NCBI GenBank assembly: GCA_963789955.1
Contig: CAWBMV010000034.1
Coordinates: 800,001 to 864,000 of the forward strand
Source: an uncultured Candidatus Rokubacteria bacterium
GTDB taxonomy: Bacteria > Methylomirabilota > Methylomirabilia > Rokubacteriales > CSP1-6
Direction: 5' to 3'
DNA: 64,000 nucleotides
Shown: one piece after another, positions 1 to 64,000 of the stretch
Numbering within the stretch: position 1 is the first letter of the stretch
How the letters are laid out: the number at the start of each line of letters is the position of its first letter
The notes under the pieces: model-generated
What the model was told of the DNA's origin: nothing
The model's input: only the letters and a program-made list of their open reading frames with translations
The model's database searches: none
Translations under genes and position numbers: made by a program

Positions 1-470
1 CGCGCCGTCTTGCCGATCACGACGCCGAGCTCGACTTCCCAGTCGAGCTGATTCGAGCCGCGCGGTCTCAGGATCGGCTCGTTCGGATCGAGGATGGCGT
101 TCGACCACTTCGCGAAGATCGGCGGCTCCTTCGGGATCGGCTGATTGGCCTCCTCGGCATGGTCTCGATAGTTGAGGCCGATGCAGATGAACTTGCCGGG
201 ATCCGTGATCGGCGCGTGCAGGCGCGCCGAGTTCGCCGGGATCGTGACCCATTCCTTGATGCCGGCGACGGTCTCCTCGACCAGTGGCCCGCCCTCGAGA
301 AACGCGCGGGTGCTGTTCGGGACGAGCGCCGCGGCGAGCTCGGCGGCACGAGTTACGCCGCGCCGCGTCAGAGAGGCCGCGACGCTGGCCTGAAGATCGG
401 CGATGCGGTCGCCCTGGAGGACGCCGAGCCGCGGGGTCTGGCCGTTGGTGGAGAAGCGCACGAGCTTCAT
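1..470 (-). CDS. Fumarylacetoacetate hydrolase family protein (runs off window edge)
   Basis: Manual translation from ATG 470: MKLVRFSTNG...PGKFICIGLNYRDHAEE...PPIFAKW...LDWEVELGVVIGK, which are FAH-family motifs. Confidence 0.9.
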   Translation of the reverse strand, partial: MKLVRFSTNGQTPRLGVLQGDRIADLQASVAASLTRRGVTRAAELAAALVPNSTRAFLEGGPLVEETVAGIKEWVTIPANSARLHAPITDPGKFICIGLNYRDHAEEANQPIPKEPPIFAKWSNAILDPNEPILRPRGSNQLDWEVELGVVIGKTA

Positions 471-639
471 GGGTGACGGGCCTCCTGGGAGTGAATGTGC
501 CGCCGATTATAGCGTTTGTCGAGTTTACGCGCCGTGCAGCCGTTTGCTATGATCGAAGTCTGCCGGAATTGATGCGGTGGCGTGCCCCCTGGGGGCGGAC
601 AATGTCTCCCTGAGGCCTGTTCGGGAGGAGGTTCCCTTG

Positions 640-1069
640 ATGAAGACCGGAAGCAGGATCCTGACCGTCCTGGTGGCGCTCGCGATGCTCGCCACCGGTC
701 CGCTCGCCCCGCTCGCGGCAGCCCAGCAGCCGGCTCCGCCTTCGCCGCCTCCCCAGCGAGCAGCCCGCGCCTCAGCCGGTCATGCAGCAGGACATGCCGG
801 AGCCGGAGTCGCACGAGGCGGAGTCCGCTGCGTACAACGTCGGCGCGGGCATCGCCAACGTCTTCTACATTCCAGGCAAGGGGCTGCTCTGCGGCCTCGG
901 TGGCGCGGTCGGCATCTTCATCCTGATCATCAGCATCGGCTCCGCGCCCAGGCCCGCGGCCTACTTCGCGCGTGAGGGATGCGGCGGCAAGTGGGTGCTC
1001 ACGGGCGACGACCTCCGACCTGACGACGCCCACTACCGGGCGTTCGACTGGGAAGACTCGAAGTACTAA
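640..1069 (+). CDS. Exported/membrane hypothetical protein (one frameshift, ~750-780)
   Basis: GGAGGAGG before ATG 640; signal peptide MKTGSRILTVLVALAMLA...AAAQQ, continuing in the frame of ORF 782..1069. Confidence 0.6.
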
Positions 1070-1070
1070 G

Positions 1071-1391
1071 TCCGTCTCGCACCGCCGGCTAGCCGTCCTC
1101 CTGTTCGTCGCGCTGCTCGTGGCGTTCGCCGCGGGCATCTGGGGGACGATCATCCGTCCCCCGGCCTACGAGGTTCGTGGGACGATCGTCGCGCGCCCCG
1201 CTCCGGACATGCTGCTCGTTCGCCATGATCCCGTCTCCGCGCTCGGCATGAACGCCATGGATCTCATGGCTGTCTCCGCCGCTCCGGCGCTCCTGGATCC
1301 AGTCGGTCCGAAACCCGGCGATCGGGTCAAGCTCGCCGTGCGCCAGCGCGACGATCAGCTCATCTTGATCAGGATCGAGAAGCTTCCCTGA
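1071..1391 (+). CDS. CusF-like periplasmic copper-binding protein with N-terminal TM (start uncertain)
   Basis: EVRGTIV...LLVRHDPVSALGMNAMDLM...KPGDRVKL: His plus Met-x-x-x-Met pattern of CusF-like OB-fold proteins. Confidence 0.6.
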   Translation, partial: SVSHRRLAVLLFVALLVAFAAGIWGTIIRPPAYEVRGTIVARPAPDMLLVRHDPVSALGMNAMDLMAVSAAPALLDPVGPKPGDRVKLAVRQRDDQLILIRIEKLP

Positions 1392-1392
1392 A

Positions 1393-1775
1393 TCAGCGTG
1401 CGTGGGAGAGCCCGCGCACGTAACGCACGATCTCGCGGATGTCGTCATCCGTCAGGGTCGAGCCGAATGCCGGCATTCCCGGCCGGCCGATGGGGGCACC
1501 GCCGTGCTTGATGAGGTCGAAAAGGTACTGATCGGAGCGTGCGTCGATCGTCGCGGCGTCGCTCAGGCTACCGGGCCTGACCAGGAAGAGCGCCGCCGCC
1601 ACGAGCCTTTTCCGTCCGGCCCGTGACACGTCGCGCAGAGACCGAGGTAGAGGCGCTCGGCTTTCGGCGCGCCGGCCGGCGGCCTCGGCGTGTCCAGGAG
1701 CCAGGCGAGCCCGCCCGTGAACGCGCCGATCGCCACGAGGATCACCGACGAGCGCCAGCGAGACGGTCGTCGCAT
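1393..1775 (-). CDS. Membrane-anchored monoheme cytochrome c (one frameshift ~1595)
   Basis: CATCHG heme motif in ORF 1563..1835, and GMPAFG axial Met plus LTDDDIREIVRYVR in ORF 1393..1827. Confidence 0.85.
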
Positions 1776-1910
1776 CGCGGCGAGGATAGCACCGGGCCGA
1801 ACACGGCCACTTGACAACTGGCCGCAAGGCAGCATAAAGGATCTAATTCTTTACGAGGGTTGCCGGTTGCCAACCGCCTATAGGCGCCAGGAACGCAGAG
1901 GAGGCTCACG

Positions 1911-3245
1911 ATGACGGACCCGCGACCAGTCAAGGCCGCCAAGTCAACCCTCAACCGCAGGAATTTCCTCGCGACCGCCGGCGCCGGGGTCGCGGGTAGT
2001 TCGCTGCTGACGATGCTCGACGCGCGGCAGGCTCCCGCGCAGATCAAGGGAACGACCCTGCGCATCTTGCAGTGGAGCCACTTCATCCCGGCGTACGACG
2101 CCTGGTACGACAAGTTCGCCAAGGAATGGGGCGACAAGAACGGCGTCAAGGTTCGCGTCGACCACATTCCCCATCTCGACATTCCCGCGCGCATGGCGGC
2201 CGAGTTCGCGGCCGGCGCGGCCACGACATCATCTACAACGGCTCGTCGATCCTCACGCGGCTCTACTACAAGAATCTGGTCGACCTCACGGACATCGCCG
2301 ACGCGGCCGGCAAGAAGTACGGCGGTTGGATCCCCGCGGCGAGGTCGCTCGTCGAGGTGGAGGGCCGCTGGTACGGCCTGCCGATCTTCTACATCCTGGC
2401 GCCGATGCTCTACCGGAAGGATCTGTTCGACGCCAACAATCTGAAGTATCCCGACACCTGGGAGCTGGCGCGGGTGGCGGCGCGTACGCTGAAGGCCAAG
2501 GGACATCCGACCGGGATCGCGCTGTCACAGTGCGCCGACGCGAACCTCATCTGGCGGTCGATGTTCTGCGAGCTTCGGCGGCACCGAGGCGACTCCGTCC
2601 GGTGACCAGCCGACGATCGACTCCAAGGAGCTGCGCGAGTTCCTCAAGTTCGCCAAGGCGATTTTCGAGGAGGGGATGACGCCGGAGGTCTTCTCCTGGG
2701 ACGACGCGTCCGACAATCGTTACCTGGCCTCGGGTATCGCGTGCTGGGTTCACGACGCGATCTCGGCGTACCGCACGACCGAGGACACGAATCCTCCGGT
2801 GTTCGAGAACACCTTCCTCGGGCTCGAGCCCCAGGGCCTGCCCGGCAAGCGGGTGAGCGCCGCGGCGCCGAACGTCTGGATGGTCTGGAAGTTCTCCAAG
2901 AACCAGCAAGCGGCGAAGGAATGGCTGACGTACCTCATCGACAACGACCTCGAGGGCATGGTGCAGAGCCGCGGCTACAACATGCCGTACCTCAGCGACC
3001 GCTACAAGAAGCCCATGCCCGTGATCGGGAGCGACCCCAAGCTACAGATCCTCCAGGACTTCCCGAAGATCGTCGCGTTCTACGGCCAACCCGGGCCGTC
3101 GACCACCCCGATCCAGGAGATCGTGAACACGTTCGTCTTCCCCGACATGATCACCAAGTTCTGTCGCGGCATGGCGCTGGAAGACGCGGTCAAGTGGGGC
3201 GTGGGCGAGTACCGCCGGATCTACGCCAAGCACAAGCAGGCATGA
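1911..3245 (+). CDS. Carbohydrate-type ABC transporter substrate-binding protein, Tat-exported (frameshifts ~2220 and ~2570)
   Basis: NRRNFLATAG twin-arginine signal, LQWSHFIPAYD and WDDASDNRYL; spread over three frames; paralogous to 11582..12907. Confidence 0.85.
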
Positions 3246-4232
3246 CGGCAAGCTCGTCGAGCAGCGGCCCGGACGCGGCAAGCGCCCGGGCCGCCGCCGT
3301 TTCGATCGCTGTTCGGCGCGCGCCCTCGGAGGTGGTTCGCGAGCCAGACGTCCAGGCGACTCGCCTTCGGCTACCTCTTGCTCGCGCCGGCCGTCCTCTA
3401 CGTGATGCTCCTCGTCGGAGCTCCGTTCCTGTTCTCGCTCTTTCTGGCGCTGAGCGATGCCTCGGTCGCCGACACCTCGGCGAGCTTCGTGGGGCTGGAG
3501 AACTTCCGGGCGGCGTTCGAGAGCGATGTCTTCCTCATCGCGCTCCGCAACAGCATCGGCTTCACCGTGGTGGCCGCCGTCTTCAAGGGCCTGCTCGGAA
3601 CCAGCCTCGCGTTTCTCCTGCTTCAGCCTTTCTGGGGGAAGAAGTTCATCCGCGGCCTCGTCGTGATCCCGTTCACGCTCCCGATCAGTATCAGCGTGCT
3701 CGGGTGGAAGTGGATGTACGACTCCCAGTTCAGCGTCATCAACTGGTTCCTGAGCCGGATCGGCGTCATCGGATCCTACGGCTCCGCGGACTGGCCAGTG
3801 TGGCTGGGCGAGCCCCACCTGGCGCTGGCGGCGTGCATCATGGTGAACGTGTGGCGCAACTTTCCGTTCTCGGCCATCGTGCTGCTCGCGGGGTTCACGT
3901 CGGTACCCAACGAGGTCCTCGACGCCGCGCGGGTGGACGGGACCAGCTTCTTCCAGCGCTTTCGCCACGTCGTGGTCCCGATGATCGCGCCGATCTTGTT
4001 GATCGGCTTCCTCTTCGATACCGTGTTCACGCTGTCCGATCTGGGCGTCGTGTACCTCCTGACCCAGGGCGGTCCGGCGAACGCCACGAAGACTTTGCCC
4101 GTGCTCGCCTACCAGGTCGGGATCCAGGCCGGAGCGCTCGGACGCGGGGCGGCGATCGCCCTGTTCCTCTTTCCCCTGCTCCTGCCCCTGATGATCCTGA
4201 TGCTCAGAAACCTGAAGCGCAGAGAGTACTGA
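3242..4232 (+). CDS. Carbohydrate ABC permease (MalF/UgpA-like); probable N-terminal frameshift
   Basis: LLAPAVLY, NVWRNFPF and EAA loop EVLDAARVDG; intact frame from 3378. Confidence 0.88.
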
Positions 4233-4235
4233 CCG

Positions 4236-5096
4236 ATGGCCGCCGATCCGCGCACGAACCGCCAGAAAGAGATCCGACGCCACGTCTGGATCTACAGCGC
4301 GCTCACGCCCTACGTCGTCATCGCCATCTTCCCGATCTACTGGATGGCCATCACGGCCTTCAAGCAGGACCCCGACCTCTACCGGATGGATCAGTTCCCG
4401 CTCTGGTTCCACCTGCCGCCCACGTTGAAGCATTTCTCGTACCTCTTCTACAGCACGAACTACGGCGCCTGGATCGTCAACACGATGGTCATCGCGGTCT
4501 GGGTCGCCGTCATCACGCTGCTCATCGCCGTGCCGGCAGGATACGCGCTGGCGCGCCTCCGGATCCCCGGGGCCGAGAACCTCGGCATCGCGGTGTTCAT
4601 GACCTATCTGGTGCCGGGCATCATCCTCTTCATCCCGCTGGCGAGGGTGGTGGCGATGCTCGGGCTGCAGGACAGCTGGTGGGCGCTGGTGCTGGTGTAT
4701 CCGACCATCACGATCCCGTTCTGTACCTGGCTCCTCATGGGCTTTTTCAAGACCGTGCCCATGGAGATGGAGGAAGCGGCCCGCGTCGACGGCTGCGGCT
4801 ACCTCGGCGCGCTTCTGCGTGTCGTGCTGCCTGTGAGCGTCCCCGGAATCCTGACCGCTGTCATCTTCGCCTTCACGCTCTCGATGCAGGACTTCCTCTA
4901 CGGGCTGGCCTTCGTCGCGCCAGGCGACCAGAAGCCGGTCACGGTCGGCGTGCCGACCGAGCTGATCCGCGGTGACGTGTACTACTGGGGCTCGTTGATG
5001 GCGGCGGCGTTGATGGTAGGGCTACCCGTGGCGATCCTCTACAATTTCTTCCTGGACCGATTCATCCAGGGAATTACCGGCGGGGTCGGGAAGTAG
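4236..5096 (+). CDS. Carbohydrate ABC permease (MalG/UgpE-like)
   Basis: FPIYWM, AGYALAR, EMEEAARVDG. Confidence 0.92.
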   Translation: MAADPRTNRQKEIRRHVWIYSALTPYVVIAIFPIYWMAITAFKQDPDLYRMDQFPLWFHLPPTLKHFSYLFYSTNYGAWIVNTMVIAVWVAVITLLIAVPAGYALARLRIPGAENLGIAVFMTYLVPGIILFIPLARVVAMLGLQDSWWALVLVYPTITIPFCTWLLMGFFKTVPMEMEEAARVDGCGYLGALLRVVLPVSVPGILTAVIFAFTLSMQDFLYGLAFVAPGDQKPVTVGVPTELIRGDVYYWGSLMAAALMVGLPVAILYNFFLDRFIQGITGGVGK

Positions 5097-5156
5097 AAAA
5101 CGTCGCGACCGACCCGGTCGGCGGGACGGGCTGCGTCGGGTGGCGAGGAGTCGAGC

Positions 5157-5622
5157 TCACTCCTTCTCGGGCTTCTGAATCGGATCGGGACGACCGGGAT
5201 AGCCGAGATGAAGCATCAGGAACTTGACGGGCTTCTCCGATCGGTTGACAAGGTTGTGCCACCAGCCCGCGCCGCCGTGGTCCATGAAGGACTGCCCCGC
5301 CGCGTGGTATTGGGTACCCTTGATCCCGATCGGGGCCGCCTCGTACTCGGTGATCAGTGTGCCCTCGATGACGTAGATGTAGGTCGGCACCCTGAACTCC
5401 TGCCGGCCGGTTTGCCCGCCAGGCGCCAGCTCCACCGTCGATCCCGTGACGAAGAGCGGCGTGCTCACCGTGGCCGAGAATGGCGCCGAGCGATGTGACC
5501 AGTCCCTTGACCGTGACGCCTTTGGGCTCCGCGACCTTCTCGTCCTGGGCGCGCCGGGAAGGCTCACGTAGGCCGATCACGAGCACGCTCGCTGCCGAAG
5601 CGATCAACGCTTTGGTGATCAT
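5157..5622 (-). CDS. Exported cupin-domain protein (frameshift ~5490)
   Basis: Signal peptide MITKALIASAASVLVIG, then VELAPGGQTG..PTYIYVIEGTL..AGQSF..WWHNLVN cupin pattern. Confidence 0.7.
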
Positions 5623-5763
5623 CGGTGTGCTCTCCAGGAGAAGCTGTGAATTATCTGCGATTCGGGCGACGCCCAGGCGCCGCGTCAGCTCCGTCGCACG
5701 CGAGGCAACACGCCGAGCGACGCGGAGGCTAGCAGAGGCACTTCGAGAATGTCAAGGCTCACA

Positions 5764-6804
5764 TGGTCACACGGCTCGTGAGTGTCGTGGGTGGGCGGCG
5801 TGGCTCTCGCTGACCGGGTGCGTCGTCTCGAATCCTCGACCCAGCGGCGAGCGCCGAGGTGGCGCCGGGCTTCCGAGTCGACGTGGTGGCGACCGCGCTT
5901 CCCCGTCCGATCCAGCTCGCCCTCGATCCTCGCGGACGACTCGTGGTGCTGAGCGCCGGCGCGTTCGGCGACGCGGCAGGTGAGATCTACCGCCTCGACC
6001 TCCGCGGGCCCCTGCCGATCGACGCCGCGCGCGTGCCGCGTGTCGTCATCCCGTTCGCCGACGAAACGCGAAAGGCCGTGCTTCGGGAGTCTCGCGGTCG
6101 ATCCTCGGAGCGGGAGCCTCTTCCTCGGCGAGGAAAACGGCAATCGCATCTACCGCCTGGGAGACGACCAGCGGCTCCAGGCCGGTCGCCGTCGGGCTGA
6201 ATCACCTCGTCGGCGGGAGCGCGCTGACACTCGACCGGCGCGGGCGTCTCGTCTTCGTCGACTACGCGAGCCCGGAAGCGCATCTTCGCTCGGAGACGCC
6301 GCTGCCGCCGTCTCTCAGCTGGCTCGTCGACGAAGGCTATCAGGGCCCGCTGGTCTTCCGCGTCGATCCGGCCGAGGACCGCCCGCTCCCGCGGCGCGCC
6401 GATCTGCTCGTCCCGATCTTGCCGCGAAGCGAAGCCACACGTCCGGACCGCGAGCCCATGTGGCGGCTCATCGGCGTGACGGCGACGCAGGGCGACGACC
6501 TCGTGTTCCTGAGCTCCGTCGGAGAGGTGCTTCGTCTCGCGCCCGATGGCGAGCTCCGTCTCGTCGTGCGACTCCCCGCCGGTCACTACCACCGCACGAA
6601 TCTGACGACCGCCCCGACGGCAGCATCTTCGTCTGTGCCGGCTATCAGATTCGGAAGATCTTCCGGATCTCGCCGGCCGGCAGGGTCAGCGTCGTGGCCA
6701 GCGAGCTCGGCGATCCCGGCGGCATCGTGCTCGACGCCAAGGGCGTCCTCTACGTCCCCGAGACGGCGCTGCACCGGATCATTCGTATCGCGCCGGATCC
6801 CTGA
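5764..6804 (+). CDS. NHL/SMP-30-like beta-propeller protein (several frameshifts; start uncertain)
   Basis: Repeated blades PIQLALDPRGRLVV, SLAVDPRSGSLFL and DPGGIVLDAKGVLYVPETALHRIIRI across three frames. Confidence 0.6.
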
Positions 6805-6828
6805 GGAGGCGCGGAAGCCCTACGAAGA

Positions 6829-7699
6829 TCAGCGCCCTCGACCATCGCGGCCGTGAGCCCGCGCACGAAGCCCCGCGCGAAGACGGCGGAGATCGTCACA
6901 CGGGAATGGCCAGCAGGTTGACCCCCGCCACCGCGCCCAGCTCGTCGAGCGCCACGTCGAAGGTGCCGAGCCCGGCCGTGATGGTCTGGTTCTGCGGGGA
7001 CAGGAGGAAGACGGAAGCGATCATGAAGTCGCTGGCGACGATCCCGAGGGTGAAGATGCCCGCGGCGACGAGCACGGGGCGGCTCATCGGCAGGATGATG
7101 CGAAAGAAGGCGCTGGCGCGGCTCGCGCCCTCGACCAGCGCCGCCTCCTCGATCTCGCGCGGCAGGTGCTGGAAGTAGCCCGAGAGCATCCACACGCAGA
7201 AGGGCAGGGCCATGCTCGGGTAGACGAGGAGGAGGGCCAGCATGCTGTCGTCCAGCCCGAGCGCGTGCACGACCTGAAAGAGCGGGATGAAGAGGATGGT
7301 CTGCGGGACGACGTACGTGGCGAAGATGACGCGCCGCCACCAGCGGAAGCCCGGCGGACGCAACCGGCCGAGCGCATAGCCGGCGGCGACACTGGCCACC
7401 AGTGTCACCAGAACCGATCCGGCAAAAACGACGAGCGTGTTCACGAGCCAGTCCAGGAATGGATAGGAGCGACGCAGCGCGACGCCCACGAAGCCCCGGA
7501 CCTCGCTCTGGCGCTCGAACAGCTCCTCGAAGTTCTCGAGGGTCGGATTCATGACGATGAACGGATTACCGAAGACGTCCTCTTCCGGGGTCTTGAGCGA
7601 TTGCACCAGCATGAAATAGATCGGGAAGAGGCAGTAGACGATGGCGAGGAGCATCAGGCTCCCGTGGCCGAGCTTCGCCCACCAGGGCCTCGGGCTCAC
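6829..7699 (-). CDS. Carbohydrate ABC permease (MalG-like); C-terminal frameshift ~6900, end approximate
   Basis: FPIYFML, AGYALGR, EIEEAALVEGA; C-terminus FARGFVRGLTAAMVEG lies in another frame. Confidence 0.85.
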
Positions 7700-8571
7700 G
7701 CCGTCTCCTGCCGAGGGGGATCGAAGACGCGGAACAGCACGAGGAGGATCCCGAGCAAGACGGGGACCAGGGTCAGCGAGAGCGCCGAGGCGGGTCCGTA
7801 CTGACCCGCTTTGATGGCGAGGAAGTACGCCTGAGTGCCGATGATCGGGAAGACGATGCGGCCGGCGGTGAGCATCCAGACGTTGGCGAGGTCGGCAAAG
7901 GCGCTGGTGAGCGACAGGAACACCGCCAGCGCGAGGAACGGCTTGAGGAGCGGTACGGTCACCATCCAGAAGCGGCGCCACGGACTTTTCGATTCCAGCA
8001 CGGCGCACTCGAACAGCTCGGGCGGGACCGCGTTGATGCCGGCGAGGAGGAGCACGCCGATGAACGAGCTGCCGCGCCAGATGTTGAACAGGATGACGCT
8101 GACGAAGGCCCAGGCCCCGGTGCCGAAGGTGCCGTCGACCACGTACTTCAGGTGTCCCATGAACGGGGCGTAGGAGGTCGTGGTCGGGGGGTTCAGGGTC
8201 CAGTACCAGCCGATCACGCTTACGCCCGCGGGGTAGGCCCAGGGAAGAAAGACGGCCAGGAAGACGAAGACTCGTCCGCGGAACGGCCGTGCGAGCAGGA
8301 GGGCGAAGCCGAGCCCGAGCGCCAGCTTCGCCGCGCTCGTGACCACGGCGTACCCGACGGTGACGAACGCGGCCTGCCAGAAGTCGGCGCCGGCCAAAAG
8401 ACGACTGTAGTTCGTGAGCCCGACGTACGCGGTGGCGTCCTTGAGCGGCGAGAGGTCGGTGAAGCTCGTCCAGACCTCCCAGCCGATCGGATAGGCGAGC
8501 GCCGTCAGGAGCAGGAGGAGCGCCGGCGCTAGCAGCAGATATGCGAGCCGGGTGTCCCGGGCGCGCCCCAC
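7696..8571 (-). CDS. Carbohydrate ABC permease (MalF-like) with degenerate EAA loop
   Basis: LLLAPALL, YVGLTNY, NIWRGSSF, ELFECAVLESK. Confidence 0.85.
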   Translation of the reverse strand: MGRARDTRLAYLLLAPALLLLLTALAYPIGWEVWTSFTDLSPLKDATAYVGLTNYSRLLAGADFWQAAFVTVGYAVVTSAAKLALGLGFALLLARPFRGRVFVFLAVFLPWAYPAGVSVIGWYWTLNPPTTTSYAPFMGHLKYVVDGTFGTGAWAFVSVILFNIWRGSSFIGVLLLAGINAVPPELFECAVLESKSPWRRFWMVTVPLLKPFLALAVFLSLTSAFADLANVWMLTAGRIVFPIIGTQAYFLAIKAGQYGPASALSLTLVPVLLGILLVLFRVFDPPRQETA

Positions 8572-8589
8572 GAGCTACTCGTTACGCGA

Positions 8590-9681
<1,092 letters not shown>

Positions 9682-9699
9682 AGCTGTCTCCTTGTCCTC

Positions 9700-10581
9700 T
9701 CAGCCCTTCACGGCGCCGGTCAGGCCGGCCACGTAGTGCTCAACGAAGAACGAGTAGATGAGAGCTACCGGAACCGACCCCAGGAGCGCGCCCGCCATGA
9801 GCGGGCCCCAGAAGAACACGTCGCCGCGAATCAGCTCGGACAAGACCCCCACGGGTACCGTCTTCTGTTGCGGCGAGGACAAGAAGACGAGGGCGTAGAG
9901 GAACTCGTTCCAGGACAGGGTGAACGCGAAGATGCCCGCCGACAGGATGCCCGGCGTGGCGATCGGGAAGACGATCTGGACCATCGCGCGAATCCGTGAC
10001 GCGCCGTCGATGCGCGCGCATTCTTCGAGCTCTTTCGGGATCGTCTTGAAGTACCCCATCAGCAACCAGGTACAGAACGGGATCAGAAACGTCGGATAGG
10101 TCAGGATCAGCGCCCACGGCGTGTCGCCCAGGCGGAAGTCGCGCACGATATTGGCGAGCGGGATGAAGAGCAGGGTCGGCGGCACCAGGTACGTGACGAA
10201 GATGCTCGTGCCGATCGACCCGGCGAGCGGAAACCGGAGCCGCGCGAGTGCATAGCCCGCGAGGAGCCCGCAGAAGATCGAGATCACGGTCGAGATGACC
10301 GCGATGAACATGGTGTTGTAGAGCCACGTCCCGAACATCGTCTGCTTGAACAGATAGACGAAGTGCTCGTACGTCGGGTGGGTGGTCCAGAACGGCGTGT
10401 TGTTGACGGCCCGCCACGGCCGGTAGAGCTCGCCGTCAGGACGGAACGCCGTGACCAACATCCAGTAGAACGGAAAGAGCGTCCCGACCATGAACACGAA
10501 CAGCGGAATGTAGAAATACAGCCACTTCTTCCACAACGCCCCTTCGACCATTCCGGAGCCCGAGCCGCCTCGGCCGGCCAT
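9700..10581 (-). CDS. Carbohydrate ABC permease (MalG-like)
   Basis: FPFYWML, AGYALAR, ELEECARIDGA, FTLSWNEF. Confidence 0.92.
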   Translation of the reverse strand: MAGRGGSGSGMVEGALWKKWLYFYIPLFVFMVGTLFPFYWMLVTAFRPDGELYRPWRAVNNTPFWTTHPTYEHFVYLFKQTMFGTWLYNTMFIAVISTVISIFCGLLAGYALARLRFPLAGSIGTSIFVTYLVPPTLLFIPLANIVRDFRLGDTPWALILTYPTFLIPFCTWLLMGYFKTIPKELEECARIDGASRIRAMVQIVFPIATPGILSAGIFAFTLSWNEFLYALVFLSSPQQKTVPVGVLSELIRGDVFFWGPLMAGALLGSVPVALIYSFFVEHYVAGLTGAVKG

Positions 10582-11567
10582 CAGGCGCCTTCCACGCGGC
10601 GGATGTACCAGAGCTGGATGATGACGATGACGAACAGCATCGGGAACATCGCGAGCGAGGCGGCCGCGCCCTCGCCGAGCAGGCCGGTGACGATGCCGAT
10701 CTGGTAGGCGTAGGTGGCGAACAGATGGGTCGAGTTCGCCGGCCCGCCGCCGGTCAGTGCGTAGACCAGCTGGAAGTCCGCGAAGGTCTGAATCACCGAG
10801 AACAGTGTGACCACCATCGTAACGGGCAAGACCAGCGGCCACGTGATCCGCCAGAAACGGTGCCAGCCGTTGGCTCCGTCGATCGCGGCCGCTTCATGAA
10901 GCTCGGGACTGACCGTTTGCAGGCCGGCCAGGAGGGAGATCGCGTAGAACGGCATGCCGCGCCAGATGTTCACGACGACCACCGACATGAGCGCCATTGT
11001 GGGGTCGGTGAGCCAGCCGATCCGAGTCTGGATGATCCCCGCGTGATAGAGGGACCAGTTCAGCACGCTGAACGTCGGATCGAACATCCACTTCCAGGCC
11101 AGGGTCGACAAGACGGTCGGGATGATGAACGGCAAGAGCATCGAGGCGCGGACGAGACGCTTGGCTCGGAAGTGCCGGTTGAGCAGGAGCGCCAGCCACA
11201 TGCCGAGGGCGAGCTTGCCCACGGTTGCGAGCGCCGTGTAGACGAAGGTGTTGTACGTCGCCTGCCGAAAGATCGAGTCGTAGAAGACCTTCTCGAAGTT
11301 GTGGAAGCCCACGAACACGCCCGGATTGCCGACCGTCGCGTTGGTGAGGCTGATCCACACGCCCTTGACGAACGGGTAGGCGATGAACAGCCCGAGCAGC
11401 ACCACGGTCGGCGAGAGCAGGAGGAAGCCGAGTACCCGCTCGTTTTCGAGCGCCTGGCCGAGCGACGGGCGCCGGGCCGCCGCACGGGGCGCCACGGTCA
11501 GACGGGAAGCCGCTTCGGCCGCGCCGCCGGCGCCTCCCGCTATCGACCGTGGTTCCCGTGCCGCCAC
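10581..11567 (-). CDS. Carbohydrate ABC permease (MalF-like)
   Basis: C-terminal part of ORF 10581..12584: NIWRGMPF, ELHEAAAIDGA, LTGGGPANST. Confidence 0.9.
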   Translation of the reverse strand: MAAREPRSIAGGAGGAAEAASRLTVAPRAAARRPSLGQALENERVLGFLLLSPTVVLLGLFIAYPFVKGVWISLTNATVGNPGVFVGFHNFEKVFYDSIFRQATYNTFVYTALATVGKLALGMWLALLLNRHFRAKRLVRASMLLPFIIPTVLSTLAWKWMFDPTFSVLNWSLYHAGIIQTRIGWLTDPTMALMSVVVVNIWRGMPFYAISLLAGLQTVSPELHEAAAIDGANGWHRFWRITWPLVLPVTMVVTLFSVIQTFADFQLVYALTGGGPANSTHLFATYAYQIGIVTGLLGEGAAASLAMFPMLFVIVIIQLWYIRRVEGA

Positions 11568-11581
11568 GAGTGTCCTGTGTC

Positions 11582-12907
11582 CTATCCGTAGATCCGCTTC
11601 AGCTCGCCCTCCGCCCACTTGGCGGCGTCCTCGGCGGACATGCCCTGGATCGCCTTGGCGTACATGTCCACGACGATGTACTTCGAGTAGGCCTCGCTGG
11701 CCTTGGCGCTCGGCGGCCCCGCGAATCCGAAGAGCTGGAAGGCCCGCGCCGCGGTCCGGTACGGCAGCATCACCGGATCTTCCTTCCACATCGCGTGCTC
11801 TTCCCAGATCTTGGTGGCGCCGACGCTGAATCCCTTTTCTGACAGGAACCATGGCTCGAAGTGCTCCTTGGCGTGGAGCCACTTCAGGAATTCCTTCGCG
11901 AGCTTCTGGTTCTTCGAGTAGTTCATGATGCCGTGATGGAAGGACGCGTGATAGTGGAACTGACCCTTCGGGCCGGCGGGGTTCGCGCCGTGCAGGATAT
12001 CGCCCTTCATCTGCTCGCCCTTGTCGGTCTTGTACTTGTCGGGGTTCCGCAGCGCCTCGATGTAGATCGACGCGCCGTTCAAGGTGGCCGAGATGCTCCC
12101 GGACAGGAACGCGCGGTTGTTGCTGGCGTCGTCCCACGCCAGCCCACCCTCGTCGCACGCGTCCTTCCAGAAGGCGGTCGCGAACTTGATCGACTCGACC
12201 GTCTCCTTCGAGTTGATCGCGACGGTCTTGCCGTCCTTTTCGACCTCTTTGCCGCCCCAGGACCACATGTAGGGATACCAGAAGCCCGGCGCGTCGCCAA
12301 AGGTGTGGCCCGCCGTCTGCCCGATCGGGACCCCCTTGGCCTTGAGCTTCTTGCCGACCTCGCGATATTCCTGCCAGGTCTTCGGGAACTCCTTCGCGCC
12401 CGCCTCGGCAAAGAGCGACTTGCGATAGGCGATCTGGCCGCCGACGATCGCGTGCGGGACCGCTCGGAATGCCTTGCCGACCTTCGTCGCGTCGATGACC
12501 GGCTGATAGAAGCCGCCCTGAGCCTTGCCGATGGGCTCGGCGATGTCGGTGACGTCGACCAGGCTCTTCTCGTAGAGGTAGCACCAGTTGTGGAGCAGGT
12601 GGAAGATGTCGGGACCGCTGCCCGACGACACCGCGGCCGTGATGCGCGGCTGCAGATCGTTGGCGTTGATGCGCTCGAGAGTGATCTCGGCGCCAAGCGC
12701 CTTGCCGGCCTCGGCCATCTGCTTGGCGAGAACCTCGTCGCCGGCCGGGACGAAGTCGACCCAGCGCGTCAGGTGGAGCTTGGCTCCCTGCGCATATGCG
12801 GGCGCCCGCTGCGCCGAAAGGATTGCGTCCAGGCCGGTTCCGGCGACCGCAGCCGCGGCACCGGAGATCCTGACGAATTGCCTTCTGTTGATCCGCTTCG
12901 CCGCCAT
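11582..12907 (-). CDS. Carbohydrate ABC substrate-binding protein, Tat-exported
   Basis: GGAGG RBS, INRRQFVR twin-Arg signal, WVDFVPAGD, WDDASNNRAFLSG. Confidence 0.92.
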   Translation of the reverse strand: MAAKRINRRQFVRISGAAAAVAGTGLDAILSAQRAPAYAQGAKLHLTRWVDFVPAGDEVLAKQMAEAGKALGAEITLERINANDLQPRITAAVSSGSGPDIFHLLHNWCYLYEKSLVDVTDIAEPIGKAQGGFYQPVIDATKVGKAFRAVPHAIVGGQIAYRKSLFAEAGAKEFPKTWQEYREVGKKLKAKGVPIGQTAGHTFGDAPGFWYPYMWSWGGKEVEKDGKTVAINSKETVESIKFATAFWKDACDEGGLAWDDASNNRAFLSGSISATLNGASIYIEALRNPDKYKTDKGEQMKGDILHGANPAGPKGQFHYHASFHHGIMNYSKNQKLAKEFLKWLHAKEHFEPWFLSEKGFSVGATKIWEEHAMWKEDPVMLPYRTAARAFQLFGFAGPPSAKASEAYSKYIVVDMYAKAIQGMSAEDAAKWAEGELKRIYG

Positions 12908-13037
12908 TGGCGATCCTCCATGATCATTCTCGGGGATACGCAGGGGTGCGCTAAACCTCCCGGAAAAGCGACGATTTTGTATCATTGGGCCATCAGGGTG
13001 TCAACCGCCAATGGCGCGGGTGCGCCAAGGGGTCGGT

Positions 13038-14267
13038 TTATCGAGCCCCGGCGGTGGCCGGACGAGCCACGGACACGACACGGGGCGCCCGGAAGGTCAG
13101 CGCGAGCACCATCGCCATCAGGCCGATCGCGGCCGAGCTGATGAAGAGCCAGGCGTAGGTGCCGAAGGCGTCGTGGATGAAGCCGCCGGCCCACGAGCCG
13201 AGGCCCATCCCGAGCGTCGAGATCAGGAACACCGCGCCGTACGCGCTGCCCATCACTTTCTCGCCGAAGTATTCGCGCGTCACGAGCGCGTAGAGCGGCA
13301 TCACGCCGCCGTACGAGATACCGAACAGCACCGCGGCAGCGTAGAAGCTCAGGGTGTCCCGAGTGAAGAGATACGAGAACACCATGACCGCCTGGAGCGC
13401 CAGGCCGACGAGCAACGTGGGCTTGGCGCCGAGCCGGTCGGCGATCATCCCGCACGCGATGCGCCCGCCCATCGACGAAAGCCCGGACACGCCGAGCACC
13501 GTCGCGGCGGCCATCGCGGTCACGCCCTGATCGATCGCGTGAGTCACCATGTGGAAGATCGGGCCGGCGTGGGCGGCGCAGCAGGCGAAGTGCGTGAGCG
13601 CGATCGCCCAGAATTGCGGCGCCCGGAGCACCTCGCGTGTGGAGAAATCGCGTTGCCGCGTGGCCGCGCCGCCGAGCGCGACGGCGCCCATGTCGGCGGG
13701 CGCGTTCTTGATGAGGAGTGCGACCGGGATCACCACCAGCCATGCGAGGTCGCCGAGCACGATCATCGCGACGCGCCAGTCGTACGCCGAGGTGACCCAC
13801 CGGGTCAGGGGCGAGAGCAGGAGCATCCCGGCGCCGCCGCCGGCGGAGACGATGCCGACCGCGAGCCCGCGATTGCTGGTGAACCACTTCGTCGCGGTCG
13901 CCGAGAGCGGTGTCAGGAAGGCGCCCGCCGCGAAACCCACGCAGAAGCCGAACGTCACGTGAAGATGCCAGAGCGTGGTCGCCTGGCTCGACAGAACCAG
14001 GCCGAGACCCAGCAGGAATCCGCCGGCGATCGTCACGAAGCGGCTGCCGAGACGATCGGAGACGGCGCCCCAGAAGAACGAGCCGACTCCCATCGCCATC
14101 CAGTTGATGAGCGCGGTCACGGACACGGAGCTGCGGCTCCAGTGCATCGAGTCCTCGAGCGGCTTGAGGAACACGCCGAGCGAGAAGAGCGAGCCCTGTC
14201 CCATGGCGACCACCGTGGCGGCGGCGAAGAGGACGACCCAGCCGTAGAAGAGTCCGCGCTGACTCAT
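13038..14267 (-). CDS. MFS transporter (OFA/MCT-like)
   Basis: About 12 TM segments, GAVSDRLGSR and GMIADRLGAK motif A copies, FYGWVV start. Confidence 0.92.
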   Translation of the reverse strand: MSQRGLFYGWVVLFAAATVVAMGQGSLFSLGVFLKPLEDSMHWSRSSVSVTALINWMAMGVGSFFWGAVSDRLGSRFVTIAGGFLLGLGLVLSSQATTLWHLHVTFGFCVGFAAGAFLTPLSATATKWFTSNRGLAVGIVSAGGGAGMLLLSPLTRWVTSAYDWRVAMIVLGDLAWLVVIPVALLIKNAPADMGAVALGGAATRQRDFSTREVLRAPQFWAIALTHFACCAAHAGPIFHMVTHAIDQGVTAMAAATVLGVSGLSSMGGRIACGMIADRLGAKPTLLVGLALQAVMVFSYLFTRDTLSFYAAAVLFGISYGGVMPLYALVTREYFGEKVMGSAYGAVFLISTLGMGLGSWAGGFIHDAFGTYAWLFISSAAIGLMAMVLALTFRAPRVVSVARPATAGAR

Positions 14268-14295
14268 GGGCGCAACTACGATAGCATGTAGCGCC

Positions 14296-15333
14296 ATGCG
14301 CCAACTTGCGTGGTCGGCTTTCGCGCTCGGCGTCGCCACGCTGATCGCGTTGTTGCTTCGCGCGGCGCTGCTGTCCCTGCTTCGTCGATGGGCTGTCTCG
14401 CCCGGCGGCTGGAACTCGCTCGCTCAGGCCATCCGGCTTCCGTCGGTCCTCTGGTCCATCGTGCTCGGAATCTGGGCCGGCAACGAGGTCGCCCGCCAGA
14501 GCGAGAGCCTCCCTCAGCGTCTGTCGCACCAGGTGGGCCTCGTGCTCGAGCTCGCGGTGATTTTCTCCGTGACCATCACGGTCTCGAACGTGCTCACGAC
14601 GCTCGTGCAGGGCGCCAGCGAGCGTCGGGCCCTCGGGCGTCCGATCACCGGACTCGGCCAATCAGTCGTTCGGGGTGTCGTGTTCATCATCGGGTTGCTC
14701 GTGCTGCTGGGCGCGCTCGGTATTGAGATCACGCCGATCCTCACCGCGCTGGGTGTGGGCGGCCTGGCGGTGGCGCTGGCGCTGCAGGACACGCTCTCGA
14801 ATCTCTTCGCCGGCGTGCACCTCCTCGCGGACAAGCCGATACGCGTCGGCGACTACGTGAAGGTCGCTGACTCCGTCGAGGGCCACGTCGTCGACATCGG
14901 ATGGCGCTCGACGCGCGTGCGGATGCTTCAGAACATCGTGGTCACGATCCCGAACAAGCGCGTCGCGGAGTCGACCATCACCAACTACGACATGCCCGAG
15001 TCGCGCATGGTGCTGCCGATCCGCGTTTCCGTCGACTACGGCGCCGATCCCGACGTGGTCCAGCGAGTGCTGCTCGAAGAAGCGGCGCAGGCCATGGGTC
15101 ACGTGCCGGGTCTGCTCGCGGAGCCGGAGCCCACGGCCCGGCTCATCCCCGGCTTCGGTGAGTACTCGCTCGATTTCACCCTGGCCTGTCACGTGAAGTC
15201 GTTCACCGACCAGTTCCTCGTTCAACACGAGCTCCGCAGGCGCATCCTCCGACGGCTCGGCGCCGAGGGGATCCGGATCCCCGTGCAAGTTCGCGGAGCG
15301 GAGCTGCGATCGGCTACAGACGGCCGGGGCTGA
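14296..15333 (+). CDS. mscS: Small-conductance mechanosensitive channel
   Basis: GVGGLAVALALQDTLSNLFAG, PIRVGDYV, IGWRSTRV, IPNKRV. Confidence 0.92.
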   Translation: MRQLAWSAFALGVATLIALLLRAALLSLLRRWAVSPGGWNSLAQAIRLPSVLWSIVLGIWAGNEVARQSESLPQRLSHQVGLVLELAVIFSVTITVSNVLTTLVQGASERRALGRPITGLGQSVVRGVVFIIGLLVLLGALGIEITPILTALGVGGLAVALALQDTLSNLFAGVHLLADKPIRVGDYVKVADSVEGHVVDIGWRSTRVRMLQNIVVTIPNKRVAESTITNYDMPESRMVLPIRVSVDYGADPDVVQRVLLEEAAQAMGHVPGLLAEPEPTARLIPGFGEYSLDFTLACHVKSFTDQFLVQHELRRRILRRLGAEGIRIPVQVRGAELRSATDGRG

Positions 15334-15354
15334 GATCTTCCCGGGTACGGCGGG

Positions 15355-15389
15355 TTGCTCACAAATACTCGTCGTGTGTATAGTAGTAT
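15355..15389 (+). promoter_or_regulatory. Sigma70-like promoter of the radical SAM gene (possibly leaderless)
   Basis: TTGCTC-18nt-TATAGT, with an overlapping TAGTAT ending 7 nt before ATG 15397; no SD. Confidence 0.5.
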
Positions 15390-15396
15390 CTCCGTC

Positions 15397-16605
15397 ATGG
15401 ACCTCAGGACCCGCGTCACCGTTCTCTCCGAGTCAGCCGACCGGGACGGCCCCCAGGGCTCGCTAATGCGTCCTGGCGACCCCGTAGGCATCACCAGGGT
15501 CCGCTACCCCGGCCGGGGCGCCACCCGGCTCATGCGGGTCATGCAGACGAACGCGTGCTCGCTGTCGTGTGGCTACTGCCCGACCTTTTGTGGGGGTCGG
15601 GTTCGGCGGACGTACCTGAGCCCGGAGGAGGTTGCGCGGGTCTTCATGGACGCCCACCGGGCGGGTCTTGCCGATGGGCTCTTTCTCACGTCCGGCGTAC
15701 CCGGACGGCCTTCCAAGATGACCGACCGCATGCTGGCCTCGGTCGAGCTCCTGCGTAGGCGTGAGGACTTTCAGGGCTATGTCCATCTGAAGCTGCTCCC
15801 GGGCGCCGAGCCCGCCCAGGTCGAGACCGCGGTGCAGCTCGCCAGCCGCGTCTCGGTCAATCTCGAAGCGCCGGGCTCGGCGTACGTCCGCGCCCTCGCC
15901 CGCGAGAAGGATTTCGCCGGCGATCTCCTGCCGAATCTCGAGCGGGCGGGGCGGTTGATGCTCGAGCGGCAGCGAGCCAGGGCTCCGTCGAAGTTCGCCG
16001 CGGTCGGCACGACGACTCAGTTCGTGGTGGGCGCGGCGGGCGAGCAGGATCGCGAGATTCTCGGCGTCGTGACGCAGCTCGAGCGGCGGCGGCTCCTGCA
16101 TCACGCGCACTTCAGCGCGTTTCAGCCGGTCGTCGGCACGCCGTTCGAGGGGAGACCCGCAACGCCGGCGAAGCGAGAGCTGAGGCTTTACCAGGCCGAG
16201 CATCTCGTGCGCCAGTACGGCTTCGGCTACGACGAGCTGATCTTCACCGCCGACGGAAATCTGCCGCTCGACGACGATCCCAAGACCGCGTGGGCGCTCG
16301 CCCATCCCGAGCGCTTTCCGGTCGAGGTCTCGCGCGCGCCGTACGAGAGCCTGGTGCGCGTGCCCGGGATCGGCCCCGCGACCGCGCGCGCCCTCGTCGA
16401 CGGACGGCGTCGTTCCGTGATCCGGTGGTCGGGCGATCTTCGAGCGGCCGGCGTTGATGTCGTGAGGGCGGGATGGTTCCTCACTTTGCGCGATCGCCGG
16501 CTCTCGAGCTCGCCGGAGCCGCGACAGCTTCGGCTCTTCCCGCACGGCGAACACCTGACTCAGGCGCCGTTTCGAACTCCCGTCCCGCCCTGCGCCTACC
16601 GCTGA
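15397..16605 (+). CDS. Putative DNA modification/repair radical SAM protein (TIGR03916-like) with HhH motif
   Basis: TNACSLSCGYC, GLFLTSGV, GYVHLK, SVNLE, TTQFVVGA, RELRLYQA, LVRVPGIG. Confidence 0.88.
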   Translation: MDLRTRVTVLSESADRDGPQGSLMRPGDPVGITRVRYPGRGATRLMRVMQTNACSLSCGYCPTFCGGRVRRTYLSPEEVARVFMDAHRAGLADGLFLTSGVPGRPSKMTDRMLASVELLRRREDFQGYVHLKLLPGAEPAQVETAVQLASRVSVNLEAPGSAYVRALAREKDFAGDLLPNLERAGRLMLERQRARAPSKFAAVGTTTQFVVGAAGEQDREILGVVTQLERRRLLHHAHFSAFQPVVGTPFEGRPATPAKRELRLYQAEHLVRQYGFGYDELIFTADGNLPLDDDPKTAWALAHPERFPVEVSRAPYESLVRVPGIGPATARALVDGRRRSVIRWSGDLRAAGVDVVRAGWFLTLRDRRLSSSPEPRQLRLFPHGEHLTQAPFRTPVPPCAYR

Positions 16606-16682
16606 CTCACGCGGCCGGCAGGGGCGATGCGCCCCGAACGTTCGGGCAACGTCAAATCAATGATTCGAGTCGCGCGCTCGTA

Positions 16683-16698
16683 TGGCATCGTGTGTGCG
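16683..16698 (+). promoter_or_regulatory. Candidate sigma54 (-24/-12) promoter
   Basis: TGGCATCGTGTGTGC gives GG-N10-GC, about 37 nt upstream of ATG 16735. Confidence 0.35.
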
Positions 16699-16734
16699 TA
16701 TGCGCGACAGGACGAACAAGGGAAAGGAGCATCC

Positions 16735-18414
16735 ATGCGCATCGATGGATTGATGGCGATGTCCGCGGCGGTTGTCCTGTTCACCGGCTGCGCGGCGCAG
16801 GGCCCGGATACGGCGCAGAGCGCGGCGCACGGGGCCCATGCGCAGAGCGGCGACGGCGCGCGCCCCGTTCTCTACGACACCCTGGGAAGCTACTCCTACA
16901 AGATCACGACCAAATCCGCAGAGGCTCAGCGCTGGTTCGATCAGGGCCTGCGCCTCGTCTACGGCTTCAATCATCACGAGGCCCAGCGCGCCTTCCGCGA
17001 GGCGGCACGCCTCGACCCCTCGTGCGCGATGTGCTTGTGGGGCATCGCCATCACGGAAGGCTCCAACTACAACGACCCCACGAACACTGAACGCGAAAAG
17101 AAGGCGGCGACCGCCGCCCAGGAGGCCGTGCGTCTCTCGGGCGGCGCGAAGCCGGCGGAGCGGGCGATGATCCAGGCTCTCGCGAAGCGTCATTCGAGCG
17201 ATCCGGCGGCCAAGCGCGAAGCGCTCGACCGCGCGTATGCCGACGCGATGCGAGAGGTGGCGCGACAGTATCCCGACGACCTCGAGGCGTCGACATTCTT
17301 CGCCGACTCGATGATGAACCTGCGGCCGTGGAGTCTGTGGACCGCCGACGGCGCGCCGCAGCCCGGCACCGAGGAGATCGTCGTCACGCTCGAGCGCGTC
17401 ATCGCCAGGAACCCGAATCACCCCGGCGCGCTCCACCTTTATATCCACGCGGTCGAGGCGAGCCGCGAGCCGGGACGCGCCGAGGCGGCCGCCGATCGGC
17501 TGAGGCCGCTGATGCCGGGGGCGGGACACCTGGTCCACATGCCGGCGCACATCTACTGGCGTGTGGGACGCTACGGCGACGCCGTGACGGTCAACGTGGC
17601 CGCGGCCGACGCGGACCGCGCGTATTTCAAGACGGCGACGCCGAGCCCGATTTATCGCGGACTCTACTATCCACACAACATCGATTTCATCTGGCAGTCG
17701 GCGGCCATGCAGGGGCGCAGCGCCGAGACCGTTCGCGCCGCGCGCGAGTTCGCCTCGAACGCTCCGGCGGAGATGATCAAGCAGATGCCGGACATGGAGA
17801 CGGCGCCGGTCGCGCCGATCGTGGCGCTCGTGCGCTTCGGGCGGTGGGACGAGGTGCTCGCCTATCCGGCGCCGCCGAGCGAGTGGACCTACACGTCGGG
17901 CGTGTGGCGCTACGCGCGCGGCATGGCGTTCAACGGCAAGGGGCAGGCCGAGCTCGCCGCGGGCGAGCTGCGCGCGCTGGAGACCATTCTGCAGTCGGTG
18001 CCGCCGGAGCGCACCGTCGCGTTCTTCTTCCGCGCGAAGAACGTGCTCCAGCTCGCGGCCAACTTGCTGGCGGGCGAGATCGCCGCGAAGGCCGGCGACT
18101 TCACGACCGCCGAACGGTTACTGCGCGCCGCCGTCGCCGAGCAAGACTCGCACTGGTTCACGGAGCCGCCGCCGTGGTACTTCCCGGTGCGCCAGTCGCT
18201 GGGGGCGGTGCTACTCCAGGCCGGCCGGCCCGGCGAGGCCGAGCAGGTCTACCGCGAGGACCTTCGGCGAAATCCGGGTAACGGCTGGTCGCTGTACGGG
18301 CTCGCGGCGAGCCTGCGCGCTCAAGGTAAGACGGCCGAGGCCGCGCAGGTCGACGAGAGCTTTCGGAAGGCGTGGGCGCAGGCCGACGTGACGTTGACGG
18401 CGTCCCGGTTCTAG
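16735..18414 (+). CDS. TPR-containing lipoprotein
   Basis: AAAGGAG RBS, lipobox LFTGC, FDQGLRLVYGFNHHEA, HPGALHLYIH, GHLVHMPAHIY and helical repeats. Confidence 0.85.
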   Translation: MRIDGLMAMSAAVVLFTGCAAQGPDTAQSAAHGAHAQSGDGARPVLYDTLGSYSYKITTKSAEAQRWFDQGLRLVYGFNHHEAQRAFREAARLDPSCAMCLWGIAITEGSNYNDPTNTEREKKAATAAQEAVRLSGGAKPAERAMIQALAKRHSSDPAAKREALDRAYADAMREVARQYPDDLEASTFFADSMMNLRPWSLWTADGAPQPGTEEIVVTLERVIARNPNHPGALHLYIHAVEASREPGRAEAAADRLRPLMPGAGHLVHMPAHIYWRVGRYGDAVTVNVAAADADRAYFKTATPSPIYRGLYYPHNIDFIWQSAAMQGRSAETVRAAREFASNAPAEMIKQMPDMETAPVAPIVALVRFGRWDEVLAYPAPPSEWTYTSGVWRYARGMAFNGKGQAELAAGELRALETILQSVPPERTVAFFFRAKNVLQLAANLLAGEIAAKAGDFTTAERLLRAAVAEQDSHWFTEPPPWYFPVRQSLGAVLLQAGRPGEAEQVYREDLRRNPGNGWSLYGLAASLRAQGKTAEAAQVDESFRKAWAQADVTLTASRF

Positions 18415-18418
18415 CCGC

Positions 18419-18901
18419 CTACTTTCCCTTCTGGATGACCTCGGCCAGCTCGCCGGCGCGGGCCGTGTCGAGCGGGCGCAGCCGGTCGAGGACGCGGCGG
18501 GCGTCGTCGAGCCGTCCGAGCTTCACGTAGGCCTCGCCGAGATATTCGAGCGCCTCCGGGAAGTTCGGACGAAGCCGCAGTGCCTCGTCGTACGCCCGAA
18601 GCGACTCTGGATAGCGCCCCTGATTGCGTAGCGCGAATCCCAGCTCGTTCCAGGCTTCCGGGAACGCCGGTCGGAGCGTGACTGCGCTGCGCTGAGCCTC
18701 CACCGCCACGTTCCAGTCCTTGCTCAGCCGCGCACGCATGCCGCGGTCGTACTCGCTCTCCGCGGTCGGCGTCGCCGTCGGCTGCCGCACCTGGTCGGCG
18801 GCGGGATTGTTGCTCGGGTCGGCGAGCGCGATCCCGGGCCGCAGCATCGACGCCGCGACCGAGAGGCCCAGCGCGATGCGGCGCAGGGTCGTCAGGCTCA
18901 C
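18419..18901 (-). CDS. Exported TPR protein
   Basis: Signal peptide, then PEAWNELGFAL and PEALEYLGEAY TPR units. Confidence 0.8.
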   Translation of the reverse strand: MSLTTLRRIALGLSVAASMLRPGIALADPSNNPAADQVRQPTATPTAESEYDRGMRARLSKDWNVAVEAQRSAVTLRPAFPEAWNELGFALRNQGRYPESLRAYDEALRLRPNFPEALEYLGEAYVKLGRLDDARRVLDRLRPLDTARAGELAEVIQKGK

Positions 18902-19653
18902 CGCGCTGCCCGTCCGCGCTCGGCCATCAACGCGGCGACGGCCTGGAGGTCGGCCTCGGTGTCGACGCCGATCGTCGGCTCCGTCGTCTCGACGACGATG
19001 ATGTCGATCCCGTTCTCGAGGAACCGGAGCTGCTCGAGCTTTTCGGTGAGCTCGAGCGGCGACGGCGCCAGACGATGAAACGCGTCGAGCGCCGGCTTGC
19101 GATACGCGTAGAACCCCGGATGCTTGAAGCGCACGACGCCGATCCCGTCGCGGTCGTACGGGATCGGGTACTTCGAGAAGTAGAGCGCCCGGCCGTCCAC
19201 GCCGCAGACCACCTTGTTCACGTTCGGGTTGTCGACCTCCTGAGGAGCCAGGCGGATCTTGAGCGTGCTCACCTGGGTCGCCGGGCGCTCGCGGAACGGA
19301 CTGACGAGAAGCCGGATGTGCTCCGGCGTCAGCAGCGGCTCGTCGCCCTGGACGTTGACGTAGACGTCCGCGGCGCGACTCTGCGCGACCTCCCAGATCC
19401 GATCGGTGCCCGACGGGTGCTCGGCCGACGTCATCACCGTCGGGATGCCGTACTTCGCGCACGCATCGACCACTTCCTTCGAGTCCGTCGCGACCAGCAG
19501 ATCCCCGAGATCCGGGGCTCGGCGCGCCGCTTCGTAGACGTGAACGATGAGCGGCTTGCCGGCGATGTCGCGAAGGACCTTGCGGGGCAGGCGAGTGGAC
19601 TGAAGGCGCGCCGGGATGACGCCGAGGACGCGGAGCGGGGCCGAGGCGCTCAC
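18898..19653 (-). CDS. kdsB: 3-deoxy-manno-octulosonate cytidylyltransferase (CMP-KDO synthetase)
   Basis: IPARLQSTRLPRK, HPSGTDR, NVQGDEP, EKLEQLR, GVDT. Confidence 0.95.
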   Translation of the reverse strand: MSASAPLRVLGVIPARLQSTRLPRKVLRDIAGKPLIVHVYEAARRAPDLGDLLVATDSKEVVDACAKYGIPTVMTSAEHPSGTDRIWEVAQSRAADVYVNVQGDEPLLTPEHIRLLVSPFRERPATQVSTLKIRLAPQEVDNPNVNKVVCGVDGRALYFSKYPIPYDRDGIGVVRFKHPGFYAYRKPALDAFHRLAPSPLELTEKLEQLRFLENGIDIIVVETTEPTIGVDTEADLQAVAALMAERGRAAR

Positions 19654-20645
19654 GGGAACGCGCGGAGTGTCCGGAGCTGAGACGCGCGCGCGTCGCCGCC
19701 GCCCGGCGCGAACGGTACGATCACCGGCTGGGTGAGTCCGGCGCGCGTGAACTCCGCGATGCGCTCACGGCAGAACGCCTCGGGCCCCACGACGCCGAGA
19801 CCCTCGAGGAAGCGCGGCGAGACCTGCTTCACGGCGCCGGAGCGGTCACCGGCGCGCCAGGCGGCGTTCAGCGCGTCGACCTCGTCGCCGAACCCGGCCG
19901 TCCTGAAGAAGCTCGCGTAGGCATCGACCGTCGCGTAGCCCGTGATGTCGCGCGCCAACGTCTCGCGGGCGGCGGTCGGGTCGTCGGTGACGCACGTGCG
20001 AATGAACGAGGCGATCTCGAAGTCGGCGAGGCTGCGGCCGGCCTTTCGCGCCCCGGACTCCAGATGCCCGATCGAGGCCGGTACCGTTTCCGGCGGGATC
20101 CAGTTCAACACGACGCCGTCGGCGATCTCGCCGGCGAGCTCGAGCATCTCGGGCCCGAGCGCCGCGAGCACCACGCGAACCGGTTTCGCGGGCGGCGGCA
20201 CCGTTAGACGGAAGTTTTTCACACGGTAGAACTTGCCCTCGAAATTCACGCGCTCGCCCGAGGCGACCATCCGGATGACCTGCACCGCTTCGCGAATCTG
20301 CTGCAGCGAGGGCGCGAAGCTGAGCCCGTGCCAGTCGCCGACGATGACCTTGCTGGAGAGCCCGATGCCGAGCAGGACCCGGCCGGGTGCCAGATGGTTG
20401 AGCGTCGCCGCGCTCTGGCCGAGGACCACCGGCGTTCGCGTCTGCACCGGCACGACGGCGGAGCCGACGTGGAGCCGGTCGGTATGGCTCGCGATCGTCG
20501 CCATGAGCGTGATCGCGTCGTAGCCGGAGGCTTCTCCGGTCCACGCCGCGTGGTAGCCGCGCGCCTCCGTCTCGCGCGCGACGGCGACGAACTCGGCCGC
20601 GGGCAAGGTGGCGAACGGAGCGAGCACGATGCCGAGTCGCGCCAT
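19650..20645 (-). CDS. LLM-class flavin (possibly F420)-dependent oxidoreductase
   Basis: Luciferase-like fold motifs GRVLLGIG and AALGPEMLELAGEIADGV. Confidence 0.88.
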   Translation of the reverse strand: MARLGIVLAPFATLPAAEFVAVARETEARGYHAAWTGEASGYDAITLMATIASHTDRLHVGSAVVPVQTRTPVVLGQSAATLNHLAPGRVLLGIGLSSKVIVGDWHGLSFAPSLQQIREAVQVIRMVASGERVNFEGKFYRVKNFRLTVPPPAKPVRVVLAALGPEMLELAGEIADGVVLNWIPPETVPASIGHLESGARKAGRSLADFEIASFIRTCVTDDPTAARETLARDITGYATVDAYASFFRTAGFGDEVDALNAAWRAGDRSGAVKQVSPRFLEGLGVVGPEAFCRERIAEFTRAGLTQPVIVPFAPGGGDARASQLRTLRAFP

Positions 20646-20664
20646 ATCGCGCGAGTATACCGCC

Positions 20665-21696
20665 TCAACCGTGGCCGTGATCGTGGTGGATGTCGGGCGT
20701 GTGCGGGTGCTCGTGCTCGATGGGACCCGTCGCGTGGGGATGGCTGTGCGGCTCCGGCCCTTCCCAGCCCTCGTGGGAGTGCTGGTGGTGTTCGTCGTGG
20801 ACGTGCACGTGAGCGTGCGTCCCCGTCGGGTGGCGGTGGTGGTGCAGGTGGCGCTCGTGAACCAGCAGCCACGTGGCCAGCGCCATGAGCGCCGCCGCCG
20901 CGAGCAAGCTGGTGGTCGGCGGCTCGCCGAGCAAGATCAGGCCGCCCGCGGCGCCGAAGAACGGCGCCGTCGCAAAATAGGCGCCGGCGCGCGCCGCGCC
21001 GAGCTCGCGCATCGCGAGGATGAGGAGGACGAGGCTCGTCCCGTAGCTCACCGCGCCGAGGGCAAGACCGAAGGCGATCGTGCCCGGCGAGGGCGGCGCC
21101 TGGCCGCTCGCGAGAGCGAGCAGGACGTTGACGGCGCCGGCAACGAGCCCCTTGACCTCGACGATGAGGAGCGGATCGCCCTCCGCGATGAGGCGGGTCA
21201 GGTTGTTGTCGAGCGCCCAGAAGAGGCACGCCCCGGTGACCGCGGCGGCGCCGGCCGCGATCGACGGATCACCCGGCGTCCAGCCCAGTACGACGCCGCC
21301 GGCGGCCATGACGACGGCCGCGACGGCGATCCGCCCGCCCAGGTGCTCGTTGAAGACGATCCCGGCCAGCAAGACCGTGAAGACGACCTCGAGATTGAGC
21401 AGGAGCGCCGTCGTCGTGGCCGAGCTTCGCTGAAGGCCCCAGAGGAGCAGGGGCGGGGCCAGCACGCCTCCCACGAGGACGACACCGGCCAGGATCCCGC
21501 GGTCGCGCGCGGTCAACGGCCGACCGGTCGCGGGACGGCGGCGCCAGAATCGCCGAACGAGACCGAGGAATATGCCGGCGCCGAGGTAGAGGATGCCGGC
21601 CAGGAACAGCGGAGGCACGGTGTCGAGCAGCCGCTTCGCGAGCGGCGCGCTGAGCCCGAAGGCCAGCGCGGCGATCAGCGCGTTGAGGATCGCCAT
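20665..21696 (-). CDS. DMT/EamA transporter with His-rich C-terminal tail
   Basis: Two EamA halves (LLLNLE, WALDNNLTR, AYFATAPF); 24 His in the last 64 residues. Confidence 0.9.
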   Translation of the reverse strand: MAILNALIAALAFGLSAPLAKRLLDTVPPLFLAGILYLGAGIFLGLVRRFWRRRPATGRPLTARDRGILAGVVLVGGVLAPPLLLWGLQRSSATTTALLLNLEVVFTVLLAGIVFNEHLGGRIAVAAVVMAAGGVVLGWTPGDPSIAAGAAAVTGACLFWALDNNLTRLIAEGDPLLIVEVKGLVAGAVNVLLALASGQAPPSPGTIAFGLALGAVSYGTSLVLLILAMRELGAARAGAYFATAPFFGAAGGLILLGEPPTTSLLAAAALMALATWLLVHERHLHHHRHPTGTHAHVHVHDEHHQHSHEGWEGPEPHSHPHATGPIEHEHPHTPDIHHDHGHG

Positions 21697-21748
21697 GACG
21701 ACGCGCCGCCATTGTACTGGGCGGCGCCTCCCGATAGAGTGACGTTTG

Positions 21749-23419
21749 ATGACCTCGCTCACCGAGCGCCCCTCCGCGCCCGTCCGTGCGCCGCGAGGCA
21801 CCGAGCTTTCCTGCAAAGGCTGGCCGCAGGAGGCCGCGCTCCGGATGCTCATGAACAACCTCGATCCCGACGTCGCCGAGCGGTGGGAGGACCTGGTCGT
21901 CTACGGCGGATCCGGGAAGGCCGCCAGGAACTGGGAGGCGTACCACACGATCGTGCGCACGCTCCGCCGCCTCGGCGCCGACGAGACCCTGCTCGTCCAG
22001 TCCGGGAAACCGGTCGGCGTGTTCAGGACGCACGCGGACGCGCCGCGCGTCCTCATCGCCAACTCGCTGCTCGTGCCCGAGTGGGGCGACTGGGAGCATT
22101 TCAGGCGATACGAAGCGATGGGGCTGACGATGTATGGCCAGATGACGGCCGGCTCCTGGATCTACATCGGCACCCAGGGGATCCTGCAGGGCACCTACGA
22201 GACGTTCGGCGCCTGCGCGCGGCAGCACTTCGGCGGCTCGCTGGCCGGCCGCCTGGTGCTCTCCGCCGGCCTCGGGGGCATGGGCGGCGCGCAGCCGCTC
22301 GCCGTCACGTTGAACGGCGGTGTCGGGCTCTTCGTCGAGGTCGATCGCGAGCGCATCGAGCGGCGGCTCAGGCTCCGCTACGTCGATCGGGCCACGGCAT
22401 CGCTGGACGAAGCGCTCCGGTGGGCTGACGAGGCGCGCGCTCGCCGCGAGCCGGTCTCGATCGCGCTGCACGGCAACGCCGCCGCGATCCATCCCGAGCT
22501 CGCCCGGCGCGGCGTCCGCTTCGACGTCGTGACCGATCAGACCTCCGCCCACGACGTGATCAACGGCTACATCCCGGCGGAGCTGACGGTGGACGAAGCT
22601 CGGGCGCTCCGCGCCCGCGACCCCGAGGCCTATCGCACGCGCGCCTACGAGTCGATCGCCGCGCAGATGCGCGCGATGCTCGAGTTCCAGCGCGCCGGGG
22701 CCATTCTCTTCGACTACGGCAACAACTTCCGCCGCGAAGCGGAGAATGCGGGTGTCTCCGACTTCAGCTATCCCGGCTTCGTGCCTGCGTTCATCCGGCC
22801 GCTCTTCTGCGAGGGCCAGGGCCCGTTCCGCTGGGTGGCGCTCTCCGGCGATCCGGAGGACATCTACGCGACCGACCGCGCGCTGATCGACGCGATGCCG
22901 GAGAACGAGTCGCTCGTGCGCTGGCTTCGCCTGGCCCGCGAGCGCGTCAGCTTTCAGGGGCTGCCGGCGCGGATCTGCTGGCTCGGCTACGGCGATCGCG
23001 CACGGGCCGGGAAGATCTTCAACGATCTGGTCGCCCGCGGCGCCGTGAAGGCGCCCATCGTCATCGGGCGCGACCATCTGGACTCGGGCTCGGTCGCCTC
23101 GCCGAATCGCGAGACCGAGTCGATGCGCGACGGCTCGGACGCGATCGCGGACTGGCCCGTGCTCAACGCCCTGCTCAACACGGCATCGGGCGCCACGTGG
23201 GTGTCGGTACACCACGGCGGCGGTGTGGGTATCGGCTACTCGATCCACGCCGGGATGGTCGTCGTCGCCGACGGCACGGCCGACGCGGCCCGGCGGCTCG
23301 AGCGCGTGCTGACGACCGATCCGGGCACCGGCATCATGCGCCACGCCGACGCGGGCTATCCGGAGGCCATCGCGGCGGCCCACCGTCACTCCATCGATCT
23401 GCCGGGGATCACGGCGTGA
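21749..23419 (+). CDS. hutU: Urocanate hydratase
   Basis: [52 protein letters not shown]. Confidence 0.97.
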
Positions 23420-23706
23420 GGTTCTCCATGAGAACGCGAGCCGCGCGCTTCGTGGCCATGCTCGTCATCTTCGTGATCGGTCTCGCGCCGGTCGGTTTCG
23501 TCGGGATCGTCGCGGCGCAAGAGCCACCGCGCTCCGGCGGCGAGCTGGTGTTCGAGAAGCGGCTCCTCGACGACGCGGTGCACTACATCTTCACGTTCCA
23601 GTGGCACCGGATCGTGCCGCACAACGCACGACTGAAAGGCTGGACGATCACGCCGAGCCACTTCCTCAACAACCAGCTCGACACCGTCTGGCTGGCGCCG
23701 GAGTGA
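23416..23706 (+). pseudogene. Internally deleted (in-frame) family-5 ABC substrate-binding protein remnant
   Basis: Signal peptide plus AQEPPRSGGELVF joined directly to a typical SBP_bac_5 C-terminus (..KGWTITPSHFLNNQLDTVWLA). Confidence 0.65.
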
Positions 23707-25049
23707 CCCTGAGACTCGTCCCCGATCTCGTCCTGACCGAAGGCGGCTTCGCGTCGGGGCACGCGGTGACGCTCGCCGGAGGTCGGATCGGCTCGATCGC
23801 ACCGATCGGTCGGCCCGCGCCCGGTGACGTCGTCCTCGCCGGCAAGGCGCTCTTGCCCGGCACCATCAATGCGCACTGCCACACGTTCCAGTCGCTCTTG
23901 CGGGGCCTCGGCGACGACCTCGACTTCGCCGGCTGGCGCGATCGCGTGCTCTATCCGTTCTCCGAGCGGCTCGACCGCCGCGGGATCGCCCTCGGCGCCT
24001 CGTTCGCGTTCGCCGAGATGCTCCGGCACGGCGCCACCACCTGCGTGGACTTCTTCTACCTTCAAGATCAGGGCAACGAGAACGCCGAGGCGGTGATCGA
24101 GGCCGCCCGCGCGGTCGGAATCCGCCTCGTCCTGGCGCGCACGATGTACGACTGGGCGGGCGCGCCCAGGCGCTATCGCGAATCCCCGGCCGACGCCGCG
24201 CGGCGTACGCGCGAGCTGATCGGCGCCCACCGCCGAGACGAGACCACGGTCGTCCAGCCGGCTCCGCACAGCCCTCACGGGGCGTCGCCCGCGATGATTC
24301 GCGCCGGGTTCGAGGTCGCCGAGTCGGAGACTACGCGCTTTCACATCCACGTCGCGGAGGGCCGCTACGAGGGCGAGCGCACCTTGCGCGAGCACGGCGC
24401 CACGCCGATCCGCTATCTCGATCGTCTGGGCGTCCTCGGCCCGCGGATGATCGGCGTCCATTGTGTGTGGCTCGACGACGAGGAGATTGCGCTGATGGGC
24501 GCGCGGCGCGCCGCGCTCGCCTATTGCCCGAGCTCGAACATGTTCCTGGGCGACGGCATCACCCGGCTCCCCGAGCTCCGGAAGGCGGGGGTCAGGGTCG
24601 GGCTCGGCACCGATGGAGGCTGCACCAACAACCGGCTCTCGGTCTTCGAGGAGATGCGCATGGCGGCGCTCCTGCAGCGGGTGCGGCTCCTCGACGGCGG
24701 CGCGCTCGACGCGGCGACCGCGTTCGAGCTCGGGACGCGGTCGGGCGCCGAGATCCTCGGCCTCCCAGCCGGCGCGATCGCCCCCGGCATGCTCGCCGAT
24801 CTGGCTGCGGTCGACCTCGGCGACGCGTCGATGCACCCGCGCGTCGACACCTTGAAGTCCGTGGTCTTCGCGATGTCGGATCGCGCCGTGACCGACGTCT
24901 GGGTCCACGGGCGACACGTCGTCGAGGCCGGTCGCCTCGTGACGCTCGACGAGCACGAGCTCCTCGGGCGCGTGCGCGAGCTCACGCGCGACTGGCGTGT
25001 CCCTGAGCCGGTGGCGAGCGCGGGGCTCGGGCGTGCGGCCGCGCCATGA
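23703..25049 (+). CDS. Metal-dependent amidohydrolase, formimidoylglutamate deiminase (HutF)-like
   Basis: PGTINAHCHTFQ, APHS, HIHVAE, VHCVW, CPSSNMFLGDG, LGTDG; lies between hutU and hutH. Confidence 0.7.
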   Translation: MTLRLVPDLVLTEGGFASGHAVTLAGGRIGSIAPIGRPAPGDVVLAGKALLPGTINAHCHTFQSLLRGLGDDLDFAGWRDRVLYPFSERLDRRGIALGASFAFAEMLRHGATTCVDFFYLQDQGNENAEAVIEAARAVGIRLVLARTMYDWAGAPRRYRESPADAARRTRELIGAHRRDETTVVQPAPHSPHGASPAMIRAGFEVAESETTRFHIHVAEGRYEGERTLREHGATPIRYLDRLGVLGPRMIGVHCVWLDDEEIALMGARRAALAYCPSSNMFLGDGITRLPELRKAGVRVGLGTDGGCTNNRLSVFEEMRMAALLQRVRLLDGGALDAATAFELGTRSGAEILGLPAGAIAPGMLADLAAVDLGDASMHPRVDTLKSVVFAMSDRAVTDVWVHGRHVVEAGRLVTLDEHELLGRVRELTRDWRVPEPVASAGLGRAAAP

Positions 25050-26572
25050 TCGAGCTGGACGGCGGCGCGCTCACGCTCGAGGCGGTCGAAGCCGTCGCCC
25101 GGCGCGGCGACGAAGTGACGCTCGCCCCCGCGGCGATCCGGACGCTCGGCGCAGCGCGCGAGTTCGTCGACCGGCTGGCCGCCGGCGTCGAGCCGATCTA
25201 CGGGATCACGACCGGAGTCGGAAAGCTCAAGGACGTCGTCATCCCACCGGGCCAGCGCGTCGAGCTCCAGCGCAATCTCGTGCTGAGCCACGCCGGAGGG
25301 ATGGGCGCGCCGCTGCCGGACGTCGAGGTCCGCGCGATCATGCTGCTGCTCGCGGCCTCGCTCGCGCGGGGCGCGTCCGGCGTGAGGCCCGTGGTCGTCG
25401 AGACCGTGATCGCGTGCTTGAACCGGCGCGTTCACCCGATCGTGCCCGAGCTCGGGTCCGTCGGCGCCTCGGGCGATCTCGCGCCGCTGGCCCACGTGGC
25501 GCTCTGTCTCGTCGGCGAAGGCACGGTGTCCGACGAGAGCCGTCAGCTCCCGGCGGCCCAGGCGCTCGCGCGCGCCGGAATCCGGCCGCTCGCGCTCGAG
25601 ACCAAGGAAGGGCTGGCGCTCCTCAACGGCACGCACCTCATGGCCGGGCTCGGCGCGCTGGCGGTGCTCGACGCCGAGCGGCTCACGCGGCTGGCCGACG
25701 TCACCGGCGCGATGTCGCTCGAGGCGCTGATGGGCTCGAACGCCGCGTTCGATCCGCGGATTCACGCGCTGCGGCCCCATCCGGGCCAGCTCGCGACCGC
25801 CGCCAACTTGCGTCGTCTCACCGCGGAAAGCGGCATCATCGCCTCGCACCGCGACTGCACGCGCGTCCAGGACGCCTATAGCCTCCGCTGCATGCCGCAG
25901 GTGCACGGCTCCGCGCGGGAAGCCGTCCGATTCGCGCGCTCGGTGATCGAGCGCGAGCTGGCGTCGGTCTCCGACAATCCGCTCGTGTTTCCCCAGGACG
26001 GCGCGGTACTGAGCGGCGGCAATTTCCACGGCGAGGTGCTGGGCCTGGCGCTCGACACCTTGACCCTGGGGCTCGGCCAGCTCGCGGGAATCTGCGAGCG
26101 CCGGATCGACCGGCTCGTGAACCCGCTGACGAACGAGGCGCTGCCGCCGTTCCTCTCGCCGCACGGCGGCGTCCACTCCGGCTACATGATCGCGCAGTAC
26201 GGCGCCGCGGCGCTGGCGTCCGAGCTCCGGACCCAGGCCGTTCCGGCGAGCGTGGAATCGATTCCGACCTCGGGGCTCCAGGAGGACTACAACTCGATGG
26301 CGGCCGGCTCGGCCTTGAAGGCGCGCCGCGCGGTCGGCCTCGCGCGCCGGGTCGTCGCGATCGAGCTCTTGCTGGCCGCTCAGGCGCTCGACTTCCGCGC
26401 GCCCTTGGCACCGGGCCACGGCAGCGCGGCGGCCCGCGCGGCCGTCCGGCGGCGGATCACGCCGCTCGACCGCGACCGCTATCTGAAGGCCGATCTCGAT
26501 GCCGCGCTGGAGCTGTGTGAGGGCGGAGCCGTGCTCGCGGCGGTGGAGGCCGCGATCGGCCCCCTGGAGTGA
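25046..26572 (+). CDS. hutH: Histidine ammonia-lyase
   Basis: YGITTG, LVLSH (HAL-type), MIO motif GSVGASGDLAPL, KEGLALLNGT, QDAYSLRC. Confidence 0.95.
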   Translation: MIELDGGALTLEAVEAVARRGDEVTLAPAAIRTLGAAREFVDRLAAGVEPIYGITTGVGKLKDVVIPPGQRVELQRNLVLSHAGGMGAPLPDVEVRAIMLLLAASLARGASGVRPVVVETVIACLNRRVHPIVPELGSVGASGDLAPLAHVALCLVGEGTVSDESRQLPAAQALARAGIRPLALETKEGLALLNGTHLMAGLGALAVLDAERLTRLADVTGAMSLEALMGSNAAFDPRIHALRPHPGQLATAANLRRLTAESGIIASHRDCTRVQDAYSLRCMPQVHGSAREAVRFARSVIERELASVSDNPLVFPQDGAVLSGGNFHGEVLGLALDTLTLGLGQLAGICERRIDRLVNPLTNEALPPFLSPHGGVHSGYMIAQYGAAALASELRTQAVPASVESIPTSGLQEDYNSMAAGSALKARRAVGLARRVVAIELLLAAQALDFRAPLAPGHGSAAARAAVRRRITPLDRDRYLKADLDAALELCEGGAVLAAVEAAIGPLE

Positions 26573-26579
26573 GGGAGCG

Positions 26580-26987
26580 CTACCGGCTCAGGCCGATCGA
26601 GTCGCGGTCGGCGGACGTTGCGTCCGCCGACCGACCCTTCGTCATCTTGCAGTGGCCTTCGAAGAGCACGCCTTCCTCGACCACGATCACCGGGGCCTCG
26701 ACGTCGCCGTAGACGCGCGCCGTACCCCGCAGCTCGACCCGCTCGGTGGCGAAGACGTTACCGATCACTTCACCGTTGATCAGGACCACCCCGGCGCGAA
26801 CCGTGGCGCTCACGACGCCCTTCTCGCCGATGATGAGGCTGTCGCTGGAGTTGATCTCGCCGCTGAACTTGCCGTTCATCATGACGGTGCCCTGAAAGGT
26901 GTACTTGCCCTCGATCTCGGAGCCCTCGTCGATGAAGGCCGTGAGATCGCTGCTCCGGCTCGCCTGCTTGCCCTTGCGCCACCGCAT
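26580..26987 (-). CDS. Bactofilin (polymer-forming cytoskeletal protein)
   Basis: AFIDEGSEIEGK..LIIGEKGVV..INGEVIGNV..VEEGVLFEGHC. Confidence 0.9.
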   Translation of the reverse strand: MRWRKGKQASRSSDLTAFIDEGSEIEGKYTFQGTVMMNGKFSGEINSSDSLIIGEKGVVSATVRAGVVLINGEVIGNVFATERVELRGTARVYGDVEAPVIVVEEGVLFEGHCKMTKGRSADATSADRDSIGLSR

Positions 26988-27013
26988 GGGGTGTCGGCCC
27001 GGCGGGGGGCCGA

Positions 27014-27481
27014 CTACCTCTGACCGCTGAGCTGCGCGGCCCGGAGGTCGTCCATCAGATAGATCGGCCGTTGGCCGGTGGGGAGCTCGTTCATCTTCGA
27101 GACGTTGCCGTTGAAGAAGCCGCCCTTCGAGATCACCAGCGAATCGGTCGTGATGTTGCCGGTGACCCGGCCCGAGTCGGTGATCTCGACGTTGCCGGTC
27201 GCGATCATGTTGCCCTGGTAGTGTCCCTTGATGACGGCATCGACGGTCTGGACGTTGGCGTTGACCACGCCCTTCTCGCCGATGACCAGCTTGCCGCCGA
27301 CGTTCATCTCGCCGCCGACCTCGCACTCGACCTGGATCGAGTCCGCGATGTCGAACTTGCCCTCCATGCGCGCGCGCTCGCCGACCACCGAGAGCAGGGG
27401 GATTGCCGGGGCGGCGGGCTGCCCGTTCTCCGACGCCGGCAGAGAGTCCGGCTTCTGGGCACCCTTCTGGTTACTGAACAT
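27014..27481 (-). CDS. Bactofilin (polymer-forming cytoskeletal protein)
   Basis: SVVGERARMEGK..LVIGEKGVVNANV..GNITTDSLVISKGGFFNGNV; AAGGAG RBS. Confidence 0.9.
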   Translation of the reverse strand: MFSNQKGAQKPDSLPASENGQPAAPAIPLLSVVGERARMEGKFDIADSIQVECEVGGEMNVGGKLVIGEKGVVNANVQTVDAVIKGHYQGNMIATGNVEITDSGRVTGNITTDSLVISKGGFFNGNVSKMNELPTGQRPIYLMDDLRAAQLSGQR

Positions 27482-27680
27482 CGGAAAACTCCTTACGCTG
27501 TGAGGCCGCTCGGATGAGCGGGAGAGGCTTTAACCCAGCATCTTCAGGCGTAGCATCCCCGAACAGACGGTGTCAACCTTTGCGACCCGCCCCTTCCGGT
27601 GGTGCGTGGACGCTTCGACGCGGCTCCCGGTTGTACCCGACTTGACGCCCTCGGACGAGGGGTGCGGCCAGAACGTGAGG

Positions 27681-29036
27681 CTAGAACGAGCGGATGAGCC
27701 GCTCGACCCGCTCGTCGTGGGACTGGAAGGGATCCTTGCAGAGGATCGTCTCGCGCTCCGGGTCGTTGAGCTTCAGATAGACCCAGTCGACGCGATAGTC
27801 CTTGCCCTTCAGATTGGCCTGCCGGATGAACTCGCCCCGGAGGCGCGCCCGCGTGGTCTGCGGCGGGACGTGCTTGGCCTGCTCGATGGTCTCGTCGTCG
27901 GTGATCCGATCGACGTGATCGTTGGCGACCATCCGGTAGTAGACGCCCTTGTCGGGCCGGATGTCGTGATATTGAAGGTCGAGCAGCGACACCTTCGGGT
28001 CCCGCCACGAGAGCCGATGGCGGTTCATGAAGTTGTCGATGAGCTGGCGCTTGATGACCCAGTCGAGCTCGCGGTTGAGCTGCATCGGATCGGCCTCGAG
28101 CTTGGTGAGCACGTCGGTCCAGCGGGCGAGGACGTCCTTGGTGGTCGCGTCGGCGTTGATCGAGGCGACGTACCGGGTGGCGTACTCGAGGTACTCGAGC
28201 TGCATCTGGAGCGCCGTGATCGAGCGACCGTCCTTCAGCTTGACGGCCTCTCGCAAAGTCGGATCGTGCGAGATATCCCGGATCGCCTGCACCGGCGACT
28301 GCAGCGAATAGTCGCGGTCGAAGAAGCCGTCCTCGATCATGTCGAGGACCAGCGCCGTGGTTCCGATCTTCAGGTACGTGGCGACTTCCGACATATTGGA
28401 GTCGCCCACGATGACATGAAGACGCCGGTATCTCTCGGCGTCGGCGTGCGGCTCGTCGCGGGTGTTGATGATCGAGCGCGACGACGTCGTGGCGCCGGAG
28501 ATCTCCTGGCAGATGTGCTGCGCGCGCTGCGACAGGCAGTAGTGGAAGCCGCGCGGCGTCTGGAGCACCTTGCCGGCCCCGGCGAAGATCTGCCGGGTGA
28601 CGAAGAAGGGGATCAGGGCCTCGGCGAGTCGCTGGAACGAGACGTCGCGAGAGACCAGGTAGTTCTCGTGGCAGCCGTAGGAGTTACCGGCCGAGTCGGT
28701 GTTGTTCTTGAAGAGCAGGATGTTGCCGGAGATCCCGTCTTCCCGCAGCCGCTTCTCGGCCTGGTGCAGGAGGTCCTCGACGATCCGCTCGCCGGCCTTG
28801 TCGTGGATGACCAGCTCGGCGACGTCGTCGCACTCCGGGGTCGCGTACTCCGGGTGGAACCCGGTGTCGAGATAGAGGCGGGCGCCGTTCTCCAGGAAGA
28901 CGTTGGCGTTGCGGGCTCCGGGAATGACCTTCTCGAACAGGTACCGGGCGACGTTGTCGGGTGACAGACGGCGTTGACCGTTGAGGGTGCAGGTGAGGCC
29001 GTACTCGTTCTCGAGGCCGAAGATCCGACGCTTCAT
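27681..29036 (-). CDS. pafA: Pup--protein ligase
   Basis: [71 protein letters not shown]. Confidence 0.95.
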
Positions 29037-29065
29037 GGGCCCGTCCTGCCCAAGGGTAACACGGC

Positions 29066-29758
29066 TTACTGGGCTGCGCCCAGGAGTTGCCCCAGCGCCT
29101 CCACGGGGATCCGGCGAAACTTCCGCCGCGCCTTGGTGCGGTCGAGTACGGCGACCTCCAGATCGCGCTCGGTCAAGGTCTTGTTCTGCGTGACCGTCAG
29201 GGCGCGGACGCCGAGCTGCAGCGCCGCGTCGAGCGGCATGCCTTCCTTGTGATGGTCCTTCAGAAAGCGGCGGATCTCGTCGGACTGGCCGCCCATCGCC
29301 GCGTAGTTCCGCTCGTCCTCGATCGTGCCGTCATAGAGGATGTGGTAGATCTCGTTGCGCGCGCCGTTGGCGTCGCCGACCTCGGCCACCAGCACCTCGA
29401 CCTCGAAGGGCTTGATGTCCTGCGTGAAGATGTTGCCGAGGGCCTGCGAGTAGGCGTTGGCGAGGGCCTTGGCCGTCACATCTCCCCGGCTGTACGAGTA
29501 GCCCTTCACGTCGGCGTGCCGGATGCCCGCGATGCGGAGATTCTCGAACTCGTTGTACTTGCCGACACCGGCGAACGCGATGCGGTCGTAGATCTCGGAG
29601 ATCTTGTGCAGCAAGGTGGACGGGTTCTCGGCGACCAGGAGGATGCCGTCGCCGTACTCGAGCGTGACGAGGGACCGGCCGCGCGAGATGCCCTTGCGGG
29701 CATACTCGGCCTTGTCCTTCATCATCTGCTCGGGGCTTACATAGTAGGGGAGCGGCAT
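29066..29758 (-). CDS. prcA: 20S proteasome alpha subunit
   Basis: [55 protein letters not shown]. Confidence 0.95.
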
Positions 29759-29761
29759 GGC

Positions 29762-30572
29762 TTAGGCCCCGTTTCCGCTGCGCGTGCGCTCCGCCAGGAT
29801 CGCCTCGCAGAGACGTTTCACCTCGTCCTCCGGAACGTCACCGAATCCGGACCGCGTGATCGTCTTCACGGACGGGAAAATGCCGCGCACGAGGTCGGGG
29901 CCGCCGGTGCCGACGTCCTCGTCGGCCGCGTCGATGAGGGCCTCGAGCGAGACGCGCAGCGCCTCGTCCCGCTGCATGTCGCGCTTCCAGAGCTTCTTCA
30001 GCGAGTCCCGCGCGTCCTTCGAGCCCGAGCCCTGCGCATCGAAGTTGGTTTCTTCGTAGCGTCCGCCCGTGATGTCGTACTTGAAGAGCCGGCCGACGCC
30101 GGCCTTCTCGTCGAAGCCCGCGAAGATCGGCACCACCACGAGGCCCTGCATCGCCGCCGGGAGGTTCATCCGGATCATCTGGCTCAGCCGGTTGGCCTTG
30201 CCTTCGAGCGAGAGGTTCTCGCCCTCGACCTTCTCGTAGTGCTCGAGCTCGGTCTGGAAGAGCTTCGCCATCTCCATGGCGGGGCCCGCCGCGCCGGCGA
30301 TGCCCACACCGGAGAGCTCGTCGGACTTGAAGATCTTCTCGATGCGACGGCTCGCGACCTGATAGCCCGCGGTCGCCTGGCGATCGCCGGCCATGATCAC
30401 GCCGTCACGGAACCGGACCGAGAGGACCGTCGTGCCGTGGATGGGCTCCGGGCACCGGGGCGGCCGCCGGAGTCTCGTGGCCGGGCATCAGGTGCGGCGA
30501 CTCCCGGCGGAGCACGTCGAGAAAGCTCGAGTTGGAGTAGTCGTTGAACAGGGAACGCCAGCGCTCGTCCAT
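29762..30572 (-). CDS. prcB: 20S proteasome beta subunit with propeptide (one extra base ~30449)
   Basis: Propeptide SSFLDVLRRESP..., processing site IHG/TTVLSV with catalytic Thr, AGDRQAT, GSGS, DVGTGGPD. Confidence 0.93.
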
Positions 30573-30574
30573 CG

Positions 30575-32071
30575 TCACATCCCGGACGCGCGCGAGATGT
30601 TGCGCAGCAGATCCGCGGCCGTGGGCGACTCGGTCAGCAGCTGCCGAACGTGCGCCTCGGTGCCCCGCAGCGGCTCCAGCATGAAGATCTTCTTCAGCGG
30701 ACCCTCCTTGAGGTCGAAGATCACCGAATCCCAGCTCGCCGAGACGATCTCGTCCGCGTAGCGCTGCAGGCACATGCCGCGGAAGTACGCGCGCGTGTCC
30801 TTGGGCGGATCGTAGATCGCCTTCGCGATCTCGTCGTCGGTCGCGATGCGGTCGACCGCCTCGGACTCCTCGAGCTTGTAGTAGAGGCCGCGGCCCGGCC
30901 GGATGTCGTGGTACTGGAGGTCGATCATGGCCACGCGCGAGTCGTTCCACTCCAGGTCGTGCTTGGCCATGTAGTTCTCGATGAGCTGGCGCTTGATGAC
31001 CCAGTCGAGCTCGCGGCCGAGCTGCATCGGATCCTCGGCCAGCCGGTCGAGCGTCGACTCCCAGCGCGTGAGCACCTCGCGCACCCAGGGCTCGGCCTCA
31101 CGGTCGCGATAGTAGCGGTGCGCCAGGGCCAGGAACTCGCGCTGCAGGTCCACGGCGGTGATGCTGCGGCCGTCCTTGAGCCGGAACGTCTCCCGGCAGG
31201 TGAGGTCGCGCGACACCACGCGGAAGGCGCCCACCGGGCCGTCGACCGAGAGGTCGCGCTCGATGAAGTCGTCCTCGACCATGCTCAGCACGATCGCCAT
31301 CGTGCCGACCTTGAGGTAGTTGGAGACCTCGCTCATGTTGGCGTCGCCGACGATGACGTGCAGGCGGCGGTACTTTTCCGGGTCGGCGTGCGGCTCGTCG
31401 CGCGTGTTGATGATCGGGCGCGAGTGCATCGTCTCCAGCCCGACCTCCGTCTCCAGAAAGTCGGCGCGCTGCGAGATCTGGTAGTCGCACGGATCCGCGT
31501 TGTTCTCGGCGCCCACCTTGCCGGCGCCGGTGAAGACCTGGCGGCTCACGAAGAACGGCATCATGTGCTGGACGATGCGCGCGAACGGCACCTTCCGGTC
31601 CATGAGGTAGTTCTCGTGGGTGCCGTACGAGTTGCCCTTGTTGTCGGTGTTGTTCTTGTAGATCAGGATCCGCTGCTCGGGCGGCGAGACCGCTTCCGCC
31701 CGCTGGCGCGAGAGATTGAGGATCCGCTCGCCGGCGCGGTCCCAGATGACGAGGTCTCGCGGATTCGTCGTCTCCGGGCTCGAGTACTCCGGATGGGCGT
31801 GGTCGACATAGAAGCGCGCGCCGTTCGACAGGATCAGGTTGATGAGGCGCGACTCTTCCTTGGAGGTGCCTTCCTTCTCCTCCATGTACTCGAAGCCGCG
31901 CGCGTCGCGGAGCGGGCTCTCGGCCTCGTAGTCCCAGCGCACGCGCGAGGAGCGGAAGGTCTCGTAGGAGTTGATCAGCAGCAGCGAGGAGAGGATCGGG
32001 TTGAAATCCGGCTGATTCTTGACCGTGATCCCGTACTCGGTTTCGATGCCCATGACTTTCGGGATCGCCAT
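30575..32071 (-). CDS. dop: Depupylase/deamidase Dop
   Basis: [75 protein letters not shown]. Confidence 0.95.
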
Positions 32072-32165
32072 GCCGTCCTCTAGAAAGACCGCCCCCCGGT
32101 CAATGCGCTCGGGGGGGAAATGGAGGGGCGTTCGACAGTCCCCCCATTGCCTGCTGAATGGGTGA

Positions 32166-32189
32166 GGGGCTCGGCTCGCGCCGAGCCCC
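32166..32189 (-). terminator. GC-rich hairpin just after the arc stop (terminator or processing site)
   Basis: Minus strand GGGGCTCGGC-GCGA-GCCGAGCCCC: perfect 10-bp stem with GNRA loop, no U-tract. Confidence 0.5.
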
Positions 32190-32196
32190 CGCTGCG

Positions 32197-34010
32197 TTAC
32201 AGGTACTGACCGGTATTGACGACCCTCTCGACACTCCGGAGCTTTTCTTTGGTCTCGCCCATGAGAGGCTTCACGTAGACGATGCGCTCGCCCTTCTTGC
32301 CGGCGATCTTCGCCCAGTCGTCGGGGTTGGTGGTGTTCGGAAGATCCTCGTTCTCCTTGAACTCTTCGCGGACGGCCGTCAGGAGGTCGTCGGCCATGAT
32401 GCCCTTCTCGCCGCGCGCCGATGTAGCGCTTGAGCGCGAGCTTCTTGGCCCGGCGCACGACCGACTCGATCATCGCGCCGGAGGAGAAGTCCTTGAAGTA
32501 GAGGACCTCTTTGTCACCGTTCGCGTAGGTGACCTCCAGGAAGCGGTTCTCCTCGCTGAGGGCGTACATCGCCTCGACGGTGGCGGCGATCATCGAGGTG
32601 ATGGCGCTGGGCACGTCGCGTGCCGCGAGTCTCGGACTCGGCGAAGGGGATGTCGGTGGTGAGGTACTTGGCGAAGATCTCCGCGGCCGAGGCGCGATCG
32701 GGGCGCTCGATCTTGATCTTCACGTCGAGCCGGCCGGGGCGCAGGATGGCCGGATCGATGAGGTCCTGGCGGTTGGAGGCGCCGATGACGATGACGTTCT
32801 TGAGCCCTTCGACGCCGTCGATCTCGGCCAGGAGCTGGGGCACGATGGTGGTCTCGACGTCGGAGGAGATGCCGGTGCCGCGGGTGCGGAAGAGGGCGTC
32901 CATCTCGTCGAAGAAGACGATGACGGGGACATCCTCGGCGGCCTTTTCCTTGGCCTTGACGAAGATCTCGCGGATCTTGCGCTCGGTCTCGCCGACGTAC
33001 TTGTTGAGGAGCTCGGGGCCCTTGATGTTGAGGAAGAAGCCCTTGATCTTCTCGCCGCGCTTCTCGGAGATCTTCTCGGCGAGATTGTTGGCGACGGCCT
33101 TGGCGATCATGGTCTTGCCGCAGCCGGGAGGGCCATAGAGGAGCACGCCCTTGGGGGGCGTGAGCTTGTGCTCCTTGTAGTAGTCGCCGTAGAGGTAGGG
33201 CAGCTCGACGGCGTCCTTGATGGCCTCGATCTGATCGCCGAGACCGCCGATGTCGTCGTAGCCGATGTCGGGCACTTCCTCGAGCGTGAGGTCTTCGACT
33301 TCGCTCTTCGGCAGCTTCTCCAGCAGGTAGCCGCTCTTGGCGTCGAGCAGGAGATGATCGCCGGTCTTGAGGCGCTGGGTGCGCAGGGGCTCGGCGATGA
33401 TGCCGACCTTTTCTTCGTCGGCGCGGAGGGTGACCAGCGCGCGCTCGGCGTCGAGCTGTTCCTTGAGGATGACGACCTCGCCCTGGATCTCGTAGCCGGC
33501 GGCCTCGATGACGTTGAGGCCTTCGTTGAGGATGAGCTCCTGGCCGGGCTTGAGCATCTCGGGCTTGAGCGAGGGATGCAGGTTGACCTTCACCTTGCGG
33601 CCCTGGGAGAGGATGGTGACGGTGCTGTCCTCGTTGGCGGCGAGATACACGCCGTACGTCGAGGGCGGAGCACAGAGCTTGTCGACCTCTTCCTTGAGCG
33701 CGGTGATCTGCTCGCGCGCTTCGTACAGCGCGTTCACGAGCTTCTCGTTCTGGTTGAACGCCTGAACGAGCTGCCGGTTCGCCTCGCGGAGCTTGTTCTC
33801 GAGGACCATGAAGTCCTTGGGCGTGTCCTCGAGCTTCTTCCGCAGGTGAACGGTCTCCGCTTCCAGCGACCTGATGTACGCCTGAAGGTCCTGCACTTGG
33901 ATTTCGTACTCCGTAAGACGACGACGCGTGCTCGAATCCGACATAGAGGCGGGAAGGAACTTCGAGAAGCCCTCACGACTCGGGCTACTCTTCTTGTCGA
34001 ACTCCTTCAT
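32197..34010 (-). CDS. arc: Proteasome AAA+ ATPase ARC/Mpa (frameshifts ~32620 and ~32415)
   Basis: N-terminal coiled coil, [47 protein letters not shown]-terminal GQYL. Confidence 0.95.
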
Positions 34011-34075
34011 GGTCCATCCCTTCTCACTTGACCCCCTGTGCGCCGCTCGTGCACAAGCTTCTGTCGCGTGCTCGA

Positions 34076-34105
34076 AGTATAGGCGGCTGCAAAAAAGAAA
34101 GTCAA
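34076..34105 (-). promoter_or_regulatory. Sigma70-type promoter of the arc/proteasome operon
   Basis: Minus strand TTGACT-18nt-TATACT, about 65 nt upstream of the arc ATG. Confidence 0.6.
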
Positions 34106-34302
34106 GGTTGGCAGGTAACTTACCGCCGGTTGACACGTTGAATTTTCTATGTTTTTCCCCATCGATGTGACTCCCTCGTCACTTTGGTCGCCCACTCGCG
34201 CCCCCGAGTCATCAGCGGAGCAAGTTCTGTACCCGACCAACCCGCTTCTCCCGCTCTCGAAACGTGTGGCGTGAATAGTGGGTTCCACGTATAAAGACGG
34301 AG

Positions 34303-35923
34303 ATGCCCGCGCCGATGTTCGGTCGCGTCGCTGCCTTTCTGGCTCCGCTCGTGACGTTCCTGGTGACGTTCCTGGTCGCGACCCCTCTCGCGACCTCGCC
34401 GGCTCTCGGCCAGAACACGCCGCTGCCCACCCAGGTCGTCCGGCGCGAGCTGCGGATCGGTGCTCCCGGTGTCCCGTCGGCGCTCGATCCGGGCGCGGCG
34501 CTCGAAGGGACCAACCCGCTGATCGCGCGGCAGGTTTTCGACACTCTGGTCGCCTGGCGCGAGGGGAGCACCGAGATCGAGCCGGCGCTGGCCACCCGCT
34601 GGAACGTGTCGCGCGACGGGCTCGTCTGGTCGTTCTCCCTGCGCGAAGGCGTCAAGTTTCACGACGGTAGCCCGCTCACCGCGGCCGAGGTCGCCGCGAG
34701 CTTCGAGCGTCAGCTACGTCCGGAAGCCCACGGAACGAACCGCACCTGGCCGGCGCTGCTCCGCGGCACGCCCGGAGTCGTCAAGGAAGTCCGCGCGCCC
34801 AATGCGCGAACGGTCGAGATCGTTCTGGTCCAGCCCTACGCGCCCCTTGTCACCGTGCTCGCCCATCCTGGGCTCGCGGTCGCCAAGCCTTCGACGGCAC
34901 CCGAAGGCGGCGGCAGATTGATCGGTACGGGTCCTTATCGCGTCGTGGATGCCTCGGCGGGTCGCCTGGCGCTCGAGGCCATGCCTGGCTACTGGGGAGG
35001 CGCGCCGAAGTCGGAGCGGCTCGTGTTTCTCGACGTGAGTGCCGACGACCAGGCCGAGTCCGAGCTCGACTCCCGGTCGCTCGACATCTGGTTTCCGGCG
35101 GGTCCGCCACGGCGTGCCGCGGGTGCGCTCTCGGCCCCTAGCCTTCGCATCGGATATCTGGCCTTCCAGACCGAGAAGGAGCCCTTCTCACGAAGGACCC
35201 TTCGCCAGGCTGTCGCCGCGGCCCTGGATCCGGCGATCCTGGGCCAGACGCTCGAGCGCGCCGCGATGCCCTTGCAGTCCTTTCTCCCTCCGGGAGTCTG
35301 GGGACGCCGCGAGGGCTCGCCGATCCTCGGCGGCAGCCGCGCGACCGTGAAGGCGCTCATCAAGGAGAGCCGCTGGCCGAAGGAAACGAAGCCGACCTTG
35401 CTGGTACCGGCGGAAACGACGCCGCTGAATCTCCCGAAGGTGGCTGAGACGATCCAGCTGCTCCTGGGCTCCGACGACCTGCCGCTCAACATCCAGGTCG
35501 AGCCCGAAGGGACCATGCGCGCGCTCCTGCAGTCCGGAGCGTTCGACATGGCCCTGGCGGAGGCGATCGTCACGGGCGGCGATCCTCATCTCCTTCTATA
35601 TCCTCTGTCGACGAGCGAGGCGGCGACCAAGGGCCCGCGCGCGACGAACTTCTCCTTCTACCGGAACCCGCGGCTCGACGACGTGCTGATCCGGGCGAGC
35701 CAGCTCTCGTTCCGCTCCGAGCGCCAGCGGCTCTACCAGCGCGGGCAGGCGATACTGGCCGAAGAGCTGCCGTGGCTCCCGATCTACGTGCGTCTGCAGT
35801 GGGCGGTGGTCTCGCTCCGACGTCAAAGGTCTGCGGCTGCATCCGACGGGCATTCATCGTCTCGACACGGTGAGTCTCGACATTCCGCCCGCCCTGGCTC
35901 CCGCTCCCGGCGCCACCCGCTGA
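34303..35923 (+). CDS. Peptide/nickel ABC substrate-binding protein (family 5); frameshift ~35812
   Basis: SALDP, VFDTLV, IEPALATRWNVS, FSLREGVKFHDG, IGTGPY; the true C-terminus KGLRLHPTGIHRLDTVSL..TGA 35923 is in a shifted frame. Confidence 0.88.
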
Positions 35924-35940
35924 CGAGGCGAGGCTCGCCT

Positions 35941-36939
35941 GTGCCATCGATCGCCGACACGACGCTCGAGATGATCGAGTGGGTCTTTCCGGAGCATGCG
36001 GGCGGACCGGGGCAGATCCACGGCGGCCGGATGATGGAGTGGATCACCAAGGCCGGCACCCTGGCCGCCTCGCGCGTCGCGCGCGGCACCGTGGTCCTCG
36101 GCGCGATGGACGACATCGACTTCCTGCATCCGGTCAAGGTGGGCCAGATCGCCATCTTGAGGGCGCGCGTCGAGTACGTCGGAACGAGTTCCCTGGAGGT
36201 CGGGGTTCGGGTCTTCGCCGAGGACGTGATCACCGGGGAGCGCCGGGCGACCCTGAACTCGCACCTGGTCTTCGTGAAGGTCGATGAGGGCGTGCGTCCG
36301 CGCCCGGTCGAGGCTAAGATTCGTCCCCGGGACGCCGCCGAGTCGGCGCTGGTCGAGGCGGCCCGGGCCCGGCGCGAGCAGCGGCTGGCGCGGTTCGCCC
36401 AGCGACAGTCGCGTCTCGCCGCGAACGCCGAGCCAGACCTGGACGCCAGCGACGTTGACGTCGGCTGGCGCTTCGAATCGGTTCGAAGCGTCCTGCCCGA
36501 GGACGCGCTGTTCGGCAACACGATGTTCGTGGGCAAGATGCTCATGGCGCTCGACGAGGCGGGCGGCATCCTGTCGATGCGATACTGCAAGGGTCTCGTG
36601 ATGACGGCGTGCGTGGACGCGATGGACTTCTACTCGCCGATCTTCACGCACGAGGTCGTCACGTTCAAGGCGGCGCTGAATCACGTCGGCACCTCGTCGC
36701 TCGAGGTCGGCGTGAAGGTGCTGGCGGAAGTCCCGTGGTCGGGCGAGGTGCGACACGCCTGCACCGCGTTCGTCACGTACGTGCACCTGGGGGCCGACTT
36801 GCGTCCGCGCCCGTGTTCGCCGTACACGCCGACGACCGCGGGCGCTCGTCGGCGATGGGAGGCCGCGCTCGGTCGGCGGGCGCAGCGGCTCGAGCGCGTG
36901 AAGGGACTCAAGGCGATGCTGCTCAACGAAAGAGGGTAG
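35941..36939 (+). CDS. Double hotdog-fold acyl-CoA thioesterase
   Basis: Two domains: GQIHGG..DIDFLHPVKVG..VGTSSLEV and DAMDFYSPI..VGTSSLEV. Confidence 0.88.
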   Translation: MPSIADTTLEMIEWVFPEHAGGPGQIHGGRMMEWITKAGTLAASRVARGTVVLGAMDDIDFLHPVKVGQIAILRARVEYVGTSSLEVGVRVFAEDVITGERRATLNSHLVFVKVDEGVRPRPVEAKIRPRDAAESALVEAARARREQRLARFAQRQSRLAANAEPDLDASDVDVGWRFESVRSVLPEDALFGNTMFVGKMLMALDEAGGILSMRYCKGLVMTACVDAMDFYSPIFTHEVVTFKAALNHVGTSSLEVGVKVLAEVPWSGEVRHACTAFVTYVHLGADLRPRPCSPYTPTTAGARRRWEAALGRRAQRLERVKGLKAMLLNERG

Positions 36940-36943
36940 GGCG

Positions 36944-37696
36944 ATGTCAGGGCACTCTCGGTGGTCACAGATCAAGCGCAAGAAGGGCAAGACCGACGTC
37001 CAGCGCGGCAAGCTCTTCTCCAAGATCCTCCGCGAGATCACGGTGGCGGCAAAGGGCGGCGGCGGCGATCCCAAGGCCAACGTGCGCTTGAAAGCCGCGA
37101 TGGAGTCCGCCAAGGAAGCGAACATGCCGCAGGAGAACATCAAGCGGGCGATCCAGAAGGGCACCGGCGAGCTGCCCGGTGAGTCCTACGAAGAGATCAC
37201 GTACGAGGGGTACGCGCCGGGCGGCGTCGCCCTGCTGATCCAGGTGCTCACCGACAACCGCAACAGAACCGGCCCCGAGATCCGCCACGCGTTCGAGAAA
37301 TTCGGCGGCAACATGGGCTCCTCGGGCGCCGTCGCGTGGATGTTCGAGCGCCAGGGGATCATCCAGGTGGATTCCTCGAAGATCGACGAGGACGACCTGC
37401 TCGCGAAGGCCCTCGATGCCGGAGCGACCGACATGCGCCGGGCCGAAAAAGCTTTCGAGATCATCACCGCCCCTGCTGAAATGGACGCCGTGCGCGACGC
37501 GCTGAGTCGGGCGCGGGTTCCCGTGCTGGAGGGCCAGGTCAGCTTCGTCCCGCAGTCGACGGTGCGGGTCGAGGGCAAGGACGCGACCGCCGTGGTGCGC
37601 CTGGTCGAGGCGCTGGAGGAATTGGACGACGTCCAGTCCGTCTACGCTAACTACGACATTCCTGACGAGGTTCTCGAGGCCATCTCGGCCGCATAG
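36944..37696 (+). CDS. yebC: YebC/PmpR family protein
   Basis: MSGHSRWSQIKRKKG, YEGYAPGG, TDNRNRT, DDVQSVYAN. Confidence 0.95.
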   Translation: MSGHSRWSQIKRKKGKTDVQRGKLFSKILREITVAAKGGGGDPKANVRLKAAMESAKEANMPQENIKRAIQKGTGELPGESYEEITYEGYAPGGVALLIQVLTDNRNRTGPEIRHAFEKFGGNMGSSGAVAWMFERQGIIQVDSSKIDEDDLLAKALDAGATDMRRAEKAFEIITAPAEMDAVRDALSRARVPVLEGQVSFVPQSTVRVEGKDATAVVRLVEALEELDDVQSVYANYDIPDEVLEAISAA

Positions 37697-37697
37697 C

Positions 37698-38183
37698 CTC
37701 CGGGTCCTCGGCGTCGACCCCGGCCTGGTCGGAACCGGCTACGGATTGATCGAGCCGGCTCCCGGCGGGGTTGCCGTGCTCGGCAGCGGTGTCATCTCGA
37801 CGAGCGCGGATCTGCCGCTCGAAGCGCGGATCCATCTGATCTACGACGGCGTCCGAAGCCTCCTCGAGGCTCAGACCCCGACGGTGCTCGTCCTCGAGGA
37901 CCTGTACGCCGAGTACAAGTTTCCGCGGACCGCGCTGCTGATGGCCCACGCGCGCGGCGTGATCTGCCTCGCCGCGCGCCAGAGCGACGTCGCGGTGCTG
38001 GCGCTGGCGCCGGCCGAGGTCAAGCGCGCGGTCGCCGCCGCCGGCGCCGCCTCGAAGCATCAGGTGCAGCATTCCGTCCAGCGGATCCTCAAGCTCGCCG
38101 CGCTCCCGACGCCGTCGCACGTCGCCGACGCGCTCGCCCTCGCGCTGACCGGCTTCTCTCGCCTGGGCGGGCGGCTGTCGTGA
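37698..38183 (+). CDS. ruvC: Holliday junction resolvase (start codon unresolved)
   Basis: LRVLGVDPGLVGTGYG upstream of the ORF-track start, VLEDLY, AHARGV, EVKRAV, ADALALA. Confidence 0.9.
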   Translation, partial: LRVLGVDPGLVGTGYGLIEPAPGGVAVLGSGVISTSADLPLEARIHLIYDGVRSLLEAQTPTVLVLEDLYAEYKFPRTALLMAHARGVICLAARQSDVAVLALAPAEVKRAVAAAGAASKHQVQHSVQRILKLAALPTPSHVADALALALTGFSRLGGRLS

Positions 38184-38830
38184 TCGCGACCCTCGCCGGG
38201 CGGCTGCGGCGCAAGCTCGAGGATCGCGTCGTGGTCGAGTGCGGCGGCCTCGGGTACGAGGTGTTCCTGCCGCCGATCGCCCAGCGTCAGATCGAGCACG
38301 TCACCGCCGGTCCGGGCGAGAAGGGGAGCGAGCTCGAGCTCGTCATCTATTACCACGCGACTCGCGACCAGCCGCGCCCGGTCCTGATCGGGTTCACCTC
38401 CGATCTCGACAAGGAGTTCTTCGAGAAGCTGATCACGGTCAAGGACATCGGTCCGATGGTCGCCGCGCGCGCGCTCGCGCTGCCGGTCGGCGAACTGGCG
38501 GCGGCGATCGCACGCCAGGACGAAAAGTTCTTGCGCGGTCTCCCGGGTGTCGGTCCGCAGAAGGCCAAGAACATCGTCGCGCAGCTCCAGAACAAGGTCT
38601 CGAAGTTCGCGCTGGCCCGCGAGGGCGCTCCGGTCGAGCCGGTCGCGGCCGCGGCGAAGCCGATCGACGCCGACGGGCTGCGCGAGCTGGTGTGGGAGAT
38701 CATGGTCAAGCAGCTCGGCCACCGGCCCTCCGAGGCTTCGCAGCTCATCACCGACGCGCTGCGCCGCCGTCCGTCGATCATGTCGCCGGAGGAGCTGTTC
38801 GACGAGATCTACCGCGGGCAGAAGGCGTGA
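38180..38830 (+). CDS. ruvA: Holliday junction branch migration protein RuvA
   Basis: MIATLAG, GLGYEV, LITVKDIGP, LPGVGPQKA. Confidence 0.92.
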   Translation: MIATLAGRLRRKLEDRVVVECGGLGYEVFLPPIAQRQIEHVTAGPGEKGSELELVIYYHATRDQPRPVLIGFTSDLDKEFFEKLITVKDIGPMVAARALALPVGELAAAIARQDEKFLRGLPGVGPQKAKNIVAQLQNKVSKFALAREGAPVEPVAAAAKPIDADGLRELVWEIMVKQLGHRPSEASQLITDALRRRPSIMSPEELFDEIYRGQKA

Positions 38831-39873
38831 TGACGGCAACGGCCGACGACGGGAAGATGCTCAGTCGTGTCGCGGCGCCCGAAGAGGTGCAGTTCGAGCG
38901 CCAGCTCCGCCCGCGCAGTTTCGAGGAGTACGTGGGGCAGGAGCAGGCGGTCTCCAGTCTGAAAGTCTCGGTCGACGCCGCCAAGATGCGACAGGAGTGC
39001 GTGGACCACGTGCTCCTGTACGGCCCGCCCGGACTCGGCAAGACGACGCTCGCCGGGATTCTCGCCAACGAGATGGGCACCACCCTGGTGACGACGTCCG
39101 GCCCGGCCATCGAGCGGGGCGCCGACCTGATGGGCATCCTGACGAACCTCGGCGAGAAGGACGTGCTCTTCATCGACGAGGTCCATCGGCTGCCCCGGGC
39201 GGTCGAGGAGCTGCTCTATCCGGCGATGGAAGACTTCGCCGTCAACTTCGTGATCGACAAGGGACTTCACGCGCGCACGCTCAAGTACGCGCTCCGGCCC
39301 TTCACGCTGGTCGCCGCGACGACGCGCCCCGGAATGCTGTCGGCGCCGCTGCGCGAGCGCTTCGGCATCTTCCATCACCTGGATTTCTACTCGGAAGCCG
39401 AGCTCTCCCGGATCGTGAACCGCTCGGCGGCGATCCTCGACTCGAAGATCGGTCCCGACGGCGCGCACGAGATCGCGCGCCGATCTCGCGGAACCCCTCG
39501 CATCGCCAACCGCCTATTGCGCCGCGTGCGCGACTACGCGCAGGTGAAGGGGGACGGCGTGATCAACGAGGACATCGCGCGCCGCGCGCTCGACAGCGAG
39601 GGTGTCGACGCCCGCGGTCTCGACCGGCTCGACCGGCGCTTCCTCACCGCGATCGTGGATCACTATGACGGCGGGCCGGTCGGTCTCGAAGCGATCGCCG
39701 CCACGATCAACGACGAGGCGGAGACCCTCTCCGAGCTCGTCGAGCCCTATCTCCTGAAGATCGGCTTCATCGTGCGGACACCGAACGGCCGCCGCGTCAC
39801 CCGCGAAGCCTACCGCCACCTGGGCAAGCAACCCCCCGCCGCGGCCCCCGGCCAACAGGGCCTGTTCGAGTGA
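38830..39873 (+). CDS. ruvB: Holliday junction helicase RuvB
   Basis: LRPRSFEEYVGQ, GPPGLGKTT, FIDEVHRL, SRGTPRIANRLL. Confidence 0.96.
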   Translation: MTATADDGKMLSRVAAPEEVQFERQLRPRSFEEYVGQEQAVSSLKVSVDAAKMRQECVDHVLLYGPPGLGKTTLAGILANEMGTTLVTTSGPAIERGADLMGILTNLGEKDVLFIDEVHRLPRAVEELLYPAMEDFAVNFVIDKGLHARTLKYALRPFTLVAATTRPGMLSAPLRERFGIFHHLDFYSEAELSRIVNRSAAILDSKIGPDGAHEIARRSRGTPRIANRLLRRVRDYAQVKGDGVINEDIARRALDSEGVDARGLDRLDRRFLTAIVDHYDGGPVGLEAIAATINDEAETLSELVEPYLLKIGFIVRTPNGRRVTREAYRHLGKQPPAAAPGQQGLFE

Positions 39874-40006
39874 CGCGGCCGGCCGAGATAGGGCGCCGCC
39901 GGGCCTGCGACCGCCAAGCGGGGCTCGTGGACCGCATCGCAATGAACATCGCCTTGCGGAGCCGGCTCGCGCCTCTCTCAGGCCACCCTCGGTCCAAGCA
40001 GGCCTC

Positions 40007-40228
40007 ATGGTCCCCGTTACAGTAGGCAAGGTCCTCATTGCCTTCGGTCTTCTCATCGTCCTCGCCGGCGTGGTGCTCGTGCTCGTCGGACGCGTGCCGT
40101 GGGTCGGCCGCCTGCCGGGCGACATTCATATCCAGCGCGGGAATTTCACCTTCTATTTCCCGCTCGCGACCTCACTGCTCCTGAGCGTCGTCCTGACCCT
40201 CATCTTCTATCTCGTCGGGCGCCGGTGA
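40007..40228 (+). CDS. DUF2905-like small membrane protein
   Basis: GRLPGDIHIQRGNFTFYFPLATSLLLS. Confidence 0.85.
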   Translation: MVPVTVGKVLIAFGLLIVLAGVVLVLVGRVPWVGRLPGDIHIQRGNFTFYFPLATSLLLSVVLTLIFYLVGRR

Positions 40229-41343
40229 GCAGCCTCTTCGCGGCGGCGGCGCTGCTGGCGCTGTCGAGCACCGCGATGGTCGCGGCCGACACGATCCGTG
40301 TGGCGATCGCCGAGAACGTGCGATCGGTCGAGCTGCGCGGTCTCAACATCGAGGTGAGCGAGCTGGGCTGCGTCGCGTGCCCGCGGGGCGTCGGGCGGAC
40401 CGATACCGTGCGCGCCGTGGTGAACGGTCAAGGCGTCGAAATCGATCGCCGGTCCGCGGCGGCCTTTCGGCTGACCAGCGATACGCCGATCCGGATGAAC
40501 GGGCGCGAATACCCCGCCACGCTCGAGATCGTCCGCTACGGTGAGGGGCTCGCGATCGTCAACGAGCTTCGGCTCGAGGAATACGTCGTCGGCGTCCTGC
40601 GAGCCGAGACCAGCGAGAAGTGGCCGGCCGAGACCCTGCGCGCCCAGGCGATCGTGGCGCGGACCTACGCGGCCTTCCTTCGCTCGTCGAGCGGCACCCG
40701 GCCGTACAACATCGTCGCCACGACGACGCACCAGGTGTACGCGGGACACGTGCCGGCGTCCTCACCCATCTGGGACGCGGTGCGCGACACGGCCGGACAG
40801 GTGCTCCTGTGGGACGGCGAGCTGTTCCCGGCCTTCTACCATTCGGCGAGCGGCGGCTACACGGAGGATCCGCGCACCGTCTTCGCGGCGCGCAACATGC
40901 CCGCGCTCAAGGCGATCCGTGACGATTTCTCGACGGCGGCGCCCCACTACTACTGGACCCTCGATCTCAAGCTTTCGGATCTGTCCGGCATCCTCAAGCG
41001 AAACGGCTACGACGTGGGCACGGTGACCGCCCTGGAGGTCACCGAGCGCACGCAGTCGCTCCGGGTGTCGAGCCTGACCGTCCACGGCACTCGAAGCTTC
41101 GTGCGGCTGCGCGGCAACGACTTCCGCCGCATGGTCGGCTACGAGACGGTCAAGTCGACCTTGTTCGCGGTCGCGCTCGACGGCTCGGTCGCCCGCTTCT
41201 CCGGCCGCGGATACGGCCACGGCGTGGGCATGTCGCAGTGGGGCGCCAAGGGCATGGCCGAGCAGGGATACAAGGCCGAGAAGATCCTCGAGTACTACTA
41301 TCCGGGGACCACGCTCGGCTGGCTCGGCACGCCCACGCGGTGA
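40225..41343 (+). CDS. SpoIID/LytB domain lytic transglycosylase
   Basis: LEEYVVGVLRAE, LRAQAIVARTYA, HQVY, GYGHGVGMSQWGA. Confidence 0.92.
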   Translation: MSSLFAAAALLALSSTAMVAADTIRVAIAENVRSVELRGLNIEVSELGCVACPRGVGRTDTVRAVVNGQGVEIDRRSAAAFRLTSDTPIRMNGREYPATLEIVRYGEGLAIVNELRLEEYVVGVLRAETSEKWPAETLRAQAIVARTYAAFLRSSSGTRPYNIVATTTHQVYAGHVPASSPIWDAVRDTAGQVLLWDGELFPAFYHSASGGYTEDPRTVFAARNMPALKAIRDDFSTAAPHYYWTLDLKLSDLSGILKRNGYDVGTVTALEVTERTQSLRVSSLTVHGTRSFVRLRGNDFRRMVGYETVKSTLFAVALDGSVARFSGRGYGHGVGMSQWGAKGMAEQGYKAEKILEYYYPGTTLGWLGTPTR

Positions 41344-41672
41344 CGATTTCCTGGCAGGACTTCGAGAAGGTCGACATGCGGGTCGGTGTCGTCACCGACG
41401 CCAAGGAGTTCCCCGAGGCCCGGCGTCCCGCCATTCGCCTCTGGATCGACTTCGGGTCTCTCGGGACCAAGCGCTCGAGCGCGCAGATCACCGCGCACTA
41501 CCGCCCCGCCGATCTGATCGGTCGACGGGTCGTGGCCGTCGTCAACTTCCCGCCGAAGCAGATCGGTCCCTTCGTCTCGGAGGTCCTGGTGCTCGGCGCC
41601 TACAACGAGGCCGGGGAAGTCATCTTGCTCAACCCCGATCAGCCCGTCGCGCCCGGCTCGAAGATCGGCTAA
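41340..41672 (+). CDS. csaA: CsaA-like tRNA-binding/export chaperone
   Basis: DFEKVDMRVG, KRSSAQIT, VVNFPPKQIG..SEVLVLG. Confidence 0.9.
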   Translation: MTISWQDFEKVDMRVGVVTDAKEFPEARRPAIRLWIDFGSLGTKRSSAQITAHYRPADLIGRRVVAVVNFPPKQIGPFVSEVLVLGAYNEAGEVILLNPDQPVAPGSKIG

Positions 41673-41695
41673 GCTCTCGCCCGGAGGGCCTCGCG

Positions 41696-42607
41696 ATGAG
41701 AGTCGGGATCTCGTTGACGAGCAGTCATGCGGTGAAGGATCCGCGCGAGGGCGCGCGCTGGATGATCGAGCGCGCCGCGGCGGCGCGGCAGGCCGGTCTC
41801 GATTCGCTGTTCGTCGGCGATCACCACGCGACACCCGGGCCCTACTATCAGAACGTCCCGATCCTCGGCCGGCTCCTCGCCGAGTGGGGCGATGCGCCGG
41901 CGGGCTGCCTGTTCCTCCTGCCGCTCTGGAATCCGGTGCTCGTGGCCGAGCAGGTCGGAACGCTCGCGGCCGTCGCGCGCGGCCGCTTCATCGTCCAGTG
42001 CGGGCTGGGCTACGACGAGGCGCAGTTCGCGGCCATGGGCACGACACTCAAGTATCGCCCCTCGGCCTTCGAGGAATCGTTCGCGATCGTCCAGCGCCTG
42101 CTCCGGGGCGAGACCGTCAGCTCGTCCCGCCGCTTCACCTTTCGGGACGCGCGACTCGCGCTGCGTCCGCCGGAGAACGTCGAGTACTGGATCGGCGCCA
42201 GCGCGCGCCCGGCCATCGACCGCGCCGCGCGACTCGCCGAGGGCTTTCTCGCGTCGCCGTCGCTCACGCTCGACGAGGCGCGCGATCAGGCCGCCTTCTA
42301 TCTGGAGCGCTGCAAGGTCCACGGCCGAGCTCCCAAGGCGGTCGCCATTCGCCGCGACATCTACGTCGGTGACTCGGCGGCGGATGCCGAACAAGTCAAG
42401 GGCGCGATCCTGGCGACCGGATATCGCGGGATCCCGGCCCCGGCGCTCGTCGCCGGCTCGGTCGAGAGCGTCGTCAAGCAATTCGCCGAGCTCGCCGCGC
42501 TCGGCTACACCGACGTCATCGTCCGCCACCTGACCAACGAGCAGCCGAAAGTCCTCGCCTCGCTCGCGCGGCTCCGCAAAGTCAAGGAAGCGCTCGCCGG
42601 CACGTAG
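41696..42607 (+). CDS. LLM-class flavin-dependent oxidoreductase
   Basis: GLDSLFVGDHH, NPVLVAEQVGTL, AIDRAARLAEG. Confidence 0.85.
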   Translation: MRVGISLTSSHAVKDPREGARWMIERAAAARQAGLDSLFVGDHHATPGPYYQNVPILGRLLAEWGDAPAGCLFLLPLWNPVLVAEQVGTLAAVARGRFIVQCGLGYDEAQFAAMGTTLKYRPSAFEESFAIVQRLLRGETVSSSRRFTFRDARLALRPPENVEYWIGASARPAIDRAARLAEGFLASPSLTLDEARDQAAFYLERCKVHGRAPKAVAIRRDIYVGDSAADAEQVKGAILATGYRGIPAPALVAGSVESVVKQFAELAALGYTDVIVRHLTNEQPKVLASLARLRKVKEALAGT

Positions 42608-42645
42608 CGGGCTGTTCGACGGCCCGCCATGTACACTGACCTGCC

Positions 42646-43671
42646 GTGGACGTCTCGGAGCTCGACTACGATCTGCCGCCCGAGCTGATCGCGCAGGCGC
42701 CCGCGCCGTCGCGGGATGCGTCGCGGCTCCTCGTGATCGACCGCGCGCGCGGCGGCTTCGAGGATCACGTCTTCGCCGAGCTGCCCGACCTGCTCCGACC
42801 GGGCGATTGCCTCGTCGTCAACAACTCACGCGTGATCCCGGCGCGGGTGCTGGCGCGTGACGTCGCCGGACGCGAGGTCGAGCTCCTCTTCATCGAAGCG
42901 ATCGACAGGCACCGCTGGCGGGCGCTCACGCGGCCGGGGCGTCGAAGCCGCGAGGGCGTGGAGCTGGTGGCGGGGAGCTCCCGGCTCCGTATCCTCGGCG
43001 TCGAGGCCGATGGGCCGCGCGTCGTCGAGCCGCTCGACGGCTCCGTCGACGAATTGCTGCGCGTCCACGGCCGGCCGCCGCTGCCTCCCTATATCGCGCG
43101 GTTCGCCGCGCCGACCGCGGAGGATCTCGAGCGCTACCAGACGGTCTACGCCCGACCGCCGGGATCGATCGCGGCGCCGACCGCCGGACTCCACTTCACG
43201 CCGCCTCTGCTCGACGAGATCCAGCGGCGCGGCGTCGAGCTGCACCAGCTGACGCTCCACGTCGGCCCCGGCACGTTTCGCCCGATCAAGACCGACCGGA
43301 TCGAAGACCACGCGCTGCCGGCCGAGCGGATCGTGATTCCGCCGGCCGTCGCCGAAGCGGTGAATCGCGCGCGCGCGGAGCGCCGCCGGGTGATCGCGGT
43401 CGGCACGACCACGGTGCGAGCGCTCGAGAGCGCCGTCGGCGCGGACGGTCGGGTACGTCCGCTCGACGGCGAGGCGCGCCTCTACGTCATGCCGGGTTAC
43501 GAGTTCCGCGCGGTGGATGCGCTGTTGACGAACTTCCACCTGCCGCGCTCGTCACTGCTCGTCATGGTCGCCGCGTTCGCCGGGCGCGAGCTGATCCTGA
43601 AATCCTACGGCCACGCGGTCCGCGCCGGCTATCGCTTCTACTCCTACGGCGACGCGACGTTGATCCAGTGA
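42646..43671 (+). CDS. queA: S-adenosylmethionine:tRNA ribosyltransferase-isomerase
   Basis: DYDLPPELIAQ, PLPPYI, YQTVYA, AAPTAGLHF, TNFHLP, YRFYSYGDA. Confidence 0.96.
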   Translation: MDVSELDYDLPPELIAQAPAPSRDASRLLVIDRARGGFEDHVFAELPDLLRPGDCLVVNNSRVIPARVLARDVAGREVELLFIEAIDRHRWRALTRPGRRSREGVELVAGSSRLRILGVEADGPRVVEPLDGSVDELLRVHGRPPLPPYIARFAAPTAEDLERYQTVYARPPGSIAAPTAGLHFTPPLLDEIQRRGVELHQLTLHVGPGTFRPIKTDRIEDHALPAERIVIPPAVAEAVNRARAERRRVIAVGTTTVRALESAVGADGRVRPLDGEARLYVMPGYEFRAVDALLTNFHLPRSSLLVMVAAFAGRELILKSYGHAVRAGYRFYSYGDATLIQ

Positions 43672-44814
43672 AGTTCGAGCTGCTCGCGACCGACGGCGCC
43701 GCCCGCGCCGGCCGATTGACGACCGCCAACGGCGTGGTCGAGACGCCGATCTTCATGCCGGTCGGCACGCACGCGGCGGTGAAGGCGCTGGGGCCGGACG
43801 ATCTCCGCGCGGCCGGCGCCCAGATCGTGCTCGCCAACACGTACCACCTGTTTCTCAGACCCGGACACGCGCTCGTTCGCGAGCTCGGCGGCCTGCATCG
43901 CTTCATGGGATGGGACGGAGCCATCCTGACCGATTCCGGCGGATTTCAGGTGTTCAGCCTCTCGAAGCTTCGCAAGATCTCCGAGGCCGGTGTCGAGTTC
44001 CGGTCGCCGGTCGACGGGTCGACCCACTTCCTCTCGCCCGAGATCGCCGTGGAGGTCCAGCAGGCGCTGGGCGCCGACATCATCCATCCCCTCGACGAGT
44101 GCCTCGCGTACCCCGTGTCACGCCGGGACGCCGAGCGCTCGCTCGAGCTGACCCTGCGCTGGGCCGCGCGGTCGAGGGCGGCGCACGCGGGACCGGGCCG
44201 GACGAGTCAGGCGATGTTCGGGATCGTGCAGGGCGGAGTCGACGCGGACCTCCGCAGGCAGGCGACACGCGCGACGGTCGATCTCGGCTTCGACGGCTAC
44301 GCGATCGGCGGCATGGCGGTCGGCGAGCCGAAGCCCGCGATGTACGATCTCACCGAGCTCGTCGCGAGCCTGCTCCCGGCGGACCAGCCCCGCTATCTCA
44401 TGGGAGTCGGCAAGCCGGAGGATCTCGTCCACTCGGTGGCGCGCGGCGTGGACATGTTCGACTGCGTGCTGCCCACCCGGAACGCGCGCAACGGCCAGGC
44501 CTTCACGGCCGACGGCCCGCTCACGCTCAAGCAGGCACGGTACACGCGCGATCAGGCGCCGCTCGACGCCGAGTGCGGCTGCTACGCGTGCCGCGGCTTC
44601 TCGCGCGCGTACCTGCGCCATCTCTTCATGGCCGGCGAGCTGCTGTCGCATCGGCTGCTCACGCTCCACAACGTGACGTTCTTTCTCGGGCTCATGCGCG
44701 AGATGCGCGCGGCGATCGTCGGCGGGCGCGTTCGGCGGGTTCCAGGCTCGGTTCTTCGCGCGGTATGCCGCGGCGAACGGCGAGGAATCGGGGGACCCCA
44801 CGCCGTCTCCCTGA
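43668..44814 (+). CDS. tgt: tRNA-guanine(34) transglycosylase (frameshift ~44725)
   Basis: TPIFMPVGT, NTYHL, TDSGGFQ, GIVQGG, DCVLPTR, CGCYAC; shifted tail GAFGGFQARFFARY ends at TGA 44814. Confidence 0.95.
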
Positions 44815-44816
44815 GC

Positions 44817-46211
44817 TCAGGCGCCGCGCCTGCCCATCTTCTGGGCCAGCTCCCGCAACGGGGGCTCGTAGGCTTCGCTGAACGTCGGGAAGGCGTGGAC
44901 GACGTCCGTCAAGACCTCGATCGGGATCTCCGCGCGGATCGCCAGCACGGCCTCGCCGATCCATTCCTCCGCGTGAGGTCCGATCGCGGCGGCTCCGAGT
45001 AACGTGCGGCGCGGCCGGTCTCCGACGAGGACCAGCCGTCCCGACTTCGATCCGGTCGCGCTCGCGCGCGCCGTGTGACGCACCTCCATCGACGCGCTGA
45101 TCGCGTCGTGGCCACGCTCGCGCGCCTTCTCCAGCGAGAGGCCCACGCACGCCACCGACGGCTCCGTGTACACGCCGCGCGGGATGGCCCGGTGATTCGC
45201 GTGGGCCTCGCCCCCCAACAGGTTCGCCGCGATGATTCGTCCGTGATAGTTGGCGGTGTGCGTATATCCGGCGATGCCGGTGATGTCGCCCGCCGCCCAC
45301 ACGTGCTCTTGCCCGCGCACACGACAGCGGTCGTCGATCTGAAGAAAGCCGTCGCGGCCGGGATGGATGTTCAGGGTTGCCAGGCCCAGCCCGTTCAGCT
45401 GCGGTTCCTGCCCGATCGCGACGATGAGCCGTTCGGCCGTCAGCCGTGTCCCATCCTCCAGCACGAGACAGGCCGTGCCGGCTCGCATCTCCGCCCGCAC
45501 GGCTTTGCTGTTCAAGCGGACGTCGATGCCTTCCTCGCGAAAAACGTCGGCGAGCGTCTCGCCCACGGCCGGCTCCTCGGCCGAGATCAGGCGTGCCGCT
45601 TGCTGGACGATCGTGACGCGCGCGCCGAATCGCGCCAGAACTTGCGCGATCTCGCATCCCACCGGTCCACCACCGAGCACGAGCGCCGACCCGGGAAGCT
45701 CCGACGTGGTGAAGACATCTTCGCTCGTCCACACCGATGCCCGATCGAGCCCGTCGACGTCGGGAATCTCGGCGACGGTGCCGACCGACACGACCAGATC
45801 GGTCCAGCCGATGACGTGCCCGTTGACCTCGAGAGCTCCGGGTCGCACGACGCGGCCGCGGCCGCGGTGAACGGCGATGCCGAGCGAGCGAAGCTCGCGC
45901 TCCCGACCGGAGTCGTCCAGCCGATCCGCGATCTCGTGACGCCGGGCCGCCGCGGCGCGATAGGCGGCACGCGCATCGTCCAGCGTGAGCGGCCCGCTCA
46001 CCGCGCCGTCGGTGTGAGCGGTGCCGATCCGGTGCCGGATCTCGGCCGAGTGCAGCATCGCCTTGCTGGGCATGCAGGCGAAGTACGGACATTCCCCGCC
46101 GAGCAGCTTCTGCTCGACGACGGCGACCGATTTGCCGCCACGCGCGAGGGTCGTCGCCACCGTTTCGCCCGCGGAGCCGACACCCAGCACCACGACGTCG
46201 TACGTTTCCAT
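44817..46211 (-). CDS. Class I pyridine nucleotide-disulfide oxidoreductase (Lpd/MerA-like)
   Basis: GVGSAG, GGECPYFACMPSK redox pair, GGGPVGCE, AAGD, HAFPTFSE. Confidence 0.9.
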   Translation of the reverse strand: METYDVVVLGVGSAGETVATTLARGGKSVAVVEQKLLGGECPYFACMPSKAMLHSAEIRHRIGTAHTDGAVSGPLTLDDARAAYRAAAARRHEIADRLDDSGRERELRSLGIAVHRGRGRVVRPGALEVNGHVIGWTDLVVSVGTVAEIPDVDGLDRASVWTSEDVFTTSELPGSALVLGGGPVGCEIAQVLARFGARVTIVQQAARLISAEEPAVGETLADVFREEGIDVRLNSKAVRAEMRAGTACLVLEDGTRLTAERLIVAIGQEPQLNGLGLATLNIHPGRDGFLQIDDRCRVRGQEHVWAAGDITGIAGYTHTANYHGRIIAANLLGGEAHANHRAIPRGVYTEPSVACVGLSLEKARERGHDAISASMEVRHTARASATGSKSGRLVLVGDRPRRTLLGAAAIGPHAEEWIGEAVLAIRAEIPIEVLTDVVHAFPTFSEAYEPPLRELAQKMGRRGA

Positions 46212-46336
46212 GGGGCCGCACCTTTCCTCGGAAGTGGGCGATTGCCCGATGTTTCTGGACCGACCTTTGTCTATGCAGTATCATCCGTTGATGTTTTGCG
46301 CGACTGATCGTCTTGACCGCGGAGGCCTCGGACTCG

Positions 46337-46669
46337 ATGCTCTTCCCTGATCTCGCGTACGCCGCCGGATCGGCGCCGGGCGGCGGCTCTCAGAGCATGC
46401 TGCCCACGATCGTGATGATCGCCTCGATGCTCGCGATCTTTTACTTCCTGCTGCTGCGTCCGCAGCAGAAGCAGAAGCAGGAACGCGAGCAGATGCTCTC
46501 GTCGATCAAGCGCGGCGACCGCATCGTGACCACGGGCGGCCTTCACGGTACCGTGACCGGCCTCAGCGAGCACACCGTCACCCTGCGGGTCGCTGACCAG
46601 GTCAAGCTCGAGTTCGACCGCTCCGCCATCGGCCGCGTGACGGCAGGGCAGGGCGAGAAGGATGCCTAG
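46337..46669 (+). CDS. yajC: Preprotein translocase subunit YajC
   Basis: FYFLLLRPQQK, GDRIVTTGGLHGTV, FDRSAI. Confidence 0.95.
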   Translation: MLFPDLAYAAGSAPGGGSQSMLPTIVMIASMLAIFYFLLLRPQQKQKQEREQMLSSIKRGDRIVTTGGLHGTVTGLSEHTVTLRVADQVKLEFDRSAIGRVTAGQGEKDA

Positions 46670-48218
46670 GCACCTCCGGGTACGTGTCGGGCTGGTCGTC
46701 ACCGTCGTCGCCCTCTCCCTCTGGTACCTCTACCCGCCGAAGAGCGCGATCAACCTCGGACTCGACCTGCAGGGCGGCATCCATCTCATGCTCGGGGTCG
46801 AGGCCGACCGGCACGTCGCGAGCCAGACCGACCGCGCCGCCGAGGACCTCAAGAGCGCGCTCGAGCGCAAGGGGATCGCCGTCAAGCGGGTGGTGCGCGA
46901 GGGGAACACGGCGATCCTGGTCGAGCTGGCCAACCCGCAGTCGTGGAACGACGCCCGGACCGTGGTGGCGGAGTTCGGAACCTTCGAGCGGCGTGACGAC
47001 GATCAGACGGCGGGTCGGTTCCGCCTCGTGATGACCGATAGCCGGGTCCGCCAGCTGCGCGACGACGCCATCCGTCAGGGGCTCGAGACGATTCGCAACC
47101 GTATCGATCAGTTCGGCGTGAGCGAGCCCACGATCACGCGGCAGGGCGCGGATCAGATCCTGATCCAGCTGCCGGGCGTGCAGGACCCGGGGCGCGCCAA
47201 GGCGCTCATCGGCAAGACCGCGCTGCTCGAATTCAAGCTCCTCGACGAGCGGACGCCGATCGACCAGGCGCTGGCCGGCCATCTCCCGGAGACCTCGGAG
47301 GTTCTCTACGGGAGAGACATCGACAAGCAGACGAAGGCCGAGCGCAAGATCCCGTACGTCGTCCAGAAGCGCAGCCTGCTCACCGGCGCCGAGCTGACGC
47401 GCGCCGAGGTGTCGGCCGACCCGAATTCGATGGGCAACTGGCAGGTCGCGATCGAGTTCACGTCGACCGGCACGCGGATCTTCGGCGAGGTCACGGAGCA
47501 GAACGTCGGCAAACGGCTGGCGATCATCCTGGACGGCACCGTGTATTCGGCGCCCCGCATCAACGAGCGAATCCCCGGCGGGCGGGCCGTGATCACGGGC
47601 CAGTTCACGGTGGACGACGCCCGCGATCTCGCCATCGTGCTGCGGGCCGGCGCCTTGCCCGCGCCGGTCGTCATCCTCGAAGAGCGCACGGTGGGGCCGT
47701 CGCTCGGCGCCGATTCGATCCGCAAGGGCCTGATCGCCATCGCCGGCTCGGCGATCGTCGTGTTCATCTTCATGCTGGTCTATTACCGGCTCTCCGGGCT
47801 CGTGGCCGACGTGGCGCTCGGCCTCAATCTCTTGATTCTCTTCGCCTGCATGGCCGCCATCCGGGCGACGTTGACCTTGCCCGGTCTGGCCGGCATCGCG
47901 CTCACGATCGGCATGGCCGTCGACACGAACATCCTGATCTTCGAGCGAATCCGGGAAGAGATGCGGGTCGGGAAGACCCCGCGCGCCGCGATCGAGGCCG
48001 GGTTCCGGCGGGCGCTGCGCACGATCGTCGACACGCACCTCACGGTCATGGGAACCGCGGTCATCCTCCTGTCGTTCGGCACCAGCTCGGTCAAGGGCTT
48101 CGGCGTGTCGTTGTTCATCGGTCTCGGCGCGAGCCTGTTCACGGCGTACTTCTTCACGCGCCTCCTCTTCGACCTCATCTACATGGGCCGGCGGAAGGTG
48201 GAGTCGATCTCGATATGA
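46662..48218 (+). CDS. secD: Protein translocase subunit SecD
   Basis: NLGLDLQGG, RIDQFGVSEP, LRAGALPAP, VGPSLG, GMAVDTNILIFERIREE. Confidence 0.96.
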   Translation: MPRHLRVRVGLVVTVVALSLWYLYPPKSAINLGLDLQGGIHLMLGVEADRHVASQTDRAAEDLKSALERKGIAVKRVVREGNTAILVELANPQSWNDARTVVAEFGTFERRDDDQTAGRFRLVMTDSRVRQLRDDAIRQGLETIRNRIDQFGVSEPTITRQGADQILIQLPGVQDPGRAKALIGKTALLEFKLLDERTPIDQALAGHLPETSEVLYGRDIDKQTKAERKIPYVVQKRSLLTGAELTRAEVSADPNSMGNWQVAIEFTSTGTRIFGEVTEQNVGKRLAIILDGTVYSAPRINERIPGGRAVITGQFTVDDARDLAIVLRAGALPAPVVILEERTVGPSLGADSIRKGLIAIAGSAIVVFIFMLVYYRLSGLVADVALGLNLLILFACMAAIRATLTLPGLAGIALTIGMAVDTNILIFERIREEMRVGKTPRAAIEAGFRRALRTIVDTHLTVMGTAVILLSFGTSSVKGFGVSLFIGLGASLFTAYFFTRLLFDLIYMGRRKVESISI

Positions 48219-49153
48219 TCGAGCTCTTCAAGAATCCGAACTACGACTTCATCGGCAAGCGGAAGTGGGCGTATATCGTCTCGATCGCCTTGACCCTGAT
48301 CGGCCTGAGCTCGCTCGCCGTCAAGGGCGGGCTGCGCTACGACATCGACTTCACCGGCGGCACCTTGATCCAGGTGCGCTTCGAGCAGCCGCCCACGATC
48401 GCCAAGATCCGGGCCAGTCTCGGCACGATCCATCTCGGCGAGAGCATCATTCAGCAGTTCGGCGACGCGAATGAGTTCATCATCCGGCTGCCGCTGGTCG
48501 AGGTCGGCTCGGAGGAAATTTCCAAGCGCGTTCAGGGCGCGCTCAGCGCCGACCCGTCGCTCGGCAAGTTCGAGATCCGGCGCGTCGAGTTCGTCGGGCC
48601 CCAGGTCGGCCGCGAGCTGCAGCTCCAGGCCGTCTACCTGGTGCTGGCCGGCCTCGTCTGGATCGCCATCTACCTGGCGTTCCGGTTCGACCTGCGCGGC
48701 GGGGTCGCCGCCGTCGTCGCCGTCTTGCACGACGTCATCGTCTGTCTCGGCGCCCTCTCGCTCACCAATCGCGAGTTCTCGCTGCCGGTGCTGGCGGCGC
48801 TCCTGACGATCATCGGCTATTCGGTCAACGACACGATCGTCGCCTACGACCGGCTCAGGGAGAACCGGGGCAGGACCGCCCCGAAGGGGCGCACGTTCGC
48901 CCAGCAGATGAACGACGCGGTCAACCAGACTCTGTCGCGAACCATCCTGACCTCGCTCACGACCTTCTTCTCGGCGGCCGTCCTGCTCTTCTTCGGGGGC
49001 AAGACCCTCGAGGATTTCGCCTTCGTCCTCTTCGTCGGCGTCATCACCGGGACCTATTCCACGACCTACGTGGCCGCCGCACTCGTCGTCGACTGGACGA
49101 ACCACGTCGAAGGACGGCTGCGGCGAGGGAAGAAAGCGGTGGCAAAAGCCTGA
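48215..49153 (+). CDS. secF: Protein translocase subunit SecF
   Basis: IDFTGGT, VGPQVG, GYSVNDTIVAYDRLREN, TLSRTILTS. Confidence 0.96.
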   Translation: MIELFKNPNYDFIGKRKWAYIVSIALTLIGLSSLAVKGGLRYDIDFTGGTLIQVRFEQPPTIAKIRASLGTIHLGESIIQQFGDANEFIIRLPLVEVGSEEISKRVQGALSADPSLGKFEIRRVEFVGPQVGRELQLQAVYLVLAGLVWIAIYLAFRFDLRGGVAAVVAVLHDVIVCLGALSLTNREFSLPVLAALLTIIGYSVNDTIVAYDRLRENRGRTAPKGRTFAQQMNDAVNQTLSRTILTSLTTFFSAAVLLFFGGKTLEDFAFVLFVGVITGTYSTTYVAAALVVDWTNHVEGRLRRGKKAVAKA

Positions 49154-49195
49154 CCAGCGTGTCAAACTAATTGGTCAACCAGGGGTTTTGGCTCC

Positions 49196-51337
49196 GTGAC
49201 CCAACTAGAGACGCTGATCGAGGAGATTCCGAAGTATCAGCCGGGCGCTGATCTCGATGTTCTCGAGCGCGCCTATCGGTTCTCGGCCGCCTCCCATCAG
49301 GGCCAGCAGCGCGCCTCCGGTGAGCCGTATCTAAGCCATCCGCTTGAGGTTGCCAACCTCCTGGTCGACTTCAAGATGGACGTCACCACCGTGACGGCCG
49401 GCCTCCTGCACGACGTGCTCGAGGACACCACCGCGACCAAGGCCGACCTCGAGCGCGAGTTCGGCGGGGAGATCGCGGAGCTGGTCGACGGCGTCACCAA
49501 GATCGGCAAGCTCGCCTTCTCCTCGCGTGAAGAGCGCCAGGCCGAGAATTTCCGGAAGATGCTGGTCGCGATGGCGCGCGACCTGCGCGTGCTGATGATC
49601 AAGCTCGCCGACCGGCTGCACAACATGCGCACGCTGGACTACCTGCCGGCCGACCGGGCCAAGAAGATCGCGCAGGAGACCCTCGACATCTACGCGCCGC
49701 TGGCCCACCGGCTCGGCATGGCCAAGGTGAAGGCCGAGCTCGAGGACCTGGGGCTCCGCACCCTGAACCCGACCGACTACGTCGATTTGCAAAAGCGCGT
49801 CGCCAAGCGCCGCCTCGAGCGCGAGGCGGACATCAACCAGGTGATCGCCATCCTCCAGCGAAAGCTCTCCGAGGTCGGGATCGATTCGCAGATCCGCGGC
49901 CGGCCCAAGCACTTCTATTCGATCTGGAAGAAGATGCACGACCAGGGCCGCGAGTTCGACGAGATCTACGACCTGACGGCCGTCCGCGTCATCACCGCGT
50001 CGGTCCGCGACTGCTACGGCGCGCTCGGCGTCATCCACTCGCTCTGGAAGCCGGTCCCCGGACGCTTCAAAGACTTCATCGCGATGCCCAAGGTCAACAT
50101 GTACCAGTCGCTCCACACGACGGTGATCGGGCCCAAGGGCGATCCGGTGGAGATCCAGATCCGCACCCGCGAGATGCACCGCATCGCCGAGGAAGGTATC
50201 GCGGCGCACTGGCTCTACAAGGAGCGCAAGGCCGGCAAGGACAAGCTCGACGAGTCGCTCGTGTGGCTGCGCCAGCTGATCGAGACGCAGCAGGACACGA
50301 AAGATCCGCGCGAGTTCATGGACACCGTGCGGGTCGATCTGTTCCCGGACGAGGTGTACGTCTTCACGCCCAAGGGCGACGTGAAGGCGCTGCCGGAGGG
50401 CGCCACGCCGCTCGACTTCGCCTACGCGGTCCACACGAAGGTCGGCGAGCACTGCGTCGGCGCCAAGGTGAACGCCAAGCTCGTCCCGCTGCGGTTCACG
50501 CTGCGCCAGGGCGACATCGTCGAGATCGTGACCTCGCCGAACCAGCACCCGAGCCGCGACTGGCTGAAGATCGTCAAGTCGACCCGGGCGCGGGCCAAGA
50601 TCAATCAGTGGCTCAAGGTCGAGGAGCGCGCCCGCTCGATCGAGCTCGGCCGCGAGATGTTCGAGCGCGAGGCCCGGAAGTATCGTCTCAATCCCACGGC
50701 GCTGCTGGGCGGTGAGGAGATCAAGAAGGCGGCGGCCGACTTCGGCTTCGCCGGGCCCGACGATCTCATGGCGGCGCTCGGCTACGGCAAGAGCTCGGTG
50801 CATCAGGTGCTGAACAAGATCGCGCCCAACGCGCTGCTCGAGTCGCCGGAGAAGCCGAAGGCAGCGGCGACCCGGCCGGCGCCGGTCGACGGCGTGCGCA
50901 TTCGCGGCGTCGACGACTTGCTCGTGCGGTTCGCGCGCTGCTGCAACCCGCTGCCGGGCGATCCGATCGTCGGCTTCATCACGCGCGGCCGCGGCCTCAC
51001 GGTGCACGCGCGCGACTGCCTGACCGTGGCCAAGAGCGTGCTCGACCGGGAGCGTCTCATCGACGTCGAGTGGGACGTCGAGGAGCCCGGCAAGCGGCCC
51101 GTCCGGATCGCCGTCTACATCGGCAAGGACCGGCCCGGCCTGCTCTCCGAGATCACCGGCGCCATCTCGGCCCGCAACGGCAACATCACGAAGGCCGAGG
51201 TGACGGTGACCGACGACCGGCGCGGGATCAACAACTTCGTCGTCGAGGTCGCCGATCTGCGCCAGCTCCAGGACATCATCGCCGCCATCCGCGATGTCAG
51301 AGACGTCATCAACGTCGAGCGTGTCCGGGGGCTCTAG
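49196..51337 (+). CDS. rel: Bifunctional (p)ppGpp synthetase/hydrolase (Rel/SpoT)
   Basis: Intact HD motif LLHDVLED, KLADRLHNMRT, RFKD, YQSLHTT, TGS, CC and ACT domains. Confidence 0.96.
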   Translation: MTQLETLIEEIPKYQPGADLDVLERAYRFSAASHQGQQRASGEPYLSHPLEVANLLVDFKMDVTTVTAGLLHDVLEDTTATKADLEREFGGEIAELVDGVTKIGKLAFSSREERQAENFRKMLVAMARDLRVLMIKLADRLHNMRTLDYLPADRAKKIAQETLDIYAPLAHRLGMAKVKAELEDLGLRTLNPTDYVDLQKRVAKRRLEREADINQVIAILQRKLSEVGIDSQIRGRPKHFYSIWKKMHDQGREFDEIYDLTAVRVITASVRDCYGALGVIHSLWKPVPGRFKDFIAMPKVNMYQSLHTTVIGPKGDPVEIQIRTREMHRIAEEGIAAHWLYKERKAGKDKLDESLVWLRQLIETQQDTKDPREFMDTVRVDLFPDEVYVFTPKGDVKALPEGATPLDFAYAVHTKVGEHCVGAKVNAKLVPLRFTLRQGDIVEIVTSPNQHPSRDWLKIVKSTRARAKINQWLKVEERARSIELGREMFEREARKYRLNPTALLGGEEIKKAAADFGFAGPDDLMAALGYGKSSVHQVLNKIAPNALLESPEKPKAAATRPAPVDGVRIRGVDDLLVRFARCCNPLPGDPIVGFITRGRGLTVHARDCLTVAKSVLDRERLIDVEWDVEEPGKRPVRIAVYIGKDRPGLLSEITGAISARNGNITKAEVTVTDDRRGINNFVVEVADLRQLQDIIAAIRDVRDVINVERVRGL

Positions 51338-51405
51338 GTGCCGGCCCCGGCGTCGGCCGGCTCGCCGCCGGCCGGCTGTCGTCGATTCACCGGCGCACTG
51401 ACTCG

Positions 51406-51780
51406 ATGAACCGGCGGCGATTCGAGACGCTGGTCGAGAAGGCCATGCGTCGCCTGCCCAAGCGATTCAAGGACAAGATCGCCAACATCGCCGTCGTCGT
51501 CGAAGACTGGGCCGACGACGAAACGCTCGCCGACGTCGGAGTCGAGCCACCCGAGACGCTCTACGGCCTCTACCGCGGCATCGATCTCACGCGCCGCGAC
51601 TCGAGCTACGGCAACGTCTTGCCCGACACGATCCACATCTATCAAGGACCGATCGAGGAAGATTGCGCCGACGAGGCCGACATGGAAGAGCTGATCCGTG
51701 AGACGGTCATCCACGAGCTCGGCCACTACTTCGGCCTCGACGACGACACCATGGAGCGCATTGAGGGCTCCGAGCAGTAA
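51406..51780 (+). CDS. Minimal zincin metallopeptidase family protein (DUF1025-like)
   Basis: LYGLYRG, PDTIHIYQGPI, TVIHELGHYFG. Confidence 0.88.
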   Translation: MNRRRFETLVEKAMRRLPKRFKDKIANIAVVVEDWADDETLADVGVEPPETLYGLYRGIDLTRRDSSYGNVLPDTIHIYQGPIEEDCADEADMEELIRETVIHELGHYFGLDDDTMERIEGSEQ

Positions 51781-53481
51781 GGAGCCGCTGGCGCGGCAGA
51801 GGAGCGGCCAGAGCCTCGTCGAGGCGCTCGCGGCGGCCGCCCCTCGTTACTCTCCCGACGATCGACCGCGCAAGGTCGATGCTCCTGGAGGAGCTCGACG
51901 GCGCCATCGTCCGCGACGCGCGAACGCTTCTTCGCCTGCACGAGACCCTGTGCTTTCTGCAGGCGTACCCCGACGACGCCAAGATTCTCGAGCTGGTCGA
52001 TCGCGCGCTGGAAACGTTCGCGGCCCGGGTCGATCGACTCGGGCCCGCCGCGCGCCGGCGGCTCCACGATTCCGGCGTCGCCCACAGCACGCTCGATTAC
52101 CCCTTCGGCTTTCCGATGGCCCGCTGGCTCGCCGCGCGATTCCCGCGCGAGACCGAGGTGGCCTGGGCCGCGTTCGTAGACGCCGACCGGCTGGACGAGA
52201 CGCTCTCGCTGCTCGCGACCACGGCGGAAGGCGACGCCTTCAGCGAAGGCGGGATGGGGTGGCGGCAGTGGATTCGCGTCGCCAAAGGCGATCGCCGTCT
52301 CAGCGACGTGCAGCTGATCCTGGAATTGTTCGAGCGCGCGCGGCTGCCCGAGGAGACGCGCGACTGGCTCTTCGAGAGCCTCGGTCTGCCGATCCTCTGG
52401 CGGACGCGGGGCGCGGGCGGCTCGAGGACACTCGCGCGGGTCCCGGCGGGCTCCACGTTCTTCCACGCCGGCGCGCTCGAGCGCGGCGACGTCGATCTCG
52501 TCGAGGCGATTCGGGAGCCGCTGCCTCTCAGACGAGCGCCACGGCCGCTCGCCGAGACGATGATCGACGCCGCGCGTCTGGCGATGGCCACGCGCCAGCG
52601 GGAGCTCCACGCGTTCGCGTACCCGAATCCGGACGACGTGCTGGTGGCGGACGCGGGCCGCGGCCTCCGGCTCGTGTTCATCGGCATCGAGCCGGACTTC
52701 CGGCTGCCGCTCGAGGGTTACTACGGCTTCCTGGCGCTGAAGAACGGCGTGCCGGTGAGCTACGGCGGCGGGTGGGAGCTCTTCGGCGCGCTCGACTTCG
52801 CCATCAACATCTTCGCGTCGTTTCGTCAGGGCGAGTCGCCGTACCTGGCGACCCAGCTTCTGCGCGCGTACCGGTTCATCTTCGGCATGCGCACGGTGGT
52901 GATCGACCGCTACCAGCTCGGCCACGAGAGCACCGAAGCGCTGCGCTCGGGCTCGTTCTACTTCTATCATCGGCTCGGTTTCCGCCCACGCGACCCCGGC
53001 GTCGTACGCACGCTCGCCGAGGAGCGGGCGAAGATCGTCGCCGATCCCGCCTACCGCTCGCCGATTCCGGCCCTGAAACGGCTCGCCGCGGCTGAAGTCT
53101 TCCTGACACTCGCCGGCGGTCATCCAGCGCCCGAGGATCGCCTGCGCGCAACGGACGTTTCGGCGCTCGTCGCGCGCTACGTCGCACGCGAGTTTGGCGG
53201 CGACCGCGCCCGGGCCACACGCGACTCGGCTGAGCGTGTCGCGCATACGCTCGGCGCGCGACGGCGCAACACCTGGCCGCCCGGCGAGCGTCGCGCCTTC
53301 GAGCGCATGTCGCTCGTCGCCGCGCTCATTCCGGATCTTTCGGCCTGGTCGCTCGCCGAGCGCCGTGCCCTGCTCGCGGTCATGCGCGCCAAGGGAGGCG
53401 GGACCGAGATGGCCTACGCGCGACGGCTCGATGGGCATGGCCGCCTGCGTCGAAGCCTCGAAGCTGCTCGCGCGCGCGTAG
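51761..53481 (+). CDS. Conserved-looking hypothetical protein with a possible GNAT-like C-terminal region (frameshifts near both ends)
   Basis: Long ORF 51879 onward with LRLHETLCFLQAYPDD, LKNGVPVSYGGG and GSFYFYHRLGFRP; probable true stop KLLARA-TAG at 53481. Confidence 0.6.
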
Positions 53482-53532
53482 CCTCTCCATATCACTGGCC
53501 CGGTGTTCTAGCTCCGGCCTGTAAGTTTTCGC

Positions 53533-53579
53533 TTGACAGGCACTTTCAATACTCCGTATGGTTTCAGCAGATGCTGAAA
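53533..53579 (+). promoter_or_regulatory. Promoter plus palindromic operator of the AbiEi-like gene
   Basis: TTGACA-18nt-TATGGT, overlapped by the perfect inverted repeat TTTCAGCA-GA-TGCTGAAA (53562-53579). Confidence 0.7.
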
Positions 53580-53598
53580 TGTTCGGAGCAAGAGAAAG

Positions 53599-54648
53599 GT
53601 GCTGAAATCCGAGGAGGTTCGGCGACAAGTGGCCCAGAGACTTCGGGAGCTTCTCCCGAAGGCGAAAGGCTGGCAGGAGAGCATCGGCTCCAAAATAGGC
53701 GGACAAGTCGTCGATTTGTTGGCCAGATTCCAGCTGGCCGGCCAGGAGCACACGTTGGTCGTTGAAGTGACGCCTCTCGGCCAGCCACGCCAGATCAGGG
53801 CCGCCGTGACCAGGCTGAACGACATTCGACGGGAGCTTCCGGGCGCCTATCCGATGGCCGGCGCCGTCTATATCGGCCCGCAGAGCGCGCGAATCCTCAA
53901 GAGCAACAACCTCGGCTTCGTGGATCTCTCGGGCAACTGCTACCTCGCCCTGGAGAACGCGCTGATCGAGAAGGAGGGCAAGCGGAACGTCCGGCCCTCG
54001 ACGCGGCCCCTTCGCTCGCTCTTCGCCCCCCGCGCCACGCGCGTGATCCGCGTGCTGCTGGTCGAGCCCGACCGGGCGTGGCGGCTGGAGGAGCTCGGGC
54101 GCGCCGCCGAGGTGAGCCTCGGCCACTCGCACAACGTGATCAAGCGACTCGAAGAGCTCGCATGGGTCGAGCGTGACGACAGCCAGCGGTTCCGGCTCTC
54201 GAAGCCGGCCGACCTGCTCGAGGGGTGGTGCGAGTCGTACACGTATCGAGCCAACGAGCGTACCTCGTATCTCGCTCCGGAGCGCGTCACGCGAAAGTTC
54301 ATGGGCGAGGTCGCCCGGGTCGCGGGCGCCGAGGGGCGCCGGTACGCCTTCACCTTGAACGCCGGCGCCGCGTTGCTGGCACCCAGTCTGAGATTGCCGG
54401 CCGTTCACTGCTACCTCGAGGGAGACCCCGCGCCGGTCGCTCGCACGCTCGGGCTGCGACCGGCCGCGGAGGTCGACGGAGCGCTCCACTTGCTCGCGCC
54501 CTACGATCTCGGCGTGTTCTACGGCGCCTTCGAGAAGGGCGGGCTCAAGGTGGTGTGCTTGCCGCAGCTGTACGCCGATCTCGTGCACTACGAGCGCCGC
54601 GGACGGGAGCAGGCCGAGCACCTGCGGCGCGAGGCGATGGGCTACTGA
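53599..54648 (+). CDS. Type IV TA AbiEi-family (DUF2186/AbiEi_2-like) antitoxin/transcriptional regulator
   Basis: GFVDLSGNCYL, wHTH WRLEELGRAAEVSLGHSHNVIKRLEE, LLEGW, YAFT..GA, PQLYADL..RGREQAEHL. Confidence 0.75.
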   Translation: MLKSEEVRRQVAQRLRELLPKAKGWQESIGSKIGGQVVDLLARFQLAGQEHTLVVEVTPLGQPRQIRAAVTRLNDIRRELPGAYPMAGAVYIGPQSARILKSNNLGFVDLSGNCYLALENALIEKEGKRNVRPSTRPLRSLFAPRATRVIRVLLVEPDRAWRLEELGRAAEVSLGHSHNVIKRLEELAWVERDDSQRFRLSKPADLLEGWCESYTYRANERTSYLAPERVTRKFMGEVARVAGAEGRRYAFTLNAGAALLAPSLRLPAVHCYLEGDPAPVARTLGLRPAAEVDGALHLLAPYDLGVFYGAFEKGGLKVVCLPQLYADLVHYERRGREQAEHLRREAMGY

Positions 54649-54672
54649 ACGATCGCGGAAGGAGGTGATCTA

Positions 54673-54711
54673 GTGGCCAAGAAGAAGGCGACGAAGAAAA
54701 AGAAGAAGTAG
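54673..54711 (+). CDS. Lysine-rich micropeptide MAKKKATKKKKK (12 aa)
   Basis: AAGGAGGTGATC SD immediately upstream of GTG; 8 Lys codons; TAG stop. Confidence 0.65.
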   Translation: MAKKKATKKKKK

Positions 54712-54767
54712 ATCCGATCCGATGAGGGCGGCACCGAGCTTGGACACGGAAGGAGGTGAGACGCTCG

Positions 54768-54800
54768 ATGAAGAAGAAGGCCAAGAAGAAGAAGAAGTAG
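54768..54800 (+). CDS. Lysine-rich micropeptide MKKKAKKKKK (10 aa)
   Basis: AAGGAGGTGA SD upstream of ATG; 8 Lys codons; TAG TAA double stop. Confidence 0.65.
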   Translation: MKKKAKKKKK

Positions 54801-54846
54801 TAACGCGGCTGCGCTTGGTGGGGGGTGGCGGCCTCCCACCGTTGAC

Positions 54847-54880
54847 CATGCGGGAGGGGGCCAACGCCCCCTCCCGCGTG
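54847..54880. terminator. Long hairpin between the convergent micropeptide unit and rpmB
   Basis: CATGCGGGAGGGGGC-CAAC-GCCCCCTCCCGCGTG, a 15-bp stem with one G-U pair; a second hairpin lies at ~54817-54840. Confidence 0.65.
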
Positions 54881-54888
54881 TGCTGTGC

Positions 54889-55080
54889 TTAAATGACCTT
54901 CGTGACCTTGCCGGCCTTGAGGCAGCGGGTGCACACGCGCACGCGCCGGGGCTTTCCAGCCATCATGGCGCGCATCGAGACCAGATTCGGAAGCCACCGC
55001 CGCCGTGTCAGCTTGTGAGCATGGCTGATCGTGTTCCCGACGGAGGGGCCTTTTCCACAGACGTCGCAGCGCTGAGCCAT
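54889..55080 (-). CDS. rpmB: 50S ribosomal protein bL28 (zinc-binding form)
   Basis: MAQRCDVCGKGPSVGNTISHAHKLTRRRWLPNL...VCTRCLK. Confidence 0.95.
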   Translation of the reverse strand: MAQRCDVCGKGPSVGNTISHAHKLTRRRWLPNLVSMRAMMAGKPRRVRVCTRCLKAGKVTKVI

Positions 55081-55145
55081 TTGTGCTCCCTGGAATTGAG
55101 TTTCCGAGGACAGAACCGAAGGCACTGTATAGCACAGGGGCCGCC

Positions 55146-57236
55146 ATGAAGCAAACCGCCGCGGCGTCGAATCTCGCGACGCCTCTGCAGTTCGTCAAAG
55201 GCGTCGGCCCGCAGCGCGCGGGTCAGCTCGAGCGGAAGGGGCTTCGCACCGTCGAGGACGCCCTCTTCTTCGTGCCGCTCCGCCACGAGGACCGAACCCG
55301 GCTGACGCCGTTCCGGTCGCTCGTCCCCGGCCAGGCCGCGACGTGCTCGGGCACGATCGTCGGCGTGAGCCCGCCGCCGCCCGGACGGTTCCGCGTGCCG
55401 TTCACCGTCATGCTGCGCGACTCGAGCGGCTACGCCACCGCCAGCTGGTTCGGCTGGCGGTATCTGTCGCGCGTCCTCAAGCGCGGCCAGCAGCTCGTGC
55501 TGCACGGCCGTGTCGGGCGCTACAAGGGCGCGATCGTCCTGCAGCAGCCGGACTACGAGATCGTCGAGAACGGCGAGGACGAGCGCCTGCACACGGGCCG
55601 CCTGGTCCCGGTGTATTCGCTCACCGAGGGGCTGCCCCAGCGCGCGCTCCGCTCCATCATGTGGCGGCTCGTCGAGGCGCACGCCGCCGAAGTGGAAGAG
55701 GTGCTTCCCGAGAGTGTTCGCGGGCGACGGGGACTCGTCGGACTCGCGCAGGCGATCAAGGACGCGCATTTTCCCGAGACCGATGCGGCACTGGCGGCGG
55801 CGAGCCGCCGCCTCTCGTTCGACGAGGGCCTGCTGCTCCAGCTCGGGCTCGCGATCCTGCGTTCCCGGGTCGCTCGCGCGCGCGGGCTGGCGCTGAATCC
55901 GCGGGGCGATCTGGTCGCGCGGCTGCGCGCGCGGCTGCCGTGGAAGCTGACGGGGGCGCAGGAACGCGTGTGGGAGGAGATCCGCCGCGACATGGCGGAG
56001 CCGCACCCGATGCATCGCCTCCTGCAGGGCGACGTCGGCTCAGGCAAGACGATCGTGGCCGCCCAGGGGGTGCTGACGGCGATCGAAGCCGGCTACCAGG
56101 CGGCGGTCATGGCGCCGACCGAGATCCTGGCCGAGCAGCACTTCATGACGTTCCGCCAGCTGCTCGAGCCGCTCGGTGTGCGTCTGACCCTCTTGACCTC
56201 GTCGCTCAAGCCGAGCGAGCGGAAGGCGCGGCGCGCCGTCCTGGCCGCGGGAGAGATCGAGTGCGTGGTGGGCACCCACGCGCTCGTCCAGGAGGGCGTC
56301 GACTTTCGCCGCCTCGGGCTCGTGGTCGTCGACGAGCAGCACCGGTTCGGGGTCGAGCAGCGCGCGCGGCTGCGCGGGAAGGGCGAGCACCCCGATCTCC
56401 TGGTGATGACGGCGACGCCGATTCCGCGCACCCTGGCTCTCACGATCTACGGCGACCTGGACGTGTCGGTGCTCGACGAGCTACCGCCCGGACGCCGCCC
56501 GATCGTCACCGTCGCCCGCTCGGAGGGCAAGCGCCGCGCGATCTACAAGTTCCTCAGAGAGCAGGTCGCCGGCGGCCGCCAGATCTACGTGGTCTACCCG
56601 CTGGTCGAGGAATCCGAGGCGCTCGACCTCAAGGCGGCGACCGACATGGCGCGTCACCTCGCGGACGAAGTCTTCCCCGATCTCACGGTCGGCCTGCTGC
56701 ACGGGCGTCTCGGCTTCGAGGAGAAGGACGCGATCATGCAGCGCTTCAAGGCCGGCGAGATCGACGTGCTCGTCTCGACGACCGTCATCGAGGTCGGCAT
56801 CGACGTGCCGAACGCATCGGTCATGCTGATCGAGCACGCCGAGCGCTTCGGTCTCTCGCAGCTGCACCAGCTGCGCGGACGCGTGGGGCGCGGCGAGTGG
56901 AAGTCGTACTGCATCCTGCTCACCGCCGGCCGTCTCACCGAGGAGGCCCAGCGGCGGATCGACGCGATGACCTCCACGAACGACGGCTTCCGTATCGCCG
57001 AGGTCGACCTCGAGCTGCGCGGCCCGGGCGAGTTCTTCGGCACGCGGCAGTCGGGGCTCCCGGAGTTCCGGGCGGTCGACATCCTGCGCGACACGAACCT
57101 GCTCGAGGAGGCGCGCCGCGAGGCGAGCGCGATCATCGCGCGCGACCGCGAGCTGTCGGATCCGGCGCATCGTCCGCTCCGCGCCGCGTTGCTCGCACGC
57201 TGGCGGGGCAAGCTCGCGCTGGCGACTGCCGGCTAG
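55146..57236 (+). CDS. recG: ATP-dependent DNA helicase RecG
   Basis: KGVGP, LQGDVGSGKT, APTEILAEQH, DEQHRFG, TATPIPRT, QLHQLRGRVGR. Confidence 0.96.
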   Translation: MKQTAAASNLATPLQFVKGVGPQRAGQLERKGLRTVEDALFFVPLRHEDRTRLTPFRSLVPGQAATCSGTIVGVSPPPPGRFRVPFTVMLRDSSGYATASWFGWRYLSRVLKRGQQLVLHGRVGRYKGAIVLQQPDYEIVENGEDERLHTGRLVPVYSLTEGLPQRALRSIMWRLVEAHAAEVEEVLPESVRGRRGLVGLAQAIKDAHFPETDAALAAASRRLSFDEGLLLQLGLAILRSRVARARGLALNPRGDLVARLRARLPWKLTGAQERVWEEIRRDMAEPHPMHRLLQGDVGSGKTIVAAQGVLTAIEAGYQAAVMAPTEILAEQHFMTFRQLLEPLGVRLTLLTSSLKPSERKARRAVLAAGEIECVVGTHALVQEGVDFRRLGLVVVDEQHRFGVEQRARLRGKGEHPDLLVMTATPIPRTLALTIYGDLDVSVLDELPPGRRPIVTVARSEGKRRAIYKFLREQVAGGRQIYVVYPLVEESEALDLKAATDMARHLADEVFPDLTVGLLHGRLGFEEKDAIMQRFKAGEIDVLVSTTVIEVGIDVPNASVMLIEHAERFGLSQLHQLRGRVGRGEWKSYCILLTAGRLTEEAQRRIDAMTSTNDGFRIAEVDLELRGPGEFFGTRQSGLPEFRAVDILRDTNLLEEARREASAIIARDRELSDPAHRPLRAALLARWRGKLALATAG

Positions 57237-57248
57237 GGGTGCGTAGGA

Positions 57249-57284
57249 GTTAATATATATAGCAATATATAATATATATTGACA
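57249..57284. promoter_or_regulatory. AT-rich inverted repeat (operator/UP element) abutting a TTGACA
   Basis: GTTAATATATAT-11nt-ATATATATTGAC; 29 of 31 nt are A/T at 57250-57280. Confidence 0.55.
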
Positions 57285-57544
57285 CCGGCCCCCGCGAGGT
57301 CCAGCGTGTGCGTAGTTGTGAAGCTGGTGACGCGCTTTTGAGGCGGGGAACCTCGAGGGCGCGCCGGCTGAACGCCGCGACCGATGTCGCGAGGTGCAGT
57401 GAGGTGCACCTCCCCGCTCCCCTGACGGTCTCCGCAGACCGCCCGCCCGGTAGCTCTTCGAAGGCTCGGAATCGCCCCGGCAGATCTTGCTGCCACGGCT
57501 CACCCTGGGGTCTACCTCTCCAGGCTGGGAAAGGCACGCTCGAC

Positions 57545-57964
57545 ATGTCCGGTCCGATGACGGGGACACCGGTGGCGATTTTCAACTCCCATGCGGAGTT
57601 CATCCACTCACTCAAAGACGCCCTCGAGCGTGAGGGACTGACGACTGTTACCGCGCTCCTGGCCGAGATCCAGGACGGCACGCTCGATCTCGTCGCGTTC
57701 CTGGAGACGCACGACCCGCAGGTGATCGTGTACGACCTCCCCCGTCCCTTCGAGCGGCACTGGAACTTCCTGCGGCTCCTGAAGCAGACCCACGGTCTGC
57801 GCAAGAAGGCCTGGATCCTCACGACCACTGACAAGAAGGCGCTGGACGCGGCGGTGGGAGCGTCCGGCGTGATCGAGATCATTTTCGGCGAGCCCTATGG
57901 AGTCGACGAGGTCGTGGAGGCGGTCCGCAACGCGCTGTCAAACGGCCGGCCCGTTGAAGCGTGA
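57545..57964 (+). CDS. Atypical stand-alone receiver-like protein
   Basis: CheY-like layout, PQVIVYD retains Asp, WILTT; acidic pair absent and KP replaced by EP. Confidence 0.6.
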   Translation: MSGPMTGTPVAIFNSHAEFIHSLKDALEREGLTTVTALLAEIQDGTLDLVAFLETHDPQVIVYDLPRPFERHWNFLRLLKQTHGLRKKAWILTTTDKKALDAAVGASGVIEIIFGEPYGVDEVVEAVRNALSNGRPVEA

Positions 57965-57976
57965 GGAGTGACGCGC

Positions 57977-58411
57977 ATGAGTGCGAACCGTTCTTCGCCG
58001 GATCGCGTGTACCTGGGGGGCGTGCGAGTTCTCCTGGTCGACAACTCGCAGTCCATCCGTGAGGTGGTGACCGCCATGCTCGAGGACTACGGCGCGAGCG
58101 TGACCGCGGTCGGCACGGCCGACGAGGCGCTGGAGGTGCTGGAGCGCGAGCGCCCCGAGGTCCTCCTGAGCGCGCTGGCGATGCCGGACAAGGGGGGCTA
58201 CTGGCTCATCGGCAAGGTTCGCGGCCTGCCGCCCGAACGCGGGGGCACGACGCCGGCCGCCGCGTTCACTGGGTTCACCGGTCCCGCGCATCGAGCCAGC
58301 ATCTTGCGCGCCGGGTTCCAGTACCACATCGAGAAGCCAGTCACCTCGGACAACCTCGCCGGGATCGTCGCGCTGCTGGCGCTGAAAGCTCCATCCTCTC
58401 CGCAAGACTGA
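57977..58411 (+). CDS. Stand-alone pseudo-receiver (phospho-Asp replaced by Ala)
   Basis: RVLLVDNS, PEVLLSALAMPDKGGY, PAAAFTG, AGFQYHIEKPV. Confidence 0.8.
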   Translation: MSANRSSPDRVYLGGVRVLLVDNSQSIREVVTAMLEDYGASVTAVGTADEALEVLERERPEVLLSALAMPDKGGYWLIGKVRGLPPERGGTTPAAAFTGFTGPAHRASILRAGFQYHIEKPVTSDNLAGIVALLALKAPSSPQD

Positions 58412-58529
58412 ACCCAGGCATCGCGGTCGCGTGGCAGGGCCGGACCATTCCCGAGGCCCCCTGTGTTACCTTCCCCCGCGTCATGTCGCGAACACGAAGC
58501 TCCCCGATCGATCGCACCCGCCGGTCGGC

Positions 58530-59085
58530 GTGCGCGTGATCGCCGGAGCGCTGAAGGGCCGGCGGCTCGTGACGCCGCGGGGCGCGACGACGCGCCCGAC
58601 CGCCGATCAGGTGCGCATCGCGTTGATGGATACGCTCGGGCCCTGGCTCCCCGATGCACGCCTGCTCGATCTCTTCGCCGGTGCCGGCGGGGTCGGCGTT
58701 CGAGGCGCTCTCGCGCGGGGCGGCGCACGCGACGTTCGTCGAGCGTGATCCGCGCGCGATCGCCGCGCTCGTCGAGAATATCCGGACGCTCGACCTCGAG
58801 CCGCGGACCTCCGTCGCCCGTGGCGACGTCGCACGACAGCTCGAACGGCTGGCCGGCGAGGCGCGCCGGTTCGAGATCGTCTTCCTCGATCCGCCCTATG
58901 CGACGGACGACGGCGAGCGCGTGCTCGCGGCGCTCGGCGACGGCGCGCTGCTCGCCCCGGCCGGCATCGTCATCGCGCAGCATCTGACCAAGCGGCGTCC
59001 GGCGCCGGAATACGGCGTGCTGCGCGCGTTTCGCGACCGTCGATTCGGGGAGACGACCTTGACTTTCTTTCGAGCGGGAGGGTAG
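58530..59085 (+). CDS. rsmD: 16S rRNA m2G966 methyltransferase (frameshift ~58698)
   Basis: RVIAGALKGRRL, TRPT, LDLFAGAG, then EALSRGA and FLDPPY in the next frame. Confidence 0.9.
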
Positions 59086-59094
59086 CCTACCGCC

Positions 59095-59580
59095 GTGGCC
59101 AAGCGTGCCGTCTATCCCGGCATGTTCGATCCCGTGCACAACGGCCACGTCGACGTCATCCAGCGCAGCCTGCAGATCTTCGACGAGCTCATCGTCGCGG
59201 TGGTCGCCAATCCGTCGAAGCAGCCGCTCTTCTCGGTGAAGGAGCGGCTCGAGATGATCGACGAGGCCACCTCCGATCTGAGCAATTTCCGGATCGTCGC
59301 CTTCGACGGGCTCTTGATCGACCTGGTGGCGCGCGAGCGTGCCGACTGCATCGTGCGAGGCATCCGCGCCGTGTCGGACTTCGAGTACGAGTTCCAGATG
59401 GCGCTGATGAACCGGAAGCTCCGCAGCACCGTCGAGACGGTGTTCCTGATGCCCCACGAGAAGTACACGTACATCTCGTCGCGCCTCATCAAGGAAGTCG
59501 CCAGCTTCGGCACGTCGGTAGCCGGCATGGTGCCGCCGATCGTCGAGAAGCGACTGGCCGAGAAGTACCCTCCCAAGTAA
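59095..59580 (+). CDS. coaD: Phosphopantetheine adenylyltransferase
   Basis: YPGMFDPVHNGH, RGIRAVSDFEYE, ISSRLIKE. Confidence 0.96.
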   Translation: MAKRAVYPGMFDPVHNGHVDVIQRSLQIFDELIVAVVANPSKQPLFSVKERLEMIDEATSDLSNFRIVAFDGLLIDLVARERADCIVRGIRAVSDFEYEFQMALMNRKLRSTVETVFLMPHEKYTYISSRLIKEVASFGTSVAGMVPPIVEKRLAEKYPPK

Positions 59581-59611
59581 CCCGGCGGTTCGCCGCCGAA
59601 GGAGCCACGCC

Positions 59612-60812
59612 GTGCTGGCCGATCGCTTGAAGACGCTTGCCCCCTCGTCGACGCTCGCCGTGCAGGCGAAGGCCCGTGAGCTGCGCCGCCGCGGCGTCGA
59701 CGTGATCTCGTTCGGCGCGGGTGAGCCGGATTTCGACACGCCCGAGCGGATCAAGAACGCGGCGATCCAGGCGATGCGGCAGGGCCACACGAAGTACACC
59801 GAGGTCGGCGGCGTGCCGGAGCTGCGTGCCGCGGTCTGCAGCAAGTTCAAGCGCGACAACGGGCTCGACTACGAGCCGGCCGACATCCTGATCTCGTGCG
59901 GCGCCAAGCACACCTTGTTCAACATGGTGGTCGCCCTGTCTGAACCCGGGTGACGAGGTGCTGGTGCCGAGCCCGTTCTGGGTCTCGTATCCGGAGCAGG
60001 CGCGGCTCGTCGGCGCGGTGCCGGTCGCCGTGGCCACGCAGGAGCGAACCGGATTCGACCTGGACCCGGATCGGCTCCGCGCCGCGGTCACGCCGCGCAC
60101 GAAGGCGATCATCCTGAACAGCCCCAACAACCCGACGGGCGCGGTCTTCTCGCCCGCCGCGCTGTCCGCCGTCGCCGCGCTCGCCGTCGAGCGACAGCTG
60201 ATCGTCGTGTCCGACGAGTGCTACGAGGCGCTCACGTTCGAGGGGCGTCACCAGTCGATCGCCGGCCTCGGGCCGGAGATCAAGGCGCTCACGCTCACGA
60301 TCAACACGTGCTCGAAGGCGTACGCGATGACCGGCTGGCGCATCGGCTTCGCGGCCGGCCCGCGCGAGCTCATTCGCGCGATGACCGACGTCCAGAGCCA
60401 GGTGACGTCGAACCCGTCGTCGGTCGCCCAGTGGGCCGCCGTCGAGGCGCTCGCCGGAGCCCAGGACGAGGTCGCCAAGATGGCCGGCGAGTTCGATCGG
60501 CGGCGGCGTCTCATCGTGCCGGGGCTCAACGCACTCCCCGGCGTGTCGTGCGCGATGCCGAAAGGGGCGTTCTACGCGTTTGCGAACGTCTCCGGCCTGT
60601 TCGGACGAGAGTGGCGATCGGCCGAGGGCCCGAAGACTCTCAAGGGATCGCTCGACGTCACCGCGTTCCTCCTCGAGGAGGCGAAGGTGGCGGTCGTCCC
60701 GGGTGTCGACTTCGGCTCCGACGATCACGTGCGGCTCTCGTACGCGACCAGCGAGGCGCTGATCAGCGACGGCCTGACGCGGATGCGGGCGGCCCTGCAG
60801 CGGCTCGCGTGA
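59612..60812 (+). CDS. PLP-dependent class I aminotransferase (AspC-like; frameshift ~59940)
   Basis: AGEPDFDTP, TKYT, GAKH, NSPNNPTG, SDECY, SKAYAMTGWRIG. Confidence 0.92.
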
Positions 60813-60865
60813 TCGTTGCGCGCCTTGACAGCCCGCGCGACATTCTCTACTAAGGAGAGCTACCG

Positions 60866-61306
60866 ATGAAGCTTGAAGGCTCGTACGACGTGAAGGCGCC
60901 CCGCGACAAGGTCTGGAACGCGTTTCTCGATCCCGCGACGCTCCAGAAGGCGATTCCCGGCTGCGAGAAGCTCGAGCTGATCGGCGCCGACGAGTACAAG
61001 GCGACGCTCAAGATCGGCGTCGCCGCGGTCAAGGGAACGTTCGAGGGCAAGGTGCGGCTGCTCGACAAGAAGCCCCCCGAGTCCTACCGTCTGGCCGCCG
61101 AGGGGAGCGGCGGGCCGGGGTTCGTCCGGTCCGACACCGTGATCACCCTGTCGGACATCGAGGGCGGCACGCGCGTCTCGTACAGCGCGGACGTCCAGGT
61201 CGGCGGCCTCATCGCGGGCGTCGGCCAGCGCATGCTCGGCGGCGTGTCCAAGATGATGGCCGATCAGTTCTTCAACCGGATGGGCGAGCTGCTGACGACC
61301 GCCTGA
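60866..61306 (+). CDS. CoxG/SRPBCC family protein
   Basis: VWNAFLDPATLQKAIPGCE, GGLIAGVGQRM. Confidence 0.85.
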   Translation: MKLEGSYDVKAPRDKVWNAFLDPATLQKAIPGCEKLELIGADEYKATLKIGVAAVKGTFEGKVRLLDKKPPESYRLAAEGSGGPGFVRSDTVITLSDIEGGTRVSYSADVQVGGLIAGVGQRMLGGVSKMMADQFFNRMGELLTTA

Positions 61307-61316
61307 CCGAGCCCGA

Positions 61317-62642
61317 ATGCCCTCCCGCTATCTCGAGCCGCGTCTGGAGCGTGCGTCACGCGCCGAGATGACGCGGGTGCAGACGCGGCGCCTGCGCGAG
61401 CAGCTGGCCCACGCCGCGGCGCACAGCCCGTTCTACCGGCGCAAGCTCAAGACCGCAGGGATCAAGCCCGCGGCGATCCGGACGCTCGGCGATCTGGCCG
61501 AGCTGCCCTTCACGACCAAGGACGAGCTGAAGGACAACCAGGCCGAGAAACCGCCGTGGGGCGACGTCCTCGCGGTCGCCCTCGACGACGTGCTCCGCAT
61601 CCACATGACCTCGGCCACGACCGGCCGGCCTCTCGCGTTCCTCGACACGCGCGACGACTGGTACGGCTTCTATCATTCCTATGCGCGCGCGCTCCACGCC
61701 TTCGGCGTGCGAAAGTCCGACTTCGTGATGGCGGCCTTCTCGTACGGCCCGTGGATCGGCTACTGGTCCGGCTTCTACGCGGCGCAGGATCTCGGCTGCC
61801 TCGTCTTTCCGGTCGGCGGTCTCTCGACCGACCAGCGGATCGACGCGCTGCTGAACTATCCGATCACGGTGCTCGGCTGCACGCCGTCCTACGCCCTCTT
61901 TCTGGGCGAGGCCGCGGCGAAGAAGGGCATCGACCTCGCCAAGGACACGAAGGTCCGGATCACCTGGCACACCGGCGAGCCGGGCGCGTCCATCCCCGCG
62001 ACCCGGGCGAAGATCGAGTCCGCGTTCGGCGCCAAAGCCTACGACCTGCCGGGGCTGACCGAGATCGCGGCGTGGGGGTTCGAGTGCGAGGCGCGCGCGG
62101 GATTGACCCACGTGAACGAGGACTACTGCTACCCCGAGGTGCTCGACGAGCAGGGGCGAGCGGTCGAGCCCGGCGAGCGCGGAGAGCTCGTCTTCACGAG
62201 CCTCTATCGCAAGGCGATGCCGCTCCTGCGCTATCGGACGCGCGACATCGTCCAGCTGGCCGACCGGCGGTGCCCCTGCGGGCGCACCCTGGTCGCGTTC
62301 GAGGGCGGTGTGCTCGGGCGGCTCGACGACATGAAGAAGATTCGCGGCGTGATCGTCTACCCGCGCCGCGTCGAGGAGCTGGTGCGGCCGCACGCGGACG
62401 TCGACGAGTTCCAGATCGTGTTCCGGCGCCATGAAGGTCTCGACGACATCTTGATCCGCATCGATCCCTCGCCGTCGCTCTCGCTCGGCGACCGCGGCGG
62501 GCTCCAGGCGAAGCTCACCGAGGATCTCAGGATCGGGCTCGGCATCCGCGTCACCGTCGACGTCGGCGAGCCTGGATCCTTGCCGCGCTGGGACCACAAG
62601 GCCAAGCGTGTGCGCGACGAGCGAACGGAGGTGCCGTTTTGA
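61317..62642 (+). CDS. Phenylacetate--CoA ligase family protein
   Basis: LPFTTKDEL, TSATTG, CTPSYA, GELVFTSL, LLRYRTRD, GRLDDM. Confidence 0.88.
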   Translation: MPSRYLEPRLERASRAEMTRVQTRRLREQLAHAAAHSPFYRRKLKTAGIKPAAIRTLGDLAELPFTTKDELKDNQAEKPPWGDVLAVALDDVLRIHMTSATTGRPLAFLDTRDDWYGFYHSYARALHAFGVRKSDFVMAAFSYGPWIGYWSGFYAAQDLGCLVFPVGGLSTDQRIDALLNYPITVLGCTPSYALFLGEAAAKKGIDLAKDTKVRITWHTGEPGASIPATRAKIESAFGAKAYDLPGLTEIAAWGFECEARAGLTHVNEDYCYPEVLDEQGRAVEPGERGELVFTSLYRKAMPLLRYRTRDIVQLADRRCPCGRTLVAFEGGVLGRLDDMKKIRGVIVYPRRVEELVRPHADVDEFQIVFRRHEGLDDILIRIDPSPSLSLGDRGGLQAKLTEDLRIGLGIRVTVDVGEPGSLPRWDHKAKRVRDERTEVPF

Positions 62643-63667
62643 AGGCAGCCCTCTTCAGGGAGCACGGCGGCGCCGAGAAGATTCTGTTCGAGGACTATCG
62701 CGACCCGGTGATCGGGCCCGCCGAGGTTCTCGTCCGCGTGCGGGCCTGCGCGCTCAATCAGGTGGACATGCTGCTGCTCGACGGTCGGTTCCCGCCGCCC
62801 GAGGGCTTGCCCCACGTGAACGGATGCGAGGTGACCGGGACGGTCGAGGCGACCGGGCCTGGAGTCATCGGGCTCGCGCGCGGCCAGCGCGTGATCATCT
62901 TCCCGGGATTTTCCTGCGGGAGCTGCGAGTACTGCCTGCTCGGCGAGCGGACCGTGTGCGTCCGGTATGGCTATCTCGGCGCCCACAAGGACGGCGGCTA
63001 CGCCGAGCTGGTGAAGGCGCCCGCCGCCAACGTGCTGCCGCTGCCCGACACGATTCCATTCGAGGCGGGCGCCGCGGTGCCGCTCGCCATGCTCACCTCG
63101 TGGCACGCGCTCGTGGCGCAGGCCGAGGTCAGACCCGGGCAGACCGTGCTCGTCCAGGCCGCGGGCAGCGGCGTGGGCAGCGCGGCGATCCAGATCGCGC
63201 GCCTCTGTGGCGCCCGCGTCATCACGACTGTCGGCTCCGACGACAAGATCGACTTCGCCAAGGCGCTCGGCGCCGAGCACGTCGTGAACTACCGCACGCA
63301 GGACTTCGTCGAGGAGACGAAGAAGTGGACCGGCAAGCGCGGTGTCGACGTGGTGGTGGAGCACATCGGCGGCGAGACCCTCGAGCGCTCGGTCTATGCG
63401 CTGACCCGGCTCGGCAAGCTCGTCACGATCGGTTCGCACGACACCCACTGGGGCCGGCTCGACCTGCGCCACGTCTATTCCAAGAACCTCCGGATCCTCG
63501 GCACGAATCTCGGATCGATCGTCGAGCTGAGGACCGTCCTCGACCACGTCGTCCAGGGAAAGCTGCGGCCGGTCGTCGACCGCGCGTTTCCCCTCAAGGA
63601 CGCGCGCGCCGCCGTGCAGCACGTGCTGGATCGCAAGAACAAGGGGAAGGTCCTCCTGGTCTCGTGA
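62639..63667 (+). CDS. Zinc-binding dehydrogenase/quinone oxidoreductase (MDR family)
   Basis: CGSCEYCLLGERTVC structural Zn site, GGYAE, AAGSGVG, GKVLL. Confidence 0.9.
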   Translation: MKAALFREHGGAEKILFEDYRDPVIGPAEVLVRVRACALNQVDMLLLDGRFPPPEGLPHVNGCEVTGTVEATGPGVIGLARGQRVIIFPGFSCGSCEYCLLGERTVCVRYGYLGAHKDGGYAELVKAPAANVLPLPDTIPFEAGAAVPLAMLTSWHALVAQAEVRPGQTVLVQAAGSGVGSAAIQIARLCGARVITTVGSDDKIDFAKALGAEHVVNYRTQDFVEETKKWTGKRGVDVVVEHIGGETLERSVYALTRLGKLVTIGSHDTHWGRLDLRHVYSKNLRILGTNLGSIVELRTVLDHVVQGKLRPVVDRAFPLKDARAAVQHVLDRKNKGKVLLVS

Positions 63668-64000
63668 CGCTCGGGGCCCTTCTCGCGCGCGCCGCGCTCC
63701 GCCGACCCGACGCCGAGGCCGTCGTCGACGGCCGGCGCCGGCTCACGTACGCCGAGCTGGACGCGCGCGCGACCGAGGTCGCCCGGGGCTTCGCTCGGCT
63801 CGGCGTCGCCAGAGCCGACCGCGTGCTCCTCGTTCTCCGCAACCGCCTCGAGCACGTCATCGCGTACTGGGCGCTCCAGAAGCTCGGCGCCGTCGCGGTC
63901 CCCGTCGAACTTCCGCCTGGCCGCCAACGAGCTCCGCTACGTCCTCGGAGACTCCGGCGCGAGGCTCGCGCTCTTCGAGGACTCGACCTCGGGCCCGTTG
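63664..64000 (+). CDS. AMP-binding acyl-CoA synthetase (partial; frameshift ~63907)
   Basis: Manual translation: PDAEAVVDGRRRLTYAELD..LGVARADRV..LGAVAVPV(N)FRL..ELRYVLGDSGAR. Confidence 0.85.
   Translation, partial: MTLGALLARAALRRPDAEAVVDGRRRLTYAELDARATEVARGFARLGVARADRVLLVLRNRLEHVIAYWALQKLGAVAVPVELPPGRQRAPLRPRRLRREARALRGLDLGPV

Follow-up and report, generated by a model that had tools for sequence, protein, structure and literature searches.

Among the closest described systems to the operon reported here are the AbiE type IV toxin-antitoxin systems, namely AbiEi-AbiEii of Streptococcus agalactiae, COG4861-COG4849 and Rv2827c. Two published reports describe AbiEi as repressing its own promoter via inverted repeats (PMC3985639; PMC7319586). 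An AbiEi-like gene of an uncultured Candidatus Rokubacteria bacterium (genome of 6.77 Mb, 87% complete), located in a stretch of 64,000 nt that we analyzed as a whole (the window), shares with these systems a winged helix, a nucleotidyltransferase-fold C-terminal domain and the inverted repeats at the promoter. It differs from them in having no toxin gene downstream in any of its orthologous loci, where micro-peptides are encoded instead, in a vertical inheritance typical of core genes, and in an extra PD-(D/E)xK domain without the Lys.

Layout of the operon and its regulator

The elements listed in the original prediction, i.e., a promoter, an operator, a 349-aa gene, a 24-nt gap, two micro-ORFs and hairpins, are all present. 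The sigma-70-type promoter (53533..53562, + strand; −35 TTGACA, 18 nt, −10 TATGGT) is the single sigma-70-like promoter found in 52800-56000, against 0.2 expected. It is overlaid by a symmetric operator of four half-sites (53544..53597), ordered TTTCA, 13 nt, TTTCARC-N4-GYTGAAA (53562-53579), 13 nt and (T/A/C)GAAA, which by analogy with AbiEi is presumed to be the site of the regulator. TTGAC and the operator occurred in 60/62 orthologous loci, the two misses being incomplete contigs, and the half-site spacing was 13/13 nt in all 60 complete loci. Since the core palindrome is a single site in the genome at up to one mismatch (seven sites at two mismatches), a regulon outside the operon is not supported.

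The regulator gene (53599..54648, + strand) has a weak ribosome-binding site (Shine-Dalgarno, SD, duplex of −5.8 kcal/mol), and its product matches AbiEi_2 (PF09952) over residues 199-344 (28.4 bits vs. a cut-off of 21, E 2.3e-6). Its first matches in the Atlas all belong to PF09952, which we take to correspond to COG4861, the characterised AbiEi proteins being COG5340. NCBIfam has no family for the regulator, and both the PDB sequence search and PADLOC gave at most weak matches to its winged-helix (wHTH) region. The structural model (pLDDT 88.7) comprises a PD-(D/E)xK fold (residues 1-122), a winged helix (136-213) and a nucleotidyltransferase fold (228-349). In this predicted structure, residues 3-129 resemble AF1548 (Z 10.5, rmsd 3.0, 108 aligned), with a Foldseek match of the N-terminal domain to NucS/EndoMS (E 2.4e-4), while residues 228-349 resemble ANT(2'') (Z 10.4) and MenT1 (Z 10.2), and the C-terminal domain aligns with AbiEi 6y8q (Z 8.6, rmsd 2.8, 103 aligned). 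An N-terminal PD-(D/E)xK fold that no longer has the Lys had been proposed from the sequence, and this is borne out: D39 and E56 are present and position 58 is never Lys, so that the catalytic D...(D/E)xK motif of the nucleases is intact in 0/33 orthologues vs. 77/134 other family members. At their C-terminus the orthologues keep the family residues P301, D303, Q323, Y325, D327, R334, G335 and E337.

The regulator stop is followed after 24 nt by micro-ORF1 (54673..54711, + strand; 12 aa, MAKKKATKKKKK, GTG start), which is conserved across the order and preceded by a 12-nt SD, AAGGAGGTGATC (54659..54670, + strand), complementary to the 3' end of the genome's own 16S rRNA; the duplex reaches −25.6 kcal/mol, whereas the values of eight ordinary genes in the window lie between −5.7 and −13.3. 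Micro-ORF2 (54768..54800, + strand; 10 aa, MKKKAKKKKK) has a 10-nt SD, AAGGAGGTGA (54750..54759, + strand), with a duplex of −21.2 kcal/mol. This 10-mer precedes each micro-ORF and occurs six times in the whole genome, and the pattern of SD, start and KKK occurs twice in the window, whereas 100 shuffles contained it 0.00 times on average. A hairpin hiding the first SD, through which translation might be coupled, appears in the predicted fold of the window, but over 64 loci the energy for opening the first SD (7.8 kcal/mol, or 5.2 with the upstream ribosome footprint open) was equal to that of the last SD (7.7).

Downstream of the last micro-ORF lies a conserved hairpin lacking a U tract (54817..54840, + strand), which may act as an RNA stabiliser or as a protein-binding site. 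A hairpin of −12 kcal/mol or lower, within 62 nt past the last micro-ORF stop, occurred in 81/81 loci, its sequence motif being near-frozen in 53 of them. A second, GC-rich hairpin between the operon and the convergent rpmB (54850..54877) was not scored as a canonical terminator, and is a probable shared terminator of both; the two-hairpin region folds with z = −4.6. A 5'-3' closed-loop mRNA was considered and rejected, as the consensus fold of the 53 loci gave the local hairpin only, and so was a known RNA family, Rfam returning five weak matches, all far under the gathering scores.

The terminator scan agreed with the expectation of no obvious terminator ahead of the micro-ORFs, finding none on the + strand between them and the regulator stop; its sole + strand match was weak, at chance level and inside the regulator coding sequence. 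RNA contigs bridged the regulator stop and micro-ORF1 in 3/4 metatranscriptome runs from three studies, picked using this same stretch, these contigs being unstranded mixed-community assemblies that give neither level nor single transcript; one of the runs (X5) covers the entire 5 kb, as DNA would. Three runs were without cover over 52000-53500, which was not taken as evidence. Lysine micro-genes from other organisms contribute to the high read depth over the micro-ORFs, which was therefore not used to rank expression.

Conservation in Rokubacteriales and absence of a toxin

The survey of ortholog neighbourhoods found one to three lysine micro-ORFs and no toxin downstream in 81/81 loci (79 genomes), with one, two and three copies in 9, 69 and 3 loci respectively, and the first start within 60 nt of the regulator stop in 71/81. 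The opposite pattern, of orthologues carrying AbiEii without the micro-ORFs, did not appear. Non-orthologous members of the AbiEi_2 family had micro-ORFs at 0/37 loci and were followed by AbiEii or NTP_transf_8 in 24/28 and 5/6 scanned ORFs, some of these matches falling under the curated cut-off; members preceding AbiEii-type toxins occur in the same phylum. With its PF09952 match above the cut-off and no match to AbiEii (PF08843) or NTP_transf_8 (PF12281) in the 87%-complete source genome, the regulator is toxin-less as originally predicted, and the micro-ORFs do occupy the toxin's position. In one genome (G228) an AbiEii-like gene lies on the upstream side of the promoter.

The regulator was matched in 175/182 other genomes of the order and the micro-gene pattern in 175/183. 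A branch with an SH-aLRT of 100 sets the 33 orthologues apart, and regulator identity tracks that of RecG (Spearman 0.97, n = 71). On these comparisons of sequence, the regulator locus is fixed in Rokubacteriales and vertically inherited like a core gene. The core context had been placed between rel and rpmB/recG, of which the downstream side holds, with rpmB the convergent neighbour past the micro-ORFs and hairpins in 76/78 loci, while rel ends 2.3 kb upstream of the operon with other genes in between; the conserved neighbour is rpmB/recG, not rel.

Peptide genes in other lineages and rival explanations

Elsewhere in the source genome lies a stand-alone peptide gene that has a promoter of its own and lacks the operator, which puts part of the peptide output beyond the regulator's control. 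Among the matches listed are near-identical MAKKKAAKKKK genes from other phyla and from archaea, as well as longer matches of 16-180 aa that continue as KKKA repeats. At least 28 copies lie outside Methylomirabilota, mostly without an upstream regulator, a count omitting four loci with other-taxon titles but a Rokubacteria-type context (L121, L125, L128, L141). A phage origin of the peptide gene was rejected, viral contigs giving 0 pattern matches.

In related lineages the slot before the micro-genes is filled by other proteins. A wHTH-MNT plus HEPN pair, matching Pfam NTP_transf_2 and HEPN and found in sister orders and Nitrospirota, stood upstream in 24/24 sister-order micro-gene loci and in 55/55 metagenome loci with enough flank, micro-genes accompanied wHTH-MNT in 30/30 Nitrospirota loci, and a HARE-HTH protein preceded them in 29/29 loci with enough flank of another Nitrospirota order; related loci are not independent, and behind such counts stand three or four evolutionary events instead of hundreds. 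Unlike HEPN/MNT toxin-antitoxin systems, the slot pairs lack both catalytic motifs (GS..DxD in 0/134 MNTs, R-x4-H in 0/114 HEPNs), and none of eight paralogous wHTH-MNTs that retain the motif has a micro-ORF. Homology between the AbiEi_2 protein and the sister wHTH-MNT found no support (hhalign probability 2.4), so that replacement, not orthology, appears to have taken place. The regulator is exchangeable between lineages, and what is conserved is the peptide gene; cultured Nitrospira would, we infer, carry the HARE-HTH version.

Across the orthologous loci the micro-ORFs comprised 1814 codons, of which 1264 encode Lys, 382 Ala and 49 Arg, with Lys or Ala at 1646 positions and no Asp, Glu or aromatic residue, the ORF filter having demanded 40% Lys. 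In 123/131 matches a search pattern that did not prescribe a stop opened ORFs no longer than 13 aa. Selection for charge at the peptide level is shown by this composition, and would fit ribosome binding equally well. The peptides might be ribosomal or ribosome-bound micro-proteins (like bS22, eL41 and bTHX), with the regulator matching their supply to ribosome number. Their very small size, basic nature and near-perfect SDs agree with such a role, as do core inheritance, presence in both bacteria and archaea, absence from viral contigs and the position of an archaeal copy (L140) after rpl44e-eIF2alpha. It is nevertheless unlikely, as one to three copies unlike each other coexist with a distant one, the first copy ranges from 11 to 24 aa across orthologous loci and, among the matches listed, peptides elsewhere reach 47 and 180 aa next to variable, mostly non-ribosomal neighbours; moreover rpmB, being convergent, is outside the operon.

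We consider it improbable that the peptide is a by-product and that the RNA or its translation does the work, whether as a 30S sponge, as a Lys-tRNA load sensor or as an A-R-N protein sponge. Such a role would explain SDs of 10-12 nt, a purine-only AAG tract as ORF, and a hairpin that is present at every locus (81/81) and near-frozen in sequence at 53. However, CGN accounts for 29/49 Arg codons, keeping the charge and breaking the purine tract, the AAG share of Lys codons (95%) is similar to that of ordinary genes here (133/144), the hairpin sequence differs between families and, with rpmB convergent, attenuation would have no gene downstream to act on.

An orphan antitoxin disarming incoming AbiEii-type toxins, its promoter merely borrowed by the micro-genes, would account for the C-terminal family residues kept in the orthologues, and AbiEii-family genes do occur in 72/183 genomes of the order; it is very improbable, given that in the window's genus AbiEii was matched in 0/17 genomes while the regulator gene is kept in all 17, and that micro-genes also follow two unrelated regulators, HARE-HTH not being a known antitoxin. 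A high dose of polycation can be toxic and the peptides lie exactly where a toxin would, but a toxin-antitoxin-like or anti-phage module of toxic cationic peptides restrained by the AbiEi protein has hardly any probability left in view of the unpartnered copies in the same genome and many taxa, a locus that is fixed and vertical instead of patchy, and PADLOC matches that are weak and limited to the wHTH region. The original prediction had the regulator controlling or partnering the peptides: control fits the evidence, whereas effectors partnered or neutralised by the regulator are unsupported in view of the unrelated regulators in the slot and of the stand-alone copies in this genome, other phyla and archaea.

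Proposed role and comparison with known systems

The reading that we prefer, which we hold to be evenly poised between right and wrong, is that a domesticated autorepressor doses a strongly translated polycation resembling the tail of histone H1, with no toxin-antitoxin pair involved. A single promoter would serve the regulator and the one to three micro-genes, the regulator deriving from an AbiEi_2 antitoxin whose toxin has disappeared. By binding the four half-sites that overlie its promoter, it would hold operon transcription near a set point, and the poor ribosome-binding site of the regulator together with the near-perfect SDs of the micro-genes would yield little regulator and much peptide per transcript. 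The Lys/Ala peptides of 10-13 residues would be the smallest members of a length series reaching up to histone-H1-like repeats, and most likely act as free polycations condensing or neutralising DNA, RNA or polyphosphate. Replacement of missing polyamine synthesis or HU was rejected: the source genome has five HU/IHF and two spermidine-synthase-family matches, so the peptide fills no obvious gap.

A broader reading, doubtful when taken as a whole, would make the peptide a shared equivalent of polyamines or protamines. Bacteria and archaea would share an overlooked, ribosomally made MAKKKAAKKKK peptide of 11-13 residues, and in Nitrospirota and Methylomirabilota unrelated DNA-binding proteins, two of which are disarmed toxin-antitoxin components, would have been made into a feedback device for its dose on at least three occasions. 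This autorepressor might be titrated by chromosomal DNA, or displaced upon peptide-driven DNA condensation, and peptide output would then follow DNA content. This could explain how Rokubacteria genomes of 6-8 Mb are packed into very small cells; one report describes large genomes in cells of 0.3-0.4 µm and notes that this may imply extensive DNA packaging (PMC5712423). How small cells pack genomes of large size thereby becomes a testable question.

The operon probably points to an overlooked and tightly dosed polycation, which would bind DNA or another polyanion. Literature searches returned nothing on the operon or the peptide, though small-protein catalogues in supplementary tables may list such peptides. 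Lysine micro-genes are a class lying under the annotation size limit and escaping routine proteomics, because trypsin would cut the peptides to pieces; archaeal and bacterial versions are near-identical, and nearly every genome of a widespread soil order has the pattern. The locus would also offer a clean example, spanning an order, of toxin-antitoxin parts that were domesticated to control housekeeping, three unrelated regulators having the same role, and thousands of Rokubacteria annotations as "type IV toxin-antitoxin AbiEi antitoxin" would mislabel function. Three longer peptide variants were unmatched in NCBIfam, low complexity defeating the HMMER filters and the peptides of 10-13 aa falling short of a scannable length, and searches with the 27- and 47-aa variants retrieved no chain from the PDB, a test that is weak when complexity is low.

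Among known small proteins, bS22, eL41/eS32, bTHX and bL37 resemble the micro-peptides in how small and charged they are, in their strong expression signals and in being missed by annotation. Small basic ribosomal proteins are, however, of mixed Arg/Lys composition and fixed length, with single binding sites, whereas the micro-peptides are Lys/Ala, variable in length and copy number, and encoded outside ribosomal operons. Leader-peptide attenuators differ in having a co-directional gene downstream, a place taken here by the convergent rpmB. The Lys/Ala low complexity is held in common with AlgP of Pseudomonas and the chlamydial Hc1/Hc2, and AlgP is reported to bind DNA and to localise to polyphosphate granules (PMC9239181). 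Unlike such H1-like proteins, the micro-peptides span 10-13 residues, have no folded domain, and are encoded in tandem copies behind a putative autoregulator.

Anatomy of the operon

All elements named in the original prediction could be located in the sequence: a sigma-70-like promoter (53533-53562, the single one found), the 349-aa regulator ORF (53599-54648, + strand), a gap of 24 nt between its stop and the start of micro-ORF1, two micro-ORFs encoding the lysine peptides MAKKKATKKKKK (54673-54711) and MKKKAKKKKK (54768-54800), and two hairpins 3' of them, followed by the convergent rpmB and then by recG. Both micro-ORFs are preceded by AAGGAGGTGA, which is complementary to the 3' end of the 16S from the same genome and occurs six times in the entire 6.77-Mb genome; the corresponding SD duplex energies are -25.6 and -21.2 kcal/mol vs. 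-5.8 for the regulator, and range from -5.7 to -13.3 kcal/mol in the eight ordinary genes tested, regulator among them. The micro-ORF pattern was absent from 100 shuffles. Upstream, a hypothetical gene without Pfam match (51879-53765, + strand) extends across the promoter and into the regulator gene, while its version in relatives stops about 100-150 nt before the regulator start; it looks like the result of a frameshift near the 3' end, which may be genuine or come from the assembly. A 139-aa ORF without Pfam match and a stand-alone receiver-domain gene (57545-57961 and 57968-58408, + strand) lie 3' of recG.

In 60 of 62 loci the promoter and the core palindrome TTTCARC-N4-GYTGAAA were present; contig ends cut the remaining two. 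Outer half-sites lie exactly 13 nt either side of the palindrome in 60/60. At up to one mismatch the palindrome has a single occurrence in the genome, therefore the only evident target of the regulator is its own operon. Repression via promoter inverted repeats has been established for both AbiEi (PMC3985639) and Rv2827c (PMC7319586), and the regulator of the window would act likewise. Contigs close to the window sequence span the regulator stop into micro-ORF1 in three of four metatranscriptome runs, from different studies (54410-54777 in X1, 54587-54793 in X2, 54376-54692 in X6); these are assembled contigs, proving neither strand nor a single transcript, from runs selected with the same stretch, and the fourth run covered the whole region, as expected of DNA. 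Soil metatranscriptome contigs at 54670-54810 held Lys/Ala micro-gene-like sequences of many other organisms, with loose ends and joints, which suggests that the class is common in soil RNA.

The regulator and the position of the toxin

The regulator exceeds the Pfam AbiEi_2 cut-off in the HMM search, and its AlphaFold model (pLDDT 88.7, pTM 0.61) has three domains: a PD-(D/E)xK fold (residues 1-122; AF1548, Z 10.5; NucS/EndoMS), a winged helix (residues 136-213) and an NTase fold (residues 228-349) matching ANT(2''), MenT1 and S. agalactiae AbiEi (Z 10.4, 10.2, and 8.6, respectively). The AbiEi-like identity proposed for the gene was thus upheld, as was the proposal of an N-terminal nuclease fold with the Lys lost: the motif D39-E56-K58 is intact in 0/33 aligned orthologues vs. 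77/134 other family members, a comparison that took 130 of 150 family representatives, namely those of 300-400 aa. Regulator matches were found in 61/61 genomes. A search across the order Rokubacteriales matched 175 of 182 further genomes, a few of these matches being partial or possibly to paralogues. In a quick, midpoint-rooted tree a branch with support 100 sets the orthologues, whose own branches are short, apart from the rest, and regulator identity follows that of RecG (Spearman 0.97, 71 loci); by these measures the gene behaves as core.

The neighbourhood survey agreed with the predicted toxin-less state, micro-ORFs taking the place of the toxin. In the 81 orthologous loci read, from 79 genomes, lysine micro-ORFs were always present (1, 2, and 3 copies in 9, 69, and 3 loci, respectively) and a downstream toxin never was. 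As a control, a micro-ORF occurred in 0/37 non-orthologous family loci of the same phylum, where the next ORF matches AbiEii or NTP_transf_8 in 24 of 28 loci scanned in the first set (17 over the curated cut-off; two left unscanned) and in five of six in the second (one left unscanned). Among the 15 matches listed, seven plasmid-borne relatives are annotated next to AbiEii toxins. AbiEii matches were absent from all 17 genomes of the genus, the window's own included; across the order, such a match does occur in 72/183 genomes. In one genome (G228, contig C211, locus L248) an AbiEii-like gene (1444-2124, - strand) lies directly upstream of the regulator promoter, probably an independent insertion.

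Two genomes carry two orthologous cassette copies each (L016 and L070 in G025, L250 and L251 in G157), which may reflect duplication or a binning mixture; L016 is without rpmB after the cassette. In family f4 (L041, L043, L045, L047-L060) each micro-ORF has its own G-rich hairpin after it, the loop often GTGCAG, so that the repeated unit is SD-ORF-hairpin.

Lysine micro-genes beyond the regulator

The window's genome has a third copy on contig C6 (L252, - strand, start 252638), 12 aa long and opening with TTG. It has a promoter of its own (TTGACA/TAGCAT) and a terminator-like hairpin, lacks the operator, and lies between a divergent gene for a B12-binding radical SAM protein and a convergent nrdR; equivalents recur across the order. 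Among the matches listed, 28 of 80 titled loci are outside Methylomirabilota, after removal of four records with Rokubacteria-type context (L121, L125, L128, and L141) whose titles, Deferrimicrobiaceae, Acidoferrum, Nitrosocosmicus, and Nitrosotalea, look wrong. Nine of these 28 are archaeal (Woesearchaeota, Methanomassiliicoccales, Methanosarcinales, others) and the bacterial ones include Nitrospirota, Brocadiales, Verrucomicrobia, Chloroflexota, and Eisenbacteria; 21 encode up to 13 aa, seven run on as KKKA repeats of 16-180 aa, and neighbour genes are mostly unrelated. Regulator-like neighbours were seen at L079, L100, L135, and L136, such as an upstream PhoU-domain gene (archaeon), a divergent HTH_20 gene (Methanomassiliicoccales) and a weak HEPN match (planctomycete). 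On this sampling, the peptide is distributed more widely than the regulator.

In the sister orders the micro-gene pattern occurs in 25 of 68 genomes; one locus is not a micro-gene, and the remaining 24 all stand behind a wHTH-MNT + HEPN pair. A regulator-side search found micro-ORFs at 55/55 metagenome loci with enough flank (of 80, 25 too short to judge), and in Nitrospirota wHTH-MNT matches occur in 40/121 genomes, with micro-ORFs in all 30 loci fetched. The GS..DxD motif was found in none of 134 slot-type MNTs, and R-x4-H in none of the 114 slot-type HEPNs (of 123) with the region located. In Rokubacteriales the motif is preserved in eight distant wHTH-MNT paralogues, none of which has a micro-ORF (seven with ample flank). 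A search of 101 Rokubacteriales genomes gave no close orthologue of the dead MNT; the best match scored 136 bits, vs. 187-274 bits for the main Nitrospirota set. In another Nitrospirota order a coiled-coil + HARE-HTH protein, present in 73/81 genomes, precedes micro-genes at each of the 29 loci, of 30 fetched, whose flank was long enough. In the printed promoter examples of the wHTH-MNT and HARE-HTH sets, judged by eye and uncounted, short inverted repeats overlap TTGACA. Profile comparison detected no homology between AbiEi_2 and wHTH-MNT. The slot is held by three unrelated regulators in different lineages. These counts trace back to three or four evolutionary events and should not be read as independent samples.

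Proposed role and comparison with known systems

Genome comparison shows a constant arrangement: a promoter with its operator, a predicted DNA-binding protein, lysine micro-genes with strong SDs, and hairpins. The toxin and the catalytic residues have been lost, and the regulator has been exchanged between lineages. The 1814 micro-ORF codons, retained by a filter demanding 40% Lys, comprise 1264 Lys, 382 Ala, 51 Thr, 49 Arg (29 of them CGN) and 48 Gly; acidic and aromatic residues are absent. Over GTDB genomes, 123/131 among the matches listed to a stop-free pattern open ORFs of up to 13 aa, a related pattern occurs in 175/183 genomes of the order, reversed controls gave none, and viral contigs had no match to the stop-free pattern. 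Judging from these codons, the micro-ORFs are selected at the peptide level, for positive charge.

The regulator would repress its own operon, and unequal ribosome-binding strength would let a transcript that stays at a low, constant level supply peptide constantly and in large amounts. The peptide is most likely an H1-tail-like polycation acting on DNA or other polyanions. We hold this reading with middling confidence; against it count the unregulated third copy and the HU and spermidine-synthase-family genes of the genome. AlgP, reported to bind DNA and polyphosphate granules (PMC9239181), is an analogue of the peptide, and it has been suggested that Rokubacteria may need extensive DNA packaging (PMC5712423). 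That the peptide is instead a ribosomal micro-protein is unlikely, and an operon working as an RNA-level device is quite improbable. An orphan antitoxin with micro-genes as hitch-hikers, set beside a slot shared by unrelated regulators, is very doubtful. A toxin-antitoxin or defence role is the least credible.

Compared with known systems, the regulator belongs to a described protein family, and the parts derive from known families. The locus falls outside the AbiE definition because the defining toxin is missing. Toxins related to AbiEii are reported to act on tRNA (PMC7450476, PMC10435456), and the available text of PMC3985639, PMC11375011, and bioRxiv 10.64898/2026.01.19.700257 describes this family branch only as nucleotidyltransferase-paired. 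A literature search over openly available main texts found neither the peptides nor a regulator-micro-gene cassette described. The module, an exchangeable, disarmed autoregulator that would dose a 10-13-residue polycation, matches no system found in these searches.

Follow-up and report, generated by a model that had tools for sequence, protein, structure and literature searches.

What does a bacterium make from two minute, lysine-rich reading frames that lie in tandem behind some of the strongest predicted ribosome-binding sites of its genome? The frames in question lie in a 64,000-nucleotide stretch of DNA from an uncultured Candidatus Rokubacteria bacterium, analysed here at its full length and called the window, which belongs to an assembly of 6.77 Mb that is 87% complete. 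A first-pass annotation of the window had proposed highly translated polycation genes and listed several possible roles for them. Here we compare this locus with its relatives and weigh these and other roles.

Two micro-ORFs and their ribosome-binding sites

Micro-ORF1 (54673..54711, + strand) begins with GTG and ends with TAG after 12 codons, 8 of which specify Lys. Micro-ORF2 (54768..54803, + strand) begins with ATG and has 10 codons, likewise with 8 Lys, followed by a double stop (the coding part including TAG spans 54768-54800, and TAA comes directly after it). The two tandem Lys-rich frames, each with a near-perfect Shine–Dalgarno (SD) sequence, are thus present at 54655-54803 as the first-pass annotation had described them. 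Both SDs are carried by the 12-mer GGAAGGAGGTGA, which has exactly two copies in the genome, both at this locus. When paired with the anti-SD of this same genome, the extended SD of ORF1 (54658..54669, + strand) reaches a predicted -21.4 kcal/mol, and that of ORF2 (54749..54759, + strand) reaches -18.2 kcal/mol. The 12-nt match to the anti-SD that precedes ORF1 also exists in two genome copies, the other being the 16S rRNA tail itself.

We ranked these sites by pairing the 18 nt upstream of each start with the genome's own 16S tail and comparing the result with the best start of each of 4530 long ORFs, a set picked by a GC-position heuristic that comprises ORFs of at least 150 codons and so leaves short genes outside it. 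The SD of ORF1 is equalled in strength by none of these ORFs and ranks 1st, which agrees with the earlier observation of a 12-nt match with none stronger in view, and the SD of ORF2 is equalled by two and ranks 3rd. The region spanning 54640-54900 has a folding z-score of -3.98 relative to 200 shuffles.

A genome-wide scan for short Lys-rich ORFs revealed a third copy on another contig (G000:C6:252638, - strand; the C6 copy). This third copy, the identity of the gene upstream of the micro-ORFs and an operon promoter with a conserved palindrome all go beyond the first-pass annotation. The C6 copy differs from ORF1 by four synonymous changes and no missense change, so that the two peptides are identical; it starts with TTG instead of GTG and has an SD that is equalled by 6 of the 4530 long ORFs. 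It is free-standing, with a TTGACA-17-TAGCAT promoter 76 nt upstream and a hairpin of its own, and its neighbours, named from their translations, are a divergent (B12-)radical-SAM-like gene and a convergent nrdR-glyA pair. Layout and promoter are repeated in related genera. A promoter scan 5′ of the micro-ORFs gave 22 of 152 loci where 8.5 were expected, an excess that is not general because it is largely due to related copies of this free-standing locus. Elsewhere in the genome, between dioxygenase-like and ABC-F-like genes, an ORF of 19 codons (G000:C22:524912, + strand) has its own SD and ends in a Lys-rich stretch; it specifies a different small basic peptide.

Conservation and composition of the peptide family

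A pattern composed of an SD, a start codon and KKKA finds matches in 51 of 61 relatives and, across the phylum, in 110 of 151 genomes; these tallies include the unpublished genomes G025 and G105, and kin within them are not independent of each other. The reversed pattern, used as a control, matches nothing in all 61 relatives and 151 phylum genomes. A frame-free pattern, in which the SD, KKKA and KKK-stop are fixed and both gaps are free, returned at least 116 loci in GTDB genomes and at least 120 in metagenomes. Among the matches listed, every one (124 of 124 from genomes and 125 of 125 from metagenomes) has a gap whose length is divisible by three and a start in frame, and starts in other frames number 4 + 4 in the genome cases and 3 in the metagenome cases. 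This uniformity indicates that selection acts on the peptide. SD, start and frame are therefore kept in relatives, and together with the choice of stop codon their conservation speaks for coding sequence rather than a slipped microsatellite, as the first-pass annotation had judged. Its proposal of polycation genes is well supported by these features, and the high translation that it also envisaged is a prediction from them.

The peptides of 362 records (178 distinct) have 10-27 residues, with a median of 14, and consist of 65% K, 24% A, 4% T, 2% G and 2% P, with 1% Arg and 3 acidic residues in all 362 records, a composition partly fixed by the search pattern. A search of L001-L060 with a constraint on the start alone gave 80 distinct hits. 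After the fixed KKKA, a stop follows within 5-15 codons in all 80, and the unconstrained tails contain 75% Lys and 0.9% Arg, where the long ORFs of the genome contain 2.7% Lys and 9.3% Arg. The stops in these 80 hits are TAG in 50, TAA in 30 and TGA in none; in the long ORFs of the representative genome, TGA makes up 61% of stops overall and 35% of those that follow Lys. Pairs of AAA codons are fewer than expected in all three GC classes (27 versus 32.7, 20 versus 28.7 and 3 versus 6.4) and more numerous than expected when a smaller set is pooled over GC classes (34 versus 26), and runs of A extend to at most 9. The low use within each class fits clean read-out of the tracts and not sliding (PMC4363877).

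Copy number ranges from 1 to 3 per locus. Two ORFs are present in 69 of 84 distinct Rokubacteriales blocks and one in the other 15, a count that loci ending early may lower. This free variation in copy number and in peptide length favours a dose of charge over a precise fit. Five relatives of 20-23 residues have no Pfam hit at E ≤ 10, and NCBIfam gives no hit for the two relatives submitted. An exact look-up of five relatives of at least 20 residues in a protein collection found one, named ‘hypothetical protein’. The literature searched, which had most subscription papers outside its scope, contained no description of the family.

Titles of 80 of the matches listed, in which lineage names are the labels of metagenome-assembled genomes (MAGs), include Acidobacteriota, Planctomycetota, Verrucomicrobiota, Nitrospirota, Chloroflexota (Limnocylindria), Eisenbacteria, Eremiobacteraceae and Levyibacteriota, as well as Zixibacteria, Fraserbacteria, Bipolaricaulia, FCPU426 and four archaeal bins. 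At three loci (L073, L100 and L131), the context of the micro-ORF fits a phylum other than that of the bin label, so these are probably mis-binned; the serS neighbour of L073, for example, is the same as in Levyibacteriota loci. Because some bins look mis-binned in this way, the archaeal range is one of MAG labels only. The strict pattern has no match in viral contigs, and plasmids gave no blastn match. We rejected viral carriers after a looser pattern yielded six matches that look like noise: two are out of frame and two lack a start (one row does both), and none is pure Lys/Ala.

Together, these comparisons indicate that the peptides, Lys/Ala(/Thr/Gly/Pro) sequences of 10-27 residues, are encoded by true genes, that their family is widespread and unannotated, and that the micro-ORFs are almost certainly translated.

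An antitoxin-family regulator upstream and hairpins downstream

The sole promoter-like site in the interval 53300-55300, where 0.2 would be expected, is a sigma-70-type promoter (53533..53562, + strand; TTGACA, 18 nt, TATGGT) that precedes the upstream gene and the micro-ORFs. Its -35 box is kept in an alignment of 47 orthologous upstream regions. Overlapping the end of the -10 box and the likely transcription start is a palindromic, operator-like element of 18 bp (53562..53579), with 7-bp arms and a 4-nt spacer, which is perfect in 46 of the 47 promoters and has its sole perfect copy in this genome here. Of 121 genomes of the order, 117 carry the palindrome, 115 of them at a single site and two (G119 and the unpublished G025) at two sites; its reversed control gave one hit. 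The promoter of the C6 copy lacks this palindrome. A 628-codon ORF (51879-53765, + strand), whose first 504 residues have no Pfam hit, runs through the operon promoter into the upstream gene; another frame stops at 53481, and a frameshift or assembly error near the 3′ end of the long ORF is possible.

The gene downstream of this promoter (53599..54648, + strand) encodes a 349-residue homologue of AbiEi_2-type antitoxins and putative autorepressor (PF09952, E = 2.3e-6, over the cut-off), whose Atlas neighbours are all AbiEi_2. A model made from a 47-row alignment (pLDDT 89) has a PD-(D/E)xK-like N-terminal fold, a winged helix and an AbiEi_2 C-terminal domain; its best fold hits, to NucS/EndoMS and IclR/MarR, are partial, with TM 0.2-0.26 over the whole query. 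Only 1 of 40 orthologues, as against 7 of 7 aligned paralogues, has kept the lysine of the E-x-K motif in the nuclease-like fold. The first codons of the gene (53600-53607) repeat one half-site of the operator, and 30 of the 47 orthologues share three residues after the first.

Type IV AbiE systems, which pair an AbiEi antitoxin and autorepressor with the nucleotidyltransferase AbiEii, share with this locus a winged-helix gene of the AbiEi_2 family and an inverted repeat in the promoter. Unlike them, the locus has no AbiEii gene beside the regulator, where the micro-ORFs and then convergent rpmB are found instead; it has lost the lysine of the nuclease motif; and it is inherited at a fixed position across the order. 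There is no PF08843 (AbiEii) hit anywhere in the genome, at its 87% completeness. As a control, of eight more distant AbiEi_2 paralogues of the phylum, seven are followed by AbiEii and one by a weak nucleotidyltransferase hit, and none by a micro-ORF. AbiEi and Rv2827c repress their own synthesis through inverted repeats in their promoters (PMC7319586). Because the proteins shown there are of the COG5340 type, we infer autorepression for the AbiEi_2-type protein of this locus. The simplest reading would be that the regulator derives from an antitoxin, was domesticated and now represses the operon that it heads, in which the micro-ORFs occupy the slot of the toxin.

This position invites another interpretation, in which translation itself is the function: minigenes with strong SDs would tie up ribosomes or Lys-tRNA and so brake growth once stress removes the antitoxin-like repressor. 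Minigenes can be toxic through peptidyl-tRNA drop-off, the micro-ORFs lie where AbiEii lies in seven of the eight paralogous loci, and the copies in Methylomirabilales and Nitrospiria follow a degenerate pair of toxin–antitoxin type (below). However, minigenes that are toxic mostly have fewer than 10 codons, and the choice of stops and low use of AAA-AAA suggest efficient completion of the peptide. The spacing Ala and Thr residues are retained, and the C6 copy has a strong promoter that lacks the operator. We judge a translational brake to be quite unlikely.

ORF1 begins 24 nt beyond the regulator gene, a gap that is in frame and open here and open at 26 of 53 related loci, which would permit ORF1 to be a readthrough tail fused to the regulator in the manner of a histone tail. 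In the same set, in which rows L006 and L116 were mis-parsed, the gap is not a multiple of three in 25 of 53 and is closed in 27 of 53. Furthermore, each ORF has its own SD, and the spacers between tandem ORFs fall freely into the three frames (22, 19 and 28 of 69). On these grounds we rejected a readthrough fusion, which has next to no chance of being correct.

Both hairpins that the first-pass annotation saw closing the unit were located. Hairpin 1 (54817..54840, + strand) is a near-invariant 10-bp stem in the 3′ untranslated region that begins 11-23 nt past the final stop codon; 32 of 47 distinct copies have the identical sequence. Across 41 distinct rows, 99.5% of cells are paired, and two constant G-U pairs can form only in RNA of the + strand. 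One compensatory change occurs, a number that 48 of 500 shuffles reach, and because the sequence barely varies the covariation is not significant. The stem probably stabilises the mRNA or is bound by a protein. Its 5′ arm is similar to the G-rich SD variant seen at many first ORFs, and an anti-SD core lies in its 3′ arm. Hairpin 2 (about 54847..54880) is a G+C palindrome with a variable loop that is absent in some relatives, and is probably a terminator shared with the convergent rpmB gene for bL28 (54889..55080, - strand; PF00830), which lies outside the unit. The order regulator, micro-ORFs, hairpins, rpmB and recG holds across Rokubacteriales, among which the window is placed by named loci whose neighbour genes are 52-90% identical.

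Conservation of hairpin 1 beyond what pairing needs, along with SDs that are close to the maximum, would also be expected if the RNA were the product, as a ribosome sponge or a small RNA with a frozen hairpin, and the ORF incidental. The first-pass annotation had listed a ribosome-sequestering RNA of this kind. Such a role would leave unexplained why frame and start are kept in 249 of the 249 matches listed and why ORF1 and the C6 copy differ synonymously and not by missense. Moreover, the 3′ hairpins differ between lineages, and Rfam gave four weak hits, all far below cut-off. An RNA-only role is very improbable. Among the other 3′ elements, Limnocylindria (L065, L079, L104, L108 and L111) and Eisenbacteria (L063, L093, L096, L126 and L140) each have a near-invariant motif of their own that is unlike the Rokubacteriales hairpin.

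Neighbourhoods change with lineage. In Methylomirabilales and two Nitrospiria bins (21 loci among the matches listed), one to three micro-ORFs lie downstream of a gene for a wHTH-nucleotidyltransferase and another for a HEPN protein. Inspected by eye, four of five nucleotidyltransferase domains lack GS...DxD (the fifth has GS and D-x-N) and four of five HEPN proteins lack R-x4-6-H, which we take to be the motifs of the two families. In Nitrospirales (9 loci among the matches listed), the micro-ORFs follow a gene with a coiled coil and a HARE-HTH domain. Each of these two groups has, again by eye, a conserved TTGACA promoter and its own palindrome-like motif (17 and 5 informative rows, respectively). 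In other lineages, the neighbours are unrelated and include an ECF sigma factor, a response regulator, serS/secA, an MqnA-type gene and a PolB-like exonuclease, and the upstream winged-helix gene is missing at most copies outside Methylomirabilota. The peptide gene therefore does not depend on a winged-helix regulator.

A short ORF rich in one amino acid and followed by hairpins could also be a leader-peptide attenuator or a sensor of Lys-tRNA for a downstream gene, and in a planctomycete (L062) a micro-ORF does lie 230 nt upstream of a co-oriented lysA-like gene. L062 is the sole such case among the matches listed, and the micro-ORFs of this genome are followed at each of their two loci by a convergent gene, not by the co-oriented, amino-acid-related gene of known attenuators; both facts disfavour a Lys-sensing leader and the Lys-tRNA or stalling sensor of the first-pass annotation. 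Hairpin 1, in addition, is a fixed local stem. An attenuator is very improbable.

Candidate functions of the peptides

The closest resemblance in composition is to the histone-H1-like proteins of bacteria, namely Hc1/HctA and Hc2/HctB of chlamydiae and the Hc2-like proteins of Bordetella, Burkholderia and their relatives, which have the same Lys-rich low complexity with Ala, Thr and Pro spacers and almost no acidic residues. As described in PMC2848022, Hc2-type proteins are built of Lys/Ala/Thr/Pro pentamers, condense DNA, bind RNA and have 165-237 residues, and their length varies by repeat units, as peptide length varies here. The micro-ORF peptides share the composition lacking acidic residues, but give no profile match and fall far short of the ~150-240 residues of that family. 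They are instead stand-alone products of 10-27 residues, made from one to three tandem copies with extreme SDs and without a dimerisation or globular domain, and their binding to DNA is predicted. The tails of HupB and AlgP are further histone-H1-like sequences in bacteria, and polyamines and protamines are other small polycations that neutralise nucleic acid phosphate. The peptides differ from the last two in being ribosomally made Lys chains, neither metabolites nor Arg-rich.

This genome has five HU/IHF genes, SpeD, SpeE and deoxyhypusine-synthase-family hits among its polyamine genes, and three bS21 (rpsU) paralogues (G000 C1:460726, C12:386781 and C34:52436). With HU/IHF and SpeD/SpeE-type genes present, the peptides fill no obvious gap, and we rejected the replacement of missing bS21, HU or polyamine genes because all are there. 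PF08213 (bS22) and PF17070 (bTHX) have no hit anywhere in the genome and therefore none at the micro-ORFs. Given this whole inventory, the peptides are no plain substitute for a missing known part.

The absence of bS22- and bTHX-family hits, at 87% completeness, is also what would be expected if the peptides were small ribosomal or ribosome-associated proteins of the bS22, bTHX and eS32/eL41 class, or hibernation-type factors in an rRNA pocket. Members of that class are likewise very short, very basic and easily missed by gene callers, and rpmB adjoins the micro-ORFs here. The extreme SD would then serve ribosome-linked control, as for rpsU in Flavobacterium; in Bacteroidota, a ribosomal protein gene under autoregulation is distinguished by such an extreme SD (PMC9976891). 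Several observations point the other way. The length, internal sequence and copy number of the peptides vary freely and Arg is at 1%, whereas bS22, bTHX and eS32/eL41 are fixed in length, single-copy and Arg-rich. No PDB chain matched the one 23-mer tried, three bS21 genes are already present, and adjacency to rpmB, from which the first-pass annotation had drawn its ribosome-binding peptide, is limited to a single order, Rokubacteriales, with other neighbours in other lineages. A ribosomal role is unlikely.

The near-exclusion of Arg points to amine chemistry, and a B12-radical-SAM-like gene is divergent from the micro-ORF at the second locus. Both would suit a peptide that binds another polyanion (polyphosphate, anionic lipid or acidic proteins) or that serves as a lysine store or a substrate for modification. 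However, no modifying enzyme or transporter is common to the lineages compared, and the peptides have neither a signal peptide nor a leader/core structure. We regard this group of roles as unlikely.

Of the options in the first-pass annotation, a nucleic-acid binder fits best; the link to rpmB is not general, Lys sensing is disfavoured and an RNA-only role leaves the kept frame without an explanation. The explanation we prefer, which has about an even chance of being right, is that the peptides are abundant free polycations, similar to histone H1 tails, that act on DNA and RNA at a dose set by autorepression. In this mechanism, the strong sigma-70 promoter would transcribe the regulator, ORF1 and ORF2 up to the hairpins, and near-maximal SDs and tandem copies would raise peptide output far above that of the regulator. 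As a domesticated homologue of a type IV antitoxin, the regulator would bind the palindrome and repress its own operon, thereby setting the peptide dose, and the C6 copy would supply peptide from a separate promoter that lacks this palindrome. The peptides would then bind phosphate backbones of DNA and RNA without sequence specificity, causing nucleoid compaction and charge neutralisation.

Contigs that bridge the end of the regulator gene and the ORFs are present in four RNA libraries of soil or sediment, which come from four studies and in which DNA carry-over is possible (among them X1 record 4, covering 54410-54777 with 3 differences, X2 record 13 and X6 record 29). Summed contig depth peaks over the ORFs, although this peak includes Lys-rich sequence of other organisms and such contigs cannot rank genes or show level.

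The micro-ORFs thus represent a real, undescribed gene family, probably a histone-H1-like kind of polycation reduced to 10-27 residues and expressed here from an apparently domesticated toxin–antitoxin operon. A bolder and more doubtful extension is that these are ‘tail-only micro-histones’: oligolysines of 10-27 residues in many uncultured phyla, perhaps including archaea, under different winged-helix regulators in at least three lineages (two of them disarmed toxin–antitoxin modules), with a feedback loop in which the repressor senses the state of the peptide-coated DNA and so sets chromosome compaction. If true, such genes would be among the most strongly initiated of their genomes. Gene callers miss oligolysine micro-genes, and tryptic proteomics misses their products because trypsin would shred the peptide. 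The peptides are trivial to synthesise, and among the matches listed the family is carried by close relatives of the cultured or enriched Methylomirabilis, Nitrospira and Limisphaera, which makes these proposals directly testable. If the micro-ORFs are translated as their signals suggest, lineages that are abundant in soil and groundwater, among them Rokubacteriales, Methylomirabilales, Nitrospirota, Acidobacteriota, Verrucomicrobiota and Limnocylindria, make a major cellular polycation. This polycation would be a new component of bacterial chromatin or translation, and its operons would provide a clear case of toxin–antitoxin modules turned into housekeeping regulators.
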